Shown piece by piece: positions 1 through 64,000 of a stretch of DNA of 64,000 nucleotides (its first letter is position 1; the number at the start of each line of letters is the position of its first letter). A program made the translations under genes and the position numbers. Below the pieces are notes generated by a model. It searched no databases, had not been told where the DNA came from, and saw only the letters and a list, made by a program, of their open reading frames with translations. Source of the DNA: a virus; the IMG/VR virus record IMGVR_UViG_3300007276_000043, positions 12,464 through 76,463 of that record; one strand, 5' to 3'.

Positions 1-122
1 GAAGGAAGAGTGGCTGTTTTTGCCCACCATACGATAGAGTTAGCTTGTCCGAAAGGGATCATAGTAACTTTAAATCTATAATTTCTTTTTGCCTCTGATG
101 TGTGGCTGCTCCAAAATGCCAT
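1..122 (-). CDS. Probable tail tube protein (gp19-like), 5' part only; runs off the window
   Basis: Manual translation MAFWSSHTSEAKRNYRFKVTMIPFGQANSIVWWAKTATLP; AAGGAG SD at 133-138; directly downstream of the sheath gene; RF.V...AKTATLP pattern typical of tube proteins. Confidence 0.65.
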   Translation of the reverse strand, partial: MAFWSSHTSEAKRNYRFKVTMIPFGQANSIVWWAKTATLP

Positions 123-147
123 AATTTGTTTTCTCCTTATTATAACT

Positions 148-155
148 TAATTAGT
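148..155 (-). promoter_or_regulatory. Putative late-promoter octamer ACTAATTA
   Basis: Intergenic, about 25 nt upstream of the tube ATG. Confidence 0.6.
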
Positions 156-162
156 TTCTACT

Positions 163-3114
163 CTAGAATTGAACGCCTGATCTTGTGATAACAAAATCAA
201 TTGCAATAAATTCTATTGCTCTTGCTGGCTTGACGAAAATCTTAGCATATAAAATGTTTTGATCAACCAAAGAAGGTGTCGTAGTTGTTTCGTCTAGAAT
301 AAGCTTGTATTCTGTGATTCCAAATCTTGCTTGGACATCAGCCAAGATCAAATCAGCACTTGACTTGAAACGTGACCATGTTGCTTGAACATTTTGATCA
401 AAAAGAATAGTATCTGCAATTGCTCCAACTCTCTTCTTGAGGTAAATCATCAATCGTCTTACATTGATCCTGTCCAATGCGGAAGGAGTTTGTTGCAGTG
501 TCTTCTGACCGAAGATTACAATTTCTCCAACTGCTGGGAATCGTGCGATTGGGTTGATATTTAATTCATATAGTTCATCGCGATCTGCTTTTGGAAGGTT
601 CTTCCAAGTTCCGACAACGCGAGGGCCGTCATTTCCACCAAGGATAGAGATACCACCACGATTGAACCCAGCAGGTGCGAACCAAGGTCCTTCTGAATTT
701 GCGTCAGAGAAAGCCAAAGCTCCAAGGCCAGCTACAGAAGCAGGAGCGACAAATACATCACCGTTTCCAGAAAGTGTATCGCGCATACGAACTCTTGGGT
801 AGTAAGTGGCTGCGTAGCTAGTGTTTAAATCTCTAGTGCGAGCAGTGGCTTTAACATCATTAATTGAACCACCGGTTCTTGTACCTGAATTTTCGTATGT
901 TTCTTTGTATTCATCATCCAAATCAATAATCGCTAATGCATCGCCACGATCTTCAACGTCGGAAAGTAATTGATTACTTAGTGCTGTGTTTGTGAGGCCA
1001 GGAATAGAAACAACATCATAAGCTACTACTTCACTATCTGATATAGAATCAATTGCTTTCTTAATTGAATAATTAGCATAGTGCGTAGTGTCATCGCGAC
1101 TAGTAACATCTAAAACATTTTTATTTGAAAATGGATCTACTTGTGTTATATCAAGACCGTCAAATCCACCAAACATTGGAAGAGCAAACTTGCGAACACC
1201 GTCAGTCAATAGTGATTGTGATCCTGAAGCTGCTGTTTCGGCATGACCGGTTGCATGAGACCCAGAGGCCCAATAAAATTTACCATCAAGTTTTCTAACT
1301 TCATCTAAAGAAAATACAAAAGAATATTGTGTTGCATCAGCAGCATTGTGTAGATCTATTCCACCGCCTTGGTAACGAAGTAGATCAATATAACTTCTAT
1401 CACTTAAAGTATTTCTTTCGTTTTTAGAAGCAAACTTGTGCTTTAATCCAAAAAGATCTTTTGCAAGGTAATTTGAACCAGCCCTTGCTGTATTTTGTTC
1501 TGTTAATTTTAATCTTGGAGTAGAGAAAGACATTGTTAATTCCACTGTTGCGTCTTCCGTTCCGAGACCGTAGAAAATAGCATTAGCTGCGTCTCCACTA
1601 AAATAAGGAACACCAGCGGCGGCAGCTTTAGCATAAAGACCAGTCGCTGCTGTTGCGTTAGCAAGTAATGTACCTTCGGGAAGAAGATTTGCACCACTAC
1701 CAGAAACAATAGAAAAACCTTTTTGATGGACTGGGCCAAAGAATCCCCAAGGAATCTTGTATGCATCATCGATTGTAGCTTTCCAGTCATCAGCCATTTC
1801 TATACGAATGTAATCTGATTGATTTGGATACTCTCCATATAATTCATACCGCTCTTTGTTATTGTCCCAGGTTTGAAATTGATCGCCTAATCTCTTTCCT
1901 ACAAAGTCTTCTGAGGATTCGTCAAGGTTTAGGTTTGAAAATTGCTCTACTATATCGTCATTTAAGTTACGAACTGTGATTGAAAAAGATGAATTTGGAT
2001 TCTTAACTGATCCGAGTTGTAGATCTTCAACTGCAATATAGTAATTTTTCTCAAACCAATCGCCTTCACTTAGAGCAACCAAACGAAAAAGTTTTGATTG
2101 CTTATCAGAAGCAAAGTTTGCAGTATCTACTGTGGGAGCAGGATCACGATTGATGACCCAACCGGTCTTTGAGGTAGTTGCTTGTGCCGTGTGGTATAAC
2201 AGGTTATTGGCAGCAAGCGAACCTGATTGCAATGGTAGCAATAAACCATATTGTTGACCAGCGGTGGCGGCTGTGCCACCTGGGCTTGTTATCAAGCGGC
2301 TAACTGCTTCTTCATATGTTTCTCCAACAAAATAATTTTTTGCCTGACCAGCAGCAAAATTAGTTGAATAGGTTTTTTGCGGATTTGTGTTTAAAACATT
2401 TCTAATATAGTTTGTTTTCTCATCTGGGTCTAGGTGGAATACCAATGATTCAGCAGGACTCCAAGATGCAGGGGCAACGGCAGCAGCATCAGTTGATACT
2501 TCTATTTTAAAGGTTGCAGGTTTTCCTGCTGTTGAGATAGACTCAATAAGGGCACCAGCGGAAGAAGTAGTAACTGTTCCACCAGTACCTGCTAGAGTTC
2601 CACTTAAAGTAAGTGCCGAACCTGTTGTATAAAAAACTGCCGCTAGTGTTCCATTAAGCTGCGAGCCTCCGGAGCCAGAAGGAACTATAAATAACCCATA
2701 AGCAGTTCCATTAGACGCTGGGGCCGCTTCTAAGTCTGCGCCTCCAAGATCCCAACCAGCTTTAACATAGCCGTCGGCTTGGCTTGGTGAATCTTCACCA
2801 AGAAGGCGCACAAATGTAACAGGAGATGTGTTTGATGCCAACCATGCTTGGGCAGCATACATCGCATATGTAGGGCCTTGGTTGTTACCATCACGCCAAA
2901 CATCATCATTGATTGTGCCTTTGCCACTAACTGGCTTTCCAAATACATCAGTGAAATTTTCTAAACTATTAACCTTAATCGGCTTGAGAGCCGGTCCACT
3001 TGGTGAACGGCCAATAACTAATAAACCATCGTCTTGCAACGGAGCTTCAATTTTACTCTGATCAATCTCTGTGATCTGAACTCCAGGTGAAACGAAATCA
3101 AACTTTCTAGGCAT
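163..3114 (-). CDS. Tail sheath protein (gp18-like), 983 aa
   Basis: N-terminal FVSPGVQITEID; C-terminal PWFAPAGFNRG, LYELNINPI, GQKTLQ..SALDRINVRRL, KPARAIEFI sheath motifs. Confidence 0.95.
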   Translation of the reverse strand: MPRKFDFVSPGVQITEIDQSKIEAPLQDDGLLVIGRSPSGPALKPIKVNSLENFTDVFGKPVSGKGTINDDVWRDGNNQGPTYAMYAAQAWLASNTSPVTFVRLLGEDSPSQADGYVKAGWDLGGADLEAAPASNGTAYGLFIVPSGSGGSQLNGTLAAVFYTTGSALTLSGTLAGTGGTVTTSSAGALIESISTAGKPATFKIEVSTDAAAVAPASWSPAESLVFHLDPDEKTNYIRNVLNTNPQKTYSTNFAAGQAKNYFVGETYEEAVSRLITSPGGTAATAGQQYGLLLPLQSGSLAANNLLYHTAQATTSKTGWVINRDPAPTVDTANFASDKQSKLFRLVALSEGDWFEKNYYIAVEDLQLGSVKNPNSSFSITVRNLNDDIVEQFSNLNLDESSEDFVGKRLGDQFQTWDNNKERYELYGEYPNQSDYIRIEMADDWKATIDDAYKIPWGFFGPVHQKGFSIVSGSGANLLPEGTLLANATAATGLYAKAAAAGVPYFSGDAANAIFYGLGTEDATVELTMSFSTPRLKLTEQNTARAGSNYLAKDLFGLKHKFASKNERNTLSDRSYIDLLRYQGGGIDLHNAADATQYSFVFSLDEVRKLDGKFYWASGSHATGHAETAASGSQSLLTDGVRKFALPMFGGFDGLDITQVDPFSNKNVLDVTSRDDTTHYANYSIKKAIDSISDSEVVAYDVVSIPGLTNTALSNQLLSDVEDRGDALAIIDLDDEYKETYENSGTRTGGSINDVKATARTRDLNTSYAATYYPRVRMRDTLSGNGDVFVAPASVAGLGALAFSDANSEGPWFAPAGFNRGGISILGGNDGPRVVGTWKNLPKADRDELYELNINPIARFPAVGEIVIFGQKTLQQTPSALDRINVRRLMIYLKKRVGAIADTILFDQNVQATWSRFKSSADLILADVQARFGITEYKLILDETTTTPSLVDQNILYAKIFVKPARAIEFIAIDFVITRSGVQF

Positions 3115-3147
3115 TAAAATACTCTGCTTTAAATAATTAACTCACAG

Positions 3148-3155
3148 TAAATAGT
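3148..3155 (-). promoter_or_regulatory. Putative late-promoter octamer ACTATTTA
   Basis: Intergenic, upstream of sheath. Confidence 0.7.
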
Positions 3156-3174
3156 ATTGTTTTAGTCTAAAAAC

Positions 3175-4014
3175 CTATTCTCTGTAATCGTTGTCTTTTT
3201 CTTTCCAGGGAATCTTGTCTCCAACGATAACCCGCTCTCTAGATACCCGAATTTTAACATAATTCTCTCTGATTGTGACTTTTGGACGCTCTCGATTCTT
3301 GCCTTCTCCAATCAAATATCCAAGCACTTTAATTTGCACAATTGTCTCGAACATTCGCTCGTCGTCGCCCAGATCCTTAACATTTTTAACTTCTGTAAAA
3401 TCAGGTTGAATGAAGCCTTCGTATTTATAGCCGTCTTGTTCGAAGAAAAAGCCATTGATATTTCCCGTTTTAGTGATAAAAGGGGCAACTAAGTCGTTCA
3501 TTTGCTGCTGATATTCCGTTCTTATGATAATACTATACATTACAGTAACATATGAAGGCACAGGAATCGTTATTTCTTGATATACGGTCTTGTGCTTGTT
3601 GTTCAATTGTGGACCAGTTTCTCTACTGTCCTTTAATAATCTCGCAATATCAGCATTAGTGAAGTTTCTTGTTTTCTCTTGCTGTATTCTTCGTGTGATT
3701 GTAACTGTGCCGCCTTTATAGTCGTCCTTTTCGGGATAATGAGCTTGAAATCTACCCTTGAAAGTTGGGTCTTTTGTGATCGATTCACGGGTTACAGAAA
3801 TTATAGGGAGTTTCAATCTGTCGTCACCGTCTCTTAAAAGTTCGTCTTTTTTGACCTGAAATGCCCTTTCGGATCCAAGCCAAATAACTGGGACTTTCTT
3901 CCAACCTTCGTTAGTTGTTGTATGTAAAGCGAGGGTATTATCTGCCCAATTATAAAGCCCCATATCAATTGTTTCAATCGTTGAGGGGTCAAATATTATT
4001 TCTTTAACTTGCAT
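3175..4014 (-). CDS. Probable tail terminator/completion protein (gp15-like)
   Basis: Between neck and sheath genes; KVPVIW...LPIISV...VTVMYSIII..EYQQQMNDLV pattern. Confidence 0.5.
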   Translation of the reverse strand: MQVKEIIFDPSTIETIDMGLYNWADNTLALHTTTNEGWKKVPVIWLGSERAFQVKKDELLRDGDDRLKLPIISVTRESITKDPTFKGRFQAHYPEKDDYKGGTVTITRRIQQEKTRNFTNADIARLLKDSRETGPQLNNKHKTVYQEITIPVPSYVTVMYSIIIRTEYQQQMNDLVAPFITKTGNINGFFFEQDGYKYEGFIQPDFTEVKNVKDLGDDERMFETIVQIKVLGYLIGEGKNRERPKVTIRENYVKIRVSRERVIVGDKIPWKEKDNDYRE

Positions 4015-4492
4015 TGAATAATCCGTCTCTTGCTCTAATACACTCTGCTACTGTTTCAAACTCATGCTCTGGTTGTCCAAACAAATGTTTGGGTTCAGAT
4101 TTTTTCATGATCTCGTAGTAAATATCGCCATATCTAACAAAATCACCAACTCTAACTTCTAAGTCTTGGTCTTCAGTTAATCTCCTTCTGTGGAATTTAA
4201 CGGTTATCTTTTCCATTGCATCAACTGCGATATTGGATAAGAAGCTTGTTTCTTCTCCACCGTATTCAACAAGAGCGAATACTCTAACTGGTGGTAAGAA
4301 AGTTTTTTCTATAGCCTCGCCATAAAGAGGATGGTAATTTGTGTGTTCTATATCAATTGGAAAATAAAGCACCTGTTGTCCGATAACTCTTTCAATGATT
4401 TCGTCATTTACTTGTTTTACCAGATCTCTTTCTTTCTCTCCAAGAAACATTGGAGGAGGAGGTTGGGCTGCTTTTTTCCACTTATCTGCCAT
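4004..4492 (-). CDS. Probable neck/head-closure protein (gp14-like)
   Basis: E.I...GQQVLYF...HPLYGEA...VGDFV pattern; adjacent to gp13-like gene. Confidence 0.55.
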   Translation of the reverse strand: MADKWKKAAQPPPPMFLGEKERDLVKQVNDEIIERVIGQQVLYFPIDIEHTNYHPLYGEAIEKTFLPPVRVFALVEYGGEETSFLSNIAVDAMEKITVKFHRRRLTEDQDLEVRVGDFVRYGDIYYEIMKKSEPKHLFGQPEHEFETVAECIRARDGLFNAS

Positions 4493-4496
4493 TTAT

Positions 4497-5750
4497 TTAT
4501 CCTACGAAAATCTTCAAGGGCGTTTTGCCAACAACATTTTGAGCATTATCAGACATCTCAGAGTCAGTGGCAAGAAGCTTTGGATAGGTCATTTCATCCA
4601 ACTGGGTCTTTAATTCTTCTCTTAGAGTCTGTTGTTCGTCTTTTGCTTGAGACAGTAAGTCAGAAGCGTTTAGACTAATATTATCTCCGGGGATCGGTAT
4701 AGACCCTCCAAATTTTCCTCTAATCTGTCCCAACGTCTCCTTAGATAAAGCAAGAGAAAATCTGCGGATCCATTGCTTACCAATTGAATTAATATTTTCA
4801 TAAGGAAGATTTTCAAAAGGAAGCGTATTCATATTATTGATTCCGTTTTGCCCAGACTCATAATCGTCTTCCCATGGTTCTTTTTCTTTTTCAATTGAAA
4901 ACCTAAACCAAAAACTCTGAGGGGAGACACTATCTGGTATAGGATATAACCTTAATTTGTTATTAATAATTTCATATGAATAGTGAGAAGTTCTAGTATA
5001 CAAATGATCCTCATATTGAATGGCTTGTATTTTATTTTGCCATACTGGGATTACTTGAAAAGAAGAATCATCTGAATATTGTCCGTAAGTGTTCATATTT
5101 CCAACGACATTTAGGCCACCATAATATCCATAAAATCTCCACATCTGTCGAGGAGTTATATAATAAACTTGATGAATCTTGACTCTTCGGCCATCAACTT
5201 TATTATAGTAAGGAGCACCTGTGTCTGTTGCCGCTGATTCAGATACAATGGTTTGTAAGTCATAATCTTGCTCGTCAGATACTGTTGCAAAAGAAGCAGA
5301 ATATATTGTCTGTCTTCCTCCTACAACTGCTTCTGTTGAATATGCATCGGCAATACGAAATGCCGCTTCAAAGGAATATTTTGGGTATTTAAGAGCTACA
5401 TCTTCAGGGCCAGTAGTTACCTCCCCTTTGTGGTCGAAACTTGCTGTTTGCGCCCCTAGCATTGATCCTAGAGTGTTTTTTGATTGATGTATGTTTACTA
5501 AATAAGAATATTCTAATACTGCTTCCTCATAATTGGCATAAACGTTCTGTTCGGTCAGTTCAATGTCCAGAACATCGCCACCTAATTTTTTATAAGTAAA
5601 GTTAACTTGTTTAGCTGCACCGGTTACAAAGTGAACCGAGCCAGAATAAACTCCAAGCGGAAGCCCAGCAACAACATTTGCTGTACTACCGGTCTCTGGT
5701 AGCACTATAGCACTCTTAGTAGAAGCTGGTGTTAAAGTTGGTATTGACAT
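4497..5750 (-). CDS. Neck protein (gp13-like head-tail adaptor)
   Basis: KKLGGDVLDIELTEQN; WIRRFSLALSKETLGQIRGKF..IP.PG..ISLNA; start revised to ATG 5750 (GGGGGA SD upstream). Confidence 0.75.
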   Translation of the reverse strand: MSIPTLTPASTKSAIVLPETGSTANVVAGLPLGVYSGSVHFVTGAAKQVNFTYKKLGGDVLDIELTEQNVYANYEEAVLEYSYLVNIHQSKNTLGSMLGAQTASFDHKGEVTTGPEDVALKYPKYSFEAAFRIADAYSTEAVVGGRQTIYSASFATVSDEQDYDLQTIVSESAATDTGAPYYNKVDGRRVKIHQVYYITPRQMWRFYGYYGGLNVVGNMNTYGQYSDDSSFQVIPVWQNKIQAIQYEDHLYTRTSHYSYEIINNKLRLYPIPDSVSPQSFWFRFSIEKEKEPWEDDYESGQNGINNMNTLPFENLPYENINSIGKQWIRRFSLALSKETLGQIRGKFGGSIPIPGDNISLNASDLLSQAKDEQQTLREELKTQLDEMTYPKLLATDSEMSDNAQNVVGKTPLKIFVG

Positions 5751-5772
5751 ACATAAATCCCCCAATCAAGAT

Positions 5773-5780
5773 TAAATAGT
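5773..5780 (-). promoter_or_regulatory. Putative late-promoter octamer ACTATTTA
   Basis: Intergenic, upstream of neck genes. Confidence 0.7.
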
Positions 5781-5799
5781 TTCCAGAATGGGAAAGCTT

Positions 5800-6111
5800 C
5801 TATCTCTTCTTTGTAGTTGTCTTTGTTGCTTTTTTGCGAAAGCTTTTTTTAACTGGGGTTGCTTTTTTTGCTTTTGCTTCGGCTTCTTTCTTTGCTTCTT
5901 CTTTGGCTCTGAGTTCAGCAGCTTCAGCTTCGGCTTTGAGTTTAGCTGCTTTGGCTTCGGCTTCTTGTGCTTCTTTCAATTTTTGAATTCTTACGGAGTT
6001 TTCTTCTACGATTCTACCAAGGCCATTTCTAATAAGGTCTTGATCTGGGACTTCTTGTCCAGCATTTAATTTTCTAATAATTAACTTTTTTCTTTTGGAT
6101 CTTCTACCCAT
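5800..6111 (-). CDS. Hypothetical Lys/Ala/Glu-rich protein with basic C-terminal tail
   Basis: AAGGAG SD; own upstream octamer; EAKAAK-type repeats and KKATKTTTKKR tail. Confidence 0.7.
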   Translation of the reverse strand: MGRRSKRKKLIIRKLNAGQEVPDQDLIRNGLGRIVEENSVRIQKLKEAQEAEAKAAKLKAEAEAAELRAKEEAKKEAEAKAKKATPVKKSFRKKATKTTTKKR

Positions 6112-6133
6112 AATATTCTCCTTAAATATAAAA

Positions 6134-6141
6134 TAATTAGT
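6134..6141 (-). promoter_or_regulatory. Putative late-promoter octamer ACTAATTA
   Basis: Between terminator and 103-aa gene. Confidence 0.6.
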
Positions 6142-6150
6142 CTCAAATAG

Positions 6151-6173
6151 AAAAAGCCCACCGAAGTGAGCTT
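6151..6173 (-). terminator. Rho-independent terminator
   Basis: AAGCTCAC-TTCG-GTGGGCTT-TTT on the minus strand after the 163-aa gene. Confidence 0.85.
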
Positions 6174-6197
6174 AGTCTTAATAAGTGGAAATATTTC

Positions 6198-6689
6198 CTA
6201 TGATCCAGAGAATACAGCAGTAATGTTGCTTGTGTGGTTTGTCAAGAAATCATATCTTACATACCAGCCAGTCCCATCACAAACACACTCAATTGAGCTA
6301 CCAGCCATAAGCAAGTGTGTATCGCCAGCTCCATCAGCAAAAGTTAATGTGTGGTGATTCTCACCAAGCTTTGCAGCACCAGCGGTTGGGCACGGAACAT
6401 GACTACTGTAGTTTCCGTTTAGAAGGGTTCTTACACCATAGCCAGCCATTTTTTCTGTTGCAGTGGTTCCTGTTTTAATTACAAGATTAGCGGAGTTAAG
6501 ACCAGCCAAATCATCTTTAATAATAAATTTAAAATACGCTCCGTCTTGTACCGCTGGAAGGGTGATGGTGCATAAAGCACTAATCAAATAGGTCTCACCG
6601 GTTTCAGCAGTTTCAATTGTTTTGCTCGCAGAAATCGTTTCCATTCTTTGACGACTTGCGACTCTTGCACTTCTTGCGCTCTTTGACAT
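6198..6689 (-). CDS. Putative capsid decoration/virion protein
   Basis: Immediately after the major capsid gene with its own octamer, AGGAG SD and terminator; ITLPA...CDGTGWYV beta module like the fibre array. Confidence 0.5.
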   Translation of the reverse strand: MSKSARSARVASRQRMETISASKTIETAETGETYLISALCTITLPAVQDGAYFKFIIKDDLAGLNSANLVIKTGTTATEKMAGYGVRTLLNGNYSSHVPCPTAGAAKLGENHHTLTFADGAGDTHLLMAGSSIECVCDGTGWYVRYDFLTNHTSNITAVFSGS

Positions 6690-6735
6690 AGTTAATATCT
6701 CCTAAAAATATATATTCGCTCTATGCGATCAATAG

Positions 6736-6743
6736 TAAATAGT
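6736..6743 (-). promoter_or_regulatory. Putative late-promoter octamer ACTATTTA
   Basis: Just after the capsid terminator, upstream of the 163-aa gene. Confidence 0.7.
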
Positions 6744-6750
6744 ATGTTCA

Positions 6751-6787
6751 AAAAGAAAAACCCCCGATGAAATAAATCATCGAGGGC
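6751..6787 (-). terminator. Rho-independent terminator after the major capsid gene
   Basis: CCCTCGATGA-TTTATT-TCATCGGGGG-TTTTTCTTTT on the minus strand. Confidence 0.85.
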
Positions 6788-6810
6788 ATTTATTTATCCT
6801 AAGTTAATTT

Positions 6811-8628
6811 CTAGGAACCAGACTCACCATTCAATCCACGAACGATAACAAGACCGTACATGTCAGGACGAACCATCTTCTTGGCATAACGAGTCATTAC
6901 GCCCTTGCGAGGTACAAAGTCCTCAACACCGAAGATAGTTGGTGTAACTTGGAGAGGTACATAAGGAGCATATACATAGCCACTTTCAAGGAAAGAGCTA
7001 CCCTTACGACCAACAAGAACAACATTACGAGGGAAATAAGGATCCACGATAACATCAAACTTGCGACTCAAAGAACCAACTTTTTGTGCTCCGATTTCGC
7101 CTTTGTCTGCATCAGCAGTAACATTGGCACGGAAACCAGCGGTGAACTCAAGTACATTAGCAACTTCTGGTGAACAAACAACAAAGTTTGCGCCGCCACG
7201 AAGTGTCTTACGGTGAATTTGAGCAGAAACATCATTGATAGTTTCAATCAAAGTCTCGTACCATTCGCTAACAGTACCTGTGAAGTCAGGAGCAGCAGAA
7301 GTTGCACCCAATTCAAGACCAGTAGTACGGTCAACAAAAAGACCAGGAGAACGTGACCAGTAATAAGTACCAGCAGTTGCACCGTTAACGAGGTCAGCAA
7401 GGATCTCGCGGTCAATTTCCAAAGCAATTTGCTCTGAAAGGATAGAAGTCAATTCAACTTCAGCATCCAAGTTGTGATAAGCATTCAAGTCTTGACCCAA
7501 TTCTGGAGTCCACTTGGCTTTCAATTTCTTGGTTTGCGCTGTAATAGCTGTACTGTCAACTTTGATGTCAATCTCAGGAATTCGGGCTTCGCCTTCCAAT
7601 CCATAAGCATTAGCATCTGTGTTAACTGAACCTAAAGCAGCACCAGCATTGAGCAAGTCAATAACTGGGAATTCCAAAGCACCAGCGGCCAAGTCAGCAG
7701 AAGCAGCGGCAGCAGCGGTAGCGACAACGGAACTGACTCCGAGAGCCTCAACTGCTACATAACGAATTGCAGAAGCTGAAAGGTTAGTATTAGCAGCAGC
7801 AACGCGAGAAGTAAGACGTCTTACAACAGTAATATCACCATTGGCTTGAGTCTCAACAGCATTACCAAGTGCAGCATCGCCAATTACAAATGCACTCATG
7901 TTATCAAAATCAGGTGTCATTGCGCCATTAGATGATGTGTGTGCGGATTCCAAAATATCAACAATACAAATACCAGTTCCATCTGTCAAAGACAAAAGGT
8001 CTGGGTCATACTGGATAAGTTTTTTGTTTGCTTCTGTGACACTACCATTTAAGTTGAATGCTCGGTGACATTTTATAAATGAAATGTGTGTTGCAGCAGC
8101 ATTTGATCCAGTTGGTGAGCCATAAGCATAACCAACACGACCTTCACGACCAGGGCCGCCAAAATCAGCTTTGTTACCTGGTAAAAGATCAACACCAGAA
8201 ATGATGTCTTTACCAACTTGATCTGTACCGTAAATTGATTTATTTACAGCGTTACCAAGTCTAGCAGTAATAGTATCTGCTCCAAGATTCGGACTAAATG
8301 TGAAATCTAGGAAGAAAATAAGACCTGATGGTAAGCTCATTGGTTGAACTGATACCAAGTCGTTAGCAATCAATCCAGCGAAAACACGACGGACGATTGG
8401 GAAAGCGACAGCAGCGAAACCTTCAACGTCGCCAGCAGCCATAGAAGAACTTTCACGAAGAAGTTCCTTTGCTTGGTTTTCTAAAAGACGAGCCATTCCG
8501 TGCTTTTGTCTCTCAGTTTGAAGACCTTCAAGTAAACCTGTTTGTGACCATTTGTTGAGAAGAGCTTCGCCTTCTTTGGCCATGTCACGGTTTACTATGC
8601 CTTCTGTAAGTGTATTCAAAATAGACAT
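6811..8628 (-). CDS. Major capsid protein (gp23-like), 605 aa
   Basis: LVSVQPMSLPSGLIFFLDF; KLKAKWTPELGQDLNAYHNLDAEVELTSILSEQIALEIDREI; YAPYVPL; GVMTRYA; AAGGAGG SD. Confidence 0.97.
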   Translation of the reverse strand: MSILNTLTEGIVNRDMAKEGEALLNKWSQTGLLEGLQTERQKHGMARLLENQAKELLRESSSMAAGDVEGFAAVAFPIVRRVFAGLIANDLVSVQPMSLPSGLIFFLDFTFSPNLGADTITARLGNAVNKSIYGTDQVGKDIISGVDLLPGNKADFGGPGREGRVGYAYGSPTGSNAAATHISFIKCHRAFNLNGSVTEANKKLIQYDPDLLSLTDGTGICIVDILESAHTSSNGAMTPDFDNMSAFVIGDAALGNAVETQANGDITVVRRLTSRVAAANTNLSASAIRYVAVEALGVSSVVATAAAAASADLAAGALEFPVIDLLNAGAALGSVNTDANAYGLEGEARIPEIDIKVDSTAITAQTKKLKAKWTPELGQDLNAYHNLDAEVELTSILSEQIALEIDREILADLVNGATAGTYYWSRSPGLFVDRTTGLELGATSAAPDFTGTVSEWYETLIETINDVSAQIHRKTLRGGANFVVCSPEVANVLEFTAGFRANVTADADKGEIGAQKVGSLSRKFDVIVDPYFPRNVVLVGRKGSSFLESGYVYAPYVPLQVTPTIFGVEDFVPRKGVMTRYAKKMVRPDMYGLVIVRGLNGESGS

Positions 8629-8651
8629 TAGATAACCTCCTTAAAATATGT

Positions 8652-9686
8652 CTAAGAAATGCCAGCGAGTGCTTTCATTCTATCAGTGAAAGAATGATCT
8701 TTATTCTCGTTAACACTTCTTTTTGTTCTTTGCAAAATATTGGACAAATTAGACTTTCTGTTGACTGACTCGCTAAGTGATTTTGGACCATCATTTTTGG
8801 TGGTTCCCACTGTAGCTTTAAGAGTCTCACAAAGAGCCTTTGCTTCATCTTTTGTTTTTGCGTTAGCGATGGCTTCAACAATTTTATCTTTTTGTCGCTC
8901 ATTCAAGGAGGCATCGCCTAATATTCTGTTAGAATAAATCAATTTTGCATTTGATAGCATTGATTCTTCTAACTTGTTATTAATCTGCTTTATTGCAGAA
9001 TATAATTCTTTATTTTTTGTCTTGTAAGATTCGATGGACTCTTTCATGTCTTTCAATTTCTTTTCAAGTACCTCGTTCTCTTCTTTATATTCAGTTGATT
9101 CTGTCTTGGCCAATTCCATTTCTTGCTCATAGGCCAATTGGCCAGCATTTGTTTGAAAGGTTCCATCTTTTACTTGGCCCATATCAACAACCAACTCTTC
9201 TTCTAAAACTTCTTCTTCTGTATCTTTAGAAAGCATATCAAGAATTTCTTGAAGTGCTAATTCTTCTTCGTCAGCAGCAGGTTGTTCTTCGCCTTCTTCT
9301 GCGTCCAATCCTAAGTCGGTCATTAATTCTTCTGTACTTTCTTGTTCTGCTTCAACTGCCTGCGGCTCTTCTTCTGTCGCTGCTGCTTGCTTGAGATCGC
9401 CTAAGTCAAGAAACATGTCTGCGTCGAAAGTGAACTCAACACCCAAGTCAACTTCTTGATTTGGACTTTGATCTGCAACGGCGAAAGGTGCTTCAATAGC
9501 AGCAGCGGGTGCTGCTTCCATTCCCATTTCTTGTTCCGTTATCACATTATCACTTTCCAGCAGGGAATCAACCGCTGCTTTGATTTCTGGTGCATACTTC
9601 TCAATAACTGATTGTTCTGCGTTTTTGAGGGCTGCTTCGCGAAGGGCGGCGGCATCCACAATTGCTTGTTCTAACATTGAAGACAT
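8652..9686 (-). CDS. Prohead core/scaffold protein (gp22-like)
   Basis: Acidic coiled coil directly upstream of capsid; NAKL.Y; C-terminal RMKALAGI; many L/I-x-E sites. Confidence 0.8.
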   Translation of the reverse strand: MSSMLEQAIVDAAALREAALKNAEQSVIEKYAPEIKAAVDSLLESDNVITEQEMGMEAAPAAAIEAPFAVADQSPNQEVDLGVEFTFDADMFLDLGDLKQAAATEEEPQAVEAEQESTEELMTDLGLDAEEGEEQPAADEEELALQEILDMLSKDTEEEVLEEELVVDMGQVKDGTFQTNAGQLAYEQEMELAKTESTEYKEENEVLEKKLKDMKESIESYKTKNKELYSAIKQINNKLEESMLSNAKLIYSNRILGDASLNERQKDKIVEAIANAKTKDEAKALCETLKATVGTTKNDGPKSLSESVNRKSNLSNILQRTKRSVNENKDHSFTDRMKALAGIS

Positions 9687-9719
9687 TAAATTTAACTCCT
9701 AAGATACTATTAACAAGAG

Positions 9720-9727
9720 TAAATAGT
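9720..9727 (-). promoter_or_regulatory. Putative late-promoter octamer ACTATTTA
   Basis: Upstream of scaffold-capsid operon. Confidence 0.7.
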
Positions 9728-9755
9728 GTTTTAAACGAGAAAAGTCCGATATAGA

Positions 9756-11588
9756 TTAAGTAAGACCAACTGAGCCTGATTTGACTTGTCCGATAGAATC
9801 TTTTATTCTAAAGAAAAGTTTATTGTTACCCTCATCAAGGTAAAAAGTAACAGATCCGCTATGAAGGTTATCGTTGTGAATTGGCGTTGCTGGTGCGCCG
9901 AGAACGGCGGCACCGCTTATATAAAGATTTGCATTAAAAGCAGCAGGGACAATATTAGAAGATATCATACCACCCTCCACTACAGCAAACAGATTTGCAT
10001 GCGTTGGAGATCTAATTTCTAAAAGAGACTTCCCGCCACCGGCAAATGTTGAAGATGCAGATATTTGAAATTGAGACCCACTCATAAAAGCATACATACC
10101 ATCTTGTTCAGCCTTAAAAGCACCACTTACATGGAGAGCATCCACTGGGGTGGCTTTATTGATACCTATTCTTTTATTAGTCTGATCTAAAACCAAAGTG
10201 TTTGAATTAAAATTCAAGCCATTTGGAATTGTAACAGCGGTTCCATTAATTGTTGTAACATCACCCGATGCATTACCAAGTGTGCTATTTCCATTAATGG
10301 TTAAATTTGAATCAAAAATAGCACTACCAGTTGGACTTATTGTGAGATCGCCATTAGCAGCAACAGTAAATTCAGCGGCTGATCCGGTATGGTTTGATAA
10401 CTTGAGTTGAGTTGCTGAGGAAGAAGAAATCTCAAGCAACGTATTTGGAGTATTCGTGCCTATACCAACATTTCCTCCATTGAAAAATGTTGAACCATTT
10501 GCATGAATTGTTGTGGTTATACTGTTGTTGGCATATCCAGCAATAACACCATCATCGGACGAATCATAAATTTGAACAACCGTGTCCGAGGATACGTCGT
10601 CTTGAATGATTAAATCGTTTTTAACAATTGTTTTTCCGCCAGAAGGCGCAAAGGTTAAGTGTCCAAAATCATCAACACTTATTGTTGCATAATCTCCAGA
10701 ATTATAAGACAATTGCAACTGTGCATTAGTACTGAGAATCTCCAAAGGAGCGGCAGGAGTAACGGTCCCAATACCAACTCTATTGTTGGAGGCACTAACA
10801 AACAAGGTGTTAGAATCAACATTCAAACTACTATTAACAGTTAATGTAGAGGCAGCAAATGATAAATTAGCATCTGATGTGATCGTTCCTATTCCGCCGT
10901 CAAGCAAAACTCTTCCAGCGTTTCCAAGAGCACTAGCATCTGATATTGGTGCGTTTGCCATTAAATTCGTTACAGTGCATTTTTTTGCACCAGAACCCTG
11001 ATCTATTATAACTGTGTTACCACCGGCAGGGGTGACCACGGCAAGACCAGCGACATCCAGAGCGAGACCAGAATCATCTTGTATTCCCTTGGAACTGGCT
11101 AATTGAACTTGAGATCCAAGAATAGTCGCACCGGCCCAGTTGCCATAAAAAGCAGAACCAGAAATGTTACCAGAGCCAGAGATTGAAGTTGCCTTAAAGT
11201 CTAAAACAGTTCCATTAAAAGTTAAATTTGCTTCTCCGTCAAGTTCTGTTGTTGTTGATCCAATGGTCACAAGACGGCTTTCTACTCTGTTGTTAAGTGC
11301 AGTAACAACACCTCCTCCTCCAGTCAATAATACTCCATTCGCATAAAATGCAGAACCAGAAATATTACCTGATGCACTTACAGGACCGGCAACATTTACA
11401 ATATGATCATTAGCATTTGTACCGCCAACCTGTAACATATTTGTGAAATGCGCCCTTGACCCAGATAAGTCATTAATTGTTTTCTGACCTGATACGGTTT
11501 GATCAGAGTGAGTGTCAACAATATTTTCAATTGTGCCTTGAGTTGCACCTTCAAAATTAACACTTCCGCTTAGAAGATTATACGACAT
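9756..11588 (-). CDS. Fibre-like virion protein, 610 aa
   Basis: Repeated RVGIGT.TP...LEI / NVGIGTNTP / RIGINKATP fibre modules; Ser/Gly rich. Confidence 0.7.
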   Translation of the reverse strand: MSYNLLSGSVNFEGATQGTIENIVDTHSDQTVSGQKTINDLSGSRAHFTNMLQVGGTNANDHIVNVAGPVSASGNISGSAFYANGVLLTGGGGVVTALNNRVESRLVTIGSTTTELDGEANLTFNGTVLDFKATSISGSGNISGSAFYGNWAGATILGSQVQLASSKGIQDDSGLALDVAGLAVVTPAGGNTVIIDQGSGAKKCTVTNLMANAPISDASALGNAGRVLLDGGIGTITSDANLSFAASTLTVNSSLNVDSNTLFVSASNNRVGIGTVTPAAPLEILSTNAQLQLSYNSGDYATISVDDFGHLTFAPSGGKTIVKNDLIIQDDVSSDTVVQIYDSSDDGVIAGYANNSITTTIHANGSTFFNGGNVGIGTNTPNTLLEISSSSATQLKLSNHTGSAAEFTVAANGDLTISPTGSAIFDSNLTINGNSTLGNASGDVTTINGTAVTIPNGLNFNSNTLVLDQTNKRIGINKATPVDALHVSGAFKAEQDGMYAFMSGSQFQISASSTFAGGGKSLLEIRSPTHANLFAVVEGGMISSNIVPAAFNANLYISGAAVLGAPATPIHNDNLHSGSVTFYLDEGNNKLFFRIKDSIGQVKSGSVGLT

Positions 11589-11610
11589 AAAAGTTCTCCA
11601 AATTTTATTA

Positions 11611-11618
11611 TAAATAGT
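11611..11618 (-). promoter_or_regulatory. Putative late-promoter octamer ACTATTTA
   Basis: Upstream of the 610-aa fibre gene. Confidence 0.7.
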
Positions 11619-11643
11619 TTATTTTTTTATAGTTCTCGGATAC

Positions 11644-12213
11644 TTATGATATTCTCAACCAATTGGACCCATCGGAGATCAAGAACATGCTTTCATTGTC
11701 CGAATCCATTGTCCTTGTTGTAGAACCGTCAATTGTTTGAGAACTATTTCCATCGACTGTGACTGTCTTGCCTTCGGCATTTCCTGATATCTTTACAACC
11801 ACTTGGGCATTTGAAGAAGCAGCGGGCAAAGTAATTGTAACATCGCCTGATGCTCCAATAAGATTAACAGGAACAACTTCGTTATTAGAAGCAGTATAAT
11901 TTGCTGTCTTTGGTGAAACGACGGTTAAGCTGCTTCCTCCACCACCTCCACCGCCGGAAGCATTAGCAAAAGATAGCTGCCCACTTCCGTTTGTTTGAAG
12001 AACTTGGTTGTTCTGTCCGTCTGTAACTGGAAATGTGTAAGCACCATTAAAGGTTATGGCTCCACTTGATCCAGAAATTTTAAATCTATCAGTACCATTG
12101 GTTACTAAATGTATTGCATCTTCTTCAAAATCAATACCGGTATTCCTATTGGCATCATCAGAGCCAGAAATATCGCCCATTATCTGATAGCCGCTTGAAT
12201 ATTTATATGACAT
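11644..12213 (-). CDS. Short fibre-like protein with C-terminal ITLP...IDG...DG.NW module (gp9/gp10-like)
   Basis: QVLQTNGSGQLSFA fibre motif, poly-Gly hinge, shared C-terminal module. Confidence 0.65.
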   Translation of the reverse strand: MSYKYSSGYQIMGDISGSDDANRNTGIDFEEDAIHLVTNGTDRFKISGSSGAITFNGAYTFPVTDGQNNQVLQTNGSGQLSFANASGGGGGGGSSLTVVSPKTANYTASNNEVVPVNLIGASGDVTITLPAASSNAQVVVKISGNAEGKTVTVDGNSSQTIDGSTTRTMDSDNESMFLISDGSNWLRIS

Positions 12214-12956
12214 TAATCTACTCTTTTATAGCCTAGTGTTTTTCTCGCAAGATACTTGATTTGATTTGCTGTAAGTTCTTGGTCGTAGATCGCACAAGAT
12301 GTTTGAACATAAGTTGGATTCAAAGTGTTGGGAAAATTATATAAATTACCTACTGAAAAGTATCCCGAATTTTGTGCCACATCTTCTCCCGGTGCTTTTG
12401 TGGTTGTCCCAGAGGCAACTTCGTTCCCATTTAAATACACTTTTACACCGGTGCCGTTTGAATCTCTAGTAAAAGCAACATGGTGCCAATCATGAGCCGT
12501 TGGTATGTTTGCATGTGTATCCACTCTGTGGTATGTCCCTTGTTGACTTTCGTGCACGTAGCCAATTTGATATGGCAAGACACCACCAATTCTTGTAATT
12601 TGAAGAGCATACATCGAAGCTCCTACTGCACCAGATCCATCAAAAGATACAAAATAATGTGCTTTAGATGTTGAATCTGGTTCGTCATCTGTTGTATAAA
12701 ATAGACAACAAAAAGACATTGCACCGGTATACTTAAAATCAGTATTACTATTGCGATAATAACTAAAATGAGATAAACCCTCTGCCTCACCGGGAACAAA
12801 ATCCACCTCATCGATCGGCGCATCTTGTTCTGTTAGAGTTTTACTATTACCAGAAGAATCAACAAGTTCGCTTCCTTTTACAAAGTTCCAAAGCCCAGTT
12901 GGACTAAAAGTTGTATCGTGTGCGCTTATTAAAAAGTTTTCTTTCATTACTGACAT
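12213..12956 (-). CDS. LamG/concanavalin A-like lectin-domain protein, paralog B
   Basis: DSSGN, WHHVAFTRD...KVYLNG, AIYDQELTANQI. Confidence 0.8.
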   Translation of the reverse strand: MSVMKENFLISAHDTTFSPTGLWNFVKGSELVDSSGNSKTLTEQDAPIDEVDFVPGEAEGLSHFSYYRNSNTDFKYTGAMSFCCLFYTTDDEPDSTSKAHYFVSFDGSGAVGASMYALQITRIGGVLPYQIGYVHESQQGTYHRVDTHANIPTAHDWHHVAFTRDSNGTGVKVYLNGNEVASGTTTKAPGEDVAQNSGYFSVGNLYNFPNTLNPTYVQTSCAIYDQELTANQIKYLARKTLGYKRVD

Positions 12957-12967
12957 TATAAATCTCC

Positions 12968-13684
12968 TTATTTAATCCTATCATATCCGAGTGTCTTTCT
13001 CGCAAGATATTTAATTTGATTCGCTGAAAGCTCTTGTTCGTAAATCGCACAAGAGGTAACAACAACTGTATTTGTTCTAGTGGTTTCGTTGCTTTCAATA
13101 TCGCCAACACAATAATATGCAGTCCCTTGTGTACCGGGTCCTTGACCTAAAGTTTCGCTATGAACTTGCTGGCCATTAAAATAAATTTTAATACCAGTTC
13201 CATTTGAATCTCTAGTAAAAGCAACATGATTCCATTTATAATGTTCTCTAACTTTTCTATCAACAACTGCTGTACTTAATGAACCGTTGTTTTGATGAGC
13301 ATAGCGAAGATATCCTGTGTTGTTAATTTGCAAACTCCACCTTGCATCATTTCCCCCACCATTGCTATCACACAAGCCCAATTGAGCATGCTTGTTAGAA
13401 CTATCGGGTACTGAGCCAGTTGTGAAAATCAAACAAGCATAAGACATAGCCCCCGTGTAGTTGAAATCGCCAGAATTATTACGATAATAACTAAAGTGTG
13501 AAAGACCTTCGGCTGCTCCAAATGAAAAATCAACATCGTCAACCGCCTCATCGCTTTCGGTTAGTGTTTTACTATTACCTGATGAATCAGTCAATAAGCT
13601 TCCGCTAACAAAGTTATAAAGACCAGTTGGGCTAAAAGTTGTATCGTGTGCATTTCTTAAAAAGTTTTCTTTCATTATACCCAT
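12968..13684 (-). CDS. LamG/concanavalin A-like lectin-domain protein, paralog A
   Basis: WNHVAFTRD...KIYFNG, AIYEQELSANQI; start revised to ATG 13684 (TAATG overlap, GGAGG SD, aligns with paralog B). Confidence 0.8.
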   Translation of the reverse strand: MGIMKENFLRNAHDTTFSPTGLYNFVSGSLLTDSSGNSKTLTESDEAVDDVDFSFGAAEGLSHFSYYRNNSGDFNYTGAMSYACLIFTTGSVPDSSNKHAQLGLCDSNGGGNDARWSLQINNTGYLRYAHQNNGSLSTAVVDRKVREHYKWNHVAFTRDSNGTGIKIYFNGQQVHSETLGQGPGTQGTAYYCVGDIESNETTRTNTVVVTSCAIYEQELSANQIKYLARKTLGYDRIK

Positions 13685-14292
13685 TATGCTATCCTCCACC
13701 AATTAGAGCCGTCAGAGACGACATGCATTATTTCGTTATCCGAATCCATTGTTCTTGTTGTCGAGCCGTCAATTGTTTCTGAACCGTTACCGTCAACTGT
13801 GACGACATAACCATTTGCTGCTCCAGCGATTTTTACTATCACTTCTGCATCTGCCGAAGCCGCTGGGAGCGTAACTGTAATATCGGCACCTGCTGATACT
13901 AAATTTACCAAAACAAGATCTGAGGCAGAAGCCGTATATGCACTTGTCTTTTGAGCCTGCACGTTAAAGCCACTTGGGGTTCCACCGCCGCCTGTGTTAG
14001 CATCAACTGAATTTGATAGAACAGTCCAGCCGCTTCCATTTGATTTCAAAGAAACACGACCGTTGTTCGTGCTAATAGTTAAACTTGCACTTCCACCGAT
14101 GGTCTGACCACCAGTAGCATTAATTGTAATATTATTAGAACCAGCATCTCCAACTGTATCGGTGATTGTCCAAACAACACCAGAATCAGGTGCGGTTCCT
14201 AAATTGATTGTTTTTGTTGCAGTTGAGTTAGATAAAATTCTCCAACCGCCAGTGGGGCTTATAGCATCCCCATTTGCATCTGTAATAGCCAT
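13684..14292 (-). CDS. Virion protein with two tandem gp9/gp10-like beta modules
   Basis: ITD..G.AGSNNITI...QTIGG and ITVTLPAA...ETIDG...SDGSNWW modules; AGGAG SD. Confidence 0.65.
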   Translation of the reverse strand: MAITDANGDAISPTGGWRILSNSTATKTINLGTAPDSGVVWTITDTVGDAGSNNITINATGGQTIGGSASLTISTNNGRVSLKSNGSGWTVLSNSVDANTGGGGTPSGFNVQAQKTSAYTASASDLVLVNLVSAGADITVTLPAASADAEVIVKIAGAANGYVVTVDGNGSETIDGSTTRTMDSDNEIMHVVSDGSNWWRIA

Positions 14293-14328
14293 ATGATTTC
14301 TCCTATGAATAATAGCTTTGATTATTTG

Positions 14329-14336
14329 TAAATAGT
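14329..14336 (-). promoter_or_regulatory. Putative late-promoter octamer ACTATTTA
   Basis: After terminator, upstream of the lectin cassette. Confidence 0.7.
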
Positions 14337-14370
14337 TTTATTTTTGTTCTTTTCCTTATTCTCGGAAGAT

Positions 14371-14400
14371 AAAAAAAGGGGGGCCTAAACCCCCCAAAAA
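14371..14400 (-). terminator. Rho-independent terminator (possibly bidirectional)
   Basis: GGGGGG-TTTAGG-CCCCCC-TTTTTTT on the minus strand. Confidence 0.85.
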
Positions 14401-14413
14401 CAAATAAGTTTTT

Positions 14414-14959
14414 TTATAGGACAAACCATGCTGTGCCGTTACAAACTAATGTAACACCGGCATGAGGCGATTCAAGAATAATAGAAGCAACACCGTCAAT
14501 AGTTTCAGAACTATTTCCGTCAATTGTGATATTATTATTGTGGGCATTTCCACCAACATCTTTAATCTTTAAAACTCTTCCGCTGTGGCTGGCCGCAGCA
14601 GGTAAAGTAATAGTGATTGTATTACTAGCAGAACTAGCAGCGACAAAGTAATCTGTAGCTGCAATGGTGTAAGTTGAAGAAGTAACAGAAGTTACTTTTC
14701 CAGCTTGCGCTCCATTGAAAGTTACCTTGGCATCAAAGCTAGCATTGCCTTGAAAAGCAGATGTGCTATTGCAATCTAAAGTTCCATCAATCTGTAGCAT
14801 AGAGCTAAACAAAGCATCTTCTACCACAGTCAATCCACCGCGAACGGCAGCAGTTTGACCAGGAAGTGCGAGATTAACAGAACCAGAAAGATCGACATCA
14901 CCCTCTTGTGTGAGGGAGCCGCTCATTATGGATTCTCCTACTTGGTATTTATAAGCCAT
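14414..14959 (-). CDS. Fibre-array paralog, 181 aa
   Basis: MAYKYQVG N-terminus like the 737-aa gene; shared C-terminal ITLPAA...TIDG...LESP...WFV module. Confidence 0.7.
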   Translation of the reverse strand: MAYKYQVGESIMSGSLTQEGDVDLSGSVNLALPGQTAAVRGGLTVVEDALFSSMLQIDGTLDCNSTSAFQGNASFDAKVTFNGAQAGKVTSVTSSTYTIAATDYFVAASSASNTITITLPAAASHSGRVLKIKDVGGNAHNNNITIDGNSSETIDGVASIILESPHAGVTLVCNGTAWFVL

Positions 14960-14979
14960 TTTTTATCTTTCCTCCGAAT

Positions 14980-15008
14980 AAAAAAGGGGGAGAGGAGACC
15001 CCTCCCCC
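14980..15008 (-). terminator. Rho-independent terminator
   Basis: GGGGGAGGGG-TCT-CCTCTCCCCC-TTTTTT on the minus strand. Confidence 0.85.
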
Positions 15009-15044
15009 AGCAAATAAGCCAATAAGGCGAACAAGAAGTTCGTC

Positions 15045-17258
15045 CTAGAAGACTCTCCATGCATCAGCAGCAATATATACCAATTCAACAGCAGCGAATG
15101 GTGATTCTAAACGGATTGAGGCTTGACCATCAATTGTTTGAGAACCTGCTTTGTTGATTGTGATATAACGAGCAGCAGAACAGTCGCTTGGAGCCTTAAC
15201 TTTAACAGATTGTCCAACAGTTGGAGAAGCTGGAAGAGTTACAGCATCTTCACCATCAGCACTCATATCAGAGAAGTAGTTAACTCCAACAACAAGAGTA
15301 CCAGCAGCGGCGACATTCTGAACAACAGCAGCAGCATCAGACATGTATACTTTGAGGCTATCAAGACCAACTTTCTTAAGTGTTCCACCGTCAGAGATCA
15401 TCATCTCATCAGCATCAACAACAGCACCAGAAGCCAATTCAGTTTGACCAGAAATAACATTGTCATTAAGCATAGAACCTTCAACTGCGTCAGCAGCGAT
15501 AGTTAAAGCACCAGCAGAGCTAACAGTAGCATCGCCAGAGAACTTAGCATAAGCATACTCAGCAATCTTAAGAATGTTAGTTTGCTTCATTGTTCCAGCA
15601 TCATTGTGCAAGAAACCATCACCATCAGCAAGAGCAGGTGTTTCAACAGAAGACGCACCATCAAGGAGGGCGAATTCAGCAGCAGTAACAGCAGCAGAAG
15701 CATCTGTTGCAGCAGTAGCCAAAGCTGGGATGAAGTAAGAACCAGCACTCAAAGTTGGCAAACTAAGAGTGGTATCAGCACCCGGAGTTGCACAAGTAAG
15801 AATTGTTTCGTGATCGTCAGCCGGACCTTCAAAAGTGAAAGAACTTGTGATCTCGATTGTAGTAGAATTAATGCTAGTAAGAGCACCGTTTACAGTCAAG
15901 TTACCACCAACGACAACTGGACCACTGAAAGTAGCGATATCATCAGATTGGTTACCAATAGTGAAGTTACCACCCATATCAACATTTGTAGCGATTTTAT
16001 TAAAATCGATAGCAGCATTTGAAGCAACAGAGGCATTAACGACAGCATTTGCAGCCAATTCGTCAGCACCAACAGCATCATCAGCAATCATGCTGTTTTC
16101 AACTGCTTGAGCAGCGATAGTTAAAGCACCACCAGCAGCGATAGTAGCATCACCAGAGATGTTACCAAAGATAGCATCTTCAAGATCTGAGAAAGTGATT
16201 GATTTAAGAGCATTAGAATCATCAATATCACCAGCATACATCAAGTCGCCTTGTGCAAGGTCACTCAAAGAAGAAGCCAAAGAACCACCATCAAGCTTGT
16301 CCATGTCGATTGCAGCATTTGCAGCAATAGAAGCATTAACAACAGCGTTTGCAGCCAATTCGTCAGCACCGACAGCATCGTCAGCTAACATAGCATTTGA
16401 GATACCACCTGCTTTAACACGAACAGCATCGGAGAATAATTCGATAGAAGAATCATCAACACCAACAGCCAAAACACCAGCAGAAGCAGCGAGACCGTTA
16501 CCAGCAACGAGAGCCATAATGTCAGCGACAGTATCAGCTTTTAAGTTACCATTGTCGTTTTGATCTTTAAAATAAAGAGCATCGTTAGCAAGGCTAATAG
16601 TAGCGTCTAAGTTAGCATCAAATCTAACAGCACCGTTTGTTACCAAAGCAGCACCACCAGAGCCAGAAATCAAAACATCAGCAGAAGCTGTGATTTCAGC
16701 AAAAGAAGCATTGTTACCTTGGAAGTTACCAGCAGAACTAATAATATTGTTTCCACCTAAATCGTATGAAGTAGCATTAACTTCACCGCTTGAACCGTAA
16801 ATAACAGCTTTGCTGTTAACGATTGTGTCGGCGGCTGCGCCGTCAAGCAAGTTTAATTCAGCAGCAGTTGATGAAACAGCACCGTCAGCCAATTGAAGAC
16901 CGCCAGTTTTACCGATAATGAAGTCAAGATCGTTAGCGATTGTGATATCAGCACCCGGATCCAAAAGGATCATGTCAGAGTCTGAATCTGTACCGATGTA
17001 TGAGTCGTCATCAATCTTCAAAGATTTCATAGCGACATCACCGTCAGCATCGACAGCGAAACCAGACATAGTAATAGTGCCCATTGTAAGGTCACCAGAA
17101 CCGTCGATGGAAGTAGCACCAGCGATTGCGCCAGCGTTTGTAACTCCACCTGATTGTAAGTTCAATGAATCAGCGGTAAGTGCGTCAACTTCAGCAGCAC
17201 CTTCCTGAACCAAAGAACCAGATGCAGTGTATGCACCTAATTGAAATTTATAAGCCAT
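15045..17258 (-). CDS. Long Ala/Asp-rich fibre protein with internal repeats, 737 aa
   Basis: ADDAVGADELAANAVVNAS x2, SGDAT....GALTIAA x2; shared C-terminal module; AGGAGG SD; strong GCT/GTT codon bias like the capsid gene. Confidence 0.75.
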   Translation of the reverse strand: MAYKFQLGAYTASGSLVQEGAAEVDALTADSLNLQSGGVTNAGAIAGATSIDGSGDLTMGTITMSGFAVDADGDVAMKSLKIDDDSYIGTDSDSDMILLDPGADITIANDLDFIIGKTGGLQLADGAVSSTAAELNLLDGAAADTIVNSKAVIYGSSGEVNATSYDLGGNNIISSAGNFQGNNASFAEITASADVLISGSGGAALVTNGAVRFDANLDATISLANDALYFKDQNDNGNLKADTVADIMALVAGNGLAASAGVLAVGVDDSSIELFSDAVRVKAGGISNAMLADDAVGADELAANAVVNASIAANAAIDMDKLDGGSLASSLSDLAQGDLMYAGDIDDSNALKSITFSDLEDAIFGNISGDATIAAGGALTIAAQAVENSMIADDAVGADELAANAVVNASVASNAAIDFNKIATNVDMGGNFTIGNQSDDIATFSGPVVVGGNLTVNGALTSINSTTIEITSSFTFEGPADDHETILTCATPGADTTLSLPTLSAGSYFIPALATAATDASAAVTAAEFALLDGASSVETPALADGDGFLHNDAGTMKQTNILKIAEYAYAKFSGDATVSSAGALTIAADAVEGSMLNDNVISGQTELASGAVVDADEMMISDGGTLKKVGLDSLKVYMSDAAAVVQNVAAAGTLVVGVNYFSDMSADGEDAVTLPASPTVGQSVKVKAPSDCSAARYITINKAGSQTIDGQASIRLESPFAAVELVYIAADAWRVF

Positions 17259-17282
17259 ATATATTTCCTCCTAAATATAGCA

Positions 17283-17327
17283 TGAGGTAAGGCACGTCAA
17301 GCAAAGCAAGACGCACCAATCCCCTCA
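17283..17327 (-). promoter_or_regulatory. Predicted stem-loop in the 5' leader of the 737-aa fibre gene
   Basis: UGAGG/CCUCA and GGUGCGUC/GACGUGCC pairings; no U-tract; lies between the octamer and the SD. Confidence 0.55.
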
Positions 17328-17388
17328 ACTTAACTAGGGAGCAGCAAGTCGTTTAGAACAAAAAAAATAATATATTTTTATATCTCAA

Positions 17389-18162
17389 TTAGAAGATAAA
17401 ATATTTGTCCGATCCATTGCTGTAAACATTAACTGCGGCAAATGGGCTTTCTAATCTGATGCTTGAATAATCATCAATTTTTTGAGATCCCGAAGCAAGA
17501 ATAAGAATTGTGTGTGTTCCTGCTGTTCCGTTCTCGTCTTTAAATATAAGTGCTTGACCGCTTGATAAAGCAGAGGCAGGCGGCAATCTTATATCTAAAT
17601 TTGTTGATGCGGAAATTCCGATAAAATAATCTGTTGCGGAGGCTGTTATTGTAGAAGATATCTGGCGGCGTTTTAATATAAGACCAGATTGTATATTTAA
17701 AACATTTCCATCAAATGTAAGATTTGCCTCTCCATCAAGATCAGTTGTTGCGGAACCTATAGTAACAAGGCGGTTTGTTGCATTGTTATTTAAGGCCGTA
17801 ATTGCACCGCCTTGGGTTAAAATAACATTGTTATTTGAATCCAGACCAAGAACACTAGAAGTTGTTGCTGTTGTTCCTTGTGCAAGCCCCGTGAAGTTCA
17901 TACCCGAAGAGGCTGATAATCTAGATAAAGATAAGGTGTCGGTATTAGGATTGAAGGTGAATGTAGTATCGCCTTCTAAGTGTGTTTCTCCTGATACGGA
18001 TTTGTAGTATGGTATAACACCACCGGCTGATTCTCCAAAAAGATCAAACTGTTTTACATTTTCTAAATTTGTTCCATCTCCACCGAAAGAACCAGTGAAA
18101 GAGCCAGAGCCAATAAAACCAGATACAGAAGAAACACTACCAGATAATACATTGTAGCCCAT
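17389..18162 (-). CDS. Fibre-array paralog, 257 aa
   Basis: MGYNVLSGSV start and TALNN...RLVTIGS.TT.LDGEANLTF shared with the 610-aa gene; shared C-terminal module. Confidence 0.7.
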   Translation of the reverse strand: MGYNVLSGSVSSVSGFIGSGSFTGSFGGDGTNLENVKQFDLFGESAGGVIPYYKSVSGETHLEGDTTFTFNPNTDTLSLSRLSASSGMNFTGLAQGTTATTSSVLGLDSNNNVILTQGGAITALNNNATNRLVTIGSATTDLDGEANLTFDGNVLNIQSGLILKRRQISSTITASATDYFIGISASTNLDIRLPPASALSSGQALIFKDENGTAGTHTILILASGSQKIDDYSSIRLESPFAAVNVYSNGSDKYFIF

Positions 18163-18179
18163 TCAAGTTTCCCCCTATA

Positions 18180-18791
18180 TCAATAAATAAACCATTTTGA
18201 TATGCCGTTACTATAAATAGTCAAAGCTGGGCTATCGCCAGAAAGAGAATAGGCTGATTGACCATCTATTGTTTCTCCACCGGATGCAGAGACCGCTATT
18301 TGATTAGAACTTGCTCTGGTTGAAGTAGTTTCATCCTTGATTATTAAAGTTTTACCAGCACCTGCGACTGAAGCTGAAGGAATCGTCAATGAAACATATG
18401 ATGTTGATGTAATGCCAACTATGGAGTCATATGTATTCAAGCTGTAAGAAGTTGATGCAGAAGAAGAGTAGTGTTGATTGAGTCCACCAGAAATTATAGA
18501 TATTGAGCCAGTGAACACATGAGTGTCGCCTGAATCATCTCCAAAGCGCGTACTTCCGCTTATGTCTATTTCGGTTTTAGTTGTAGTGATAACATCAAAA
18601 ACATTTGCCCTAAGTGTTCCACTTATATCCATATTTCCACTAAGAACTAAAAAATCACTAGTGTAATCATACATCAAGTTAGAGCTACCAGAAATTTCCC
18701 CTAGAGAGCCACTCGCAAATTGAAGAGACTGGTCTGGTCCTTTTGCTGGTTTTTGTGCGTCTGTAATATGTACCCAACCAAATTTACCCAT
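18180..18791 (-). CDS. Fibre-array paralog, 203 aa
   Basis: SGSTRFGDDSGDTHVFTGS motif; shared C-terminal module. Confidence 0.7.
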   Translation of the reverse strand: MGKFGWVHITDAQKPAKGPDQSLQFASGSLGEISGSSNLMYDYTSDFLVLSGNMDISGTLRANVFDVITTTKTEIDISGSTRFGDDSGDTHVFTGSISIISGGLNQHYSSSASTSYSLNTYDSIVGITSTSYVSLTIPSASVAGAGKTLIIKDETTSTRASSNQIAVSASGGETIDGQSAYSLSGDSPALTIYSNGISKWFIY

Positions 18792-18803
18792 TAAATAATC
18801 CTA

Positions 18804-19256
18804 CTAAAAAGTGCTACACGCAGCGAAAGCTCTCGTATGTGCAGTGCTACGAACAAATGCAACTCGATCAACTCCAACAATTTCATATGTTCGATATTCT
18901 CTCTCATCTGGAGTTATATCGGCAGGGTCTGCATGGCCTGAGTCAGCAGGGGCCGGAATAGTAATGGCGGTGGGGGCAGTGTTAGTACCAACCGGTTGAA
19001 ATGACTGCGGAAGTTCAAACCATCTTTGAAAAGCGTGGGTGTAACCATATACCTTTACGGTTCCCGGTGTACCACCATTATTGTCTTCAGTTAGAACATG
19101 AAGGTATCTTTGATTTTCAGTGGCATACCCTGTGGTTGTTGCCGTAACACCTAACAAGTCACCCGCAACACTAAATGTAACTTCAGTTGATGGTGGGCCT
19201 GCTAAATTTTTTGGGCCTCTTGTCCTTCCCCAGCTTGCTGCCTTATATACTGACAT
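18804..19256 (-). CDS. Hypothetical protein, probably virion-associated
   Basis: AGGAG SD, upstream octamer, first gene of the fibre array. Confidence 0.6.
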   Translation of the reverse strand: MSVYKAASWGRTRGPKNLAGPPSTEVTFSVAGDLLGVTATTTGYATENQRYLHVLTEDNNGGTPGTVKVYGYTHAFQRWFELPQSFQPVGTNTAPTAITIPAPADSGHADPADITPDEREYRTYEIVGVDRVAFVRSTAHTRAFAACSTF

Positions 19257-19285
19257 TTGTTCTCTCCTATAATACTATTTACAAA

Positions 19286-19501
19286 CTAAATAGTTCGTTT
19301 CCTTTGTTTTGCTAACTCTTTTCGGCGTCTTGCATCTGATCGTTTCTTGGCTTTTCTTTTTCTTTCCGAGGGCTTGATATAGTGGCGACGTTCTTTGGCC
19401 TCATCAATGATACCCAATTTCTTAACTTTTTTATTAAATCTTTTTATTACTCTCTCGATGTTTTCATTCTTTCGAGGTTTTACTTTATAATTACAAGCCA
19501 T
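19286..19501 (-). CDS. rpsU: Phage-encoded 30S ribosomal protein bS21
   Basis: 71 aa, very basic: V..RKNENIERVIKRFNKKVKKLGIIDEAKERRHYIKPSERKRK matches the S21 signature. Confidence 0.92.
   Translation of the reverse strand: MACNYKVKPRKNENIERVIKRFNKKVKKLGIIDEAKERRHYIKPSERKRKAKKRSDARRRKELAKQRKRTI
19287..19294 (-). promoter_or_regulatory. Putative late-promoter octamer ACTATTTA overlapping the bS21 stop; inverted copy at 19274-19281
   Basis: ACTATTTA-caaac-TAAATAGT palindrome. Confidence 0.6.
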
Positions 19502-19502
19502 G

Positions 19503-19925
19503 TTATTTACCTACTACCTTTTTCCAATTGTGTGCGGATCCCATTAAAGAACTGATGTCAACACCGGGATCACTTGGTGCTATATCGCTCAGAGGTCCTT
19601 GTGTCTGTGGTTGCCCTGGGGATGGGCCTGCTCTTGTCGGTGTTGTCCCCTCAAATACATTTACACCGTTATAAGCATCCGTTCCAATAGAATCAAGAAG
19701 CTTTCGTTTTTGTTCCAATAGCCGCTTTCTTTTAGCTTCTTGGGCTGCTGAGTTATCTATCTGTGGTTTTTGTTTGGGTTGTTTTGTTTCAACAATACGA
19801 GTACTAGCAGTGCCTTTCATAACCTCTGCTATCACTGTTGATAGAATGCCCTCTTCTAGCAATACTTCATTGATACATTGTTTTACTAAAGGTTTGAGAA
19901 CCTTTTTCAATTCGTCTTTATTCAT
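19503..19925 (-). CDS. Hypothetical head-module protein
   Basis: N-terminal ELKKVLKPLVKQCINEVLLE tag; between protease and bS21. Confidence 0.65.
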   Translation of the reverse strand: MNKDELKKVLKPLVKQCINEVLLEEGILSTVIAEVMKGTASTRIVETKQPKQKPQIDNSAAQEAKRKRLLEQKRKLLDSIGTDAYNGVNVFEGTTPTRAGPSPGQPQTQGPLSDIAPSDPGVDISSLMGSAHNWKKVVGK

Positions 19926-19937
19926 TATTGCCTCAGA

Positions 19938-20561
19938 TTAGTCTTTTAAAATCTTTTTAAATAAGTCTCCGATAATTTCGGTCTTATTTTCATTAATTTT
20001 CTTCTCATAAATAGAAGTGGAGATACTTTTTGGTTTATTATCGGGATAAATATAAGCATCAGGTGTTGAAGGTTCAGATACAATATCAAAACAAATTAGT
20101 TCAAAATCTTCTTGAACCATAGAAGCACCCATTTGTTCTTGGACGGAACCCATACCTCTTGACGAGATACCAAGCTTAACACCGGAGTTAACAAGGTCTT
20201 TTACAACTTTGCCTGATGGTGTGTCCAAAATTTTGATCTTTCCGATAACATCGTTACCATCCCACCAAATATCGGTAATTAAATGAGATACATTACGAAG
20301 ATTAATAACTGAATCGTCTGGGTGATCTAGTTCTCCTAATGCTCTGTTGTCTTTTACAACATTCTCATATTTTTGTATTTCTCTTCTCAAAACATTACAG
20401 GGGTAGATTCTACCATTACCATTCTTCTTCTCGCAAGTTTGAATGCGACCGGAAAGATAAAGGGCACCATCGGCAACTTCCTTTTTCTCTCTTTCGGTTA
20501 AAAGATCTTGGCAGATTCCGTCTTTACATAATTCATAAAATTCTGTTAAAAGTTTTTTCAT
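19938..20561 (-). CDS. Prohead core protease (gp21-like)
   Basis: NGNGRIYP, ALGELDHP, SHLIT, GISSRGMGS, FDIVSEPSTPDAY. Confidence 0.95.
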   Translation of the reverse strand: MKKLLTEFYELCKDGICQDLLTEREKKEVADGALYLSGRIQTCEKKNGNGRIYPCNVLRREIQKYENVVKDNRALGELDHPDDSVINLRNVSHLITDIWWDGNDVIGKIKILDTPSGKVVKDLVNSGVKLGISSRGMGSVQEQMGASMVQEDFELICFDIVSEPSTPDAYIYPDNKPKSISTSIYEKKINENKTEIIGDLFKKILKD

Positions 20562-20572
20562 TAGTTTGTCCC

Positions 20573-20851
20573 TTAGTTAGCAGGTATATTCATTTTCTTT
20601 GCTTTTTTATAAACAAGATCAAGCCCATCCATATCTTTCTTTTTTGCCATATTATGTATCATTTCCATTTCACCATCTGGACCATATTGATATCTTGTTA
20701 AAAGAACTCCAACAATATCATCACGACCAATTGCTTTTAAATCGGCTTTCAATTGTTCCATTTCTTTTGAATTCCACTCATATGAACCTTCTCGTAATGA
20801 GTTTAATTCTTCTTTAATAATCTCTATCAATCTTTCTTTTGTAATCTTCAT
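20573..20851 (-). CDS. Hypothetical protein with MKITKERLIEIIKEEL tag
   Basis: AAGGA SD; tag shared with other small ORFs. Confidence 0.7.
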   Translation of the reverse strand: MKITKERLIEIIKEELNSLREGSYEWNSKEMEQLKADLKAIGRDDIVGVLLTRYQYGPDGEMEMIHNMAKKKDMDGLDLVYKKAKKMNIPAN

Positions 20852-20865
20852 TATTATAATTCCTT

Positions 20866-20893
20866 AAAAAATAAAAAACGGGCGCAACCCGTT
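20866..20893 (-). terminator. Probable Rho-independent terminator
   Basis: AACGGG-TTGCG-CCCGTT-TTTTATTTTTT on the minus strand. Confidence 0.65.
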
Positions 20894-20897
20894 CGAG

Positions 20898-20957
20898 TTA
20901 GGATCCAGAACAGCAGCGACGAACTGGTTGAAGCATCCATTTAGTTGTCCAAGTCAT
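20898..20957 (-). CDS. 19-aa micro-ORF MTWTTKWMLQPVRRCCSGS
   Basis: ATGA overlap with upstream stop, GGAGAGGA SD, stop immediately before terminator; below ORF-track cutoff. Confidence 0.55.
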   Translation of the reverse strand: MTWTTKWMLQPVRRCCSGS

Positions 20958-21331
20958 TTGTCCTCTCCTGTTTTGTTAATTTTTAAACCACCATCATTAA
21001 TTAGCATAGATAATATGTATGAAGTTCCCGAAGCAACCCAGCCACATATAAACATATTTCCAATGGAGTATTTGAAAGTAAATAGTTCTGTCCATCCGTT
21101 TATGAAAAACAAAAACATTCCTACCCAAAATCCCATACACATGGCACAATTCGCCATATATCCAATAAGACCGTATTGGTCTCTCCGGGGGCGGATTTTT
21201 TCAAATATTTTAGAATAAACTAAAATCTGTGTTAGTCCGTATGCGGCTAAAATAAACCAAATCATTCCCATATCAAACTCTACCATATTAAGATCGTCTG
21301 CGATGTTTATATTGCTACTATCAATATTCAT
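20954..21331 (-). CDS. Membrane protein with CxxC (DUF1360-like)
   Basis: Three hydrophobic segments; IFEKIR...NCAMCMGFWVG. Confidence 0.65.
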   Translation of the reverse strand: MNIDSSNINIADDLNMVEFDMGMIWFILAAYGLTQILVYSKIFEKIRPRRDQYGLIGYMANCAMCMGFWVGMFLFFINGWTELFTFKYSIGNMFICGWVASGTSYILSMLINDGGLKINKTGEDK

Positions 21332-21334
21332 TTT

Positions 21335-21925
21335 CTACTCATATGAATACCGACCATAAATATAAGACCCAAATACATCGCTTTGAGGTATTGACCCTTT
21401 TTCAGTTTCTTGTGGAACTTCGCCGAGTTCAGTTGAATTTGCAGCATCAGGGTCAAGCAACGCATCATCCATCATATCGTCGTATGCTTCCATTGCTTTA
21501 AAGTATGGTCGCTCTCCGTCCATCCATTGGCTGATTTCATATAAAGAAGCTTTGACCGAATCAAGCTCTGTTGATTCTAAAATTTTAGCCTCAAGGGACC
21601 CGTAGACATTACCGCCTTGAATTGAATCAAAAGCAACAACACCCTTTTTCTTGAGGTGATCAAATAGTCGGCTCTCTGCTCCATAAACCACTTCGGACAT
21701 TAAATCTTTAGCAAAGGCAACAATCTTATTTGATTCAAGCATAACAACGATATCAATATCAGCATGATCAAAGATCATTAAGTCGCCGTTCAGAGCCCTT
21801 CGCATATTTAATTTAAATTCCAGCATTTGTCTATTGGGATCAACGATCTTAATATTAACCGTCTCGTTTGCTGGCTGTTCGATTGGTTCTGGGGTAGGAT
21901 CGGTAATATTTACTTTAATAGCCAT
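21335..21925 (-). CDS. Hypothetical head-module protein
   Basis: Translationally coupled (TAATG) ORF in the portal operon. Confidence 0.65.
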   Translation of the reverse strand: MAIKVNITDPTPEPIEQPANETVNIKIVDPNRQMLEFKLNMRRALNGDLMIFDHADIDIVVMLESNKIVAFAKDLMSEVVYGAESRLFDHLKKKGVVAFDSIQGGNVYGSLEAKILESTELDSVKASLYEISQWMDGERPYFKAMEAYDDMMDDALLDPDAANSTELGEVPQETEKGSIPQSDVFGSYIYGRYSYE

Positions 21926-22749
21926 TATTCGAGCACCTCAGAAACAAAATCTTGAATATAAAATACTTCTTTTACCAATTCTTCGGTAATTGGAGTTTTC
22001 TTATAATTTTCAAGCTTCTCAAGAATTCTTTGAGTATTATTATAGAATTCTTTATTATTTTTAATTTTATCTGTCTCGGAACATTTTGAGACTTGTTCCT
22101 TGAGTCGGGCCACTTCTTCGTTCAAAAACGATTTAAGACCAAGGCCGTTATCTGAGAAAGATGTGATATAGTTTGTTAAGAGATCCTTTTGTTCTTTACG
22201 AAGGGTATTATCATAAGTTTCATTAAATTTGTTAACGAATGTCTTATACTCCAAACTATCAATATGTTTCATTTCTTGCTTTTCTTCTGTCTTTGTAGAA
22301 GCAAGCATTCCAACGACTCTTTGTTCCAAAATCAAACGAGTTTTAGCATTAGCACCCTCTGAATTGAAATACTGATACAAAGATCCGATGTTCTTATAAT
22401 TTGATATAAAGTTTGAGAAAACAGCATTAGAATAAGATTCGTTGATCTCTTTAATTAAAGCGGTCTGTTGGTTGAAGATTTCTTTCTTATCAAGATTATT
22501 GAAATCTTTTTTGACCTCAAACAAAAATCTTTGAGAAAGATTCGGAGACATTACTTCTGCTTCTAATACAGATTTGTAGATTTCCAATTCTTTTTTAAGC
22601 GGAGAACCAGCATTAAAATATTTTTTAATGGTCTCCAGCACTTTTTGTTTTTTCTCTTCTTGTCCTCGGACAATTGCTTTTGTTAATTCTGTGATTAATG
22701 ATTCGTAAAGAAAAGCGGTATTTCTTTTCTTATTGTGTCTTACTCTCAT
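21925..22749 (-). CDS. Hypothetical helical protein downstream of portal
   Basis: 274 aa, HNKKRNTAFLYE start; overlaps portal stop. Confidence 0.7.
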   Translation of the reverse strand: MRVRHNKKRNTAFLYESLITELTKAIVRGQEEKKQKVLETIKKYFNAGSPLKKELEIYKSVLEAEVMSPNLSQRFLFEVKKDFNNLDKKEIFNQQTALIKEINESYSNAVFSNFISNYKNIGSLYQYFNSEGANAKTRLILEQRVVGMLASTKTEEKQEMKHIDSLEYKTFVNKFNETYDNTLRKEQKDLLTNYITSFSDNGLGLKSFLNEEVARLKEQVSKCSETDKIKNNKEFYNNTQRILEKLENYKKTPITEELVKEVFYIQDFVSEVLE

Positions 22750-24661
22750 TTTCTGTGTTCTCCGATTTGTTTAAGCCTTCTAAAAGCTTCTTTATTTCTG
22801 TTGATGTTTTAAATAGTTTTTCTTCTTCTATTTTGTCCAATGATTTATTTTCTGTTATACCTCTGGCTAATGAGTCCAGCCCACCATAGCCAGTCTTACC
22901 TTTATAAATACTTCTGGTTGTGTTTCCAAACTCGCCTGTGGCTTGATTTTTCATATGTTTAGAAAAGCCGCCTTTGCGATATTTTAACTGATGTTTCTTA
23001 TATGGACCTCTGGTTTTATCGTCGTCTCGTTTACCGGGGGCAGCGAGAAGAGTACCATCGTCTTCAGCAGCAGCGGGTTCTTCGGCAGCACCTTCGTCCC
23101 CGCCAAGATCAAGTTCATCACCGCCGCCAAGATCAAGTTCATCACCGCCAGTATCATCACCGCCGAGGTCAAGGTCTCCACCGCCGCCAGTGGCTTCGGG
23201 TGCTTGTCCAGCGGCTTCAAGTCCAGCCATAAACTTTCTATCATAGAACATTTCTCTTTGCATTCTAATGAATTCGTCTTCGGAGATACCAAACATATGT
23301 TCAGCGATCCATCGCATGGAAAAGAACCCTTCAGTAGCAGCACCGGCGACATCAAATTTGGTTTTCCAATGTTCAAGTTCTTGGAGTTCAGCGATCTTTG
23401 AAGGATTATTCAAAGCAAGGTCAAATGCTAAAAGATCGTCTCCTCTGAAGCCTAAAGTAAAAAGATGAATAATTCCAATTTTTTCCAATTCTGAAATAAC
23501 AACTCTTTGTAATCTTTGAATTGTTCTGGCGAAACGAATATCCTTTTGTGCTAAAGTTGTTTTATCCTCTGAGGATCCTTCGCCCATAACAAGATATGAT
23601 TGGGGAACTTTAAGAGCAGCAAATAATTTTTCTCTTAAATACTTAACATCTTCTACGGTTCCTGTAAATTGACCACCGGGGAGGTTTTGTATTTCTGTTC
23701 CAGAAGCACCACCGCGAATAGGAATAAAGTAATCTTCTTCAATTGATAAGGGATTATAGCGAAGATCAACTCGACCAGTTTTTGGATCAACAACTTGATG
23801 TCGTTTCATTTGAGTCATAACTTTCTGCATATACTGTTCAACATCGTTTGGTGCGATATTTCCAACATCAATTTTAAACACTCGTCTTTCTGGGCTTCTT
23901 ACAATTCTATATGCCATCATAGCATCTTCAAGAAGAGTTAATTGTCTCCAGATACGACGGGCAGGCTCAAGAACCGAAGTTCCATAAGGAGAATGCTTGT
24001 CGTTACCAAGAATGCGGAAATGAGCCATTTGCCAGTTTTCAAGAGTCATACCGGCACTATTCCATTGATATTGGACATAATTTGGGTTTGTCTCATCTTC
24101 TCCCTCTAATCTTTCAATTTCTTGGGGAGGTAGACCGATTACGCTTCTGATTCCCATTTTGTCATCAATGTCCAAATATAAAAACAAATCCCCATACTTA
24201 CACATTGTACGAGACCAACCAAAGAGATTGTGGTCAATGTTTAAAACATTATGATACAAAGAGTGTAAAATAGACTTTATTTCTTCATTAGGGCACTTAA
24301 TTCTTAACATGGGTTGTAAAGAAGAATGAGTGGTCATTTCATCAGCATAAATATCAATAGCAGAAGCAATGATAGGTTCATATTCCATTTGGTCAAAATC
24401 GACATACCTCTCAGAACGACCCCTGTTGGAAATCATATTAAGAGTGGTCACATTCATTGGGTTGTATTCTGACTTCTTAAATTGTTGTCCGGAAGCAGAT
24501 TTAAACTTAGAAGAATAAATATCCAAATGTCTTCTTCTTAATTGGCGACCCGATTGTGTTCGTCTCTGTGTTAGTGGACCAGAGAGCAATCTTGTTAGTT
24601 GCTTAAATAATCCTGATTCGTCATTATATGGGTTTCTTGTATTCTTTCTTCTTGGGGCCAT
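22730..24661 (-). CDS. Portal protein (gp20-like)
   Basis: LLEDAMMAYRIVRSPERRVFKIDVGN, EDYFIPIRG, DVKYLREKLFAALKVP, DIRFARTIQRLQ. Confidence 0.96.
   Translation of the reverse strand: MAPRRKNTRNPYNDESGLFKQLTRLLSGPLTQRRTQSGRQLRRRHLDIYSSKFKSASGQQFKKSEYNPMNVTTLNMISNRGRSERYVDFDQMEYEPIIASAIDIYADEMTTHSSLQPMLRIKCPNEEIKSILHSLYHNVLNIDHNLFGWSRTMCKYGDLFLYLDIDDKMGIRSVIGLPPQEIERLEGEDETNPNYVQYQWNSAGMTLENWQMAHFRILGNDKHSPYGTSVLEPARRIWRQLTLLEDAMMAYRIVRSPERRVFKIDVGNIAPNDVEQYMQKVMTQMKRHQVVDPKTGRVDLRYNPLSIEEDYFIPIRGGASGTEIQNLPGGQFTGTVEDVKYLREKLFAALKVPQSYLVMGEGSSEDKTTLAQKDIRFARTIQRLQRVVISELEKIGIIHLFTLGFRGDDLLAFDLALNNPSKIAELQELEHWKTKFDVAGAATEGFFSMRWIAEHMFGISEDEFIRMQREMFYDRKFMAGLEAAGQAPEATGGGGDLDLGGDDTGGDELDLGGGDELDLGGDEGAAEEPAAAEDDGTLLAAPGKRDDDKTRGPYKKHQLKYRKGGFSKHMKNQATGEFGNTTRSIYKGKTGYGGLDSLARGITENKSLDKIEEEKLFKTSTEIKKLLEGLNKSENTENESKTQ
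23100..23147. repeat. 2 x 24-bp perfect tandem repeat in the portal C-terminal tail
   Basis: ccgccaagatcaagttcatcaccg twice, encoding GDELDLGG units. Confidence 0.9.
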
Positions 24662-24666
24662 TTTAT

Positions 24667-26250
24667 TTATCCTTTAAAAATCCAAACAAAATCACTCATT
24701 TGTTGTTTTGCTTCTAATTGTTTTTCTTTGATGTCTGATCCGTATCCATTCATTCCTTTAATTGAAGTGTTCATTGTGGTTTTGTTTAGATACATAGAAT
24801 TTAACATTGCTTTTTTATATTCTGCTTCTCTTTGATTTACTTGTAGTGCGGTATCTCTAACCCAACATGCGATAGCCAAAGACATAACCAAGTCGTCATG
24901 ATAAGATCGCATGGCTTGGGGTTTTCCATTTTTCCAAATAAAGGTTTTAAACTCATGAAAAGTTCTTGACGAATAAAGATTTATCATTTTATTTCTTATA
25001 AACTCCTCAAGTTTTGCTACAATCAAAGGACGAGTCTTTGTAGAAGTTGTGAAACCCGCTACAGCAGTGTCCATTGCTTCGCCTTGAACAGACTCCACAA
25101 ATTCATGTGTTGATTTGATTGAGTAATAAAGGTTGGGATACCCAAGAGTAATTAGTTTTTCCAAGATCGATATACCAATTCCGTTGTTTTCAACAACTAA
25201 AAGGCAATTTCCGTATTCCGTACCTGCACTGAACAACATTTGAGAGTACATATCAAGAGTTGGTTTGCCTTGGTATTCTGCTACAATTTCCATTGTTTCT
25301 AATTTTAAAACATGAAATACAGAATTATCAGCACCGTCGCCTCTAGCAACATCAGCAACAAGCATATAGGAAAACCCTTCTTCAAATTTCTCCCAAATCC
25401 AAAAGTTTCTATCATACCCTGTTCTATATACTGGTTCTCTAATTGTTTCGTTTATCCAAGCAATATCATCAGGGTGGATTACTGTGTCGCCTGATGTATT
25501 AAAGTTGCATTCTAACTCTTGTGCTATTTGTCTCCGAGACATATTTTTTGTCTCTTTGTTGAACCACTCATGGTTTCTTTCGGGGTGAACATCCCATGGA
25601 AGACAAACCGGGTGGAAATCGTTCTCTTTATTGTCGGCATCAATATAGGTTTTATGAAACCAGTTTCCAACACCGTTTGGAGTTGAAAGAGCAATGCAGC
25701 GACCACCAGTTGATAGAGTAGGATACAAACCAGTCCAGAGTTCTTTTAACCCATCAACGTGAGCAGCCTCATCAATTACCAAAAGCGAAAGAGCTTCAGA
25801 ACGACCGGCGTCGCCAGAAGTAGAAGCGGCTTTGATTTGTGATCCATTTGATAATTCAAATGATGTTCTGTTATCAATTGAAATTGTAGCCACTTGCATC
25901 CAAGGAGGCAGATTCTTCATTATAGCTTTTACTTTCTTTACCAAGTTGGCAGCAGTCGCAAATTTGGTTGCGATGACCAGAACATTTTTATCACGATGAA
26001 ACAACATAAGCCACACACAATATGCGGCTGTAATAGTTGAAATGCCCAACTGTCGGGCTTTTAGTATAACTGTAAAGCGGAAATCATTGTAGTCGTTTAA
26101 TAAATCATCTTGATACGGATAAGTTTTAAACGGAACGAGTCCTTTCAGTGGGTGTGAGATCCTACAAAAATTATTTGTAAAGTAAACTGGATCTTTCCCG
26201 CATTTAAGGATTTCTTTTACAATCTCCTTTTTTGAGAGTTTAAAAGACAT
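24667..26250 (-). CDS. terL: Terminase large subunit (gp17-like)
   Basis: KARQLGIST Walker A, LLVIDEAAH Walker B, STPNG, QELEC.F, ADVARGDG.D, VENN, HDDLVMS. Confidence 0.96.
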   Translation of the reverse strand: MSFKLSKKEIVKEILKCGKDPVYFTNNFCRISHPLKGLVPFKTYPYQDDLLNDYNDFRFTVILKARQLGISTITAAYCVWLMLFHRDKNVLVIATKFATAANLVKKVKAIMKNLPPWMQVATISIDNRTSFELSNGSQIKAASTSGDAGRSEALSLLVIDEAAHVDGLKELWTGLYPTLSTGGRCIALSTPNGVGNWFHKTYIDADNKENDFHPVCLPWDVHPERNHEWFNKETKNMSRRQIAQELECNFNTSGDTVIHPDDIAWINETIREPVYRTGYDRNFWIWEKFEEGFSYMLVADVARGDGADNSVFHVLKLETMEIVAEYQGKPTLDMYSQMLFSAGTEYGNCLLVVENNGIGISILEKLITLGYPNLYYSIKSTHEFVESVQGEAMDTAVAGFTTSTKTRPLIVAKLEEFIRNKMINLYSSRTFHEFKTFIWKNGKPQAMRSYHDDLVMSLAIACWVRDTALQVNQREAEYKKAMLNSMYLNKTTMNTSIKGMNGYGSDIKEKQLEAKQQMSDFVWIFKG

Positions 26251-26792
26251 TATTTCCTAGTGTCGTTACTTGGCCTCTTTTTAGAACTAAGAGAAAGAAA
26301 ATCTCTGATTGATTTATCTACTGTGTCCTCGGAAGGAGACAAGATTGGTTCTGAATCAACACCGGAGATTTTATACCATTGGTATGCCTGTACCCAAGAA
26401 TGAACACGGGAAACAGATTGCACTAACACTTTCATTTCGTCTTCTTTCATAAGAGTGATTTTAACTGATTCGCCAGTAATGGCTTTATATTCTTTTTGCA
26501 AGAACTTTTTAATTTCATTAATTCGTCTCGCGATTTCATCTTCAAACCCACCAGCATAAACTTCTTTGAGTTTAACTTCTGATTGATAATTGATGCACAT
26601 CGCATCACCAGAAAATTTAACTTTAAATCCATCAATAACTCTTGAATCAAGAATAGGATCGCCTTCTTCGCGATTAAGTCCCATTGATCGTGCTTTTCCA
26701 TCGGCAGCATATCGCTCGTCGTGTGAGCCGTCATATGAATTGGCTGCTGCTTGAGCAAGACCTTGTACGATTTTTAGTGTGTTTGAACTCAT
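26250..26792 (-). CDS. Hypothetical protein coupled to terminase
   Basis: TAATG overlap with terL start. Confidence 0.65.
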   Translation of the reverse strand: MSSNTLKIVQGLAQAAANSYDGSHDERYAADGKARSMGLNREEGDPILDSRVIDGFKVKFSGDAMCINYQSEVKLKEVYAGGFEDEIARRINEIKKFLQKEYKAITGESVKITLMKEDEMKVLVQSVSRVHSWVQAYQWYKISGVDSEPILSPSEDTVDKSIRDFLSLSSKKRPSNDTRK

Positions 26793-26899
26793 TTGCTTAT
26801 TTCCTCTTCTGTGTTTTGCTCTTCAGAGGCATCTTGTGTTGTAAGTTTTTCAAGTTCTTCTTTAATAATTTGCTTGAGTTGTTCTTTAGTGAGTTTCAT
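26789..26899 (-). CDS. 36-aa micro-ORF MKLTKEQLKQIIKEELEKLTTQDASEEQNTEEEISK
   Basis: Exactly fills the gap with ATGA overlaps at both ends; GGAG SD; carries the IIKEEL tag; absent from the ORF track. Confidence 0.8.
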   Translation of the reverse strand: MKLTKEQLKQIIKEELEKLTTQDASEEQNTEEEISK

Positions 26900-27273
26900 T
26901 TTTTGGGTCTCCAACCTTTTTTCCATCTATCTTCCCGACCTTCAATCCACTGTATGTAACACTTTTCGCAGCAATCAAACTTCGTCATATAGACATCATC
27001 GTTTGATTTAAAAGAGTATGTATTACAAACCGGACAAGATCGTTCGGATTCTTTATTAAGTAGTTTTTTGGGAATAAAAACCCCATTTACTTCTTCTCGA
27101 TCAAAATCTTCTTTGTCTTCATAGTATTTGTGTGTTTCTTTTAGTTGAGCCAAATACTCTTTTTCTTTCTCATCTGTCCAATTGCTCTTCGGGTGTTGTA
27201 TTGTTTCTTCACCATATTTCTTCGCAATTGCTTTCTCAACTTTTACTGTATAATTCGGATCTTTTTTGGTCAT
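26896..27273 (-). CDS. Hypothetical Zn-finger protein
   Basis: CPVC...CCEKC; ATGA-coupled. Confidence 0.7.
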   Translation of the reverse strand: MTKKDPNYTVKVEKAIAKKYGEETIQHPKSNWTDEKEKEYLAQLKETHKYYEDKEDFDREEVNGVFIPKKLLNKESERSCPVCNTYSFKSNDDVYMTKFDCCEKCYIQWIEGREDRWKKGWRPKK

Positions 27274-27701
27274 TGAATCCCCGGTTTAATCGCATACATA
27301 ATACCGATTGCTGCTCCTGCACCAACTGTGAAGCCACCAATAGCCCACCAATGGGCATTTGAAGGGCGAACATACTTTTCTAAACTCTGGATATGCTGGT
27401 CTCGAATATTAATAATCTCTTGATATTTTTGATTGTCTGCTTCTGATTTGGCATAGAAAATATCGTATTTGTACTGTTCTTCGGCTCTTACTTGACCAAT
27501 CTCAAAATCAACTCTCAGTTTGCACTCAAGGTTTTGAAATTGATTATCAACAATAATCTTGGATACAGCAGCATCGTTAAAAAGCCGCCCATCAAATGGT
27601 GCGACTTCGCCTTGTTTAATGTTACTAAATTTTGGTTTCTCGTCTTCGCCGTTTGCGGCAGAGGACCAAGTGAGCAAAGCTCCCATAAGTAGATACTTCA
27701 T
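27270..27701 (-). CDS. Exported/membrane-anchored hypothetical protein
   Basis: N-terminal signal-like segment, coiled coil, C-terminal TM (WWAIGGFTVGAGAAIGIMYAI); GGAG SD. Confidence 0.65.
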   Translation of the reverse strand: MKYLLMGALLTWSSAANGEDEKPKFSNIKQGEVAPFDGRLFNDAAVSKIIVDNQFQNLECKLRVDFEIGQVRAEEQYKYDIFYAKSEADNQKYQEIINIRDQHIQSLEKYVRPSNAHWWAIGGFTVGAGAAIGIMYAIKPGIQ

Positions 27702-27730
27702 GTTCTCTCCAAGATTAAAAGGATGAATGT

Positions 27731-27759
27731 ATTATAACATATTTTTAATAACTTGTCAA
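27731..27759 (-). promoter_or_regulatory. Consensus sigma70 promoter
   Basis: TTGACA-N17-TATAAT with TG extended -10. Confidence 0.9.
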
Positions 27760-27760
27760 G

Positions 27761-28162
27761 TTATTTTTCTGGTGTCTCTGGTGTGCCTGTCTTATCAAGC
27801 ATCTTGCTAATTCCCATTGCAGCAGCGGCGGCTGGTACAGCTAAAAGACCAAGGTCTTTGAGAACACTAATGACCATCATAATATTCTCTGGTGTGATGT
27901 GTTCCATAGAAGGTGATTCGTTGAGTGGTACATCCATCACATCGGAGAAAAGCATTTCAAGCATTCCTTCAACATCAGCACGGCTAAGATTATTAACTTC
28001 TACAAAGTTTTGAAACTCTCCAAATATTTCTTTTGGTGATAGTCGCTTGGGCATATCAAGTGCATTATATATTTCATCTTCACCACCCATATCGTGATAA
28101 TCGCCTTCTGTTTGTACTTCTTCTTGAATAAGTTTTTTAAGTAATTTTGCTGTGAGTTTCAT
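27761..28162 (-). CDS. Hypothetical protein with MKLTAKLLKKLIQEE tag
   Basis: ATGA overlap at 28162; acidic body; hydrophobic C-terminal helix. Confidence 0.65.
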   Translation of the reverse strand: MKLTAKLLKKLIQEEVQTEGDYHDMGGEDEIYNALDMPKRLSPKEIFGEFQNFVEVNNLSRADVEGMLEMLFSDVMDVPLNESPSMEHITPENIMMVISVLKDLGLLAVPAAAAAMGISKMLDKTGTPETPEK

Positions 28163-28359
28163 TTTTTGCATCCTTTTGGTAAATGAGATCTTAAAGATTT
28201 TTTATATACTTCAATATCGGGTTGTGACCATCTTTTTTTGGGACAATAAGTTCTGTGATCTTCTTGGTCTTGAAGAAACAATTCTAATGCTCTCATATCT
28301 CTTTTGAGATTATCATCTCCACCGGTTAACATAGAAGCGATTAGAAGAGCCGCTTTCAT
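28159..28359 (-). CDS. Small hypothetical protein
   Basis: ATGA-coupled at both ends; GAGGAG SD. Confidence 0.6.
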   Translation of the reverse strand: MKAALLIASMLTGGDDNLKRDMRALELFLQDQEDHRTYCPKKRWSQPDIEVYKKSLRSHLPKGCKK

Positions 28360-28640
28360 TGCTCTCTCCTCGTCACCATCGACTCGATCCGTCCCAGAGA
28401 CCCCTTCATATATTCGATGTCTTTTTCCATTCCGATTATTTGCTTTGAGTTGTCGTCGGAATTTAGAATTTTTTTTTCTAGGGACTCAATAACTTGTTCG
28501 GCGTCACCTAAATCATTTTTAAGTTCGGCAACCTTTAAATTGGTTGACCAAACCCAGCCAGCAAGTGGAAGAACCAATACTGACATAAGTAAGGAAAATA
28601 ATTTCCAAATATCATCTTTTGTTATATTAGCCATGTTCAT
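28356..28640 (-). CDS. Single-TM coiled-coil protein
   Basis: TM (LFSLLMSVLVLPLAGWVW) followed by heptad repeats. Confidence 0.6.
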   Translation of the reverse strand: MNMANITKDDIWKLFSLLMSVLVLPLAGWVWSTNLKVAELKNDLGDAEQVIESLEKKILNSDDNSKQIIGMEKDIEYMKGSLGRIESMVTRREQ

Positions 28641-29040
28641 TAATCCCTAATTCATCTTCTAAAATTTTATCAATCTCTGAAGGGTTATTCTTTGCTTGTT
28701 TCAGTTTTTTTCTAACTTCAAATTCTTTCTCTATAATAAGAGAATCAAACTCTCCCTTATATTTCTCACGAACAGTCTTCATTGCATTATCATATTTCTG
28801 CTTTGCTTGTTCGCGAAGTTTCTTTTCGGTCTCGTATGCTTTTACAATAGCATCTTTCTCTTGCTTATAATGTTTAAGAGTAAGCTTGGCTTGGATGAGT
28901 TCCGCTCTATTTTGTCTCTTACCAAGAAGATAAACAATAGCAAGAGCAGCAATCATCACAAGCCAACGCCAATGTTGCCGACACCAAACAGAAGCAATGT
29001 CCCACCATTTTTTAATCAACAACATAGACATAAAGCTCAC
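28627..29040 (-). CDS. Single-TM coiled-coil protein (i-spanin-like architecture)
   Basis: TM (WLVMIAALAIVYLLG) then a long charged helix. Confidence 0.5.
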   Translation of the reverse strand: MSFMSMLLIKKWWDIASVWCRQHWRWLVMIAALAIVYLLGKRQNRAELIQAKLTLKHYKQEKDAIVKAYETEKKLREQAKQKYDNAMKTVREKYKGEFDSLIIEKEFEVRKKLKQAKNNPSEIDKILEDELGINEHG

Positions 29041-29246
29041 TCTCCGTGTTTATAAACCTTCACAGTGTCGATGACCGATTGACCACCAACATAAACAATC
29101 GCAATCATGCCCCAGGTTTCTGGGTCAAGAAGCGAATAGGCCATAAGACCGGTTGCTGTTGCGAATACAAGAAGTTTTCTTGAGATTGCTTTTTCAAGCA
29201 ATTGATCAATTACACTTCCGGTTTTTTCTTTTAGTGCTTGTACCAT
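29037..29246 (-). CDS. Small two-TM holin-like protein
   Basis: SRKLLV...W..IAIVYVGGQSVID pattern; 69 aa; AGGAG SD; upstream octamer. Confidence 0.5.
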   Translation of the reverse strand: MVQALKEKTGSVIDQLLEKAISRKLLVFATATGLMAYSLLDPETWGMIAIVYVGGQSVIDTVKVYKHGE

Positions 29247-29269
29247 ATTTATCTCCTAATATGACACAA

Positions 29270-29277
29270 TAAATAGT
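29270..29277 (-). promoter_or_regulatory. Putative late-promoter octamer ACTATTTA
   Basis: Upstream of holin-like gene. Confidence 0.7.
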
Positions 29278-29282
29278 AAGTT

Positions 29283-32200
29283 CTATTTTAAAACAACATT
29301 AGCATATCCATCAATCTTATCTATATCAATGGTCATGTCTACAACATCTTTTAGTGATTCAAGGTGAGATACGAGCAATACAATCTTAAATTGTGTCTTT
29401 ACCATCTCTAACAAACGAACAAATCCTTCCATGTGCTCGGCATCCAATGCTGTTGCTGGTTCATCAAGCACAAAAAGGTTTCCAACTGGTAAGTTAGTAA
29501 TTGAAATCATACCAAGCCGTATAGCCATAGAAGCCAATGTTTTCTCAGCACCAGAAGCCATAGAAAGAGGTCTTGGGTCATATGCTGGGTGTTTGATAAA
29601 TATATCTAACTTGGAGTCTGTATTATCAAAAAAGACCTCGAAGTCAACAATATTAGCCAGAACTTTTCCTATTTCTTCATTAATAATTGGAAGACGATCT
29701 TTAATAATGTTGTATGAGATTCCATTAGCGTGCATACATCGCATAAACATTTCATAAGCAACCCACTTGTTTTCATAGCCCTTATACTCTTCAAGTTCTT
29801 TCTCGATGTTCTTTATGATTTGGGCGGTTGATCCCTGTTCAATAAGACATTCTTGCAACTGCTCATTACATTTAGTATGTACTTGTCGCAGTTGGGATAT
29901 CTTTGTTTCAAGTGCTTTCTTTTCTCTCGTAAGTGTTCCAAGGTTCTCAATGGCTTCTCTGTTTTCTTCATATTCCGCTTCCTGATTTCTTAAACTTTCT
30001 ATTTGATTCTTTAAAAGATTCAACTTGTCTTTATTAGACGATAGTTCCATAGATTTTATTTCATTTTGATTCTGTAATTGATCAATATCTTGAGAAAACT
30101 TATTGTGTCTCTCAATATTAGAAGTAATCTCTTCTGGATTTATAAAGTTTATTTTTTCTTGTATGTCTGAGACAAACTCTTGTAATTCCTCAATCATTTT
30201 GGTTGTGGGCATTATTTTAGTTGAAGCATCGTGAGCATCTTTTACAAACTGATTGCTTACACAATACTTGCAATTAGGATCATACTGGTGTTCGTCAAGA
30301 AGTTTAACTTTTGATTTTAGATTTTCTAATATTTTTGTTTGTTGATTTAATTTTAATGTTATTATTGACTTTCGTTCTTTATGAGTTTTACAAGTTTCAT
30401 TTAGAGAAACAAGTTGTTCATAATTCAAATCGTCAAGAACCATTTTATATTGTTCTACAAACTCTTCATTATTTAATATTTCTTTTTGAAGGTCGATGTT
30501 TTCATGTAAAATTCTCTTAACACCTTCTTCTTTAGAAACAATATCGGCCTTAACTTTATCAATATCAATTATCTCCGCTGGTATTGAAGATATAATATCT
30601 TCTACTTCTTTTAATTTGCCGGTAAAAGATTCAACTGATTTTGTTGTCTTCTGACATTCTTTTTTCTTATTCTCAATTGCTTCAACTATTTCTTCTAAAA
30701 GTTCTTGGTTTTTGGTTATATCTTCAAGATAATTCTTTGCTTCAAACTTCTTAATTAAAGTTTTAATATCAGCGGAGTCCTTTTTGGCTAATTTAAACTT
30801 CTGATCGAAGATATCCAAGTCAAGGAATTTAGCAATAATCTCTTTCCTCTTCGTCGAACCTTCTTTGATAAACGACAGGGAGTCAAGCTGTGAGGCCATA
30901 GAGGTTAGTAGAAAGTCGTCAATCGTACCAAACTTCCTTCTGATATTAGCATCGGTCTCGTTGCGAGTGGTTCCGTTTAAACTCTCTTCAACTCCACCAA
31001 TTTCTTTTGTAAAATCAAGATCAACCTTTGCTTCAATTGTTTCCTTGCCTTTTAGTTTTCTTGTATACTTGTTCAAATTGCGAGCAATCTTGTATGTCGC
31101 ATTATCTGATTCTATTTCAAGAAGAATTTTGGCATCTTGTTTGTTCTGGTTGATTATGTGGACATTTTTTCTTTCATTTTTAGAAGTTGTATTATACATT
31201 CCGTATAAAACACTATCAATAATAGAAGATTTACCGGAGTAGTTCTTACCAAAAATACCCACGATACCATTAAGTCGATCAAAGTTGATAGTGTTCTTTT
31301 CGCCATAGTTAAAAAGATTGTCCCAAGTCGCACTCTTAAGTTTCCAAATAACATTTCTTGTTATCTCCTCGTTTTCTTCAACGGTTTGATTATATTTTCT
31401 GTTTAATTCCAATACCTTATCCATGATTCCATCATCGAGTTCCATATCTTTAAGGTATTTTCTAATATATTTCTCTTGTACTGTGATATCTCGGAGGTTT
31501 TCTTTCTTTAAAGCATCGGAAAGGTTTGTCTTTTCGTTACCTTTGTAGCTCGTCTTGACACTAAATGAGACACTTATTGGTCGCCACTTAACCTTGGCAA
31601 AATCCATCGCTCTTTTCATTTTAATTGGAGGTATAAGATTAGAACCAATTAAACGCAAGCGACAACCAATAGGAACATCAACTTTGGGCAATTGTCCTGT
31701 CTTAGTTAACACAACGTTAACAAACGGACGAGGGTTGTTAAGCTTATGAAATTTAACCTTAAAATCTGTTTTGTCGTTAATGTGCCACATTAAGTAGCCT
31801 TTATCAACATCCTCTCCAAAGTTCTGCTGAACAGTGGAGCCGCAATATGCTATTGTGCCTGTCTTATTAAGGAACTGCTTCTTATGTATATCTCCGAGCA
31901 TAGCATAATCAAAATTCTTGAATATATCCGAATCATGCTCTCCAAACTCCATGGTATAGCCTAAATCGGTTTGACAATTTGAGATTGCTCCATGGTATAG
32001 GGCGACATTAATCTTGCTATCATCGGTGGGCTGTGTCCAATTTTCTTCGTCAAACACTGAAAGGACATTAAATACTATCTTATCATCGAGTGAAAATTCA
32101 CCGGCATCTTTGAGAAAATGAAGATTAGGGTGCTTTAGTGCTGCGACGATTGGACCAATAGCATCTTCGCGATTAGCATTTTTAAGGTTACCATCGTGGT

Positions 32201-32450
32201 TACCTGCTATAATAATAGTGGGTGCTACATTCGCAAGGTTACTTAAAAACTCTGTTGCAAGAGAAAAATACTCTGGTGATAGTTGTGTCTTTGTGTGAGC
32301 CAAGTCGCCACAATGAACAATATAATCTGGTTGAGATTCTTTCAACTGCTTATAAAGATCAGCAAAGGCTTCACGATATTCAAAATGGTATTTTAAATTA
32401 CGGATATGAGTATCGGCTATATGAGCCAATTTAATTGTCTTGTTATTCAT
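29283..32450 (-). CDS. Fused Mre11/SbcD nuclease + Rad50/SbcC ATPase (gp47-gp46 fusion)
   Basis: Phosphoesterase motifs DTH, GD, GNHD, HG, GDIH; Walker A GKNYSGKSS; Zn hook CKYC; signature SGAEK; Walker B VLDEP; H-loop VSH, all in one 1055-aa ORF. Confidence 0.93.
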   Translation of the reverse strand: MNNKTIKLAHIADTHIRNLKYHFEYREAFADLYKQLKESQPDYIVHCGDLAHTKTQLSPEYFSLATEFLSNLANVAPTIIIAGNHDGNLKNANREDAIGPIVAALKHPNLHFLKDAGEFSLDDKIVFNVLSVFDEENWTQPTDDSKINVALYHGAISNCQTDLGYTMEFGEHDSDIFKNFDYAMLGDIHKKQFLNKTGTIAYCGSTVQQNFGEDVDKGYLMWHINDKTDFKVKFHKLNNPRPFVNVVLTKTGQLPKVDVPIGCRLRLIGSNLIPPIKMKRAMDFAKVKWRPISVSFSVKTSYKGNEKTNLSDALKKENLRDITVQEKYIRKYLKDMELDDGIMDKVLELNRKYNQTVEENEEITRNVIWKLKSATWDNLFNYGEKNTINFDRLNGIVGIFGKNYSGKSSIIDSVLYGMYNTTSKNERKNVHIINQNKQDAKILLEIESDNATYKIARNLNKYTRKLKGKETIEAKVDLDFTKEIGGVEESLNGTTRNETDANIRRKFGTIDDFLLTSMASQLDSLSFIKEGSTKRKEIIAKFLDLDIFDQKFKLAKKDSADIKTLIKKFEAKNYLEDITKNQELLEEIVEAIENKKKECQKTTKSVESFTGKLKEVEDIISSIPAEIIDIDKVKADIVSKEEGVKRILHENIDLQKEILNNEEFVEQYKMVLDDLNYEQLVSLNETCKTHKERKSIITLKLNQQTKILENLKSKVKLLDEHQYDPNCKYCVSNQFVKDAHDASTKIMPTTKMIEELQEFVSDIQEKINFINPEEITSNIERHNKFSQDIDQLQNQNEIKSMELSSNKDKLNLLKNQIESLRNQEAEYEENREAIENLGTLTREKKALETKISQLRQVHTKCNEQLQECLIEQGSTAQIIKNIEKELEEYKGYENKWVAYEMFMRCMHANGISYNIIKDRLPIINEEIGKVLANIVDFEVFFDNTDSKLDIFIKHPAYDPRPLSMASGAEKTLASMAIRLGMISITNLPVGNLFVLDEPATALDAEHMEGFVRLLEMVKTQFKIVLLVSHLESLKDVVDMTIDIDKIDGYANVVLK

Positions 32451-32458
32451 TGAAGTTC

Positions 32459-33910
32459 CTATTGTTCAGGTTTCAGTTTTTTTATCAAGTCGTTTGCTGT
32501 CTTTTTATATTCCTCTATGTCCGTCCAACCTTGTTCTGGGAACATAATATTATTTGGAGCATAGTTTACCAATGGGATTGAGAATCCCGTGTATCGATGT
32601 TTAGTAAACATAACCTTAGAGAACTCGCCTGTCAAGATTAAATTAATAATTTTTCTTGTTATCTCTAGAGAAATTCTTTTTCCTTTTCCGTAACCACCAC
32701 CAGTCCAACCAGTATTAACAAGCCAGCAGTTAATATTGTGTTCTTCTATTTTGTTCTTCAGTAAGTTAGCATATGTATCAACCTTTAAAGGCATAAATGG
32801 TTGTCCGAAACAGGCTGAGAAGGTTGGGACAGGCTCTTTAACACCTTTCTCAGTTCCAGCAACTTTAGCAGTATATCCAAGTTTAAATTGCTGAACTGCT
32901 TCTTCTGTGGATAATTTCATCACTGGCGGTAGAACTCCGAAAGCATCACAAGTCAACATAACAATGTTTTTAGGGTGCTTATTAACATAGCCCATTATAT
33001 GGGAATTGGGCACCACATCCGTTGAATAAGAGGCTCTACCGTTCTCTGTGATGGACCCATCATCAAAGTCGGGCTTACCGTCTTTCATTACAACATTTTC
33101 CAATATCGTTCCTACCGACTTACAAGCATTCCAGATCTCTGGTTCTCCTGTTTCTGAAAGGCGAATGGTTTTAGCGTAACAGCCGCCTTCGATATTTGTA
33201 AGACCATTATCTGTCCAAAGGTGTTCATCATCGCCAATTAAGACTCTATTGGGGTCAGCAGATAGGGTTGTTTTACCTGTGCCTGATAATCCAAAGAAAA
33301 TAGTTGGATTTTCATTGCCCTTATCAACGTTCACAGAACAATGCATTGGTAGAAAGCCTTTACTCGGTGTTAAAAAATTGATAAGAGTAAAAGCCGCTTT
33401 CTTGATTTCACCAGCATAATAAGTTCCAGAAATAAGAATTAACTTTTCTGATACTGAAATCATTACCCTTGGTTCGTCTAAAAGTGACGGCAAGTGTAAA
33501 ATAGTATATATATCAGTGACTTCCGGCGAATCTATAACTTGTTCTTTTGTGATAAACATATTCCTAACAAACTGTGAGTGTCTCGCATATTCCGTATATA
33601 CACGGAATCCAATTGCATGCTCAGGGTCTCTTATTAGAAGAGCGTCTTGTAAGTAAACTTCTTTATCTTTGACTGTGTTTAAGAACTTTCTCTTCATTTT
33701 ATTAAAAGCACCTTTGGTCATTTTTTGATTCTCGGACCAATCTACTTTTGTTTTTGTTTGCTTCTCATTAACAATATACTTTGCTGTTGGGCAGCGACCA
33801 GTATATTCACCAGTATAAGTGACGAGTGCTCCGTCTTCCGTTAAAGAACAACCTTCTTTTTCTATGGCGATCTCTAACAGTTTCGGTGTTTCTAAATTTT
33901 TATAAATCAT
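32459..33910 (-). CDS. pckA: Phosphoenolpyruvate carboxykinase (ATP)
   Basis: TGR.P..KYIV, YAGEIKK, PMHCS, FFGLSGTGKTTLSAD, LIGDDEH, N.EGGCYAK, LENV, TEN.RASY, DAFGVLPP, GYTAKVAGTE, FSACFG.PF, WLVNTGW. Confidence 0.96.
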   Translation of the reverse strand: MIYKNLETPKLLEIAIEKEGCSLTEDGALVTYTGEYTGRCPTAKYIVNEKQTKTKVDWSENQKMTKGAFNKMKRKFLNTVKDKEVYLQDALLIRDPEHAIGFRVYTEYARHSQFVRNMFITKEQVIDSPEVTDIYTILHLPSLLDEPRVMISVSEKLILISGTYYAGEIKKAAFTLINFLTPSKGFLPMHCSVNVDKGNENPTIFFGLSGTGKTTLSADPNRVLIGDDEHLWTDNGLTNIEGGCYAKTIRLSETGEPEIWNACKSVGTILENVVMKDGKPDFDDGSITENGRASYSTDVVPNSHIMGYVNKHPKNIVMLTCDAFGVLPPVMKLSTEEAVQQFKLGYTAKVAGTEKGVKEPVPTFSACFGQPFMPLKVDTYANLLKNKIEEHNINCWLVNTGWTGGGYGKGKRISLEITRKIINLILTGEFSKVMFTKHRYTGFSIPLVNYAPNNIMFPEQGWTDIEEYKKTANDLIKKLKPEQ

Positions 33911-34845
33911 AAATTCCTCAAAGCATTAATTAGAAAAAAATTGTCGTAATCTACCGACTTTGCTTGGTTTTTTCTCTCAATAAAAACGTCATGAGACATA
34001 GAACCAACGTCCTCACAACCAGAGGTATCTATTTCAAGCAACTCGATATCATATTGTAGCATATTTTTAACGATTTGTCCAGTCTTTTTTTTCGCGTCTT
34101 CGTCTAAAGCCAAGTAAACTGGTGTATCATTTATCGCAATTGCTTGAAATAGTTTGGTGTTTTCTCGGAGAGTTGAGCCGAGAATAGGAATAGCGTTTTC
34201 CCCAGCCACTATGGCGTCAAAAACTCCTTCTACGAGGATCACCGGACTATCCCAGTCTACAGAAAGTTGATTGAATATTATGTCCTTCTCGGCTGTTGGA
34301 TTGAGATACTTTCTCTGGTGACCAACATACGATCTCGCAATAAAATAATTAACATTTCCGTCGTTGTTAAAAGACGGTATAATTACTCTGCCGCCGAAAC
34401 GACCATCGTCACAATAACCAATCTTCCATTTCAATATTTGTTCTCTGGTTATTCCTCTCAATTGAAGATAGTTGAGAACTCTTTTGGAGGAGTAGGGCAG
34501 GTGCTTGTTACAAAGAGAGATAAATTTCTCTGGTAGTTCAATTACTTGCTCTTCTTCTACATCATTCATTTCTGCGAAGATATTCTCAAATTCGTTTAAA
34601 TCAAGACGACCTTCAAGTTCAAGCCACTTCTGTCGTTGTTGGTATGTTCCAAATTTACGAACAAGACGATAAATGTTCTTGCCGCTAGCAGAACATACCC
34701 AACATTTATAGCAACCTTTCGCAAAATTAACGGACATTTTCTTTTTGTGGTGATTACAAACTGGGCAAGAAAAAATAAACTCGTCTCTAGACTTTCTATA
34801 AGATCCAAGTATATTACAAATAATCTTCTTTTTTTGCTCAAACAT
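33907..34845 (-). CDS. DNA primase (Zn finger + TOPRIM)
   Basis: CPVC.H...CWVC; YL..RGI; RVIIP; LVEGVFDA; ALDEDA. Confidence 0.9.
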   Translation of the reverse strand: MFEQKKKIICNILGSYRKSRDEFIFSCPVCNHHKKKMSVNFAKGCYKCWVCSASGKNIYRLVRKFGTYQQRQKWLELEGRLDLNEFENIFAEMNDVEEEQVIELPEKFISLCNKHLPYSSKRVLNYLQLRGITREQILKWKIGYCDDGRFGGRVIIPSFNNDGNVNYFIARSYVGHQRKYLNPTAEKDIIFNQLSVDWDSPVILVEGVFDAIVAGENAIPILGSTLRENTKLFQAIAINDTPVYLALDEDAKKKTGQIVKNMLQYDIELLEIDTSGCEDVGSMSHDVFIERKNQAKSVDYDNFFLINALRNL

Positions 34846-34863
34846 AAGTCACCTCTCAAAAAC

Positions 34864-34891
34864 AACATAACATATTATATTATTTTGTCAA
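34864..34891 (-). promoter_or_regulatory. sigma70-type promoter for primase-pckA-sbcDC
   Basis: TTGACA-N16-TATGTT with TG extension; GAGGTG SD follows. Confidence 0.7.
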
Positions 34892-35502
34892 GAAGAAACG
34901 ATTATTCTCATAAAGTCATCATACATTGCTGGTAGTGGGAGGGCTTTTTCTACCTCTTCTTTATTTCCATCAGCAATAGCATTTCTTAAGTTTGTGGCTG
35001 ATATTTCATCGGCATTAACTGTAATTGGGGGTAAATCTGTCTGGGCATTGTTATAGTCTTTTGTTATCTTTGCGAACTTCTCTCCACGACCAGCATCTTT
35101 TGATGAGTGACCAAGAGCAAACACCTTGCCTTGAAATAAAGCAGGGTCGGCGTCCTTTACAAAATCAATAGCATCGGCAAATGGATTTTCATACTCTTTG
35201 CCTTTGCTTGAGATTCTTGAAGACGATCTAATCAACTCAACCTTGGGATCTTTGGTAACTCCGTAAAGATCAAATATTTTAAGAGTTTTATCAACATCAA
35301 AAGACATCGTTCCGTCGTCACTTTGTCTCGGAGCAGAACCAACAAACACAAATACCTTCTCGACATCGGGGTGTTCGGCATATTTTCTGATCATTTGAAG
35401 GTGACCTTTATGTGGAGGTTTATACCCACCGGGCAAAAGAATAATATATTTATCTTTTTCTTCGGTTAAGAATCTTCTCCAATTTTCAAACAGTCTTCTC
35501 AT
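34888..35502 (-). CDS. HxGH nucleotidyltransferase (cytidylyltransferase-like)
   Basis: PGGYKPPHKGH and ISATNLR motifs; N-terminal LFENWRRFLTE tag. Confidence 0.85.
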   Translation of the reverse strand: MRRLFENWRRFLTEEKDKYIILLPGGYKPPHKGHLQMIRKYAEHPDVEKVFVFVGSAPRQSDDGTMSFDVDKTLKIFDLYGVTKDPKVELIRSSSRISSKGKEYENPFADAIDFVKDADPALFQGKVFALGHSSKDAGRGEKFAKITKDYNNAQTDLPPITVNADEISATNLRNAIADGNKEEVEKALPLPAMYDDFMRIIVSS

Positions 35503-35840
35503 AATAAGGCTTTCCTTTCATTATAAATAGCCATTATTCTATAAAGAGACTCCAAAGCATCAGGATCAAGATATCTTTGTGGTATTCCGATTACCTCTAA
35601 AGACATTGTTATTGAAGCCTTTTCGTTTACCTCTAAGAATGCAAATTTAAAATAATTTGCTCTTTCCTCAACTTGTTGTTCGTAATCTTCAGCCTCATTA
35701 TCAAGGCTCATATCTTGAAAAGCAAGGTATTCAAACCATTCGTATAATTCTTCCGCTGCTTTATTAAGAGCATATCGGTTTAGATTAACAACTTTGCTAT
35801 TATCTACTGATTTGTTCCACTCTTCAAAGTGCTTTTTCAT
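35499..35840 (-). CDS. Hypothetical acidic protein
   Basis: ATGA-coupled; MKKHFEEWNK start. Confidence 0.6.
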   Translation of the reverse strand: MKKHFEEWNKSVDNSKVVNLNRYALNKAAEELYEWFEYLAFQDMSLDNEAEDYEQQVEERANYFKFAFLEVNEKASITMSLEVIGIPQRYLDPDALESLYRIMAIYNERKALL

Positions 35841-35841
35841 T

Positions 35842-36363
35842 TTACTCTTTTACGAAATCAAGCGTTCCCTTGTTGGCATCACGAACTCTTTGTTGCATAG
35901 TTTTAGATGAAGCATCGTCTTCTTTCTCTGCTTGGTCGGCTGAGACTTTGCCCTGGAGTTTATCTACTTTTAATTTTAATGCTTGTAGTGCTTCCGGTGA
36001 ATCAACTTGGCTAGCCATTTGATCAACTAAATAAGCATCAGCCATTTGATCTTTCTCAAGATCTCCAAAACTAAGTTTTTCTGCTGGGTTGCTTGCTATG
36101 TCTTTTGCTAAATCTGCTGCACCTTTCAAAGAAGTGTCTTTTTGTGAAAGTATCTGAAGAGCACTGGAGACGACATCCATAGTTGCATCATCAGCATTCT
36201 CAAATCCAGCACCCATAGCATTAGGGCTGAAACCCATACCTAAGCCCAATAGGAGAGCGGCGATCTTCTGCTTCATTCCTTCTTCAAGCAATTCTTGTTC
36301 GGTTTTCTCAGGAGTTGAAAAATTTCTCCAACCTTCCATGATAAGTTTCATATCTTTAGACAT
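35842..36363 (-). CDS. Hypothetical protein with MKLIMEGWRNF tag
   Basis: GAGG SD, upstream octamer; hydrophobic stretch after LLEE. Confidence 0.65.
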   Translation of the reverse strand: MSKDMKLIMEGWRNFSTPEKTEQELLEEGMKQKIAALLLGLGMGFSPNAMGAGFENADDATMDVVSSALQILSQKDTSLKGAADLAKDIASNPAEKLSFGDLEKDQMADAYLVDQMASQVDSPEALQALKLKVDKLQGKVSADQAEKEDDASSKTMQQRVRDANKGTLDFVKE

Positions 36364-36386
36364 AATAAATCCTCTTAATTTATCCT

Positions 36387-36394
36387 TAATTAGT
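36387..36394 (-). promoter_or_regulatory. Putative late-promoter octamer ACTAATTA
   Basis: Upstream of the 173-aa tagged gene. Confidence 0.6.
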
Positions 36395-36939
36395 TATGAA
36401 TTTAGGATTATTCCTGCTAAAGCAACAACAACAGCATCGGCTTTATCGTCTGTTCCCGGCTTGGGATTTCCATATCTCGTAAGTTCATAATTAAAATCTT
36501 CTGGATATTCATTTTTAACCCACTCTATAACTTTCTTTTTTGTGTCTTCGCCTCTTTTGATCTTGAGACCAACGGCTCCTCTTGCTTTGTTTGCGGCGAT
36601 CAACTCGGCATCAAAACCAAATTGCTTCCTTACCATAAAAGAGATCATACCATTAAATCGCTGAAGTTTGCTCATCGTCATAGCGGTTGTTTTTCCACCG
36701 GAGAACATCATAAACGGAGACTCAATGTAAACTTTAGTGATATTGAATCTGTTCTTCTTGTTGATGTAATTATATGCATTAAGAGAAGAGAGGGTGTGTT
36801 CAACGACCAAGCACCTATCTTCCAATGAGGTTTTGTTATCTAATTTTATTGTTTCAGATTTTACGAGGTTTTTGTTAGTATCAAGTATAGATAACCCTAA
36901 TTTACTTGTGCTAACATCCAAGCCTAAAATATAATTCAT
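36394..36939 (-). CDS. RuvC-like Holliday junction resolvase
   Basis: ILGLDVST..LG, VYIE, DDKADAVVVA; start revised to ATG 36939 because the ORF-track TTG is the -35 box. Confidence 0.85.
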   Translation of the reverse strand: MNYILGLDVSTSKLGLSILDTNKNLVKSETIKLDNKTSLEDRCLVVEHTLSSLNAYNYINKKNRFNITKVYIESPFMMFSGGKTTAMTMSKLQRFNGMISFMVRKQFGFDAELIAANKARGAVGLKIKRGEDTKKKVIEWVKNEYPEDFNYELTRYGNPKPGTDDKADAVVVALAGIILNS

Positions 36940-36946
36940 AACATTT

Positions 36947-36975
36947 ATTATAACATTAAATTTATTAAATGTCAA
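36947..36975 (-). promoter_or_regulatory. Consensus sigma70 promoter giving a probably leaderless ruvC mRNA
   Basis: TTGACA-N17-TATAAT with TG extension; 7 nt between -10 and ATG; no SD. Confidence 0.88.
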
Positions 36976-38116
36976 GTTTTAGTTTAAAAGTATATTGATC
37001 TGCTTCTGTCTTGCGAACAGGAGTTGCCATTTTGGCTATTCCAATAAGGTTTTTATCTTTGTCGTAAATTCCAACTTTTGATAGATATGTCGTCTTTTCA
37101 AACTTTGGTTCTTCGTCAGTAAATGAAGAACTTACAATATTTCGTATTTCTTTTGCTTGCTCAATATATTGATATGAGCCTGTGGAAACAGATAAGGAGT
37201 CTGATGAAGAAACAAATGTTGGATTTGTTGAATGGTTAAGTTCGCCATACTTGGCATGAGCAAGCATTGTCATTGTCTGAAATTGGTTTGATCCTGAGAA
37301 CTCTAAAGAATAACTTGCCGACAAGGTGGTTAAAGCGACTGAGGCGGCATCGTGAACTCCAAATCCATAATAAATCCATTTAGAAGTCTGTGCGGCTGCT
37401 GGGTCATATTTGATTGTGGTGCTGTCTAATTCCCAACTTCCTGTGAGAGCCACAAAACCTTCGTTATAAAGAACAACACCAGCCACAGAACCTGATCCTG
37501 TTGACCCCACAGGTCCTATCTGAACCAAGTCACCATTCTCTCTATAATCACTTAGTTCGCCGATTAATGTTCCAGTTATATAATACTTTAAATTTACAGT
37601 TCCTTTTTTAATTGAAGATCCATAAAAAATAGAAGGAATTGTTATTAAATTTACTGTCTGGTTTGCTTTGTCTCCAAGGGACGAGGAATATTGATAATGC
37701 GGAGACAAATATGAATAATGGTTAAATGTATTCTCTAATGCTTTTATAGAGGCTGAATTGGAAGTTGCAGAAGCTATTATGCGGCCAATACTAGCAGACA
37801 TGCTATATGAAGAAGTAATTATATCGCCATATTGTGCTGAATTATATGAAGCAGTTGGTGTGACTTTGAAGCCGTCTTTCATGCCGTTTTTAAATAAAAA
37901 CGGATATACACTATTGCCAGCCGGTCTATCAATATTATATTCATACAACGAAATAAATCCAGCAGGCACCCCAATGTGATTTGCGGTGTTTTGCCCTGCT
38001 AAGTTCGGGAAATTATTAATATATACTGTTCCACTTTGAATGTAAAACTTATTTTGCGGGTAAGCCTCAACAGTGTTTAAAAACAGATCGTCTTCTTCAA
38101 ATTTATAAAAAGCCAT
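36965..38116 (-). CDS. Virion structural protein (tail/baseplate), 383 aa
   Basis: C-terminal N.STNPTF...YLSKVGIYD..NLIGIAK...KLDI; paralog of the 364-aa gene. Confidence 0.65.
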   Translation of the reverse strand: MAFYKFEEDDLFLNTVEAYPQNKFYIQSGTVYINNFPNLAGQNTANHIGVPAGFISLYEYNIDRPAGNSVYPFLFKNGMKDGFKVTPTASYNSAQYGDIITSSYSMSASIGRIIASATSNSASIKALENTFNHYSYLSPHYQYSSSLGDKANQTVNLITIPSIFYGSSIKKGTVNLKYYITGTLIGELSDYRENGDLVQIGPVGSTGSGSVAGVVLYNEGFVALTGSWELDSTTIKYDPAAAQTSKWIYYGFGVHDAASVALTTLSASYSLEFSGSNQFQTMTMLAHAKYGELNHSTNPTFVSSSDSLSVSTGSYQYIEQAKEIRNIVSSSFTDEEPKFEKTTYLSKVGIYDKDKNLIGIAKMATPVRKTEADQYTFKLKLDI

Positions 38117-38132
38117 TTATCAACCTCTCTCT

Positions 38133-38140
38133 TAAATAGT
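38133..38140 (-). promoter_or_regulatory. Putative late-promoter octamer ACTATTTA
   Basis: Intergenic, upstream of the 383-aa gene. Confidence 0.65.
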
Positions 38141-38162
38141 TTTATTGAGGTTTATTGCTAGA

Positions 38163-39257
38163 TCAGTAATCCAATCTAACACGAATGGTAAATTCGTTAT
38201 CAGGAGTCTTCTTAAGGGGTTCAGATAATTTAGAAACAGCCATCAACTCATTGTTGTCGCTATAGAGACCAACAGTAGTGATATATGAAACAGGCAGATC
38301 TGTTGTTTTTGTCTTTACTCGAATTTTACTTCCACTCAAATATGTTGGGTTAGAAGAATAATTGAATTCATTATGATTTACACGACAGAAATACACTGTT
38401 GAGTTTAGTTCTACTGTGTTGTTGAACTGTAGGTTATATAAACGTGCCCTGATTGCATCGGCGGAACCTGATATACTAGATCCGGTAATAAATTGAAACC
38501 CTGTTGGGCCAGTAGAATAGCCCATCTGGACAGACCCTGAAGTATTGCTTATAATTCCACCTTGCGTTGCTGAATTGAAAATAGACCCTGATATAACTGC
38601 TACTCCAGCTTGGTAAAATAATAATCCAACGGGGTAACTTTTATTTTCTGCTAATACTTTTATACCGGCACTTTGTGTTGCAAATAAAATACCATATTCT
38701 CCAACTGGTGAATTAACCAAATAGCCGCTTGATCCACTTGCATCAGTTAACTTGATTCTTGAAGAAAAAGCAGTTCCATCTTGTGCGAAAGTTCCCGATA
38801 CTCCTAGCTCCAATTCAAAAGATCCTTTTTTAATCTCATCCTTCGTCAGTAAACGAGAAAAATTCATAAAGAAAACATTTTTTTGCTTTGATCCACCAGC
38901 AAGCAAGTCACCATCCTCATCAAATTGCAAAATAGAACCAGTCTGATCATATCCCATAAGGACCTGGGACATCTGATTGTAAATATTAATCTTCTTTGCA
39001 TTTTGTGTGTTTGCCGAGGCAGATAATCCTGAATCGTTGGAATAGCCAGCGGTTAAATCAAAAATATGATTAGCTGAGGAGCTTAAAAAAGGATAATCAT
39101 AGACTGATTGAAACATTCCGTGTGAATAGTCTTTAATATTGGAAACACCATATGTACCAGAGACTATAGTTCCAGTTAAAGGAATAGCTTCATGAAGAAG
39201 TGTTCTTGTATTAACAATATCGTTAGATTGATTTAATGATTTATAAAAATTGGCCAT
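38163..39257 (-). CDS. Virion structural protein (tail/baseplate), 364 aa
   Basis: C-terminal EFNYSSNPTY...YITTVGLY..NELMAVSKLS.P..K...RLDY. Confidence 0.65.
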   Translation of the reverse strand: MANFYKSLNQSNDIVNTRTLLHEAIPLTGTIVSGTYGVSNIKDYSHGMFQSVYDYPFLSSSANHIFDLTAGYSNDSGLSASANTQNAKKINIYNQMSQVLMGYDQTGSILQFDEDGDLLAGGSKQKNVFFMNFSRLLTKDEIKKGSFELELGVSGTFAQDGTAFSSRIKLTDASGSSGYLVNSPVGEYGILFATQSAGIKVLAENKSYPVGLLFYQAGVAVISGSIFNSATQGGIISNTSGSVQMGYSTGPTGFQFITGSSISGSADAIRARLYNLQFNNTVELNSTVYFCRVNHNEFNYSSNPTYLSGSKIRVKTKTTDLPVSYITTVGLYSDNNELMAVSKLSEPLKKTPDNEFTIRVRLDY

Positions 39258-39268
39258 GTTTTACTCTC

Positions 39269-40210
39269 TTATGAAATAACTGCTTTAATAAAGCGTATTG
39301 GGATATCGATAGTATATCCAGTTGACATTCCGGTGGCTCTAACCATAGTGTCTATAAAATTAACCACCGAAGCACCCGATGCCTTGTTTGTCATACCAGC
39401 GGTGCCACCAAGCTGAGTGAACAAATAGGTACTCGTATTTAAGTCCAAACTTGCTCCAATTTTAAATTCTAATTTTGTACCTCTAGGTCCAGCGATTGTT
39501 TGTGAAGTAGAATTAGAGTCGTCTAGGTTATCAGAAACCACATTGTCACTCGAATCAACGGTATAAAAAGCGATATTGTCGTCATCAATATAATCAGCAG
39601 CAACTCTATTTCCATTACGATCAACAATATATCCCATTCGATTATCAATTTGAATTATATATGAACTTTCAATCATATCGCTTATTGAACTTCTTTGTTT
39701 TGGAGATATTTCTGTTGTATCTAAACCCTGGTCTATTCTAATATAATTTGAATCCTCAAAGGATTCTCCAAACAAAATACCTTGAACCTGGTCTGACCCT
39801 ATATAGCCAACGGCAGAGGTTGTCCCAGCGGCATCTGTTCCTTCTGTTGAGCGATCAACAGCGACCATGAATGCACCAGAAGTATGTGTTTTAGTGTTTG
39901 TAAGATTTTGATTTAATTTTAAAACTGGTAAATAAAGCAAATTTGTATTCGCAATTGTGACAAGTTTTGTTTTCATTGAAGAACCATTATTTGTAAATGA
40001 TTCAAGAACTGGCGTTTGCAAGATTTCCAAATCGTAATATGCTGAACCTGATGTTTGGTTTGGATTATAAAGAGTATAATTAATCTCTTCGTCTCCAAGG
40101 GCAAATTTTGTGATTCGGAAAGATCCATCGCCCTTTGAAAGAACCTTTCTACCGTGATCGGTTAAAACCGCATCAAGTATTATATCACCACTGTTGTCTA
40201 AAAAAGCCAT
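39269..40210 (-). CDS. Virion structural protein, 313 aa
   Basis: DAVLTDHGRKVL...ITKFALGDEEINY N-terminus; GGAG SD; upstream octamer. Confidence 0.65.
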   Translation of the reverse strand: MAFLDNSGDIILDAVLTDHGRKVLSKGDGSFRITKFALGDEEINYTLYNPNQTSGSAYYDLEILQTPVLESFTNNGSSMKTKLVTIANTNLLYLPVLKLNQNLTNTKTHTSGAFMVAVDRSTEGTDAAGTTSAVGYIGSDQVQGILFGESFEDSNYIRIDQGLDTTEISPKQRSSISDMIESSYIIQIDNRMGYIVDRNGNRVAADYIDDDNIAFYTVDSSDNVVSDNLDDSNSTSQTIAGPRGTKLEFKIGASLDLNTSTYLFTQLGGTAGMTNKASGASVVNFIDTMVRATGMSTGYTIDIPIRFIKAVIS

Positions 40211-40244
40211 TAATGAACTCCCAAATATGTCACTTTTCTCATAA

Positions 40245-40252
40245 TAAATAGA
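40245..40252 (-). promoter_or_regulatory. Putative late-promoter octamer TCTATTTA
   Basis: Intergenic, upstream of the 313-aa gene. Confidence 0.6.
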
Positions 40253-42100
40253 TTACACAGAGAAATCTTCTTCACTTTCTTCTTTTATCAAGTTAACTTT
40301 AACATTAAAATCTATAATTTTTCCGCTATCGTTTGATCTCACTCTAAATTTAAACTTTCTTCCCCAAATTTTATGAGCCAATTCTTCAATCCCTTCTGTA
40401 TTTCCAAGACTTGCTGATTGAAGTTGTTGTTTGAACGTTGGAATAAAACCATCATTGTTTCTAAAATTTTCAATATTAAAATAAATTTGTTGTTCTGCTG
40501 CCTGCAACTGCAATAGGCTCCTAAAATTCAAATTAGAAGAGTTTGGAATTAAATTCCTTTGTTCAGTAATTAGGATTGAGTTTACTAAAACTCTCGAATC
40601 ATCAGCGTCTTTTAACAATTCAACTTCATATGCAGCACTTGGGTTGGAATATGAACCAAATTCATTAATCGTTCTAAAAATATAATAATATTTTTTATTT
40701 GGACGTATGTTATCCAAAACAACCATATTTTCAGTCATATCAAGATTTTGAAATGTACCTATTAGATTATCTGTGAAATCATCATATATCGTTGGTCTCG
40801 TAGAAGTTCTGTAAATCTGAAATCTTGCGGATTCTTTTCTATATTTAAACTGTACTTCTCCATTTGGCAAATTATAGTTTGGTCCAATTTTATTATTTAA
40901 TATCGAAAATGAGGATAAATCAGCCTGTTCTTCGCCTTTTTGTAATTCTAAATAAATCTTAACTTTTCCTTCTGAGGACATTTTGTTGTGAAATGATACA
41001 AAAGGTGGTAATGGAGGTGCCGGTATGTTTATCAATGTATTTTCAAAAATAACTACATTATCTAATCTTATTTTAGGTCTAACATTGACCACACATTCGC
41101 CAGAGTCACCATTATCAACAACATCACTAAAGAAGTATTCTTGTCCTATAACAGCATAATAAGCAGTAGCACGATAATAATATGTTTTATTTTCTTTAAT
41201 CTGGGTATCGATGAAGAGCTTATTTTCTTGTGTTGCAGCCATAAAGAAAACCTGATCGGGTGTTCCAACCGCTGTTTCCGAAAACCACTTCTCTACTCTA
41301 AAGAAAAGATATTCATTTGCATTTTCATCACCTTTAAATATATCAACATAGTCCATTGAGTTTTTTGAAATCGTTTTTCTTATTTGACCAAAGACTTCTT
41401 GTTGTATTATATCATATGAAAGATCAATAGGTTTATTTGATATTGGATAATATGCATCAACTGGGAAAGGGTAATTGAAATTGTCTATAAATGATTTCAA
41501 CGTTAAATCTTCTTCATTTGTTAGTCTAGAAACAGAATTTGAATAGTGTCCAAAAAGCACCATGAACCTTTCATATATGCTAAATCCATATCCCAATCTA
41601 TCAGCTTCTTGAATGTGATTAGAGATTTGACCATCGGTTGGATAAGTCATATATAATATATTAGAGAACTGATATTTGCTAAAATCTGCTTCTGGGTTTC
41701 CTATTAATGGTGTATTGCTATTAAAAACAATATTTCTTTGATTGGTAGAGCCTTCTTCTCTGGTGTAAAATAAGGGCAATTCTATTTCATCTGCCGGGTT
41801 TGGAGTTGCTTCAAAAAATCTATTTGTTGTAAGTGAATATGTCGGAGTTCCAGAAGGAGTTTCGGTATCAATTTCTTGAGGAGTAATTGGCTCCAATATA
41901 CTTGAATTAAAATAAGTTATTATTTCACCAGGCAATAAATCTATTGCGTTTTGTTCTTCAGTTTTGGTAAACTTTATTTTTGTTGTCTTATGATAAACAT
42001 CACCCATATCAGCCAAATTTAACTGCCCTATTTCAAGTATAGAGAGAGTCTCGTCCTTAAATGGATCAGTGCCTGGTTCATTTATAACAATCTTAGACAT
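40253..42100 (-). CDS. Hypothetical virion protein with FN3-like segments
   Basis: FIDTQIKENKTYYYR and DNIRPNKKYYYIFR; start revised to ATG 42100 (GGGGGA SD). Confidence 0.55.
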   Translation of the reverse strand: MSKIVINEPGTDPFKDETLSILEIGQLNLADMGDVYHKTTKIKFTKTEEQNAIDLLPGEIITYFNSSILEPITPQEIDTETPSGTPTYSLTTNRFFEATPNPADEIELPLFYTREEGSTNQRNIVFNSNTPLIGNPEADFSKYQFSNILYMTYPTDGQISNHIQEADRLGYGFSIYERFMVLFGHYSNSVSRLTNEEDLTLKSFIDNFNYPFPVDAYYPISNKPIDLSYDIIQQEVFGQIRKTISKNSMDYVDIFKGDENANEYLFFRVEKWFSETAVGTPDQVFFMAATQENKLFIDTQIKENKTYYYRATAYYAVIGQEYFFSDVVDNGDSGECVVNVRPKIRLDNVVIFENTLINIPAPPLPPFVSFHNKMSSEGKVKIYLELQKGEEQADLSSFSILNNKIGPNYNLPNGEVQFKYRKESARFQIYRTSTRPTIYDDFTDNLIGTFQNLDMTENMVVLDNIRPNKKYYYIFRTINEFGSYSNPSAAYEVELLKDADDSRVLVNSILITEQRNLIPNSSNLNFRSLLQLQAAEQQIYFNIENFRNNDGFIPTFKQQLQSASLGNTEGIEELAHKIWGRKFKFRVRSNDSGKIIDFNVKVNLIKEESEEDFSV

Positions 42101-42101
42101 A

Positions 42102-43094
42102 TCAATATCCCCCCGTTGTTGGAGTTGTAGTTGAGGCTGGGGCGGTAGCAACAGGGCTGCCTACGGTACCACCGCTGCTGTCGCTTGGTGCTGTAAATCC
42201 GCCGCTTCCATCATTCGGTCTTGTATAGCCAGCAGTTCCAGTTTGAGCAACAATATTGGAAGTTGATCCAATCACATCATAATCTTTAGAAATATAGTGC
42301 TGAACTGATATGTTCTTTATTTCCCTTTCTTGATTGCTTGGTCTTACAGTTTGTGTAATGGAATTTTCTGGCTGTATGAAAAAATATTGCCCTTCAATTG
42401 GAAAAGATAGCAAGTCTCTTTTTATTTTTAAATTATTGTTATAATATCTCTTTAACCTGCAAAGTGTTGTCGTGGTTAAAGAATCAATATCACCTTTTTT
42501 TAAAAGTTTAAATTTTGGCTTATTAATCATAATTTCACCTTCTTTGGACATTTCATATCCGTCAAACATTTCAACTTGGACCAACTTAAAATGATTTACA
42601 TTCATTGCGGCTTGGGTTTTTAAGTTCTTAATTAAATCTCCAGTGGGGTTGCCTTTCAGTTTTTTGACAAATTCTAATTGATATAAAAATAATGCTTTTA
42701 TCTGATTTGGTAACTCGGCTAAAAATTCAGTGAATTCTCTTTTTGTTAAATTTTCATTTGCTAATGCAATAAAATTTTTCTCAAATTCTAAGTTATAGTC
42801 TCTTCCTTTTGAAATATTTATATCAGGTGGAGTGTTAAAGTTTTCAGCCACTTCGGGGGATACCTCAGTAGTAGAGGTATCAAATGCTTCATTTTCATCA
42901 CTAATAAAAGAGTATCTTACAAATAATGAATTATCTCCCAAGAACTCACTGGATTCAATAAAGTCTTCAAACTGACTCACAGACACAGTTTTCGTGCTGA
43001 CTGCTTCTATTGCTTTGAAATTTTCACTATTTTGTGTTATCTCAGAAACAACCAATTTTTCTTGCGGAGTTGATGATGGACTTTTAGCTGGCAT
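42102..43094 (-). CDS. Hypothetical protein
   Basis: AAGGAG SD; Thr/Gly/Pro-rich C-terminal tail. Confidence 0.6.
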   Translation of the reverse strand: MPAKSPSSTPQEKLVVSEITQNSENFKAIEAVSTKTVSVSQFEDFIESSEFLGDNSLFVRYSFISDENEAFDTSTTEVSPEVAENFNTPPDINISKGRDYNLEFEKNFIALANENLTKREFTEFLAELPNQIKALFLYQLEFVKKLKGNPTGDLIKNLKTQAAMNVNHFKLVQVEMFDGYEMSKEGEIMINKPKFKLLKKGDIDSLTTTTLCRLKRYYNNNLKIKRDLLSFPIEGQYFFIQPENSITQTVRPSNQEREIKNISVQHYISKDYDVIGSTSNIVAQTGTAGYTRPNDGSGGFTAPSDSSGGTVGSPVATAPASTTTPTTGGY

Positions 43095-45090
43095 TTGACT
43101 TCTCCTTTTTTATTTCAGAATTTGGCTTGCTCATTTCTTCAGTAACATTTTTCAAATCTGCTGGTTTTTGTCTTCCAACTTTAAAAACATTTGTATCAAA
43201 TGTCGGATTAAATATCTTATTTACTTCTTCTAATTTGATTGTTGATATATCTTTTAAATTAGTTGATAAATCTTTACCAAAAACCATTAAGTTTGGGCTT
43301 AAAAAAGAATATAAATTTTCCTGTAGGTCTAAAAGTTTTTCGTAACTCTTTGGGACCAACTCAGTATCCTTGTCGCTTGGAGAGGAATTGAAAAATTTAT
43401 TAAATTCGTTATTTGCACGATTTTCAAATTGACTACTCTGTAGTATGGCTGCGCCTTCACCAGTATTCATATTCATATAGTTATAAGACATTGAATAATT
43501 TTTTAAAACAACCGCCTCTTTGAAAAGATAATCTAAAAATATAACGTTTCTACTGTTTGGTGTATTAACAAACGCCCTTAGCGAGTCTGCCTGTGTATTG
43601 TTGTTGGACAAATCAAATGAACTTTCAAAATCTCTTGCTAATTTAGATAAATCCTCGCTAAAACCTCTCAAAGAAAAAAGAGTTGCATTTCTAGGGTCAA
43701 CTTTTGTAGATATAGAGTTGGTTAAATCCCGTTTGTTCTTATTTGATAATTCATATAAATATGAAAAAGCACGAACATAAACTTCATTAGCAGTGGACCA
43801 AGAGGGGCTATCTGGGTCGCTTATATTAAAATCGTTAAATTGTGATTCATATAATCTTGATTTTGTACGATTCAAATCAAAATCATAGTTTTTACTTCTC
43901 TCAACCATTGTATAATAATCGCTTATTTCTTTCTCCGAGATTCTCAAATCGTCTATGATGTTTGAAACAAAATCAACCGTAGGATCTTTGAAAGTTAAAC
44001 CTAAACGATATTGATAGCGACCCAAAGAAGTTTTGTCTACTGTTTTATCTGTAAATTGAAACATTCTTATATCATTTTGTCCAGTATTTATTTCACTAAT
44101 CAATCCAAAATCCTCTTCTACAGAATCTATTTGAAAGCCCTGACCTGATGAGAATGTCTTAACTATAATGGCAGTTTCATCGACATCCATTCGTTTTCTT
44201 GTAATTTGTAGATTTTTTATTTTAATATTGTTGATATTTTCTGAGATTGCTTGTTGGCTCAATGTTCTTAAAAAATATCCATATTTTGTATTATAAAGAA
44301 CCAAATTCTTAAAGTTTATTGAAAAAATACCAGTTACATTTCCTTCATTATTGATAGAGTATTTTAAATCACTAAACGAGGAAACCTGTTTTTCTCCGAT
44401 TGCTTTTGGCGAATCAAATTGTTTTTTTCTGAAATCTTTAATTTTAAAATTGATAATATCCAAGGTCGTAAGTAAACTATGTTCTTCCTCAATATGCCTT
44501 GGTCCAACCATATATCCTTTCTCTGGGTGTAAGTGCACTGGGCCGCTGTATTGTTCTCCAGTTGGTAACACAAAAACAGTCGCTGTGGATACAGCACTTC
44601 CCAAATCAATAACCGAATCAGAAGCAATGTTTCCATAACGGCGAACAGCACCTGAGAAGTCTAAATTTGCTGCTTGTAAAATTTCGGACATTTCAAAATA
44701 AACAGAACAAAATACTTTAACTTGTTGTTCTTGATTATTAAATTTTACATCATAAGAGTCTATAAATCTAACATTGTCTTCGGAATTTACTTGATTAAGG
44801 GACTTTGCCGGTCTGGAAATGATTTTAACCGATTCGTCTTCACCATAGTTTGAAATTAAAAAGTCTTTATCAAATTGAATTTGACCTAAAGTAATATTAT
44901 CGTTCAAGCCAACATTTGAAGATATAACCATAAGAACTCTCATGTGTTGTGAGGTCTCTGGTGTAGACCAACTATTGTTATCTTTTGAGTCACCGATTAC
45001 TGTTGTGACCTTTATGCTCATTTCTTCATTAGAGGCATCGAATAAATCTATTTCTTTTATAAAAATATTTGGTATTTGTCCTTTGCTCAT
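43084..45090 (-). CDS. Hypothetical protein with His-cluster motif
   Basis: Long ORF; TAATG coupling at 45090; YSGPVHLH...MVGPRH....H. Confidence 0.6.
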   Translation of the reverse strand: MSKGQIPNIFIKEIDLFDASNEEMSIKVTTVIGDSKDNNSWSTPETSQHMRVLMVISSNVGLNDNITLGQIQFDKDFLISNYGEDESVKIISRPAKSLNQVNSEDNVRFIDSYDVKFNNQEQQVKVFCSVYFEMSEILQAANLDFSGAVRRYGNIASDSVIDLGSAVSTATVFVLPTGEQYSGPVHLHPEKGYMVGPRHIEEEHSLLTTLDIINFKIKDFRKKQFDSPKAIGEKQVSSFSDLKYSINNEGNVTGIFSINFKNLVLYNTKYGYFLRTLSQQAISENINNIKIKNLQITRKRMDVDETAIIVKTFSSGQGFQIDSVEEDFGLISEINTGQNDIRMFQFTDKTVDKTSLGRYQYRLGLTFKDPTVDFVSNIIDDLRISEKEISDYYTMVERSKNYDFDLNRTKSRLYESQFNDFNISDPDSPSWSTANEVYVRAFSYLYELSNKNKRDLTNSISTKVDPRNATLFSLRGFSEDLSKLARDFESSFDLSNNNTQADSLRAFVNTPNSRNVIFLDYLFKEAVVLKNYSMSYNYMNMNTGEGAAILQSSQFENRANNEFNKFFNSSPSDKDTELVPKSYEKLLDLQENLYSFLSPNLMVFGKDLSTNLKDISTIKLEEVNKIFNPTFDTNVFKVGRQKPADLKNVTEEMSKPNSEIKKEKSNAS

Positions 45091-46022
45091 TATTCGCAAT
45101 CCTCGATGTCTTCATCAGTAACTAATGTTTGATATATATTTACTTCGCCGTCTTGTATGTCTTCACATTTTATATCCAATCCTAAGTAAATATTTTTTTC
45201 TTTAAGTTTTGATATACCCTGGCATAAATCAGAATTAGGTATTTCTCTATCTCTTGATATATTGAAATAGTTTTCAACACTATTTTCGTCAACTATGAGA
45301 CCCATGACGGTTGATTCTGCGGAAAAAGGCGACTCTTCTTTTAAAATATCAATGTCTTTTTCTTGATTATCTAATGCAAAAATAAGTTTATCAAAAGTGA
45401 CTTCATCATAATCATATTTAAACACTTCTATTGAAAGAGAATCTTTATAAGAGAATCCATTTTTCTCCAATAGGTGCAATAATAATTGCTCTTTTTCTAA
45501 TTTTAAAAATGTATCGTCTTCTGCGACTTCTGAGGATTCATAATCCATACTAATATATGCATCTCTGCTTAAATGTGCCAAAGACATAGTGAAATTCAAC
45601 TCACACTCTACTTGAGGGACATTATAAAGGGGACTTGTTGAAGAAGAAATATAACTATTTGAAGAACTAAATTCTCCCAAAAGTGCGGTTGCTTCCCAAC
45701 CATTCGCTTTTTTAGAAGAAGGCTTATTGGTTCCAATAGGATATATTAAAATATTATCGTCTTCTGTTGTGTTTTGGTCGTAATATTTGCTTTCAACACC
45801 TGTTAAAGTTGTCTGTGGTTTTAGGCTTGGTGTATCAGTTAAAATTCTAACTTTTGTTTGTGTATTATTCTCGGAAAATCCACCGGCTTGAGTATCATAT
45901 AAAATGTCATCATCAAAAAAAGCATAATATTCAGGCTTGAGTTCACCCTTCATTAAAAGTTGTCTTCCGTGCGGAGTCAACTCAATCTTTATTACGTCTT
46001 CTTTTTTATTGAAAAATGTCAT
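45090..46022 (-). CDS. Virion structural protein, 310 aa
   Basis: IELTPHGRQLL...YYAFFDDDILY N-terminus resembling the 313-aa gene; GAGG SD. Confidence 0.6.
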   Translation of the reverse strand: MTFFNKKEDVIKIELTPHGRQLLMKGELKPEYYAFFDDDILYDTQAGGFSENNTQTKVRILTDTPSLKPQTTLTGVESKYYDQNTTEDDNILIYPIGTNKPSSKKANGWEATALLGEFSSSNSYISSSTSPLYNVPQVECELNFTMSLAHLSRDAYISMDYESSEVAEDDTFLKLEKEQLLLHLLEKNGFSYKDSLSIEVFKYDYDEVTFDKLIFALDNQEKDIDILKEESPFSAESTVMGLIVDENSVENYFNISRDREIPNSDLCQGISKLKEKNIYLGLDIKCEDIQDGEVNIYQTLVTDEDIEDCE

Positions 46023-46038
46023 TGTTTATTCCTCATTA

Positions 46039-49000
46039 TCAAGATCCACTCTTTATACAATCACTTAATTGCTGTCGATGCAAATCACTCATATTACTAC
46101 GACCAATAACATCCCTTAATGCTCTCAATTCACTACATAAGAGCCCCAATTGATCTGGTGAAATAGCAACTTGGCTGTAAGGGTCGCTTGGGTTTGCTGA
46201 AATACCAGCACTTCCGAGTGTCCCGGCACCTGTAGCACCAACGCCAATTGCTGTACCCGCAGGGGCACCAGTCGGACCAGTGGCTATCGCGGCGAGACCT
46301 GCTTTGCCGGGAACGCCAGCACTAACAGACGATTGTGCTTCTTCTGTTAGAGCCTCAGAAACAGGAACAGCGGCTTCTGCTATTTTACCCTGTGGTTTGA
46401 CTAATGTTTTGAGACCACCTGGTTCAAATTGTCCGATGGCAACTTCAGCATCAAGTTTTGCCAATTCCACAAGAGAAAAGAAATCATATGGCCAATTAAA
46501 AGTGTTTCTTGGAACTTCTTGAAGTTTATCGCCTTCTGTTCCTACTACAGATCTCCAATAATTGGTAGTTGCTCTTTGTTTTACCTTGAAAACCATCCAA
46601 CGAATTTTTGATGGTAACGGTGTTCCTTTATCGCTAGTATCCAATACTTTGCCACCAGGTTGTTGGAGGACCGTTGCTCCGCCGCCAAGAAGTTCTTGTG
46701 CTAACAATGGATGAGAAATTTCAGATCTGACTGCTTCAAATTTTGAAGTTATACTTGGATAAAGCCCTTGCCATATGTCTGCGAGGTCTTGTTTTGATAG
46801 TGTTTGTGAGAACTCAAATATATACATCGCGAAGGGCTCAATTGATTCCGTGGCTAAAAAGTCCATACTCGGTGGAAATACATAATCTCGCATTTTATTA
46901 ACCATATTTGTAACAGAATCACCTGTGCCGTTGTTGGATAAAATAGCATTTGTTATGTCTTTGCGAGGTATGTGGAAATATTTTCTAAGTCCCTCCGCTT
47001 CAATGAATGGAACCGCGACCACCGCTTCTTTAATAACTTTTTCATTGGCGACTTCTCCCATTCTCTTTGGTTTTGTTGAGAAGTCAAGTTGGTCTGCTAA
47101 TGACCGAATATTTCCAGTGTCTTTTTCAAGTATATTAGTTAACCAGTTTGAATCAATATCCTCAATCTGTAAAAAGACACCTTTTGCTTGGTCTTCTTCT
47201 ATTCTTCCATACTGATGCCACATTCCTCTTGGAACCGACTGGGAGGCGTTAAGAGGAAGTGTGACCGAAGTTTTTGAAGACAAGTGGGCAAAGTTTAACA
47301 TTGGGGACTCCCACTTACTTTGAATAACTAAGCGAGCAGTCTCTTCGTTAAGGTCTCCAGATTGATCTCTTTCAATAGAAAGAAGGTTAACGGAGGCACT
47401 CAATTGCAAAGCATTAGCATTATATGCGTAGTTTTGAGCATAAGCAGACTCTATCTTTTTCGGACTACCAGCAGGAATATCAAAAATATCTTCGCCTGTA
47501 TCTGTATTTGGATCAACATATCTATAATACGTTATGGAGGCAGATCTTTGAATATCTTTGGCGGTATAAATTCCGTCTTCTGTTGGCGTAAATTTAATAT
47601 CAGCCCAAGCTTGTCCGTGATAATAAGGAGGAGTAAAAGGGTAATTTTCCCCTTTACTGGATTTATTACCTATTTGAGTCTCGCTGGCGAAGACAACACT
47701 TCCACCTGTATATCCGACCCCTTGTGCTTCAATTAACGAAGGAGGACCAAATGCTGTTGGTCTTGAATACATTGTAAAATTCTCTGTAGAGTCAGCAGAA
47801 TATTGCGGGGCGGTAAAATATTTAGACCCAACACCACCAGAGACATTAGATATTTGAGCATCAGAAGTGGTTTTATACATCTTTACTCGCATCATATAAT
47901 CTTTGCCTGCTTCAAACTGTTTTAATTCATTTGACGGCTTAGAGAAAAATGTAGTATAATTCTTATTTTGTAAGAAAAAGTTTGATGTCTCTGATAAAAA
48001 ATTATGAGTCATCAAGGTGTATAGTCTGTCTCCAGCAACAGAATTTAATGTTGCTGAGGAAGAGTGGTTAGCAATAATATCTGGTTCGTTACAAAACAAT
48101 TCAACACCCTGTAAGGTCTCTGGTTTTATGATTGCTTCAAATGGTATTCGTTTATCAAATATTAGACCCTCTCCATTATTTATTGAGTATCTATTCTCGT
48201 TGCTAGCCAGAGAACCACTATAAGAACAATAGTAGTCGCTACCAGAAACAAATACTCTTTTGTTTGCTGATCCTGATTCTTTCAATGACCCATTGATTAA
48301 AGGATAGTCAACTGCCACACCAGATTTGATTGAATTATACATAATCCCTGGGGCAAATAAAGGTGCAAGAATGTTTTGGAAAGTAATTTTTGCTGGTCCA
48401 CCGGCAAAACCTCCTGTTCCTGATCCTGATGCTGCTAAAGAAGCACTATAAGAAGTAAAAAACTGCTGGGCTATTTGCACTGTTCTCTGTTGTGGGTAAA
48501 AACCCTCATAAGGAAGTAACTTTTTAATTGCTTTGCATTTTAAAGTTATTTTTAATGGCTCTCCCATACTTTCGTTGTCGTTTAGAACCATTTCAAAGTT
48601 TTTCATAAAATCAGAATTTGAATAAATTTGATAAAAATTGTCTTCGTTGGAGCCAGTTGTGCTTGATAGACCTCCGTTCAATTCAAAAATATTTAAATTT
48701 TCATCAATCGGAGACTTTGTTTCATAAAAAGAAACATGATTTGATATTCTAAATTCTGGTATGATTGTATGGTCTTTTCCAAGCTGTCTTGGTCCTTGTA
48801 TGAAATCTCCATAAGAATCATAAAATGGGTTTTTACCTGATTGTGATCCTGCTTCCCATTTTGCCTCTCCGGAAGGGACGGAATAATCTGCATCCAGATC
48901 GCTAAACAAAGATCCGCTATTGACGCCTTCAACTTCCATTCCATTTATATTGACTGCGGAAGAGAGTGGAGTGATTGTGTGTTTTCTATTATAAATTGGA

Positions 49001-50052
49001 GCAGGTCTTAAATAAAGATCTAAAAAGTTAAATGCCGTAGAAGAAGAAAGGGCTCCAGCACCATAGGAATATTGGTTTTGTAAAATACCATAATCTGTTT
49101 TACCTGGGTTTATTATATCGAGAACATTTTTGTCCCAACCATACCACTTAGACGCTCTTTCGTTTGTAGTGTCAATCGCTTGAGTGTTCCAATTTCTATA
49201 GGCATCCATAGTCCAAACACTTTGAGACACTTCTGCTCCAAAGCCATTATCAACTTGATCAATTGGGGTCCTGTTTGATCTATTATCTCGCCAAGGAAAT
49301 GTGAATGTTGTTCTTTGTCTCACATAATTCTTATATGTGTGAAGCTGTGGGGGATAAACTGTTTCTCCGTAAGTCATAATCTCAAAGATATCAAGAGGGC
49401 TTTTCCCTCCAAGCAGGGCTCCATTTAAATAAAGTTCTTTTGCATCTTCATACAAGTCTGGGGTTATATTGACTAAACCCAATTCTTCGTTTAATTGTGC
49501 ATTATTAAATTGAGAAATTGCATTTCCGAGTGGGGCTGCTATGCTTACTCTTTTTGTCCCTTTTTCTGTGATTGTAGAGCCATAAACAACAACAGGTTTA
49601 AACTTTGAAAGCACAGGAGTTTCAGAAAATTTTAAAATAGGACCATATTTTGCTTTCTGTGATCTTGTTTTGCTGTTTCTTGTAAAAGTAAATTCTGGTC
49701 CTGGTTCTTGGACAATTGTTAAGATATTTTCTTTGACTTGTCTACGAGTAAGTGGATTTTGACCAACTCTTATTTGTCTCCAGGTTGGAAAACCATATGG
49801 TCCATTTCTATGAAGCATAAGAGCGGGGAAGAATGATGCTGTTGTTGGTAAATGATGTGAAAAAATAAAATTTTTATAATTTGATAAAACAGCATTAGAT
49901 TCTAGTGTCTCTGGTATGCCGATTATATTTTGCTCTTTATCAATAGAAGCACCACTTGTGAGTGTTTCGGATAGATCTTCAACTATATCCCAACCCACGG
50001 GTTCATATATAAATGTATTTAATCCGACAAAATCTTGATAATATTTAGCCAT
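46039..50052 (-). CDS. Large virion structural protein, 1337 aa
   Basis: Uninterrupted ORF in baseplate block; Ser/Gly rich; Gly/Ala-rich C-terminal linker. Confidence 0.6.
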   Translation of the reverse strand: MAKYYQDFVGLNTFIYEPVGWDIVEDLSETLTSGASIDKEQNIIGIPETLESNAVLSNYKNFIFSHHLPTTASFFPALMLHRNGPYGFPTWRQIRVGQNPLTRRQVKENILTIVQEPGPEFTFTRNSKTRSQKAKYGPILKFSETPVLSKFKPVVVYGSTITEKGTKRVSIAAPLGNAISQFNNAQLNEELGLVNITPDLYEDAKELYLNGALLGGKSPLDIFEIMTYGETVYPPQLHTYKNYVRQRTTFTFPWRDNRSNRTPIDQVDNGFGAEVSQSVWTMDAYRNWNTQAIDTTNERASKWYGWDKNVLDIINPGKTDYGILQNQYSYGAGALSSSTAFNFLDLYLRPAPIYNRKHTITPLSSAVNINGMEVEGVNSGSLFSDLDADYSVPSGEAKWEAGSQSGKNPFYDSYGDFIQGPRQLGKDHTIIPEFRISNHVSFYETKSPIDENLNIFELNGGLSSTTGSNEDNFYQIYSNSDFMKNFEMVLNDNESMGEPLKITLKCKAIKKLLPYEGFYPQQRTVQIAQQFFTSYSASLAASGSGTGGFAGGPAKITFQNILAPLFAPGIMYNSIKSGVAVDYPLINGSLKESGSANKRVFVSGSDYYCSYSGSLASNENRYSINNGEGLIFDKRIPFEAIIKPETLQGVELFCNEPDIIANHSSSATLNSVAGDRLYTLMTHNFLSETSNFFLQNKNYTTFFSKPSNELKQFEAGKDYMMRVKMYKTTSDAQISNVSGGVGSKYFTAPQYSADSTENFTMYSRPTAFGPPSLIEAQGVGYTGGSVVFASETQIGNKSSKGENYPFTPPYYHGQAWADIKFTPTEDGIYTAKDIQRSASITYYRYVDPNTDTGEDIFDIPAGSPKKIESAYAQNYAYNANALQLSASVNLLSIERDQSGDLNEETARLVIQSKWESPMLNFAHLSSKTSVTLPLNASQSVPRGMWHQYGRIEEDQAKGVFLQIEDIDSNWLTNILEKDTGNIRSLADQLDFSTKPKRMGEVANEKVIKEAVVAVPFIEAEGLRKYFHIPRKDITNAILSNNGTGDSVTNMVNKMRDYVFPPSMDFLATESIEPFAMYIFEFSQTLSKQDLADIWQGLYPSITSKFEAVRSEISHPLLAQELLGGGATVLQQPGGKVLDTSDKGTPLPSKIRWMVFKVKQRATTNYWRSVVGTEGDKLQEVPRNTFNWPYDFFSLVELAKLDAEVAIGQFEPGGLKTLVKPQGKIAEAAVPVSEALTEEAQSSVSAGVPGKAGLAAIATGPTGAPAGTAIGVGATGAGTLGSAGISANPSDPYSQVAISPDQLGLLCSELRALRDVIGRSNMSDLHRQQLSDCIKSGS

Positions 50053-50053
50053 T

Positions 50054-53000
50054 CTATTCTCCGAAAATCTCTGAAGCGGTTGGGAAGTTTATCGCTGGAA
50101 CAAAACCAGAATCCCCTCCTATAATTACTGACGAACTCAAAATTCCATCTCTTGGCGAATAACCATATATTCTTTGGTTTCCACTTGTAACTGAATAATT
50201 ATTACCTAATGAGGAAGTTACCCAACCATATTGGAAGTCAGATTGGGGTATTGGTGAGTTCACAAAAGCATTATCAAAATTATCCGTAAGGACCGGGGAT
50301 AACACCGTTGAGTTATCCGCTGGTATTTTTCTTCCGTTTCTTTGAATCTTATGAAAATTAGGAACAACGACATAACTTTCAGCAACAGGATTAGCGTGTT
50401 GCGAATCTGCTCCAAACTGACCGCAGTGTCTTCTTAAAAGTGTTTGTAAGCCTTCACGATAGTTGTTTTGACTGTTCATTCGGATTGTACCGGCTTCGCC
50501 ACTTCCAGAAGAACGAACAGTATAGTTTCTATAATTTAAATTATTATATACTGAGTATTCTCTCGCATAAACATCAAGGTATCCGAGGGAATTTACTTCG
50601 ATACCGCCGGGTGCGGAAAATCGTGAAGTAATGATTGTGTTTGTAACCGACGATGTAATGACGGCATTAACTACATCTAAGGCACTTCTTGTATCTCCAC
50701 CTGTTGAGGAGCCACCATCGACAGCCACAAATGTTCTATAACTGTTTCCGGGGTCTGGGACAGGGGTATAGCCAGAAGCTTGAATTTCAAGCAAAGAATC
50801 GCCAGTGCTAGATGTGATTCCTATTGTCGCCTTACCAACAGAAGGAACATCGGCATAGATATTAAAAGAATAATTTGTATTAAAGTAAGAGTCTGCTTGA
50901 ATAGCACCGGTAACATTTGCAAAAAATTCAGCATTAGAGGAGCCAGTTAATATAGCATTTGAACCGGGAGTTACTCCCCCACCAAGTTCTATTTCAATTA
51001 TAACAGATGCTCCTGCAACATTTGCGATTCTCAATCGGTCTGCATCAACAACGGAAGAACTTGTTTCTATAATAAAAGATCCGCTGTGTAATACTTCTGT
51101 TGTTGGTACGACTACTAACGAACCTGTGTCTGGTTGCCTGTTATTTTGATAAACACCAAAAACATTCCCCGAAACAAATGGTGCTTGTCCAAATAAGGAC
51201 ATTGGGTGTGTTGTTTCTGGTAGGATTGAGCCAATTGAAGTCGGTAGATAAAGAGACTGTTCTGGGTTCTTGACCAAATATAGGTTGTTTTCGTGCTTTC
51301 CGAAGCTTTGAACAATTTCGTGATTTTCTTTGTAGTTTCCGTGAGTAAAGAAAGGACTTCCGCCAGTATTTGTTTTAATATTTTTAATATTAACTGGTCT
51401 TTTTGCTCTTTCTTCTCGATAGTATGTTGCACCTTTTCTTGCAGGGTCGGGATATGGGCTACCATAGTCTGCCCCTACGAACCCAAAAGCACCGTCAGAT
51501 CCAGTATATTCACTGAATAATATTTGCCATGCTTCTTCGCGTGTATATTCATCATGGAGACCATTTAGAGGAGCAAGTCCAGTTTCATCAGACAACCTAA
51601 GTGAATCATAATAATTCAAATCTACATGACGATGTTGATGACCGCCGACCCAATTTTGAGTAAATGAACCTTGCATTGGGATTTCATTTGTATAATCTGT
51701 CGTGTCGGAATGAATATTTGTTATAATCGACTCGCTGTGAAAATGTTCTGCCACAACCGCATTATACCCTGAATTAACCGAACCTGATATGATATTGACA
51801 GGCATTTTTTCTGATCCAAATGTGAAATAATAAGAATCATTTTCGCTGCTTGGTCCACTTGGGTGGACTAAATCATTTGTATATTTTCCAACATATCCTT
51901 CTACATTTGTTCTTTTTTTCAAATTAGGGCTTACTGGATCGTCACATTGTTTTGGATCAATGATACCTTTTCCAGTTCCTGAACCTACCAAAAAAGTATT
52001 TAAAGGAACACCAGAATCACTAATTGCACCGGCCCTATCAACAAGATTGTGGATGATGTTTCTATCTTTATTTGGTGGATAATTTATACCACCATGAATT
52101 ATATGTTTTAAAATCTTTTCCAACCTATAGGGCTTAGAAAGCGTCCTAAAAACATAAGCGGAGCCTTGATAAGTTGAACCGTTTGTTTGAAAAAAGTTAG
52201 GTAATTCAGAGTCACTGTGTTTATTGATAGATTTTCTTATTGTTTCGCGATCCGATAAATCTGTTCTTTCTTTTCTTTCTTTTTGCCATAAACAATTATT
52301 ATTATCTCCGCCTTCGATTGGAGCATGGCCTGTTTTCCAATTATAATTTAATTCTGCTTGACCTTTTGCCGAGCCTTCGGTTGAAGCATATCTTGTTGTA
52401 ATTGGAAACTTATTTTGATATTTGTTTCTTTCCAAAACATGACTATCGATAACGTTTGTCACACCGCCGGAGAAACGAGCACTTACAGGAAACAGGTCCT
52501 CTATAATACGAGAGATTGAAGTATCAATCCATTTAAAGTATTCCATATAACGGTCAAGGTCAGGTGTACCGCTCACTCTTTCAAAAAACAATCTTCTCAA
52601 GACACTTAAGTCTTTATATTCCATTCGATATTTGTCTACTGGTTTTCCAACAAGGTTACTGAATTCTGTTATAGAAGAGAACATATTTAAGATTTCTTCA
52701 GAAATTGATTGATACATGCTTTTCTCAAGAGCATAAAAATTATCAGATACATCTTCGTCTTTTACAAAAAATACTTCTTTATCACCCTTTACATTTACAT
52801 TATCCGATATAACAGAGATTTCTGGTAGCTCTTTCTTTTGAGAGAAAATAAATTCATTGGAAACAAAAGAAGTTTTGCTTGTTCCAAAATTAGCACCTCG
52901 TCCTCTATGTTCGCGACGAATAATATTGTCTATCCAACCATAAATTGTATCAGTTGATCCACTCGAAAAGTCTTCTACTATAAAATCACCACTAGAATTA

Positions 53001-55744
53001 GAACCAGTGACTGTATCGAAATTCCAATTTATTGCTAATAAATCAGCACTTGGAATAGATGCAGATAGTTGATATGCAAAAGCAGTAGGCGGCCTAATAT
53101 CTTCACCAGATCCGTAATTTGAAGGGTCGAGATTATGCTGCTGTATGATTGACTTATTTAGATAATCTTCATATAATCTAAAAGAGCCAATTTGTATATC
53201 TGATCTTTGATCTACCGCGCCAGTAAAGTTTGTTGTATGAGCACCAACATAAAATCTCTTTGTATTAGAAAGAAAACTAGATCCGCTAGCATAGTCTAAA
53301 CTAGCAGTCAATAAAAATTCGGATCTTACAACATCAAAATCATGATTTACGCCATAAAATTCTATCGTATATGTTGGGTTTGTTGTAGATATTATATTTC
53401 CAACCAATTCATATTTATCGGGCCTCACACTAACTGCAAGGTTCCACCTTTGATTGTCATAAATGTCAGATACCATGCTAGAAGTTAATTCTATTGTTCC
53501 AGATTGATTTTTTATAAGAAATTTAGCATTTTTAGATTCTCTTTCTTCGCGAACCAAGTATATTTGCAAGTTGGCTATTTCACTTGTAACCCAAGTATAA
53601 TCATCAACATCAGTGGGAATTGCTTCGTGAAAACCAAAGATTGATGAAGATAGAAATGTTGTTTGAAAATACCCACTTTTGTGCTCTGGTATCTTAAAAG
53701 GAACAATGATATCTGCTTCTGCTGTAAATGCAGAATATCTTTCTAATTTTTCAGTACCAGAGCCAGAGACAAACGTATTTGTGCTACTTACCGAAGAAGT
53801 CTGATATATGGTTGACGGGAAATAATTTGGATCATTAAAGTTTATATATTTTGTATTAAGAGAAGATCGTTTTGTTTTATCATTAAAATAGTGTGTACCA
53901 CCATCGGTATAAATATTTAACTTTATAAGCTCGTCGTCAACACCAAAACTACGAAGAAGGTTTCTTACTGATTTTTCGGTTCCCTTGGATTTATAAATGT
54001 GTTCTAAGTTGTTGTAAATGTTAGTATAAATGAGATTTTTAACTTCTGATATGTCTTTCTCATAAATAACTTGATTAGAATCTCTATCACCAAATCTTTC
54101 CAAAATTTTAGAATCTACAAAAAGATTATTAACAGTTATTCCTCTCTCTGTAAGCAGTCTATCTGCAAATGGGAGCGGCTTTTTATCGGATTCAATATAT
54201 TTCTTTTCTTTTAACTTTGGTATCTCTGTAATTTGTGCATGTAATGTGTCGAAATAGTTTGATATAATTTGAAACAAATATTTAACATTATTATTACTCG
54301 CTTCGTCTTCTTCCCGAATCCAGCTTGGAACACTATTGAATATCATGTTTCCATTTTCTTGATCCCAATCAGAACCAGAAGTTTGCATTTCAGAAAGAAT
54401 ACTAACAACATTAGGATGTGTGCTATAAATAATAGGGTCGGCGACCTCAGAGGAAACGAGACCTGATTCAGTAAATGCAGAATCGGTTGAGCGAGCACCA
54501 GAAGAATAACCAGTCCAAGAGCCATTTGCAATTCGACCAGAATAATCTAGTACAACAGAGTCTGTCGCTGAAGCTCCAACAACACCTTCATTAAATTTAT
54601 AATAAACACCAAGTTTTACATTTGCATCGTCTGTGTTGGTTCCTCCACCGATGCCGCGATACCAATTGTTGTGAATTTCTTCTGAGGTTCTCCGAGTTTT
54701 CCAAAAGCGGAAATCATCAAGAGAAGCAGAAAGTTTACCAGCGAACTTTAATTGATTTATTGTAAGAGCACCGACACTGGAGGAAGGAGAAGCCTGTAAA
54801 GCTCCAATATATCCGTTAACCAATCCTGAGAAGTCACCGAATCCTGTTGTTCCCAATGTTCTCTCGTCGTCTAAATTACCATTTTGATATAGCCGAGAAG
54901 TGATCCCAGAAGAGGCAGAAACAAGGCTTAGAGCATAATGTGACCAGTTTGCGAGCGATCCGGTAGTGATATTAGACGAGCCAATAAGTTGCTCAAAAAC
55001 TCCCGTAGAGCCCGATTGTAGGGTAATTCTAAATGGTTGATTTGAGCCTGCGCCAGCACCGGGCGAACTTGTAAGATTGAGAGTTAAGCGACCATAATCA
55101 GCCGATGAAGATAATTCTCCATTCCAAAGGTCAAGAATAACTTCTTTCTCTGTTTTTGCAATATCGAAGGCACTCTTTTTAAGCCAAAATTCAATCGTGA
55201 CTCCTTCGGAGCCGTTAATATCATAAGTGATAGTTCTATTTTTTGTAGAATCATAAACAACTGATTTATCAAATGTTTCTCGTAATGGCTTACCTTCCAT
55301 TCCAGCAGAAGCTGTGTGCATTCCACCGCGAGAATAAATATATTCGTAATCTGCTACGGCATTAGGGAGCCCATATCCATCGGTTATAGAAGCAGCGGTT
55401 CCCCACCCTCCATAAGAAAAATTAACATATCCCGTTGTCTTTGGATATTTGTTATCAAAAACCCACTTATCAAGATATGACGAGGACAATTCAAACAATA
55501 TTTTTTCTTTCTCGGACCCATCATACGGATAATCTCCGTAAATCCTTTCTATTGTTTGAGTATAATATTCATAAGCAGAACCGTATTTAGCAAAGTTGGA
55601 AGCCGTTGCAAAATCAACACTTGGTTGAAAGGTTTCATTTTGAACAATTTTTGTGTTAATAAAATCAAATGATTCAACAGCGGAACTACCGGTTGTTGCA
55701 TTTTCAAAAGTTGCTGATTTGTTAAAAAGGTCTTTAATACTCAT
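50054..55744 (-). CDS. Very large baseplate-associated protein with LamG-like domains, 1896 aa
   Basis: TIEFWLK...WSHYALS...LDDFRFWKTRR...YYKFNEG; IYKSKGTEKSVRNLLRSFG wedge-type motif. Confidence 0.65.
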   Translation of the reverse strand: MSIKDLFNKSATFENATTGSSAVESFDFINTKIVQNETFQPSVDFATASNFAKYGSAYEYYTQTIERIYGDYPYDGSEKEKILFELSSSYLDKWVFDNKYPKTTGYVNFSYGGWGTAASITDGYGLPNAVADYEYIYSRGGMHTASAGMEGKPLRETFDKSVVYDSTKNRTITYDINGSEGVTIEFWLKKSAFDIAKTEKEVILDLWNGELSSSADYGRLTLNLTSSPGAGAGSNQPFRITLQSGSTGVFEQLIGSSNITTGSLANWSHYALSLVSASSGITSRLYQNGNLDDERTLGTTGFGDFSGLVNGYIGALQASPSSSVGALTINQLKFAGKLSASLDDFRFWKTRRTSEEIHNNWYRGIGGGTNTDDANVKLGVYYKFNEGVVGASATDSVVLDYSGRIANGSWTGYSSGARSTDSAFTESGLVSSEVADPIIYSTHPNVVSILSEMQTSGSDWDQENGNMIFNSVPSWIREEDEASNNNVKYLFQIISNYFDTLHAQITEIPKLKEKKYIESDKKPLPFADRLLTERGITVNNLFVDSKILERFGDRDSNQVIYEKDISEVKNLIYTNIYNNLEHIYKSKGTEKSVRNLLRSFGVDDELIKLNIYTDGGTHYFNDKTKRSSLNTKYINFNDPNYFPSTIYQTSSVSSTNTFVSGSGTEKLERYSAFTAEADIIVPFKIPEHKSGYFQTTFLSSSIFGFHEAIPTDVDDYTWVTSEIANLQIYLVREERESKNAKFLIKNQSGTIELTSSMVSDIYDNQRWNLAVSVRPDKYELVGNIISTTNPTYTIEFYGVNHDFDVVRSEFLLTASLDYASGSSFLSNTKRFYVGAHTTNFTGAVDQRSDIQIGSFRLYEDYLNKSIIQQHNLDPSNYGSGEDIRPPTAFAYQLSASIPSADLLAINWNFDTVTGSNSSGDFIVEDFSSGSTDTIYGWIDNIIRREHRGRGANFGTSKTSFVSNEFIFSQKKELPEISVISDNVNVKGDKEVFFVKDEDVSDNFYALEKSMYQSISEEILNMFSSITEFSNLVGKPVDKYRMEYKDLSVLRRLFFERVSGTPDLDRYMEYFKWIDTSISRIIEDLFPVSARFSGGVTNVIDSHVLERNKYQNKFPITTRYASTEGSAKGQAELNYNWKTGHAPIEGGDNNNCLWQKERKERTDLSDRETIRKSINKHSDSELPNFFQTNGSTYQGSAYVFRTLSKPYRLEKILKHIIHGGINYPPNKDRNIIHNLVDRAGAISDSGVPLNTFLVGSGTGKGIIDPKQCDDPVSPNLKKRTNVEGYVGKYTNDLVHPSGPSSENDSYYFTFGSEKMPVNIISGSVNSGYNAVVAEHFHSESIITNIHSDTTDYTNEIPMQGSFTQNWVGGHQHRHVDLNYYDSLRLSDETGLAPLNGLHDEYTREEAWQILFSEYTGSDGAFGFVGADYGSPYPDPARKGATYYREERAKRPVNIKNIKTNTGGSPFFTHGNYKENHEIVQSFGKHENNLYLVKNPEQSLYLPTSIGSILPETTHPMSLFGQAPFVSGNVFGVYQNNRQPDTGSLVVVPTTEVLHSGSFIIETSSSVVDADRLRIANVAGASVIIEIELGGGVTPGSNAILTGSSNAEFFANVTGAIQADSYFNTNYSFNIYADVPSVGKATIGITSSTGDSLLEIQASGYTPVPDPGNSYRTFVAVDGGSSTGGDTRSALDVVNAVITSSVTNTIITSRFSAPGGIEVNSLGYLDVYAREYSVYNNLNYRNYTVRSSGSGEAGTIRMNSQNNYREGLQTLLRRHCGQFGADSQHANPVAESYVVVPNFHKIQRNGRKIPADNSTVLSPVLTDNFDNAFVNSPIPQSDFQYGWVTSSLGNNYSVTSGNQRIYGYSPRDGILSSSVIIGGDSGFVPAINFPTASEIFGE

Positions 55745-57296
55745 CTTTTTCTACTCTGAACTTGAACAAATATGGCTGCTCTCTATAAGAGGAGACCGAA
55801 TCTTCGTAAAAACTATACTGAAATGCGTAAGTGTATCCTGCTTCAAGCATGGTTAAGTCAAGATCAAAATAATTACCAGAAACATCATAAGACAACATAG
55901 AGTAGTTGTTATCGCTTGAGCCAGTGCCATAAGGAATAACAATCTTTTGATCAATTGTTCTAATCACTTGATATGAAGCACTTTCAATAATTAAGGTTGG
56001 GACATTTGCTTGTGCTTTTGTATAAATATTTGGGCACCAATTCTTGTCTCTCACATACAGCTTAAATCTTTCTGTTTCTGCGTTAGAATATGATTCTTTA
56101 AGATAAGGCATTGAAACAACATATTTCCCATTTGGATTGATGTTTGAAGCTTCCAAAGTGATTGGCTCTATTGTTCCTGTGTGGAACTGAATTGATGCAG
56201 ATGAGGCATTTGCTATGGCATCAGATCCGCTAAACCAAACATCATAAACTGTTTCCAAATCTGAGGAGCCTGTGGTGGCTAAAGAACACTTATATATACC
56301 GGTTGAAACATGACTCCCTGTTGCAGCAAATTGATTGTCACTGCTAACATGTGTTCCATCTGCGACTAAACTTAATGGATGACCGGTTGGAGTGGTATTA
56401 TCCGAAGAACCAGAATAGAGGCTAACATATATACTATCTGTTCCAATACTTGGTATATCTTTCAACCTACCTCTAACATAATTATATAAAAAGACTGTGT
56501 TCAAATTATCAGCAGCAGGGGCAAGCGATGAACTAAAAAAGAAAGTTCCACGTTGATCTTTTAAAGTAGAATCCCACCTTGCTTCAAGAGTTGGTTTTTT
56601 AAAAAAGAATTCACTACCTCTTGCGAAGAATTGCTTAGTGTAATAGGATACAACCGCTCCTTCAAGGTTTGTTGAGCTTGTTGCTTCATAAGAAGCTGAT
56701 AGTTTTACTAAAACGCCATTGTTGGTTTTTGATCCAAGAACATTGCCGCCACTATTAATCCACTGTTCGACGAGCGTTGTGATATCAACAGATAAATCTT
56801 CAGTCCCAATAGGAAACGATTGTTCAAAAGAAGAACTAGAGTCTGTATAAATATCTCCGCCAGCGGTAGTCCAAGAGGTGCTACCTGCTTTTCTTATCCA
56901 ATTTGACCCTATTTTGTCATAAGTTAAATCTGTATAATTGTCCAAATCTAAACCATAGCCCTCTTCCCAAACTCCATTGATAGCATTAACAGTTAATTTA
57001 AAGTCTCTTGGTAAAGTCGTGGAGTGTGGAGCATTATATAAATTTAAGAAGAAATTAACACTACCAGAAGCCGGTATGGTTCCTGCTGTTCTATCAGAGG
57101 AAATATCTGAAATTGGGAATTGAACTAAAATTCTGGATAATTCAGAAGATCCAGAAGATTCTTGACCATAAATTGAAAATGTCTCCAAAACATCAGCGGC
57201 ACCAGCATTTGATCCGGTTCCTCTAGTTTGCAAATTTGATTCAAATGCATTTGTTATAGAGTTGTCTGCATTCGCTGTGTATCTTTTAATAGCCAT
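55734..57296 (-). CDS. Virion protein with DNRLRE-like domain
   Basis: SRILVQF, WEEGYG, W.TAGGD, VDITTLVEQW, NNGVLVK, PTLEARW. Confidence 0.6.
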   Translation of the reverse strand: MAIKRYTANADNSITNAFESNLQTRGTGSNAGAADVLETFSIYGQESSGSSELSRILVQFPISDISSDRTAGTIPASGSVNFFLNLYNAPHSTTLPRDFKLTVNAINGVWEEGYGLDLDNYTDLTYDKIGSNWIRKAGSTSWTTAGGDIYTDSSSSFEQSFPIGTEDLSVDITTLVEQWINSGGNVLGSKTNNGVLVKLSASYEATSSTNLEGAVVSYYTKQFFARGSEFFFKKPTLEARWDSTLKDQRGTFFFSSSLAPAADNLNTVFLYNYVRGRLKDIPSIGTDSIYVSLYSGSSDNTTPTGHPLSLVADGTHVSSDNQFAATGSHVSTGIYKCSLATTGSSDLETVYDVWFSGSDAIANASSASIQFHTGTIEPITLEASNINPNGKYVVSMPYLKESYSNAETERFKLYVRDKNWCPNIYTKAQANVPTLIIESASYQVIRTIDQKIVIPYGTGSSDNNYSMLSYDVSGNYFDLDLTMLEAGYTYAFQYSFYEDSVSSYREQPYLFKFRVEKDEY

Positions 57297-59092
57297 TATT
57301 TAACAGTTCCTTTAATATCTAAGTCGGGGTATTTTAATTCAGCAATAACGTTTTGCGGCATTTTTATAAAAGTTCCGTCGCGTGATAATGCATCACGAAA
57401 ATTTAAAGCCGATGAAGAATAATTTCCGCCAGTTATATTTTCCAAAACTACGTCTTTTACGCTTGTTACGCCATCAATGTCATTTAATCTTTGATATATT
57501 CTTGTTATATATATTGGCTCCCCAACATAAGACACTTCTTTGAAATATGTTTTTAAGTCTTCTATACACTCTGCTAACACAGAATCAGTGTCAAATCTTT
57601 TATCTATTTGAGCTACAAAATCAACCGAAAAATTGATTACTTTTACATCCATGATATCCACAACATCATTAAGCATTTTATATGAAGTGAGCCAATTTTT
57701 TAAATTATTTTTTGTAACGCTGTTGGTAGCGGCCAACTTTCCTTGTGAATCTTCTGAAACAACATATAAAGATAATCTTCTGTTTGTTGAAGAGGGGTCA
57801 TTAACAATGTTCGCTCTTTTAATTGCGCCAAATTTAGCAGGCATGTTGTAAACTAATGATTCATAATCTTGTTTTGAGACGGCACGATTTTGAGCGGAAT
57901 AAGAAGCTATTGCTCTCTGCTTTAATTCTTCCAATGTTATGTCTGCATTTACAGAAGTTATCGGCAATTCATTTGTTATTTCTAAAGAATTGGATACAGT
58001 GTTTTTCTTGTCTTGGTCTAAATCAGCGTCAACATCAAAAACCAATTCACTTTGCGACACTATAGAAACACTATTTGTTCCAACACTGCTTCCGACCTGA
58101 TCATTGGATCTATATGCAATAGTTAAAGTTGTATTAGAGGGAGAAATTCCGAGTTTATTGGTTGATATCAGTTTTGTTGGGTCAAAAGAGTTTTCTGATA
58201 TTGTTCTTTTACCGTGTAAGTTCAAAGCTATTTTAGAAGGATCGGTTAACCCAGTAGCGTCTTCACCCTCAGAGCCGAAACCAAACTGAATGTATGTTCC
58301 TTCGTCATCTCTTTGTGTAACAAATCTTCTAGTAGCTACAAATGGTTTAATTATTGATCTCACTCCGTCTGCTATAGCATTTTGGTTTGTTGTTTCTATA
58401 AAGATTACTTCTTGTGCTAGGTTATCGACTTCATAATATTGATTACCCTCAGAATCAAATACACTTTGCACTTCGCTTATTGTTGAGTCGCCGATTCTAA
58501 TTCTCTTGAATCTTTCAAAAACAGATTCCACTTCCACTTCAGTTGAAAATATCAATCCAGATTGTATCATACCATTTGCCTTTACTGCAAAAAAGGTAGT
58601 GGCTCCTGTTGTTTCATTAAATCGGGCAGCTACAAATTCATTTTTAGCATCATTAAATACTATATCTTCTGTTAAAGCAAAATTCACACCATTGCCTGTT
58701 GAAAAAACCGAACCTCTTTTCAAAGTTGGTAAAAAAGTTAAATCTGGTGCGGTTCCTTCGGCGTTTGCTGGGCATAGCACATATGCTGTGATGACTCCAT
58801 ATGACGAGGGTATCCCTGTATAGTTGTACCCTAAAGCTCTTGCGTGTTTTCTAACATTATCAAATTCTATAGCCGTGTCTAAAAAACTTTCATTTACACT
58901 GTAATCTACATAATAAGATAAAACATCACCAACATATGCAACACTATCTAAAATCATTGACCCAAAAGAAGCATCCGTAAAGTCTTTATAAGACTCAGGA
59001 TAATACCTTTTAGCATAGTCCACCAGATCTTGTTTTATCGAGGCAAACTCTCTACTGGTGTAGTTTATATTAATATTTTTACTTTTCGGCAT
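57296..59092 (-). CDS. Baseplate wedge subunit (gp6-like)
   Basis: F.SIKQDL.DY...DF..AS.G...AYVGDVLSYY.D...NESFLDTA; AQNRAVSKQDY. Confidence 0.9.
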   Translation of the reverse strand: MPKSKNININYTSREFASIKQDLVDYAKRYYPESYKDFTDASFGSMILDSVAYVGDVLSYYVDYSVNESFLDTAIEFDNVRKHARALGYNYTGIPSSYGVITAYVLCPANAEGTAPDLTFLPTLKRGSVFSTGNGVNFALTEDIVFNDAKNEFVAARFNETTGATTFFAVKANGMIQSGLIFSTEVEVESVFERFKRIRIGDSTISEVQSVFDSEGNQYYEVDNLAQEVIFIETTNQNAIADGVRSIIKPFVATRRFVTQRDDEGTYIQFGFGSEGEDATGLTDPSKIALNLHGKRTISENSFDPTKLISTNKLGISPSNTTLTIAYRSNDQVGSSVGTNSVSIVSQSELVFDVDADLDQDKKNTVSNSLEITNELPITSVNADITLEELKQRAIASYSAQNRAVSKQDYESLVYNMPAKFGAIKRANIVNDPSSTNRRLSLYVVSEDSQGKLAATNSVTKNNLKNWLTSYKMLNDVVDIMDVKVINFSVDFVAQIDKRFDTDSVLAECIEDLKTYFKEVSYVGEPIYITRIYQRLNDIDGVTSVKDVVLENITGGNYSSSALNFRDALSRDGTFIKMPQNVIAELKYPDLDIKGTVK

Positions 59093-59117
59093 TAATGTGG
59101 AACTCCGTAATTCACAA

Positions 59118-59125
59118 TAAATAGA
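59118..59125 (-). promoter_or_regulatory. Putative late-promoter octamer TCTATTTA
   Basis: Intergenic, upstream of gp6-like gene. Confidence 0.6.
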
Positions 59126-59132
59126 TTTCTAG

Positions 59133-59510
59133 TTAAATATTTGTTATATCTAAGTCAATAGAATCCACAATTTGTGCAAATTCAATTTCATAGTTCAATT
59201 TAATGTTTATGCTTATGTCATCTATTGGTCTAATAGACAGTCTTATAATTGTTATGTAAGGTGCATATGTGGCTATTTGTTCTACTATTCTTTGTTGTGC
59301 ATCATTTATTAACTCAAAAGAACCTTGTTCAAACAACAAATTCATAATACCAACGCCAAAATCAGGTATCATTATTCTTTCACCAGGGTTTGTTAAAATG
59401 ATGTTTTTTAGATTAAATCTCACCGTTTCTTGAAGATCTGCTAGTTTATACCCTGCATTATCTTCGGTGATTTCTAATGGAAACGATACACCTGGTGTTT
59501 CTTTTGGCAT
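59133..59510 (-). CDS. Baseplate wedge/sheath initiator (gp25-like)
   Basis: NLKNIILTNPGERIMIPDFGVG. Confidence 0.9.
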   Translation of the reverse strand: MPKETPGVSFPLEITEDNAGYKLADLQETVRFNLKNIILTNPGERIMIPDFGVGIMNLLFEQGSFELINDAQQRIVEQIATYAPYITIIRLSIRPIDDISINIKLNYEIEFAQIVDSIDLDITNI

Positions 59511-59521
59511 TTATTTATCCT

Positions 59522-62500
59522 CTATCTTTTTATATTAAATAATCCACCGAACTGATTTTGACACTCTTTGCCTTCTTTATCTGTTGGTTTATTTGGTTTT
59601 ATTCTTCTTCTGGTCAACCAAGATACTTCCTCGGTGAGTGCTGTAGCGGCATATGACTTTGCAAGGGCTTTTTGTGCTACTAATGATAATTCATCAATTT
59701 CTTCTTCTTCGTTTGGAGGGTCAAAATCATTTCTTTTATAATTTGATACAAAAATCTTTCTACACTCACTTCTTGAATCATTGAAAAAGTCCGAACGATC
59801 GTCTGCGTCTGGTAAATCAATATCACCTCCAAACAAATCAGCAAATACAGATATATCTGGTTCTCTTCGTTCTCCTTGTCCTAAGCCAATCGATGGAACG
59901 AAATTTAAATCAGAATAACAAGCAAGGGCTGATCCTATTTTTTTAACATTCAATATCTTGTTAAGAATTAAATTATACTCTTCAGATTGTGCAAGTCCAT
60001 CGATAAAACATTTTAGATCTTGATTGAAATCTTCTGTTGCTGTTTTTAACGAAGATAGTTTTACATCAATAATATCCTTTTCATATGTTGCAAGGGGGAA
60101 ATGCAAACATCGACCAACACTTGGCATATTGATAGCAAAAGTTCTTTCTTGTTTTGATTTCTCCATTATTTCTGATAAATCTGATCTTGTTAATAAATTA
60201 ATATTATTTATGAGTTCTTCTGGTGCTATATAAACAAGCCTGACTCCAAACTTGATTCCAATTGATCCAGTATAACCCTCTTCGACTTCAGAAGAAATTT
60301 TAGCATCGCCAAACCAATCAGAAATATTAACATCGTCCGGTATTTCCTGTGTATTTAGGAAATCAATAAATTCTTGTATATTTTGGATCCCAGAAGGAAG
60401 ATTATCTGGTCTTGAAACAGCGGTTGCTTCAGCAATTTGTCCCGGTGTTTGCGCAACTGTTAAGCCCAATATACTTGTGGATTCTGGTATTTTTGGAACA
60501 GCCCTTAAATATTTTTCCAAATAAAGTCCACCCGATTGTTTGATGTTTTGTTTTTCTTGAGAGGATAAAGAATTCTCAAGAAGTCGGTTGACTCCATCAT
60601 CTTGGGCACAATGATTTATGGTTCCATAATATTCTGTTGAAGATTGTGTAGTTTGATCTATACCAGAAGTCCCACCAATGGGAACCTCAACATCGTATAT
60701 ACCGGCTCTAATATTATTTCCATAAAGTACTTTAGAACCTCCGATAAAGAATTTATTAATGTCATAAATCAAAGGTCTTGGGTTTAATTCGGAAGCCAAT
60801 TTTGTAGAGTAAAACTGAACCTGTTCTCTGATTAGTCTCTTCAAAAACACTTTACAAGACTCTTCGTTCTCTGCTATTGTTGCTATTTTTGCAGAAAAGT
60901 TCATTTGTGCTTGGGTCCAAAATCTAAATCCACCGCCAAACATTATTGTTATTTTGTCTTGCTCGTCTCCAAAGTCATCGGCAATTGTTTGAAAAAAGCC
61001 AGTTTTAAGAGTTTTATTCCAATCTTTTGTGTTTCTAGAGATTAAATAGCCGCCAACTGCTGGGTATGCATATACATCGTCAAAGTCATTTCTAGCAGCA
61101 TTTAAAAACTCTGATACATTTTGAGGGGGAGGAGAAATCTGTATTTTAAAAGCATTATCAAATAAAGCACCGGTATCTCTTGAGGGCTTCACATATGCTA
61201 TCTGAGCATTGTTTATTGTTTCCATTGCTACTTCTGTTTCCGCATCAACAGTCATTTCTCCAAGTTTTATTTTTCTATTATAAACTTGAGCACATTGTTC
61301 TAAAAATAATAGCCAGTATGTGTAACCTTCATAAGTTGAAGCAAAGAAACTTCTTTCATTTGATAAACCTTGCTCCATTTTAGAAACTATGTATTCATAA
61401 ATTAATTCTTCATAATTGTTATTATTTAAAGCCAAATTGCCATGAATCCCAAAAGAATTAATAATAAAATGTGTTAAATATACTCTTATTGTTGCAGTGA
61501 TTGATTGTTCCAATGCAGCGAGAGTTGCTGGTGAGGCTATTTTTTCAAAAGGTATTTCATCAACACATTCAGGAGATTGTGATAACTTTTCACTTGGCTT
61601 TATCTTATCTTCTTTTGTAGCCATTTCGTTTTCCAATTGTTCTAATTGAAGAAAATTAGTAGCCCTTGGATTGCAGCCATCAATATTTGGGACTAATATT
61701 TTACTAAAAGCAAGCCACCCACGGGGTAAGTCGGGCTCTATATAAATGTTTGGTGTCTCATAGGTTCCTCCGTGCTTTAAGGGATCTAAGAATTTAACTC
61801 TTGGGTTGTTCGTTAAACTTCTTCCCAAGACGGCTTCGTCTTCGTCATATGTATAATCTGTCGCACCAGGGAGAGGATTTACATAAGTTAAATCGTCAAC
61901 TGTTATGAGTTTCTGGTCTGAGCCGCCGTGAACAAATCCATTTGAAATGTTTCCATTTTCATCGCTCAAAATACTGTTTTTAAAATCACCAAATAATATG
62001 TTATTAATATTTCTAACAATATTTCCTATTTCTTCTATTGGAAGATCAAGAGTATCAGAAATAACTGTAAGTTTAGATTCCAAGTAATTTTTAAGAATAT
62101 AGTTTTTATAATTATTGCTCAAGTTACCTGGTGTGGGGTCATAAGATAGTTCTGTGTTTGATGGGACAAACTCACTTATAAACTGTGTTTCGCTGGGTGT
62201 GTTTATATTTTCAACAATAATATCTTTCATTGGAGGAACAGTATAAGTGCCTTGTCCCATAGAAAAACTATAATTAAAATTATTATTGTGATATTGTTGT
62301 CCTTGAACTTCAACAGGGTAAGAATCTTCTAAAATAAGTTTTGTGATATATCTATCTGAATACTGTAATCCATTCTCATAATCAAGAAATACTTTTAAAT
62401 CCTGACCGTAAAACAAATTGGAATTAAGGAGTTTAGCTCTCATTTGAGCACCAACAGTTTCTGGGAAGGGTGCCTCATTATCAAAAAGACCAATAACACA

Positions 62501-64000
62501 AAGTAATCTGAAAAATAAGTTGTTTCTTACTCTCATATGTTTAGCATAATTGTATCCAATTGAATCTGCTGTTATCATCAATAAGATTCCAATTGAATCA
62601 GTAAATTCAAAAGGGTTCTCTTCTACTGTATCGTCAATGAAAGCCTTTTGAAGACGAGCGAAAGCACCTTTTGCTAGTTGTTCTTTTTGTTTTTCTAATT
62701 CTTCTGGTGTCTTCAATAAAGACTTGTCAACTGAACAATCGGGATCAGGAGGGGCAAACAAGTTGTCTATTTCGTCTTGTAGAATACCCTCTGGTCCTTT
62801 TGCAAGTATATCTGCGAGATCTGCTAAATCGGATCTTGCTCGGTCTCTTTGATTATCAACAAAATCATTAGCAATATTTGGATCCCCAATTTGATTAGCA
62901 TAAATTACTTTCAAATTATTATAGTATTCTTTTGCTTGGTCATTTGTCAAACAAATGCTTGGATCTAATGGAAAGAATTGTTGCGGATCAGCAGCGATTG
63001 CAGCGGCTCTTTCTCTTTGTTCTTCTGATAGATAGTTACCGGCTGATTGCAGCACACTATCTAAGCCATTTGAGGTTCCAAGCGTTGAGGCATAGTCTGG
63101 GTGTACTATCCCTATTGTTCTTGATACGTTTTCAAGAAAGTTTGGATCCGCTTGTCCCGTCATTGCTTTTAAATAATCTTGTTCTGATCCAAGAGTGGAT
63201 AGTGTTTCAAGAACTTCTTTTGGTGTTGTTGTTCCTCTCTTTGGGGCACCACTTAAAGAAAACAATTTATCTACACTTTTATCTTTCTCGTCGCTATCTA
63301 ATTGGTCTCCACAAACAGCATCAGAAAGTATCTCTGTGATTGAGCGATCAAATCTTCCACCACTTCGAGAGGCAAAATATAAATCTTGTGTAAGTTCGCT
63401 AGAAAAAGTTAATGCTTCACAGATTCCCGCTTCAAGTGCTTGTATCGATTTTAACATCAAAGCGGAAACAATTTGAGAAGTTGTTTTTTTGAACGCAAAC
63501 ATAAATGCGTCTTTAAAACTTCCCCAAACATCATACAAATCAGGGAGTTGTTTTAATTGCGGTAAAGAAAACGGTCTTGTTTTTCCTTTGCCGCAAGCAC
63601 CAAGTGTAAATGTTCCCAAAAACTCGTCTATTGGAGGATAAGCGAAAGAATATTTTGGACAATCAAAAGAAGCAAAAAACTCTCCAACAATAGAAGCACC
63701 TGGTAGTTTTTCTAATCCAGTTAAAATTTCTTGAACTGAGGCATTTTCAATAATGGCGTTTCCATATGCTCTCATCAATTCCTTCTGGACATTTCCAACG
63801 GCTCTACCGTAAGTTCCTTGTCTTACTTTATCCCCTTCTTGAATGGAGGCATAATCTAGTTTTTGCTTTTCCTTGTCTATAATCTTTTGTTGCTCTTCGG
63901 GTGTTTTATCAGCAAAACCAATCGTATCAGAATTCGTTTTGAGTTCTTCTAAAGCCCTGTCTTCTGATTCGGCTAACTGTTGTTTTATACTTGCTTCTTG
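59522..64000 (-). CDS. Very large hypothetical protein, 5' end outside the window
   Basis: Frame stays open from 63778 to 64000 (74 more codons), so >1490 aa. Confidence 0.7.
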   Translation of the reverse strand, partial: QEASIKQQLAESEDRALEELKTNSDTIGFADKTPEEQQKIIDKEKQKLDYASIQEGDKVRQGTYGRAVGNVQKELMRAYGNAIIENASVQEILTGLEKLPGASIVGEFFASFDCPKYSFAYPPIDEFLGTFTLGACGKGKTRPFSLPQLKQLPDLYDVWGSFKDAFMFAFKKTTSQIVSALMLKSIQALEAGICEALTFSSELTQDLYFASRSGGRFDRSITEILSDAVCGDQLDSDEKDKSVDKLFSLSGAPKRGTTTPKEVLETLSTLGSEQDYLKAMTGQADPNFLENVSRTIGIVHPDYASTLGTSNGLDSVLQSAGNYLSEEQRERAAAIAADPQQFFPLDPSICLTNDQAKEYYNNLKVIYANQIGDPNIANDFVDNQRDRARSDLADLADILAKGPEGILQDEIDNLFAPPDPDCSVDKSLLKTPEELEKQKEQLAKGAFARLQKAFIDDTVEENPFEFTDSIGILLMITADSIGYNYAKHMRVRNNLFFRLLCVIGLFDNEAPFPETVGAQMRAKLLNSNLFYGQDLKVFLDYENGLQYSDRYITKLILEDSYPVEVQGQQYHNNNFNYSFSMGQGTYTVPPMKDIIVENINTPSETQFISEFVPSNTELSYDPTPGNLSNNYKNYILKNYLESKLTVISDTLDLPIEEIGNIVRNINNILFGDFKNSILSDENGNISNGFVHGGSDQKLITVDDLTYVNPLPGATDYTYDEDEAVLGRSLTNNPRVKFLDPLKHGGTYETPNIYIEPDLPRGWLAFSKILVPNIDGCNPRATNFLQLEQLENEMATKEDKIKPSEKLSQSPECVDEIPFEKIASPATLAALEQSITATIRVYLTHFIINSFGIHGNLALNNNNYEELIYEYIVSKMEQGLSNERSFFASTYEGYTYWLLFLEQCAQVYNRKIKLGEMTVDAETEVAMETINNAQIAYVKPSRDTGALFDNAFKIQISPPPQNVSEFLNAARNDFDDVYAYPAVGGYLISRNTKDWNKTLKTGFFQTIADDFGDEQDKITIMFGGGFRFWTQAQMNFSAKIATIAENEESCKVFLKRLIREQVQFYSTKLASELNPRPLIYDINKFFIGGSKVLYGNNIRAGIYDVEVPIGGTSGIDQTTQSSTEYYGTINHCAQDDGVNRLLENSLSSQEKQNIKQSGGLYLEKYLRAVPKIPESTSILGLTVAQTPGQIAEATAVSRPDNLPSGIQNIQEFIDFLNTQEIPDDVNISDWFGDAKISSEVEEGYTGSIGIKFGVRLVYIAPEELINNINLLTRSDLSEIMEKSKQERTFAINMPSVGRCLHFPLATYEKDIIDVKLSSLKTATEDFNQDLKCFIDGLAQSEEYNLILNKILNVKKIGSALACYSDLNFVPSIGLGQGERREPDISVFADLFGGDIDLPDADDRSDFFNDSRSECRKIFVSNYKRNDFDPPNEEEEIDELSLVAQKALAKSYAATALTEEVSWLTRRRIKPNKPTDKEGKECQNQFGGLFNIKR

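What the first reader, a model, noticed from the sequence alone, without database searches (positions are those of the whole stretch)
32459..33910. Intact ATP-dependent PEP carboxykinase embedded in a phage replication operon
Seen: all PEPCK(ATP) motifs are present (P-loop GLSGTGKT, GDDEH, HCS, YAGEIKK, EGGCYAK). The gene overlaps the primase stop (ATGA), ends 8 nt before the Mre11-Rad50 gene and sits under a sigma70 promoter, so it is an integrated phage gene rather than host contamination. It is compact (483 aa versus about 540 in E. coli) with changes TGRSP>TGRCP and TENTR>TENGR. Known: PckA performs the committed gluconeogenic step OAA->PEP. Inference: the phage pushes organic-acid/amino-acid carbon toward sugars and pentoses for dNTP synthesis or virion glycans, implying a host growing on gluconeogenic substrates. 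I do not know it as a common phage auxiliary metabolic gene.
Basis: partly seen in the sequence, partly recalled or inferred. Interest (0 to 1): 0.8.

Follow-up and report, generated by a model that had tools for sequence, protein, structure and literature searches.

The report
Virus-specific compact PEP carboxykinase in marine phage
A large marine phage carries an intact, shortened version of the enzyme that links the TCA cycle to sugar synthesis, and this shortened form belongs to a gene family found so far only on large ocean phages, which swap it among themselves.

Summary
Window 32459-33910(-) encodes a 483-aa ATP-type PEP carboxykinase (Pfam 570 bits). All catalytic residues are present and the predicted fold matches solved PEPCKs (TM 0.9). 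It overlaps the primase stop (ATGA), ends 8 nt before a fused SbcD-SbcC gene, and sits behind a conserved sigma70-like promoter.

It is a real phage gene:
- The contig is a T4-related myovirus fragment; a complete relative is 185 kb.
- Three other viral contigs keep the same gene order.
- Independent metagenomes bridge the primase junction.
- Codon usage matches the phage, and dN/dS is 0.08-0.16.

New findings:
- The compact form (479-492 aa, lacking about 24 N- and 22 C-terminal residues) forms its own clade: 142 metagenomic and IMG/VR sequences.
- No member turned up in about 880 cellular genomes compared in full, nor a core member in 400 more screened at a strict threshold.
- The clade spans at least two families of large phages, in different genomic positions, and PEPCK divergence does not track TerL divergence.
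- In the window's own family it is rare cargo in a hypervariable primase/SbcCD slot.

Function is inferred: probably oxaloacetate to PEP during infection. Viral PEPCK already appears in bulk gene lists, so novelty is moderate.

The parts
34864..34891 (-). Sigma70-type promoter-like element (TTGACA, 16 nt, extended -10 TGtTATGTT) followed by a GAGGTG Shine-Dalgarno, upstream of primase. Probable start of the primase-PEPCK-SbcCD transcription unit.
   Evidence: Scan match of 10/12 with a TG extension. Sequence read directly. A similar TTGACAA...TGtTAT(g/a)(a/t)T element precedes primase in many relatives.
33907..34845 (-). DnaG-type DNA primase (312 aa). Its stop codon overlaps the PEPCK start codon.
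   Evidence: Pfam Zn_ribbon_DnaG and DNAG_N; PHROG 47 DNA primase at E 2e-41; ATGA overlap read.
32459..33910 (-). Compact ATP-dependent PEP carboxykinase (483 aa, P0001): the finding itself.
   Evidence: Pfam PF01293 at 570 bits. NCBIfam subfamily NF006821 passed; equivalog cut-offs not reached. Catalytic residues invariant. AlphaFold model pLDDT 87, TM 0.90-0.92 to 1J3B and 1AQ2. dN/dS 0.08-0.16.
32451..32458 (-). 8-nt spacer between the PEPCK stop (TAG) and the SbcCD start (ATG).
   Evidence: Read directly.
29283..32450 (-). Fused SbcD(Mre11)-SbcC(Rad50) nuclease/ATPase (1055 aa). A conserved backbone gene of this phage family.
   Evidence: Pfam Metallophos, AAA_23 and SMC_N; PHROG 100 and 77; 355 related IMG/VR loci.

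Best explanation
The gene encodes a catalytically competent, virus-adapted ATP-dependent PEP carboxykinase. It is accessory cargo (an auxiliary metabolic gene) of a marine T4-related myovirus of about 185 kb. It is probably transcribed with primase and SbcCD from a sigma70-type promoter, that is, with the replication genes and not the late virion genes, and it is translationally coupled to primase. It belongs to a compact PEPCK lineage (about 485 aa, both termini trimmed) found so far only on viral or unassigned contigs. That lineage circulates horizontally among at least two families of large marine phages and usually lands among replication and nucleotide-metabolism genes. Inferred mechanism: in an infected aerobic heterotroph it converts oxaloacetate plus ATP to PEP plus CO2. 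This withdraws C4 carbon from the TCA cycle, fed by amino and organic acids. The PEP then either goes up gluconeogenesis to pentose phosphates for nucleotides, or on to pyruvate for complete oxidation, using host enzymes for every other step. Shown here: enzyme identity, intact active site, phage ownership, purifying selection, clade structure and mobility. Inferred: expression timing, reaction direction and physiological pay-off.
For: Identity and integrity:
- Pfam 570 bits.
- R39, Y165, K170, K171, H190, P-loop K213/T214, D227, D228, R292, R412 are invariant in all 280 aligned sequences.
- Model TM 0.90-0.92 to ATP-PEPCK structures, against about 0.75 for GTP-type enzymes.

Phage ownership:
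- Sheath, major head protein, portal, TerL, prohead protease, gp19 and gp25 lie on the same contig.
- Primase-PEPCK-SbcCD order is kept in L002/L005, L003/L006 and G010.
- Contigs from other samples bridge the primase/PEPCK junction.
- GC and codon usage are typical of the phage.

Selection: dN/dS 0.08-0.16.

Distinct clade:
- 142-member clade with no GTDB genome row.
- One side of a branch under LG+C20, SH-aLRT 88.
- Best cellular identity is 48-49% and cellular reading frames are at least 515 aa.

Mobility:
- PEPCK is absent from three complete relatives.
- It fills the primase/SbcCD slot in only 2 of about 56 informative relatives.
- Its dS is twice that of both flanks.
- PEPCK identity is uncoupled from TerL identity.

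Context: in other lineages it sits next to DnaB, RNR, Pol III alpha, ThyA, DNA methylases and UvdE.

Possible expression: marine metatranscriptome contigs at 95-98% identity cover three parts of the gene.
Against: - No enzyme assay exists, and the reaction is reversible.
- The protein scores below the curated pckA equivalog cut-offs (494 vs 590 bits) and lacks both termini of the cellular enzymes, so altered kinetics, regulation or specificity cannot be excluded.
- No consistent partner enzyme is encoded: transaldolase in 1 of 5 genomes, and no PPDK/PPS, NeuB or PRPP synthase. Nothing in the genomes points to a direction.
- The host is unknown.
- RNA-library contigs may derive from DNA.
- 'Not found in cells' rests on sampled genomes. 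One clade member is deposited under a Pelagibacteraceae MAG name, and I could not retrieve that contig.
Confidence: 0.6

Rival explanations
1. Same enzyme, opposite direction. The phage PEPCK fixes CO2 onto PEP to give oxaloacetate plus ATP, as in Actinobacillus and Anaerobiospirillum. This would top up aspartate for pyrimidine and purine synthesis and yield substrate-level ATP during replication.
For: ATP-PEPCKs are reversible (established enzymology). The gene sits among replication and nucleotide-metabolism genes in several lineages, and aspartate is a direct nucleotide precursor. No gluconeogenic partner such as PPDK is encoded. The second-best sequence match among solved structures is the carboxylating A. 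succinogenes enzyme.
Against: From general knowledge: at seawater CO2 levels in aerobic heterotrophs the decarboxylating direction is usually favoured, and carboxylating PEPCKs are typical of CO2-rich anaerobic niches. No sequence signature of direction is known, so nothing here supports it positively.
Confidence: 0.22
2. The trimmed protein has drifted to another role. It could be a PEPCK-fold kinase or decarboxylase acting on a different substrate, or a regulator or decoy at the host PEP-oxaloacetate node, and not a bona fide PEPCK.
For: It scores below all curated equivalog cut-offs. About 24 N-terminal and 22 C-terminal residues are missing. It forms a deep, separate clade.
Against: Every residue known to bind oxaloacetate/PEP, Mn/Mg and ATP is invariant across the clade. 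The fold is complete at TM 0.9. It still passes Pfam by a wide margin and passes one NCBIfam PEPCK subfamily model.
Confidence: 0.08
3. Artefact: a cellular pckA gene joined to phage DNA by mis-assembly or binning, or a cellular contig mislabelled as viral.
For: Several 'phage' database records with pckA are clearly contaminated with host DNA, for example Staphylococcus, Salmonella and Escherichia records.
Against: The same gene order occurs in contigs from other samples. A 1,968-nt contig from another sample spans the PEPCK/primase junction with 0 mismatches. The gene overlaps the primase stop codon. Codon usage is typical of the phage. No cellular genome examined holds a close relative.
Confidence: 0.02

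Closest known systems
Cellular ATP-dependent PEP carboxykinase PckA (EC 4.1.1.49; Pfam PF01293; structures T. thermophilus 1J3B, E. coli 1AQ2)
   Same: Same two-domain fold (TM 0.90-0.92), same P-loop, metal-binding and substrate-binding residues, and the ATP-type nucleotide pocket.
   Different: Only 36-49% identical. About 50 residues shorter through loss of both termini. Below the curated pckA equivalog cut-offs. A separate clade not nested in any sampled bacterial or archaeal group. Encoded by phages.
PEPCK genes reported in giant viruses (Mimiviridae MAGs; Moniruzzaman 2020 and Ha 2021 as summarised in PMC9270025)
   Same: A virus-encoded gluconeogenic enzyme read as host metabolic reprogramming. 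Giant-virus MAG contigs also appeared in my IMG/VR scan.
   Different: Those are long-form enzymes (about 520-570 aa), about 42% identical, and they fall on the cellular side of the tree. Their hosts are eukaryotes.
PEPCK/pckA listed as a viral AMG in ANME-1 archaeal viruses (PMC9894754) and hadal-trench viromes (PMC12448302)
   Same: A prokaryotic virus carrying PEPCK, catalogued as a carbon-metabolism AMG.
   Different: In the passages I read these are list entries with no phylogeny, structure, synteny or clade analysis. They come from anoxic sediment or hydrothermal settings, not from surface-ocean myoviruses. Whether those genes belong to the compact clade was not tested.
Central-carbon AMGs of T4-like cyanophages (talC, cp12, zwf, gnd; from my own knowledge of Thompson et al. 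2011)
   Same: A single host-like enzyme inserted into a T4-type genome, thought to push carbon toward pentose phosphates and nucleotides during infection. One PEPCK-bearing 284-kb phage also has a transaldolase.
   Different: It acts at the TCA/PEP node and not at the Calvin/PPP node. The hosts are presumably heterotrophs. Unlike talC, the gene is rare cargo in its own family.
Lambda cI repression of host pckA (PMC1151598, PMC6359870)
   Same: A phage manipulating the same metabolic step.
   Different: Opposite logic: a temperate phage shuts down the host gene through a repressor, whereas here a T4-type (presumably virulent) phage brings its own enzyme.

Membership tests
ATP-dependent PEP carboxykinase (PckA, Pfam PF01293) | Score above the Pfam gathering threshold over the full domain | tested here: met
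   570.2 bits against a cut-off of 26.5; profile positions 3-456 of 465.
ATP-dependent PEP carboxykinase (PckA, Pfam PF01293) | Score above the curated NCBIfam equivalog cut-offs (TIGR00224 pckA; NF006822; NF006823) | tested here: not met
   TIGR00224: 494.3 vs 590.05. NF006822: 580 vs 806. NF006823: 453 vs 815. Subfamily NF006820: 599 vs 636. Only subfamily NF006821 is passed, 403.5 vs 369. So it is a PEPCK-family member, but not a certified equivalog of cellular PckA.
ATP-dependent PEP carboxykinase (PckA, Pfam PF01293) | Kinase-1a P-loop (GLSGTGKT) and the kinase-2/metal site (GDDEH) | tested here: met
   Residues 207-214 and 226-230. K213, T214, D227 and D228 are invariant in 280 sequences.
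ATP-dependent PEP carboxykinase (PckA, Pfam PF01293) | PEPCK-specific residues: the Lys pair (YAGEIKK), the His of MHCS, and the substrate arginines (TGRxP, TENxR) | tested here: met
   Y165, K170, K171, H190, R39 and R292 are all invariant.
ATP-dependent PEP carboxykinase (PckA, Pfam PF01293) | Two-domain PEPCK fold with an ATP-type, not GTP-type, nucleotide domain | tested here: met
   Model pLDDT 87.4. Foldseek E 1e-58 to 1e-51 and TM 0.89-0.92 to ATP-PEPCKs, against E 1e-22 and TM 0.70-0.78 to GTP-PEPCKs.
ATP-dependent PEP carboxykinase (PckA, Pfam PF01293) | Full-length termini of the cellular enzymes (about 520-540 aa) | tested here: not met
   483 aa. Cellular sequences have a median of 24 more N-terminal and 22 more C-terminal residues. 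NCBIfam profile positions 1-19 and 507-529 are unmatched.
ATP-dependent PEP carboxykinase (PckA, Pfam PF01293) | Catalysis of oxaloacetate + ATP <-> PEP + ADP + CO2 | not testable with these tools
   Needs an enzyme assay or genetic complementation.
Viral auxiliary metabolic gene (AMG) | Flanked on both sides by viral genes on one contig, and reproduced in independent assemblies | tested here: met
   Primase upstream and SbcCD downstream, with virion genes on the same contig. The same order in L002, L003 and G010. Bridging contigs in runs X4, X7 and X9.
Viral auxiliary metabolic gene (AMG) | Maintained by selection, yet dispensable for the core viral cycle | tested here: met
   dN/dS 0.08-0.16. 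Absent from three CheckV-complete relatives and from the slot in most of the 80 related loci.
Viral auxiliary metabolic gene (AMG) | Expressed during infection | tested here: inconclusive
   Marine metatranscriptome contigs (run X15) cover 32665-32940, 32968-33155 and 33383-33533 at 95-98% identity. DNA carry-over cannot be excluded and contigs give no strand.
T4-related myoviruses (distant relatives of Straboviridae) | T4-type virion and packaging gene set | tested here: met
   Sheath, major head protein, portal and gp17-type TerL. Prohead protease S77, T4 baseplate, gp25 and gp19.
T4-related myoviruses (distant relatives of Straboviridae) | Close relationship to a cultured, classified phage | tested here: not met
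   Best cultured TerL match is 48% (Flavobacterium phage vB_FspM_immuto), then 42% (Microcystis phage Mel-JY01) and 34% (T4-like cyanophages). No nucleotide-level match.

The most novel reading that the evidence does not exclude
The compact, roughly 485-aa PEPCKs are a virus-exclusive enzyme lineage: a minimal PEPCK that branched off before, or evolved away from, all sampled cellular PckA. It is maintained and traded only within the gene pool of large marine T4-related and jumbo phages. This would mean many ocean phages directly control the oxaloacetate-PEP node of their heterotrophic hosts. It would also make this the smallest natural ATP-PEPCK scaffold.
Probability: 0.45. Interest if true: 0.65.

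Novelty: new variant of a known kind. Interest (0 to 1): 0.52.

Why it matters
Central-carbon AMGs are best understood in cyanophages, which act at the Calvin cycle and pentose-phosphate pathway. For phages of marine heterotrophs the picture is thin.

A PEPCK lineage that is conserved, mobile and so far seen only on viral contigs would mark the TCA-to-PEP step as a recurrent control point of the infected cell in the surface ocean. That step decides whether amino-acid and organic-acid carbon is respired, turned into sugars and nucleotides, or used to fix CO2. It therefore bears on how viral infection shapes carbon flow.

The trimmed enzyme is also a natural minimal PEPCK, which could be informative for enzymology.

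The claim is directly testable with one recombinant protein and an E. coli complementation assay.

The finding also gives a concrete case of a metabolic gene travelling between phage families through insertion hotspots that homing endonucleases also use.

Tried and rejected
I could not inspect the contigs of the nearest metagenomic proteins or the 60.7-kb 'Pelagibacteraceae TMED247' contig.
- A viral-contig scan with that protein (P0132) found only 55-59% relatives, so its status stays open.
- Nucleotide search of cultured phages: no match.
- PHROGs has no family for this protein.
- tblastn hits in the phage database are mostly host-contaminated records and were not used as evidence for phage PEPCK.
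- The genome search with 'of' set to a locus id is not accepted; I redid it through handles.
- Partner-enzyme fishing in five near-complete PEPCK-bearing genomes: transaldolase once; PEP-utilizers_C, NeuB and Pribosyltran_N never. This gives no clue to direction.
- No tRNA genes in the window, so no host clue.
- TATAAATA (T4 late promoter) is enriched in the window: 14 matches against 5.5 expected. Most matches are on the non-coding strand and none precedes primase or PEPCK. I did not use this to assign timing.
- The PEPCK/SbcCD junction was not bridged by any listed contig piece with at least 31 nt on both sides. Support for that junction comes from the IMG/VR contigs instead.
- The 50%-representative search collapses the compact clade into essentially one representative (P0143, 490 aa, 52%) and added little.
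- The Gammaproteobacteria control at E<=1e-150 excludes only core clade members. The positive control recovered 3 of 5 known viral members.
- Earlier scan notes found by keyword concern unrelated divergent PEPCK-like families and did not bear on this gene.
Full report
**1. The observation**

The ORF at 32459-33910 exists but is on the minus strand; the plus strand there is full of stops. It encodes 483 aa (P0001) and matches Pfam PEPCK_ATP at 570 bits over almost the whole profile. All quoted motifs are present.

Read on the minus strand:
- A GAGGA Shine-Dalgarno is followed by ATGA, where the primase stop overlaps the PEPCK start.
- PEPCK ends at TAG, and 8 nt later the next gene starts.
- That gene is a 1055-aa SbcD-SbcC (Mre11-Rad50) fusion.
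- Directly upstream of primase lie TTGACA, 16 nt, an extended -10 TGtTATGTT, and a GAGGTG Shine-Dalgarno.
- A very similar element precedes primase in many relatives down to about 50% protein identity, so it is probably a real promoter for primase-PEPCK-SbcCD.

**2. What the window is**

All long ORFs run on the minus strand. They include tail sheath, head-tail adaptor, major head protein, portal and TerL. Also present are prohead protease, T4 baseplate protein, gp25, gp19, two lectin-like fibre proteins and a ribosomal protein S21.

The source is an IMG/VR virus contig of 76,463 bp, estimated 42% complete. The closest cultured phages by TerL are Baltic Flavobacterium phage vB_FspM_immuto (48%), Microcystis phage Mel-JY01 (42%) and T4-like cyanophages (34%). 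There is no nucleotide-level match to any cultured phage. The closest complete relative that carries PEPCK is a 185-kb IMG/VR genome (G010, TerL 78%).

**3. Not an artefact**

- The order primase-PEPCK-SbcCD recurs in IMG/VR contigs from other samples: L002/L005 (PEPCK 79%, flanks 92-93%) and L003/L006 (64%, flanks 71-75%).
- G010 has primase-PEPCK followed by two small ORFs and then SbcCD. Its PEPCK is interrupted only by a 10-N scaffold gap.
- The locus occurs near-identically in marine, seawater and 'freshwater'-labelled metagenomes from about 14 studies between 2014 and 2024.
- Contigs from three runs that are not the possible source bridge the primase/PEPCK junction. One is 1,968 nt with 0 mismatches.
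- PEPCK has the contig's GC (37.4% vs 37.2%) and one of the most typical codon usages on the contig (cosine 0.951).

**4. The enzyme is intact and under selection**

- Residues R39, Y165, K170, K171, H190, K213, T214, D227, D228, R292 and R412 are invariant across 280 viral, metagenomic and cellular sequences.
- An AlphaFold model (pLDDT 87.4) superposes on T. thermophilus and E. coli ATP-PEPCKs at TM 0.89-0.92, far better than on GTP-type enzymes.
- The only disordered stretch is residues 348-358. I take this to be the mobile active-site lid; that assignment is from memory and was not checked here.
- dN/dS between the window and its relatives is 0.08-0.16.
Position 40 is C in 8 of 19 close relatives and is S or A elsewhere, including in cells. 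Position 291 is T, G, S, A or C.
- The protein passes Pfam and one NCBIfam PEPCK subfamily model. It scores below the curated pckA equivalog cut-offs (494 vs 590 bits) and lacks about the first 20 and last 25 profile positions.

**5. A compact clade seen only on viral or unassigned contigs**

- In a 5.8-billion-protein collection, the top 120 relatives (51-98% identity) are nearly all 475-496 aa; a few outliers range from 402 to 521 aa. Several sit on contigs of 139-309 kb.
- An IMG/VR scan found 114 viral PEPCK loci. Those at 49% identity or more are all 483-503 aa and align from residue 1.
- Even samples of 401 Bacteroidota and 401 Alphaproteobacteria gave at most 49% identity and reading frames of at least 515 aa, apart from one hit cut off at a contig end. 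One of the 401 alphaproteobacterial genomes, G660, is unpublished; no claim depends on it.
- Of 400 Gammaproteobacteria, none had a core-clade-level hit. The positive control recovered 3 of 5 known members.
- In a FastTree of 280 sequences, the window, all 120 metagenomic hits and 21 IMG/VR loci form one clade without any genome row (support 94). IMG/VR loci are scattered through every subclade.
- Under LG+C20 on 75 balanced rows, the 26 compact sequences are one side of a branch (SH-aLRT 88). All sampled bacterial, archaeal and long-form viral sequences are split off by a 99-supported branch.
- Eight long PEPCK-bearing contigs (145-284 kb, several near-complete by CheckV) each carry a gp17-type TerL.
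- Caveat: one clade member is deposited as 'Pelagibacteraceae bacterium TMED247' and another as '[bacterium]'. I could not fetch those contigs. The nearest IMG/VR locus (L009) has marine-myovirus-type neighbours: a 2OG-Fe(II) oxygenase, Hsp20, UvdE and DUF5824.

**6. Accessory and mobile**

The fused SbcCD marks a large phage family with 355 IMG/VR loci. Its backbone is conserved from several genes upstream of primase, through SbcCD, down to TerL. The primase/SbcCD slot is hypervariable:
- It is empty in many relatives, including L166, a complete 184-kb genome with SbcCD at 71%.
- In others it holds GIY-YIG/SegE homing endonucleases, an MvaI/BcnI-type endonuclease or ORFans.
- PEPCK fills it in only 2 of about 56 informative loci.

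Three complete relatives (184-192 kb) have no PEPCK anywhere. One metagenome contig joins 32423 to 33971 and skips the gene. This is consistent with such PEPCK-less relatives, though the sequence between the two ends is not known.

Between the window and L005, PEPCK has dS 1.59 while both flanks have 0.66-0.72. This points to exchange of the cassette.

Across phages, TerL defines at least two families. The window's family includes G010 (78%) and G004 (67%). A second family with 145-285-kb contigs is 44-51% identical to the window and 58-81% within itself. PEPCK identity does not follow TerL identity: G002-G009 have TerL 81% but PEPCK 53%, and window-G005 have TerL 50% but PEPCK 56%.

The insertion site differs between lineages but is usually among replication, repair or nucleotide genes: DnaB, class II RNR and a 5'-3' exonuclease; Pol III alpha and Dam; UvdE and DnaJ. 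In some it sits next to AdoHcy hydrolase, MgtC or a lysozyme.

**7. Function**

Established enzymology says the reaction is oxaloacetate + ATP <-> PEP + ADP + CO2. Nothing in the genomes fixes the direction. Five near-complete PEPCK-bearing phages encode no PPDK/PPS, NeuB or PRPP synthase, and only one has a transaldolase. The rest of this contig holds no other central-carbon enzyme.

I favour the decarboxylating direction (about 0.55-0.6), for three reasons:
- The phage population lives in oxic marine and brackish water.
- The gene is co-located, and probably co-expressed, with replication functions.
- The analogy with cyanophage AMGs that push carbon to pentose phosphates. This point is from my own knowledge.

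PEP could feed gluconeogenesis and nucleotide sugar supply. Alternatively, through host pyruvate kinase, it could allow complete oxidation of amino-acid carbon. The reverse direction (CO2-fixing, yielding ATP and aspartate) is a serious rival (about 0.2). A changed function is unlikely because the active site is invariant. Metatranscriptome contigs covering the gene are a weak hint of expression.

**8. Novelty**

- PEPCK has no PHROG family.
- The only cultured-phage hits are host-contaminated records, plus one 636-kb uncultured phage at 41%.
- Viral PEPCK is already listed for giant viruses (PMC9270025), ANME-1 viruses (PMC9894754) and trench viromes (PMC12448302).
- Phage lambda is known to repress the host gene.
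- I found no paper describing a phage PEPCK clade, its compaction or its mobility.

So the category, a central-carbon AMG, is known. The virus-associated compact lineage and its behaviour appear to be undescribed.

**Verdict:** a real and moderately interesting finding; a new variant of a known kind.

Noticed in passing
window 19286-19501 (-): A 71-aa, very basic ORF (42% K+R). It is most likely the phage-encoded ribosomal protein bS21 that Pfam detected on this contig (Ribosomal_S21, E 8e-14). I assigned the hit to this ORF by composition, not by a per-ORF scan.
   Followed up: partly
window 32451-33910 slot; relatives L165-L244: The gap between primase and SbcCD is a hypervariable insertion hotspot across a family of at least 355 IMG/VR loci. 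It is empty, or holds GIY-YIG/SegE homing endonucleases (L183, L191), an MvaI/BcnI-type restriction endonuclease (L180), ORFans of 280-560 aa, or PEPCK.
   Followed up: partly
L055, L061, L063-L084 (e.g. L078:5986-7467): A second, separate group of short viral PEPCKs (489-493 aa, 40-42% identical to this one, on a long branch with 100% support). It is always flanked by thymidylate synthase, an N4/N6 DNA methylase and a phage lysozyme, on contigs with 35-36% GC.
   Followed up: partly
window 32423 -> 33971 (run X7): One metagenome contig joins the start of SbcCD to the end of primase and skips 1,547 nt, the whole PEPCK gene. Most simply this is a co-occurring PEPCK-less relative, or one whose PEPCK falls below the 90% alignment threshold. 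The sequence between the two ends is not known.
   Followed up: partly
P0132 / P0027 cluster: A compact-clade PEPCK (489 aa, on a 60.7-kb contig) is deposited as 'Pelagibacteraceae bacterium TMED247'. Either a phage contig was binned into a SAR11 MAG, which would be a possible host hint, or this is a cellular member of the clade. I could not resolve it.
   Followed up: partly
phage database records MG543995.1, OR844996.1, AGRM01000003.1, AFYI01000003.1 and short OR85xxxx records: Records filed as phages carry ordinary Staphylococcus, Salmonella or E. coli-type pckA. Two of them are whole Salmonella contigs of more than 500 kb. This looks like host contamination in the collection and should not be counted as phage PEPCK.
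   Followed up: no
LR756504.1:555760-557196: A 636-kb uncultured 'huge phage' record encodes a PEPCK homologue (41% identity, 97% coverage). The record has no annotation.
   Followed up: no
L258:4320-4329 (G010, 185-kb complete relative): The PEPCK gene of the closest complete relative is split by a 10-N scaffold gap, with residues 103-128 duplicated on either side. Gene callers therefore report only a 343-aa fragment. This is an assembly artefact, not a pseudogene.
   Followed up: yes
L026:7358-8692, L010:4879-5547, L021:7474-8508, L008:9813-10667, L009:3113-3787: Other host-like cargo lies next to PEPCK in the larger phages: S-adenosylhomocysteine hydrolase (overlapping the PEPCK end), MgtC, a full DnaJ, a PLP-dependent (PALP) enzyme, a 2OG-Fe(II) oxygenase and Hsp20.
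   Followed up: no
window 36947-36975 (-): A perfect 12/12 sigma70 consensus (TTGACA, 17 nt, TATAAT, with a TG extension). It overlaps the start of the 193-aa ORF at 36394-36975. This is the strongest promoter-like site in the region.
   Followed up: no
window 34888-35502 (-): The gene just upstream of the primase promoter is a nucleotidyltransferase (Pfam CTP_transf_like) with weak NMN/NaMN-adenylyltransferase and FAD-synthase similarity. All scores are far below the curated cut-offs, so its substrate is unknown. It is 96% conserved in L005.
   Followed up: partly
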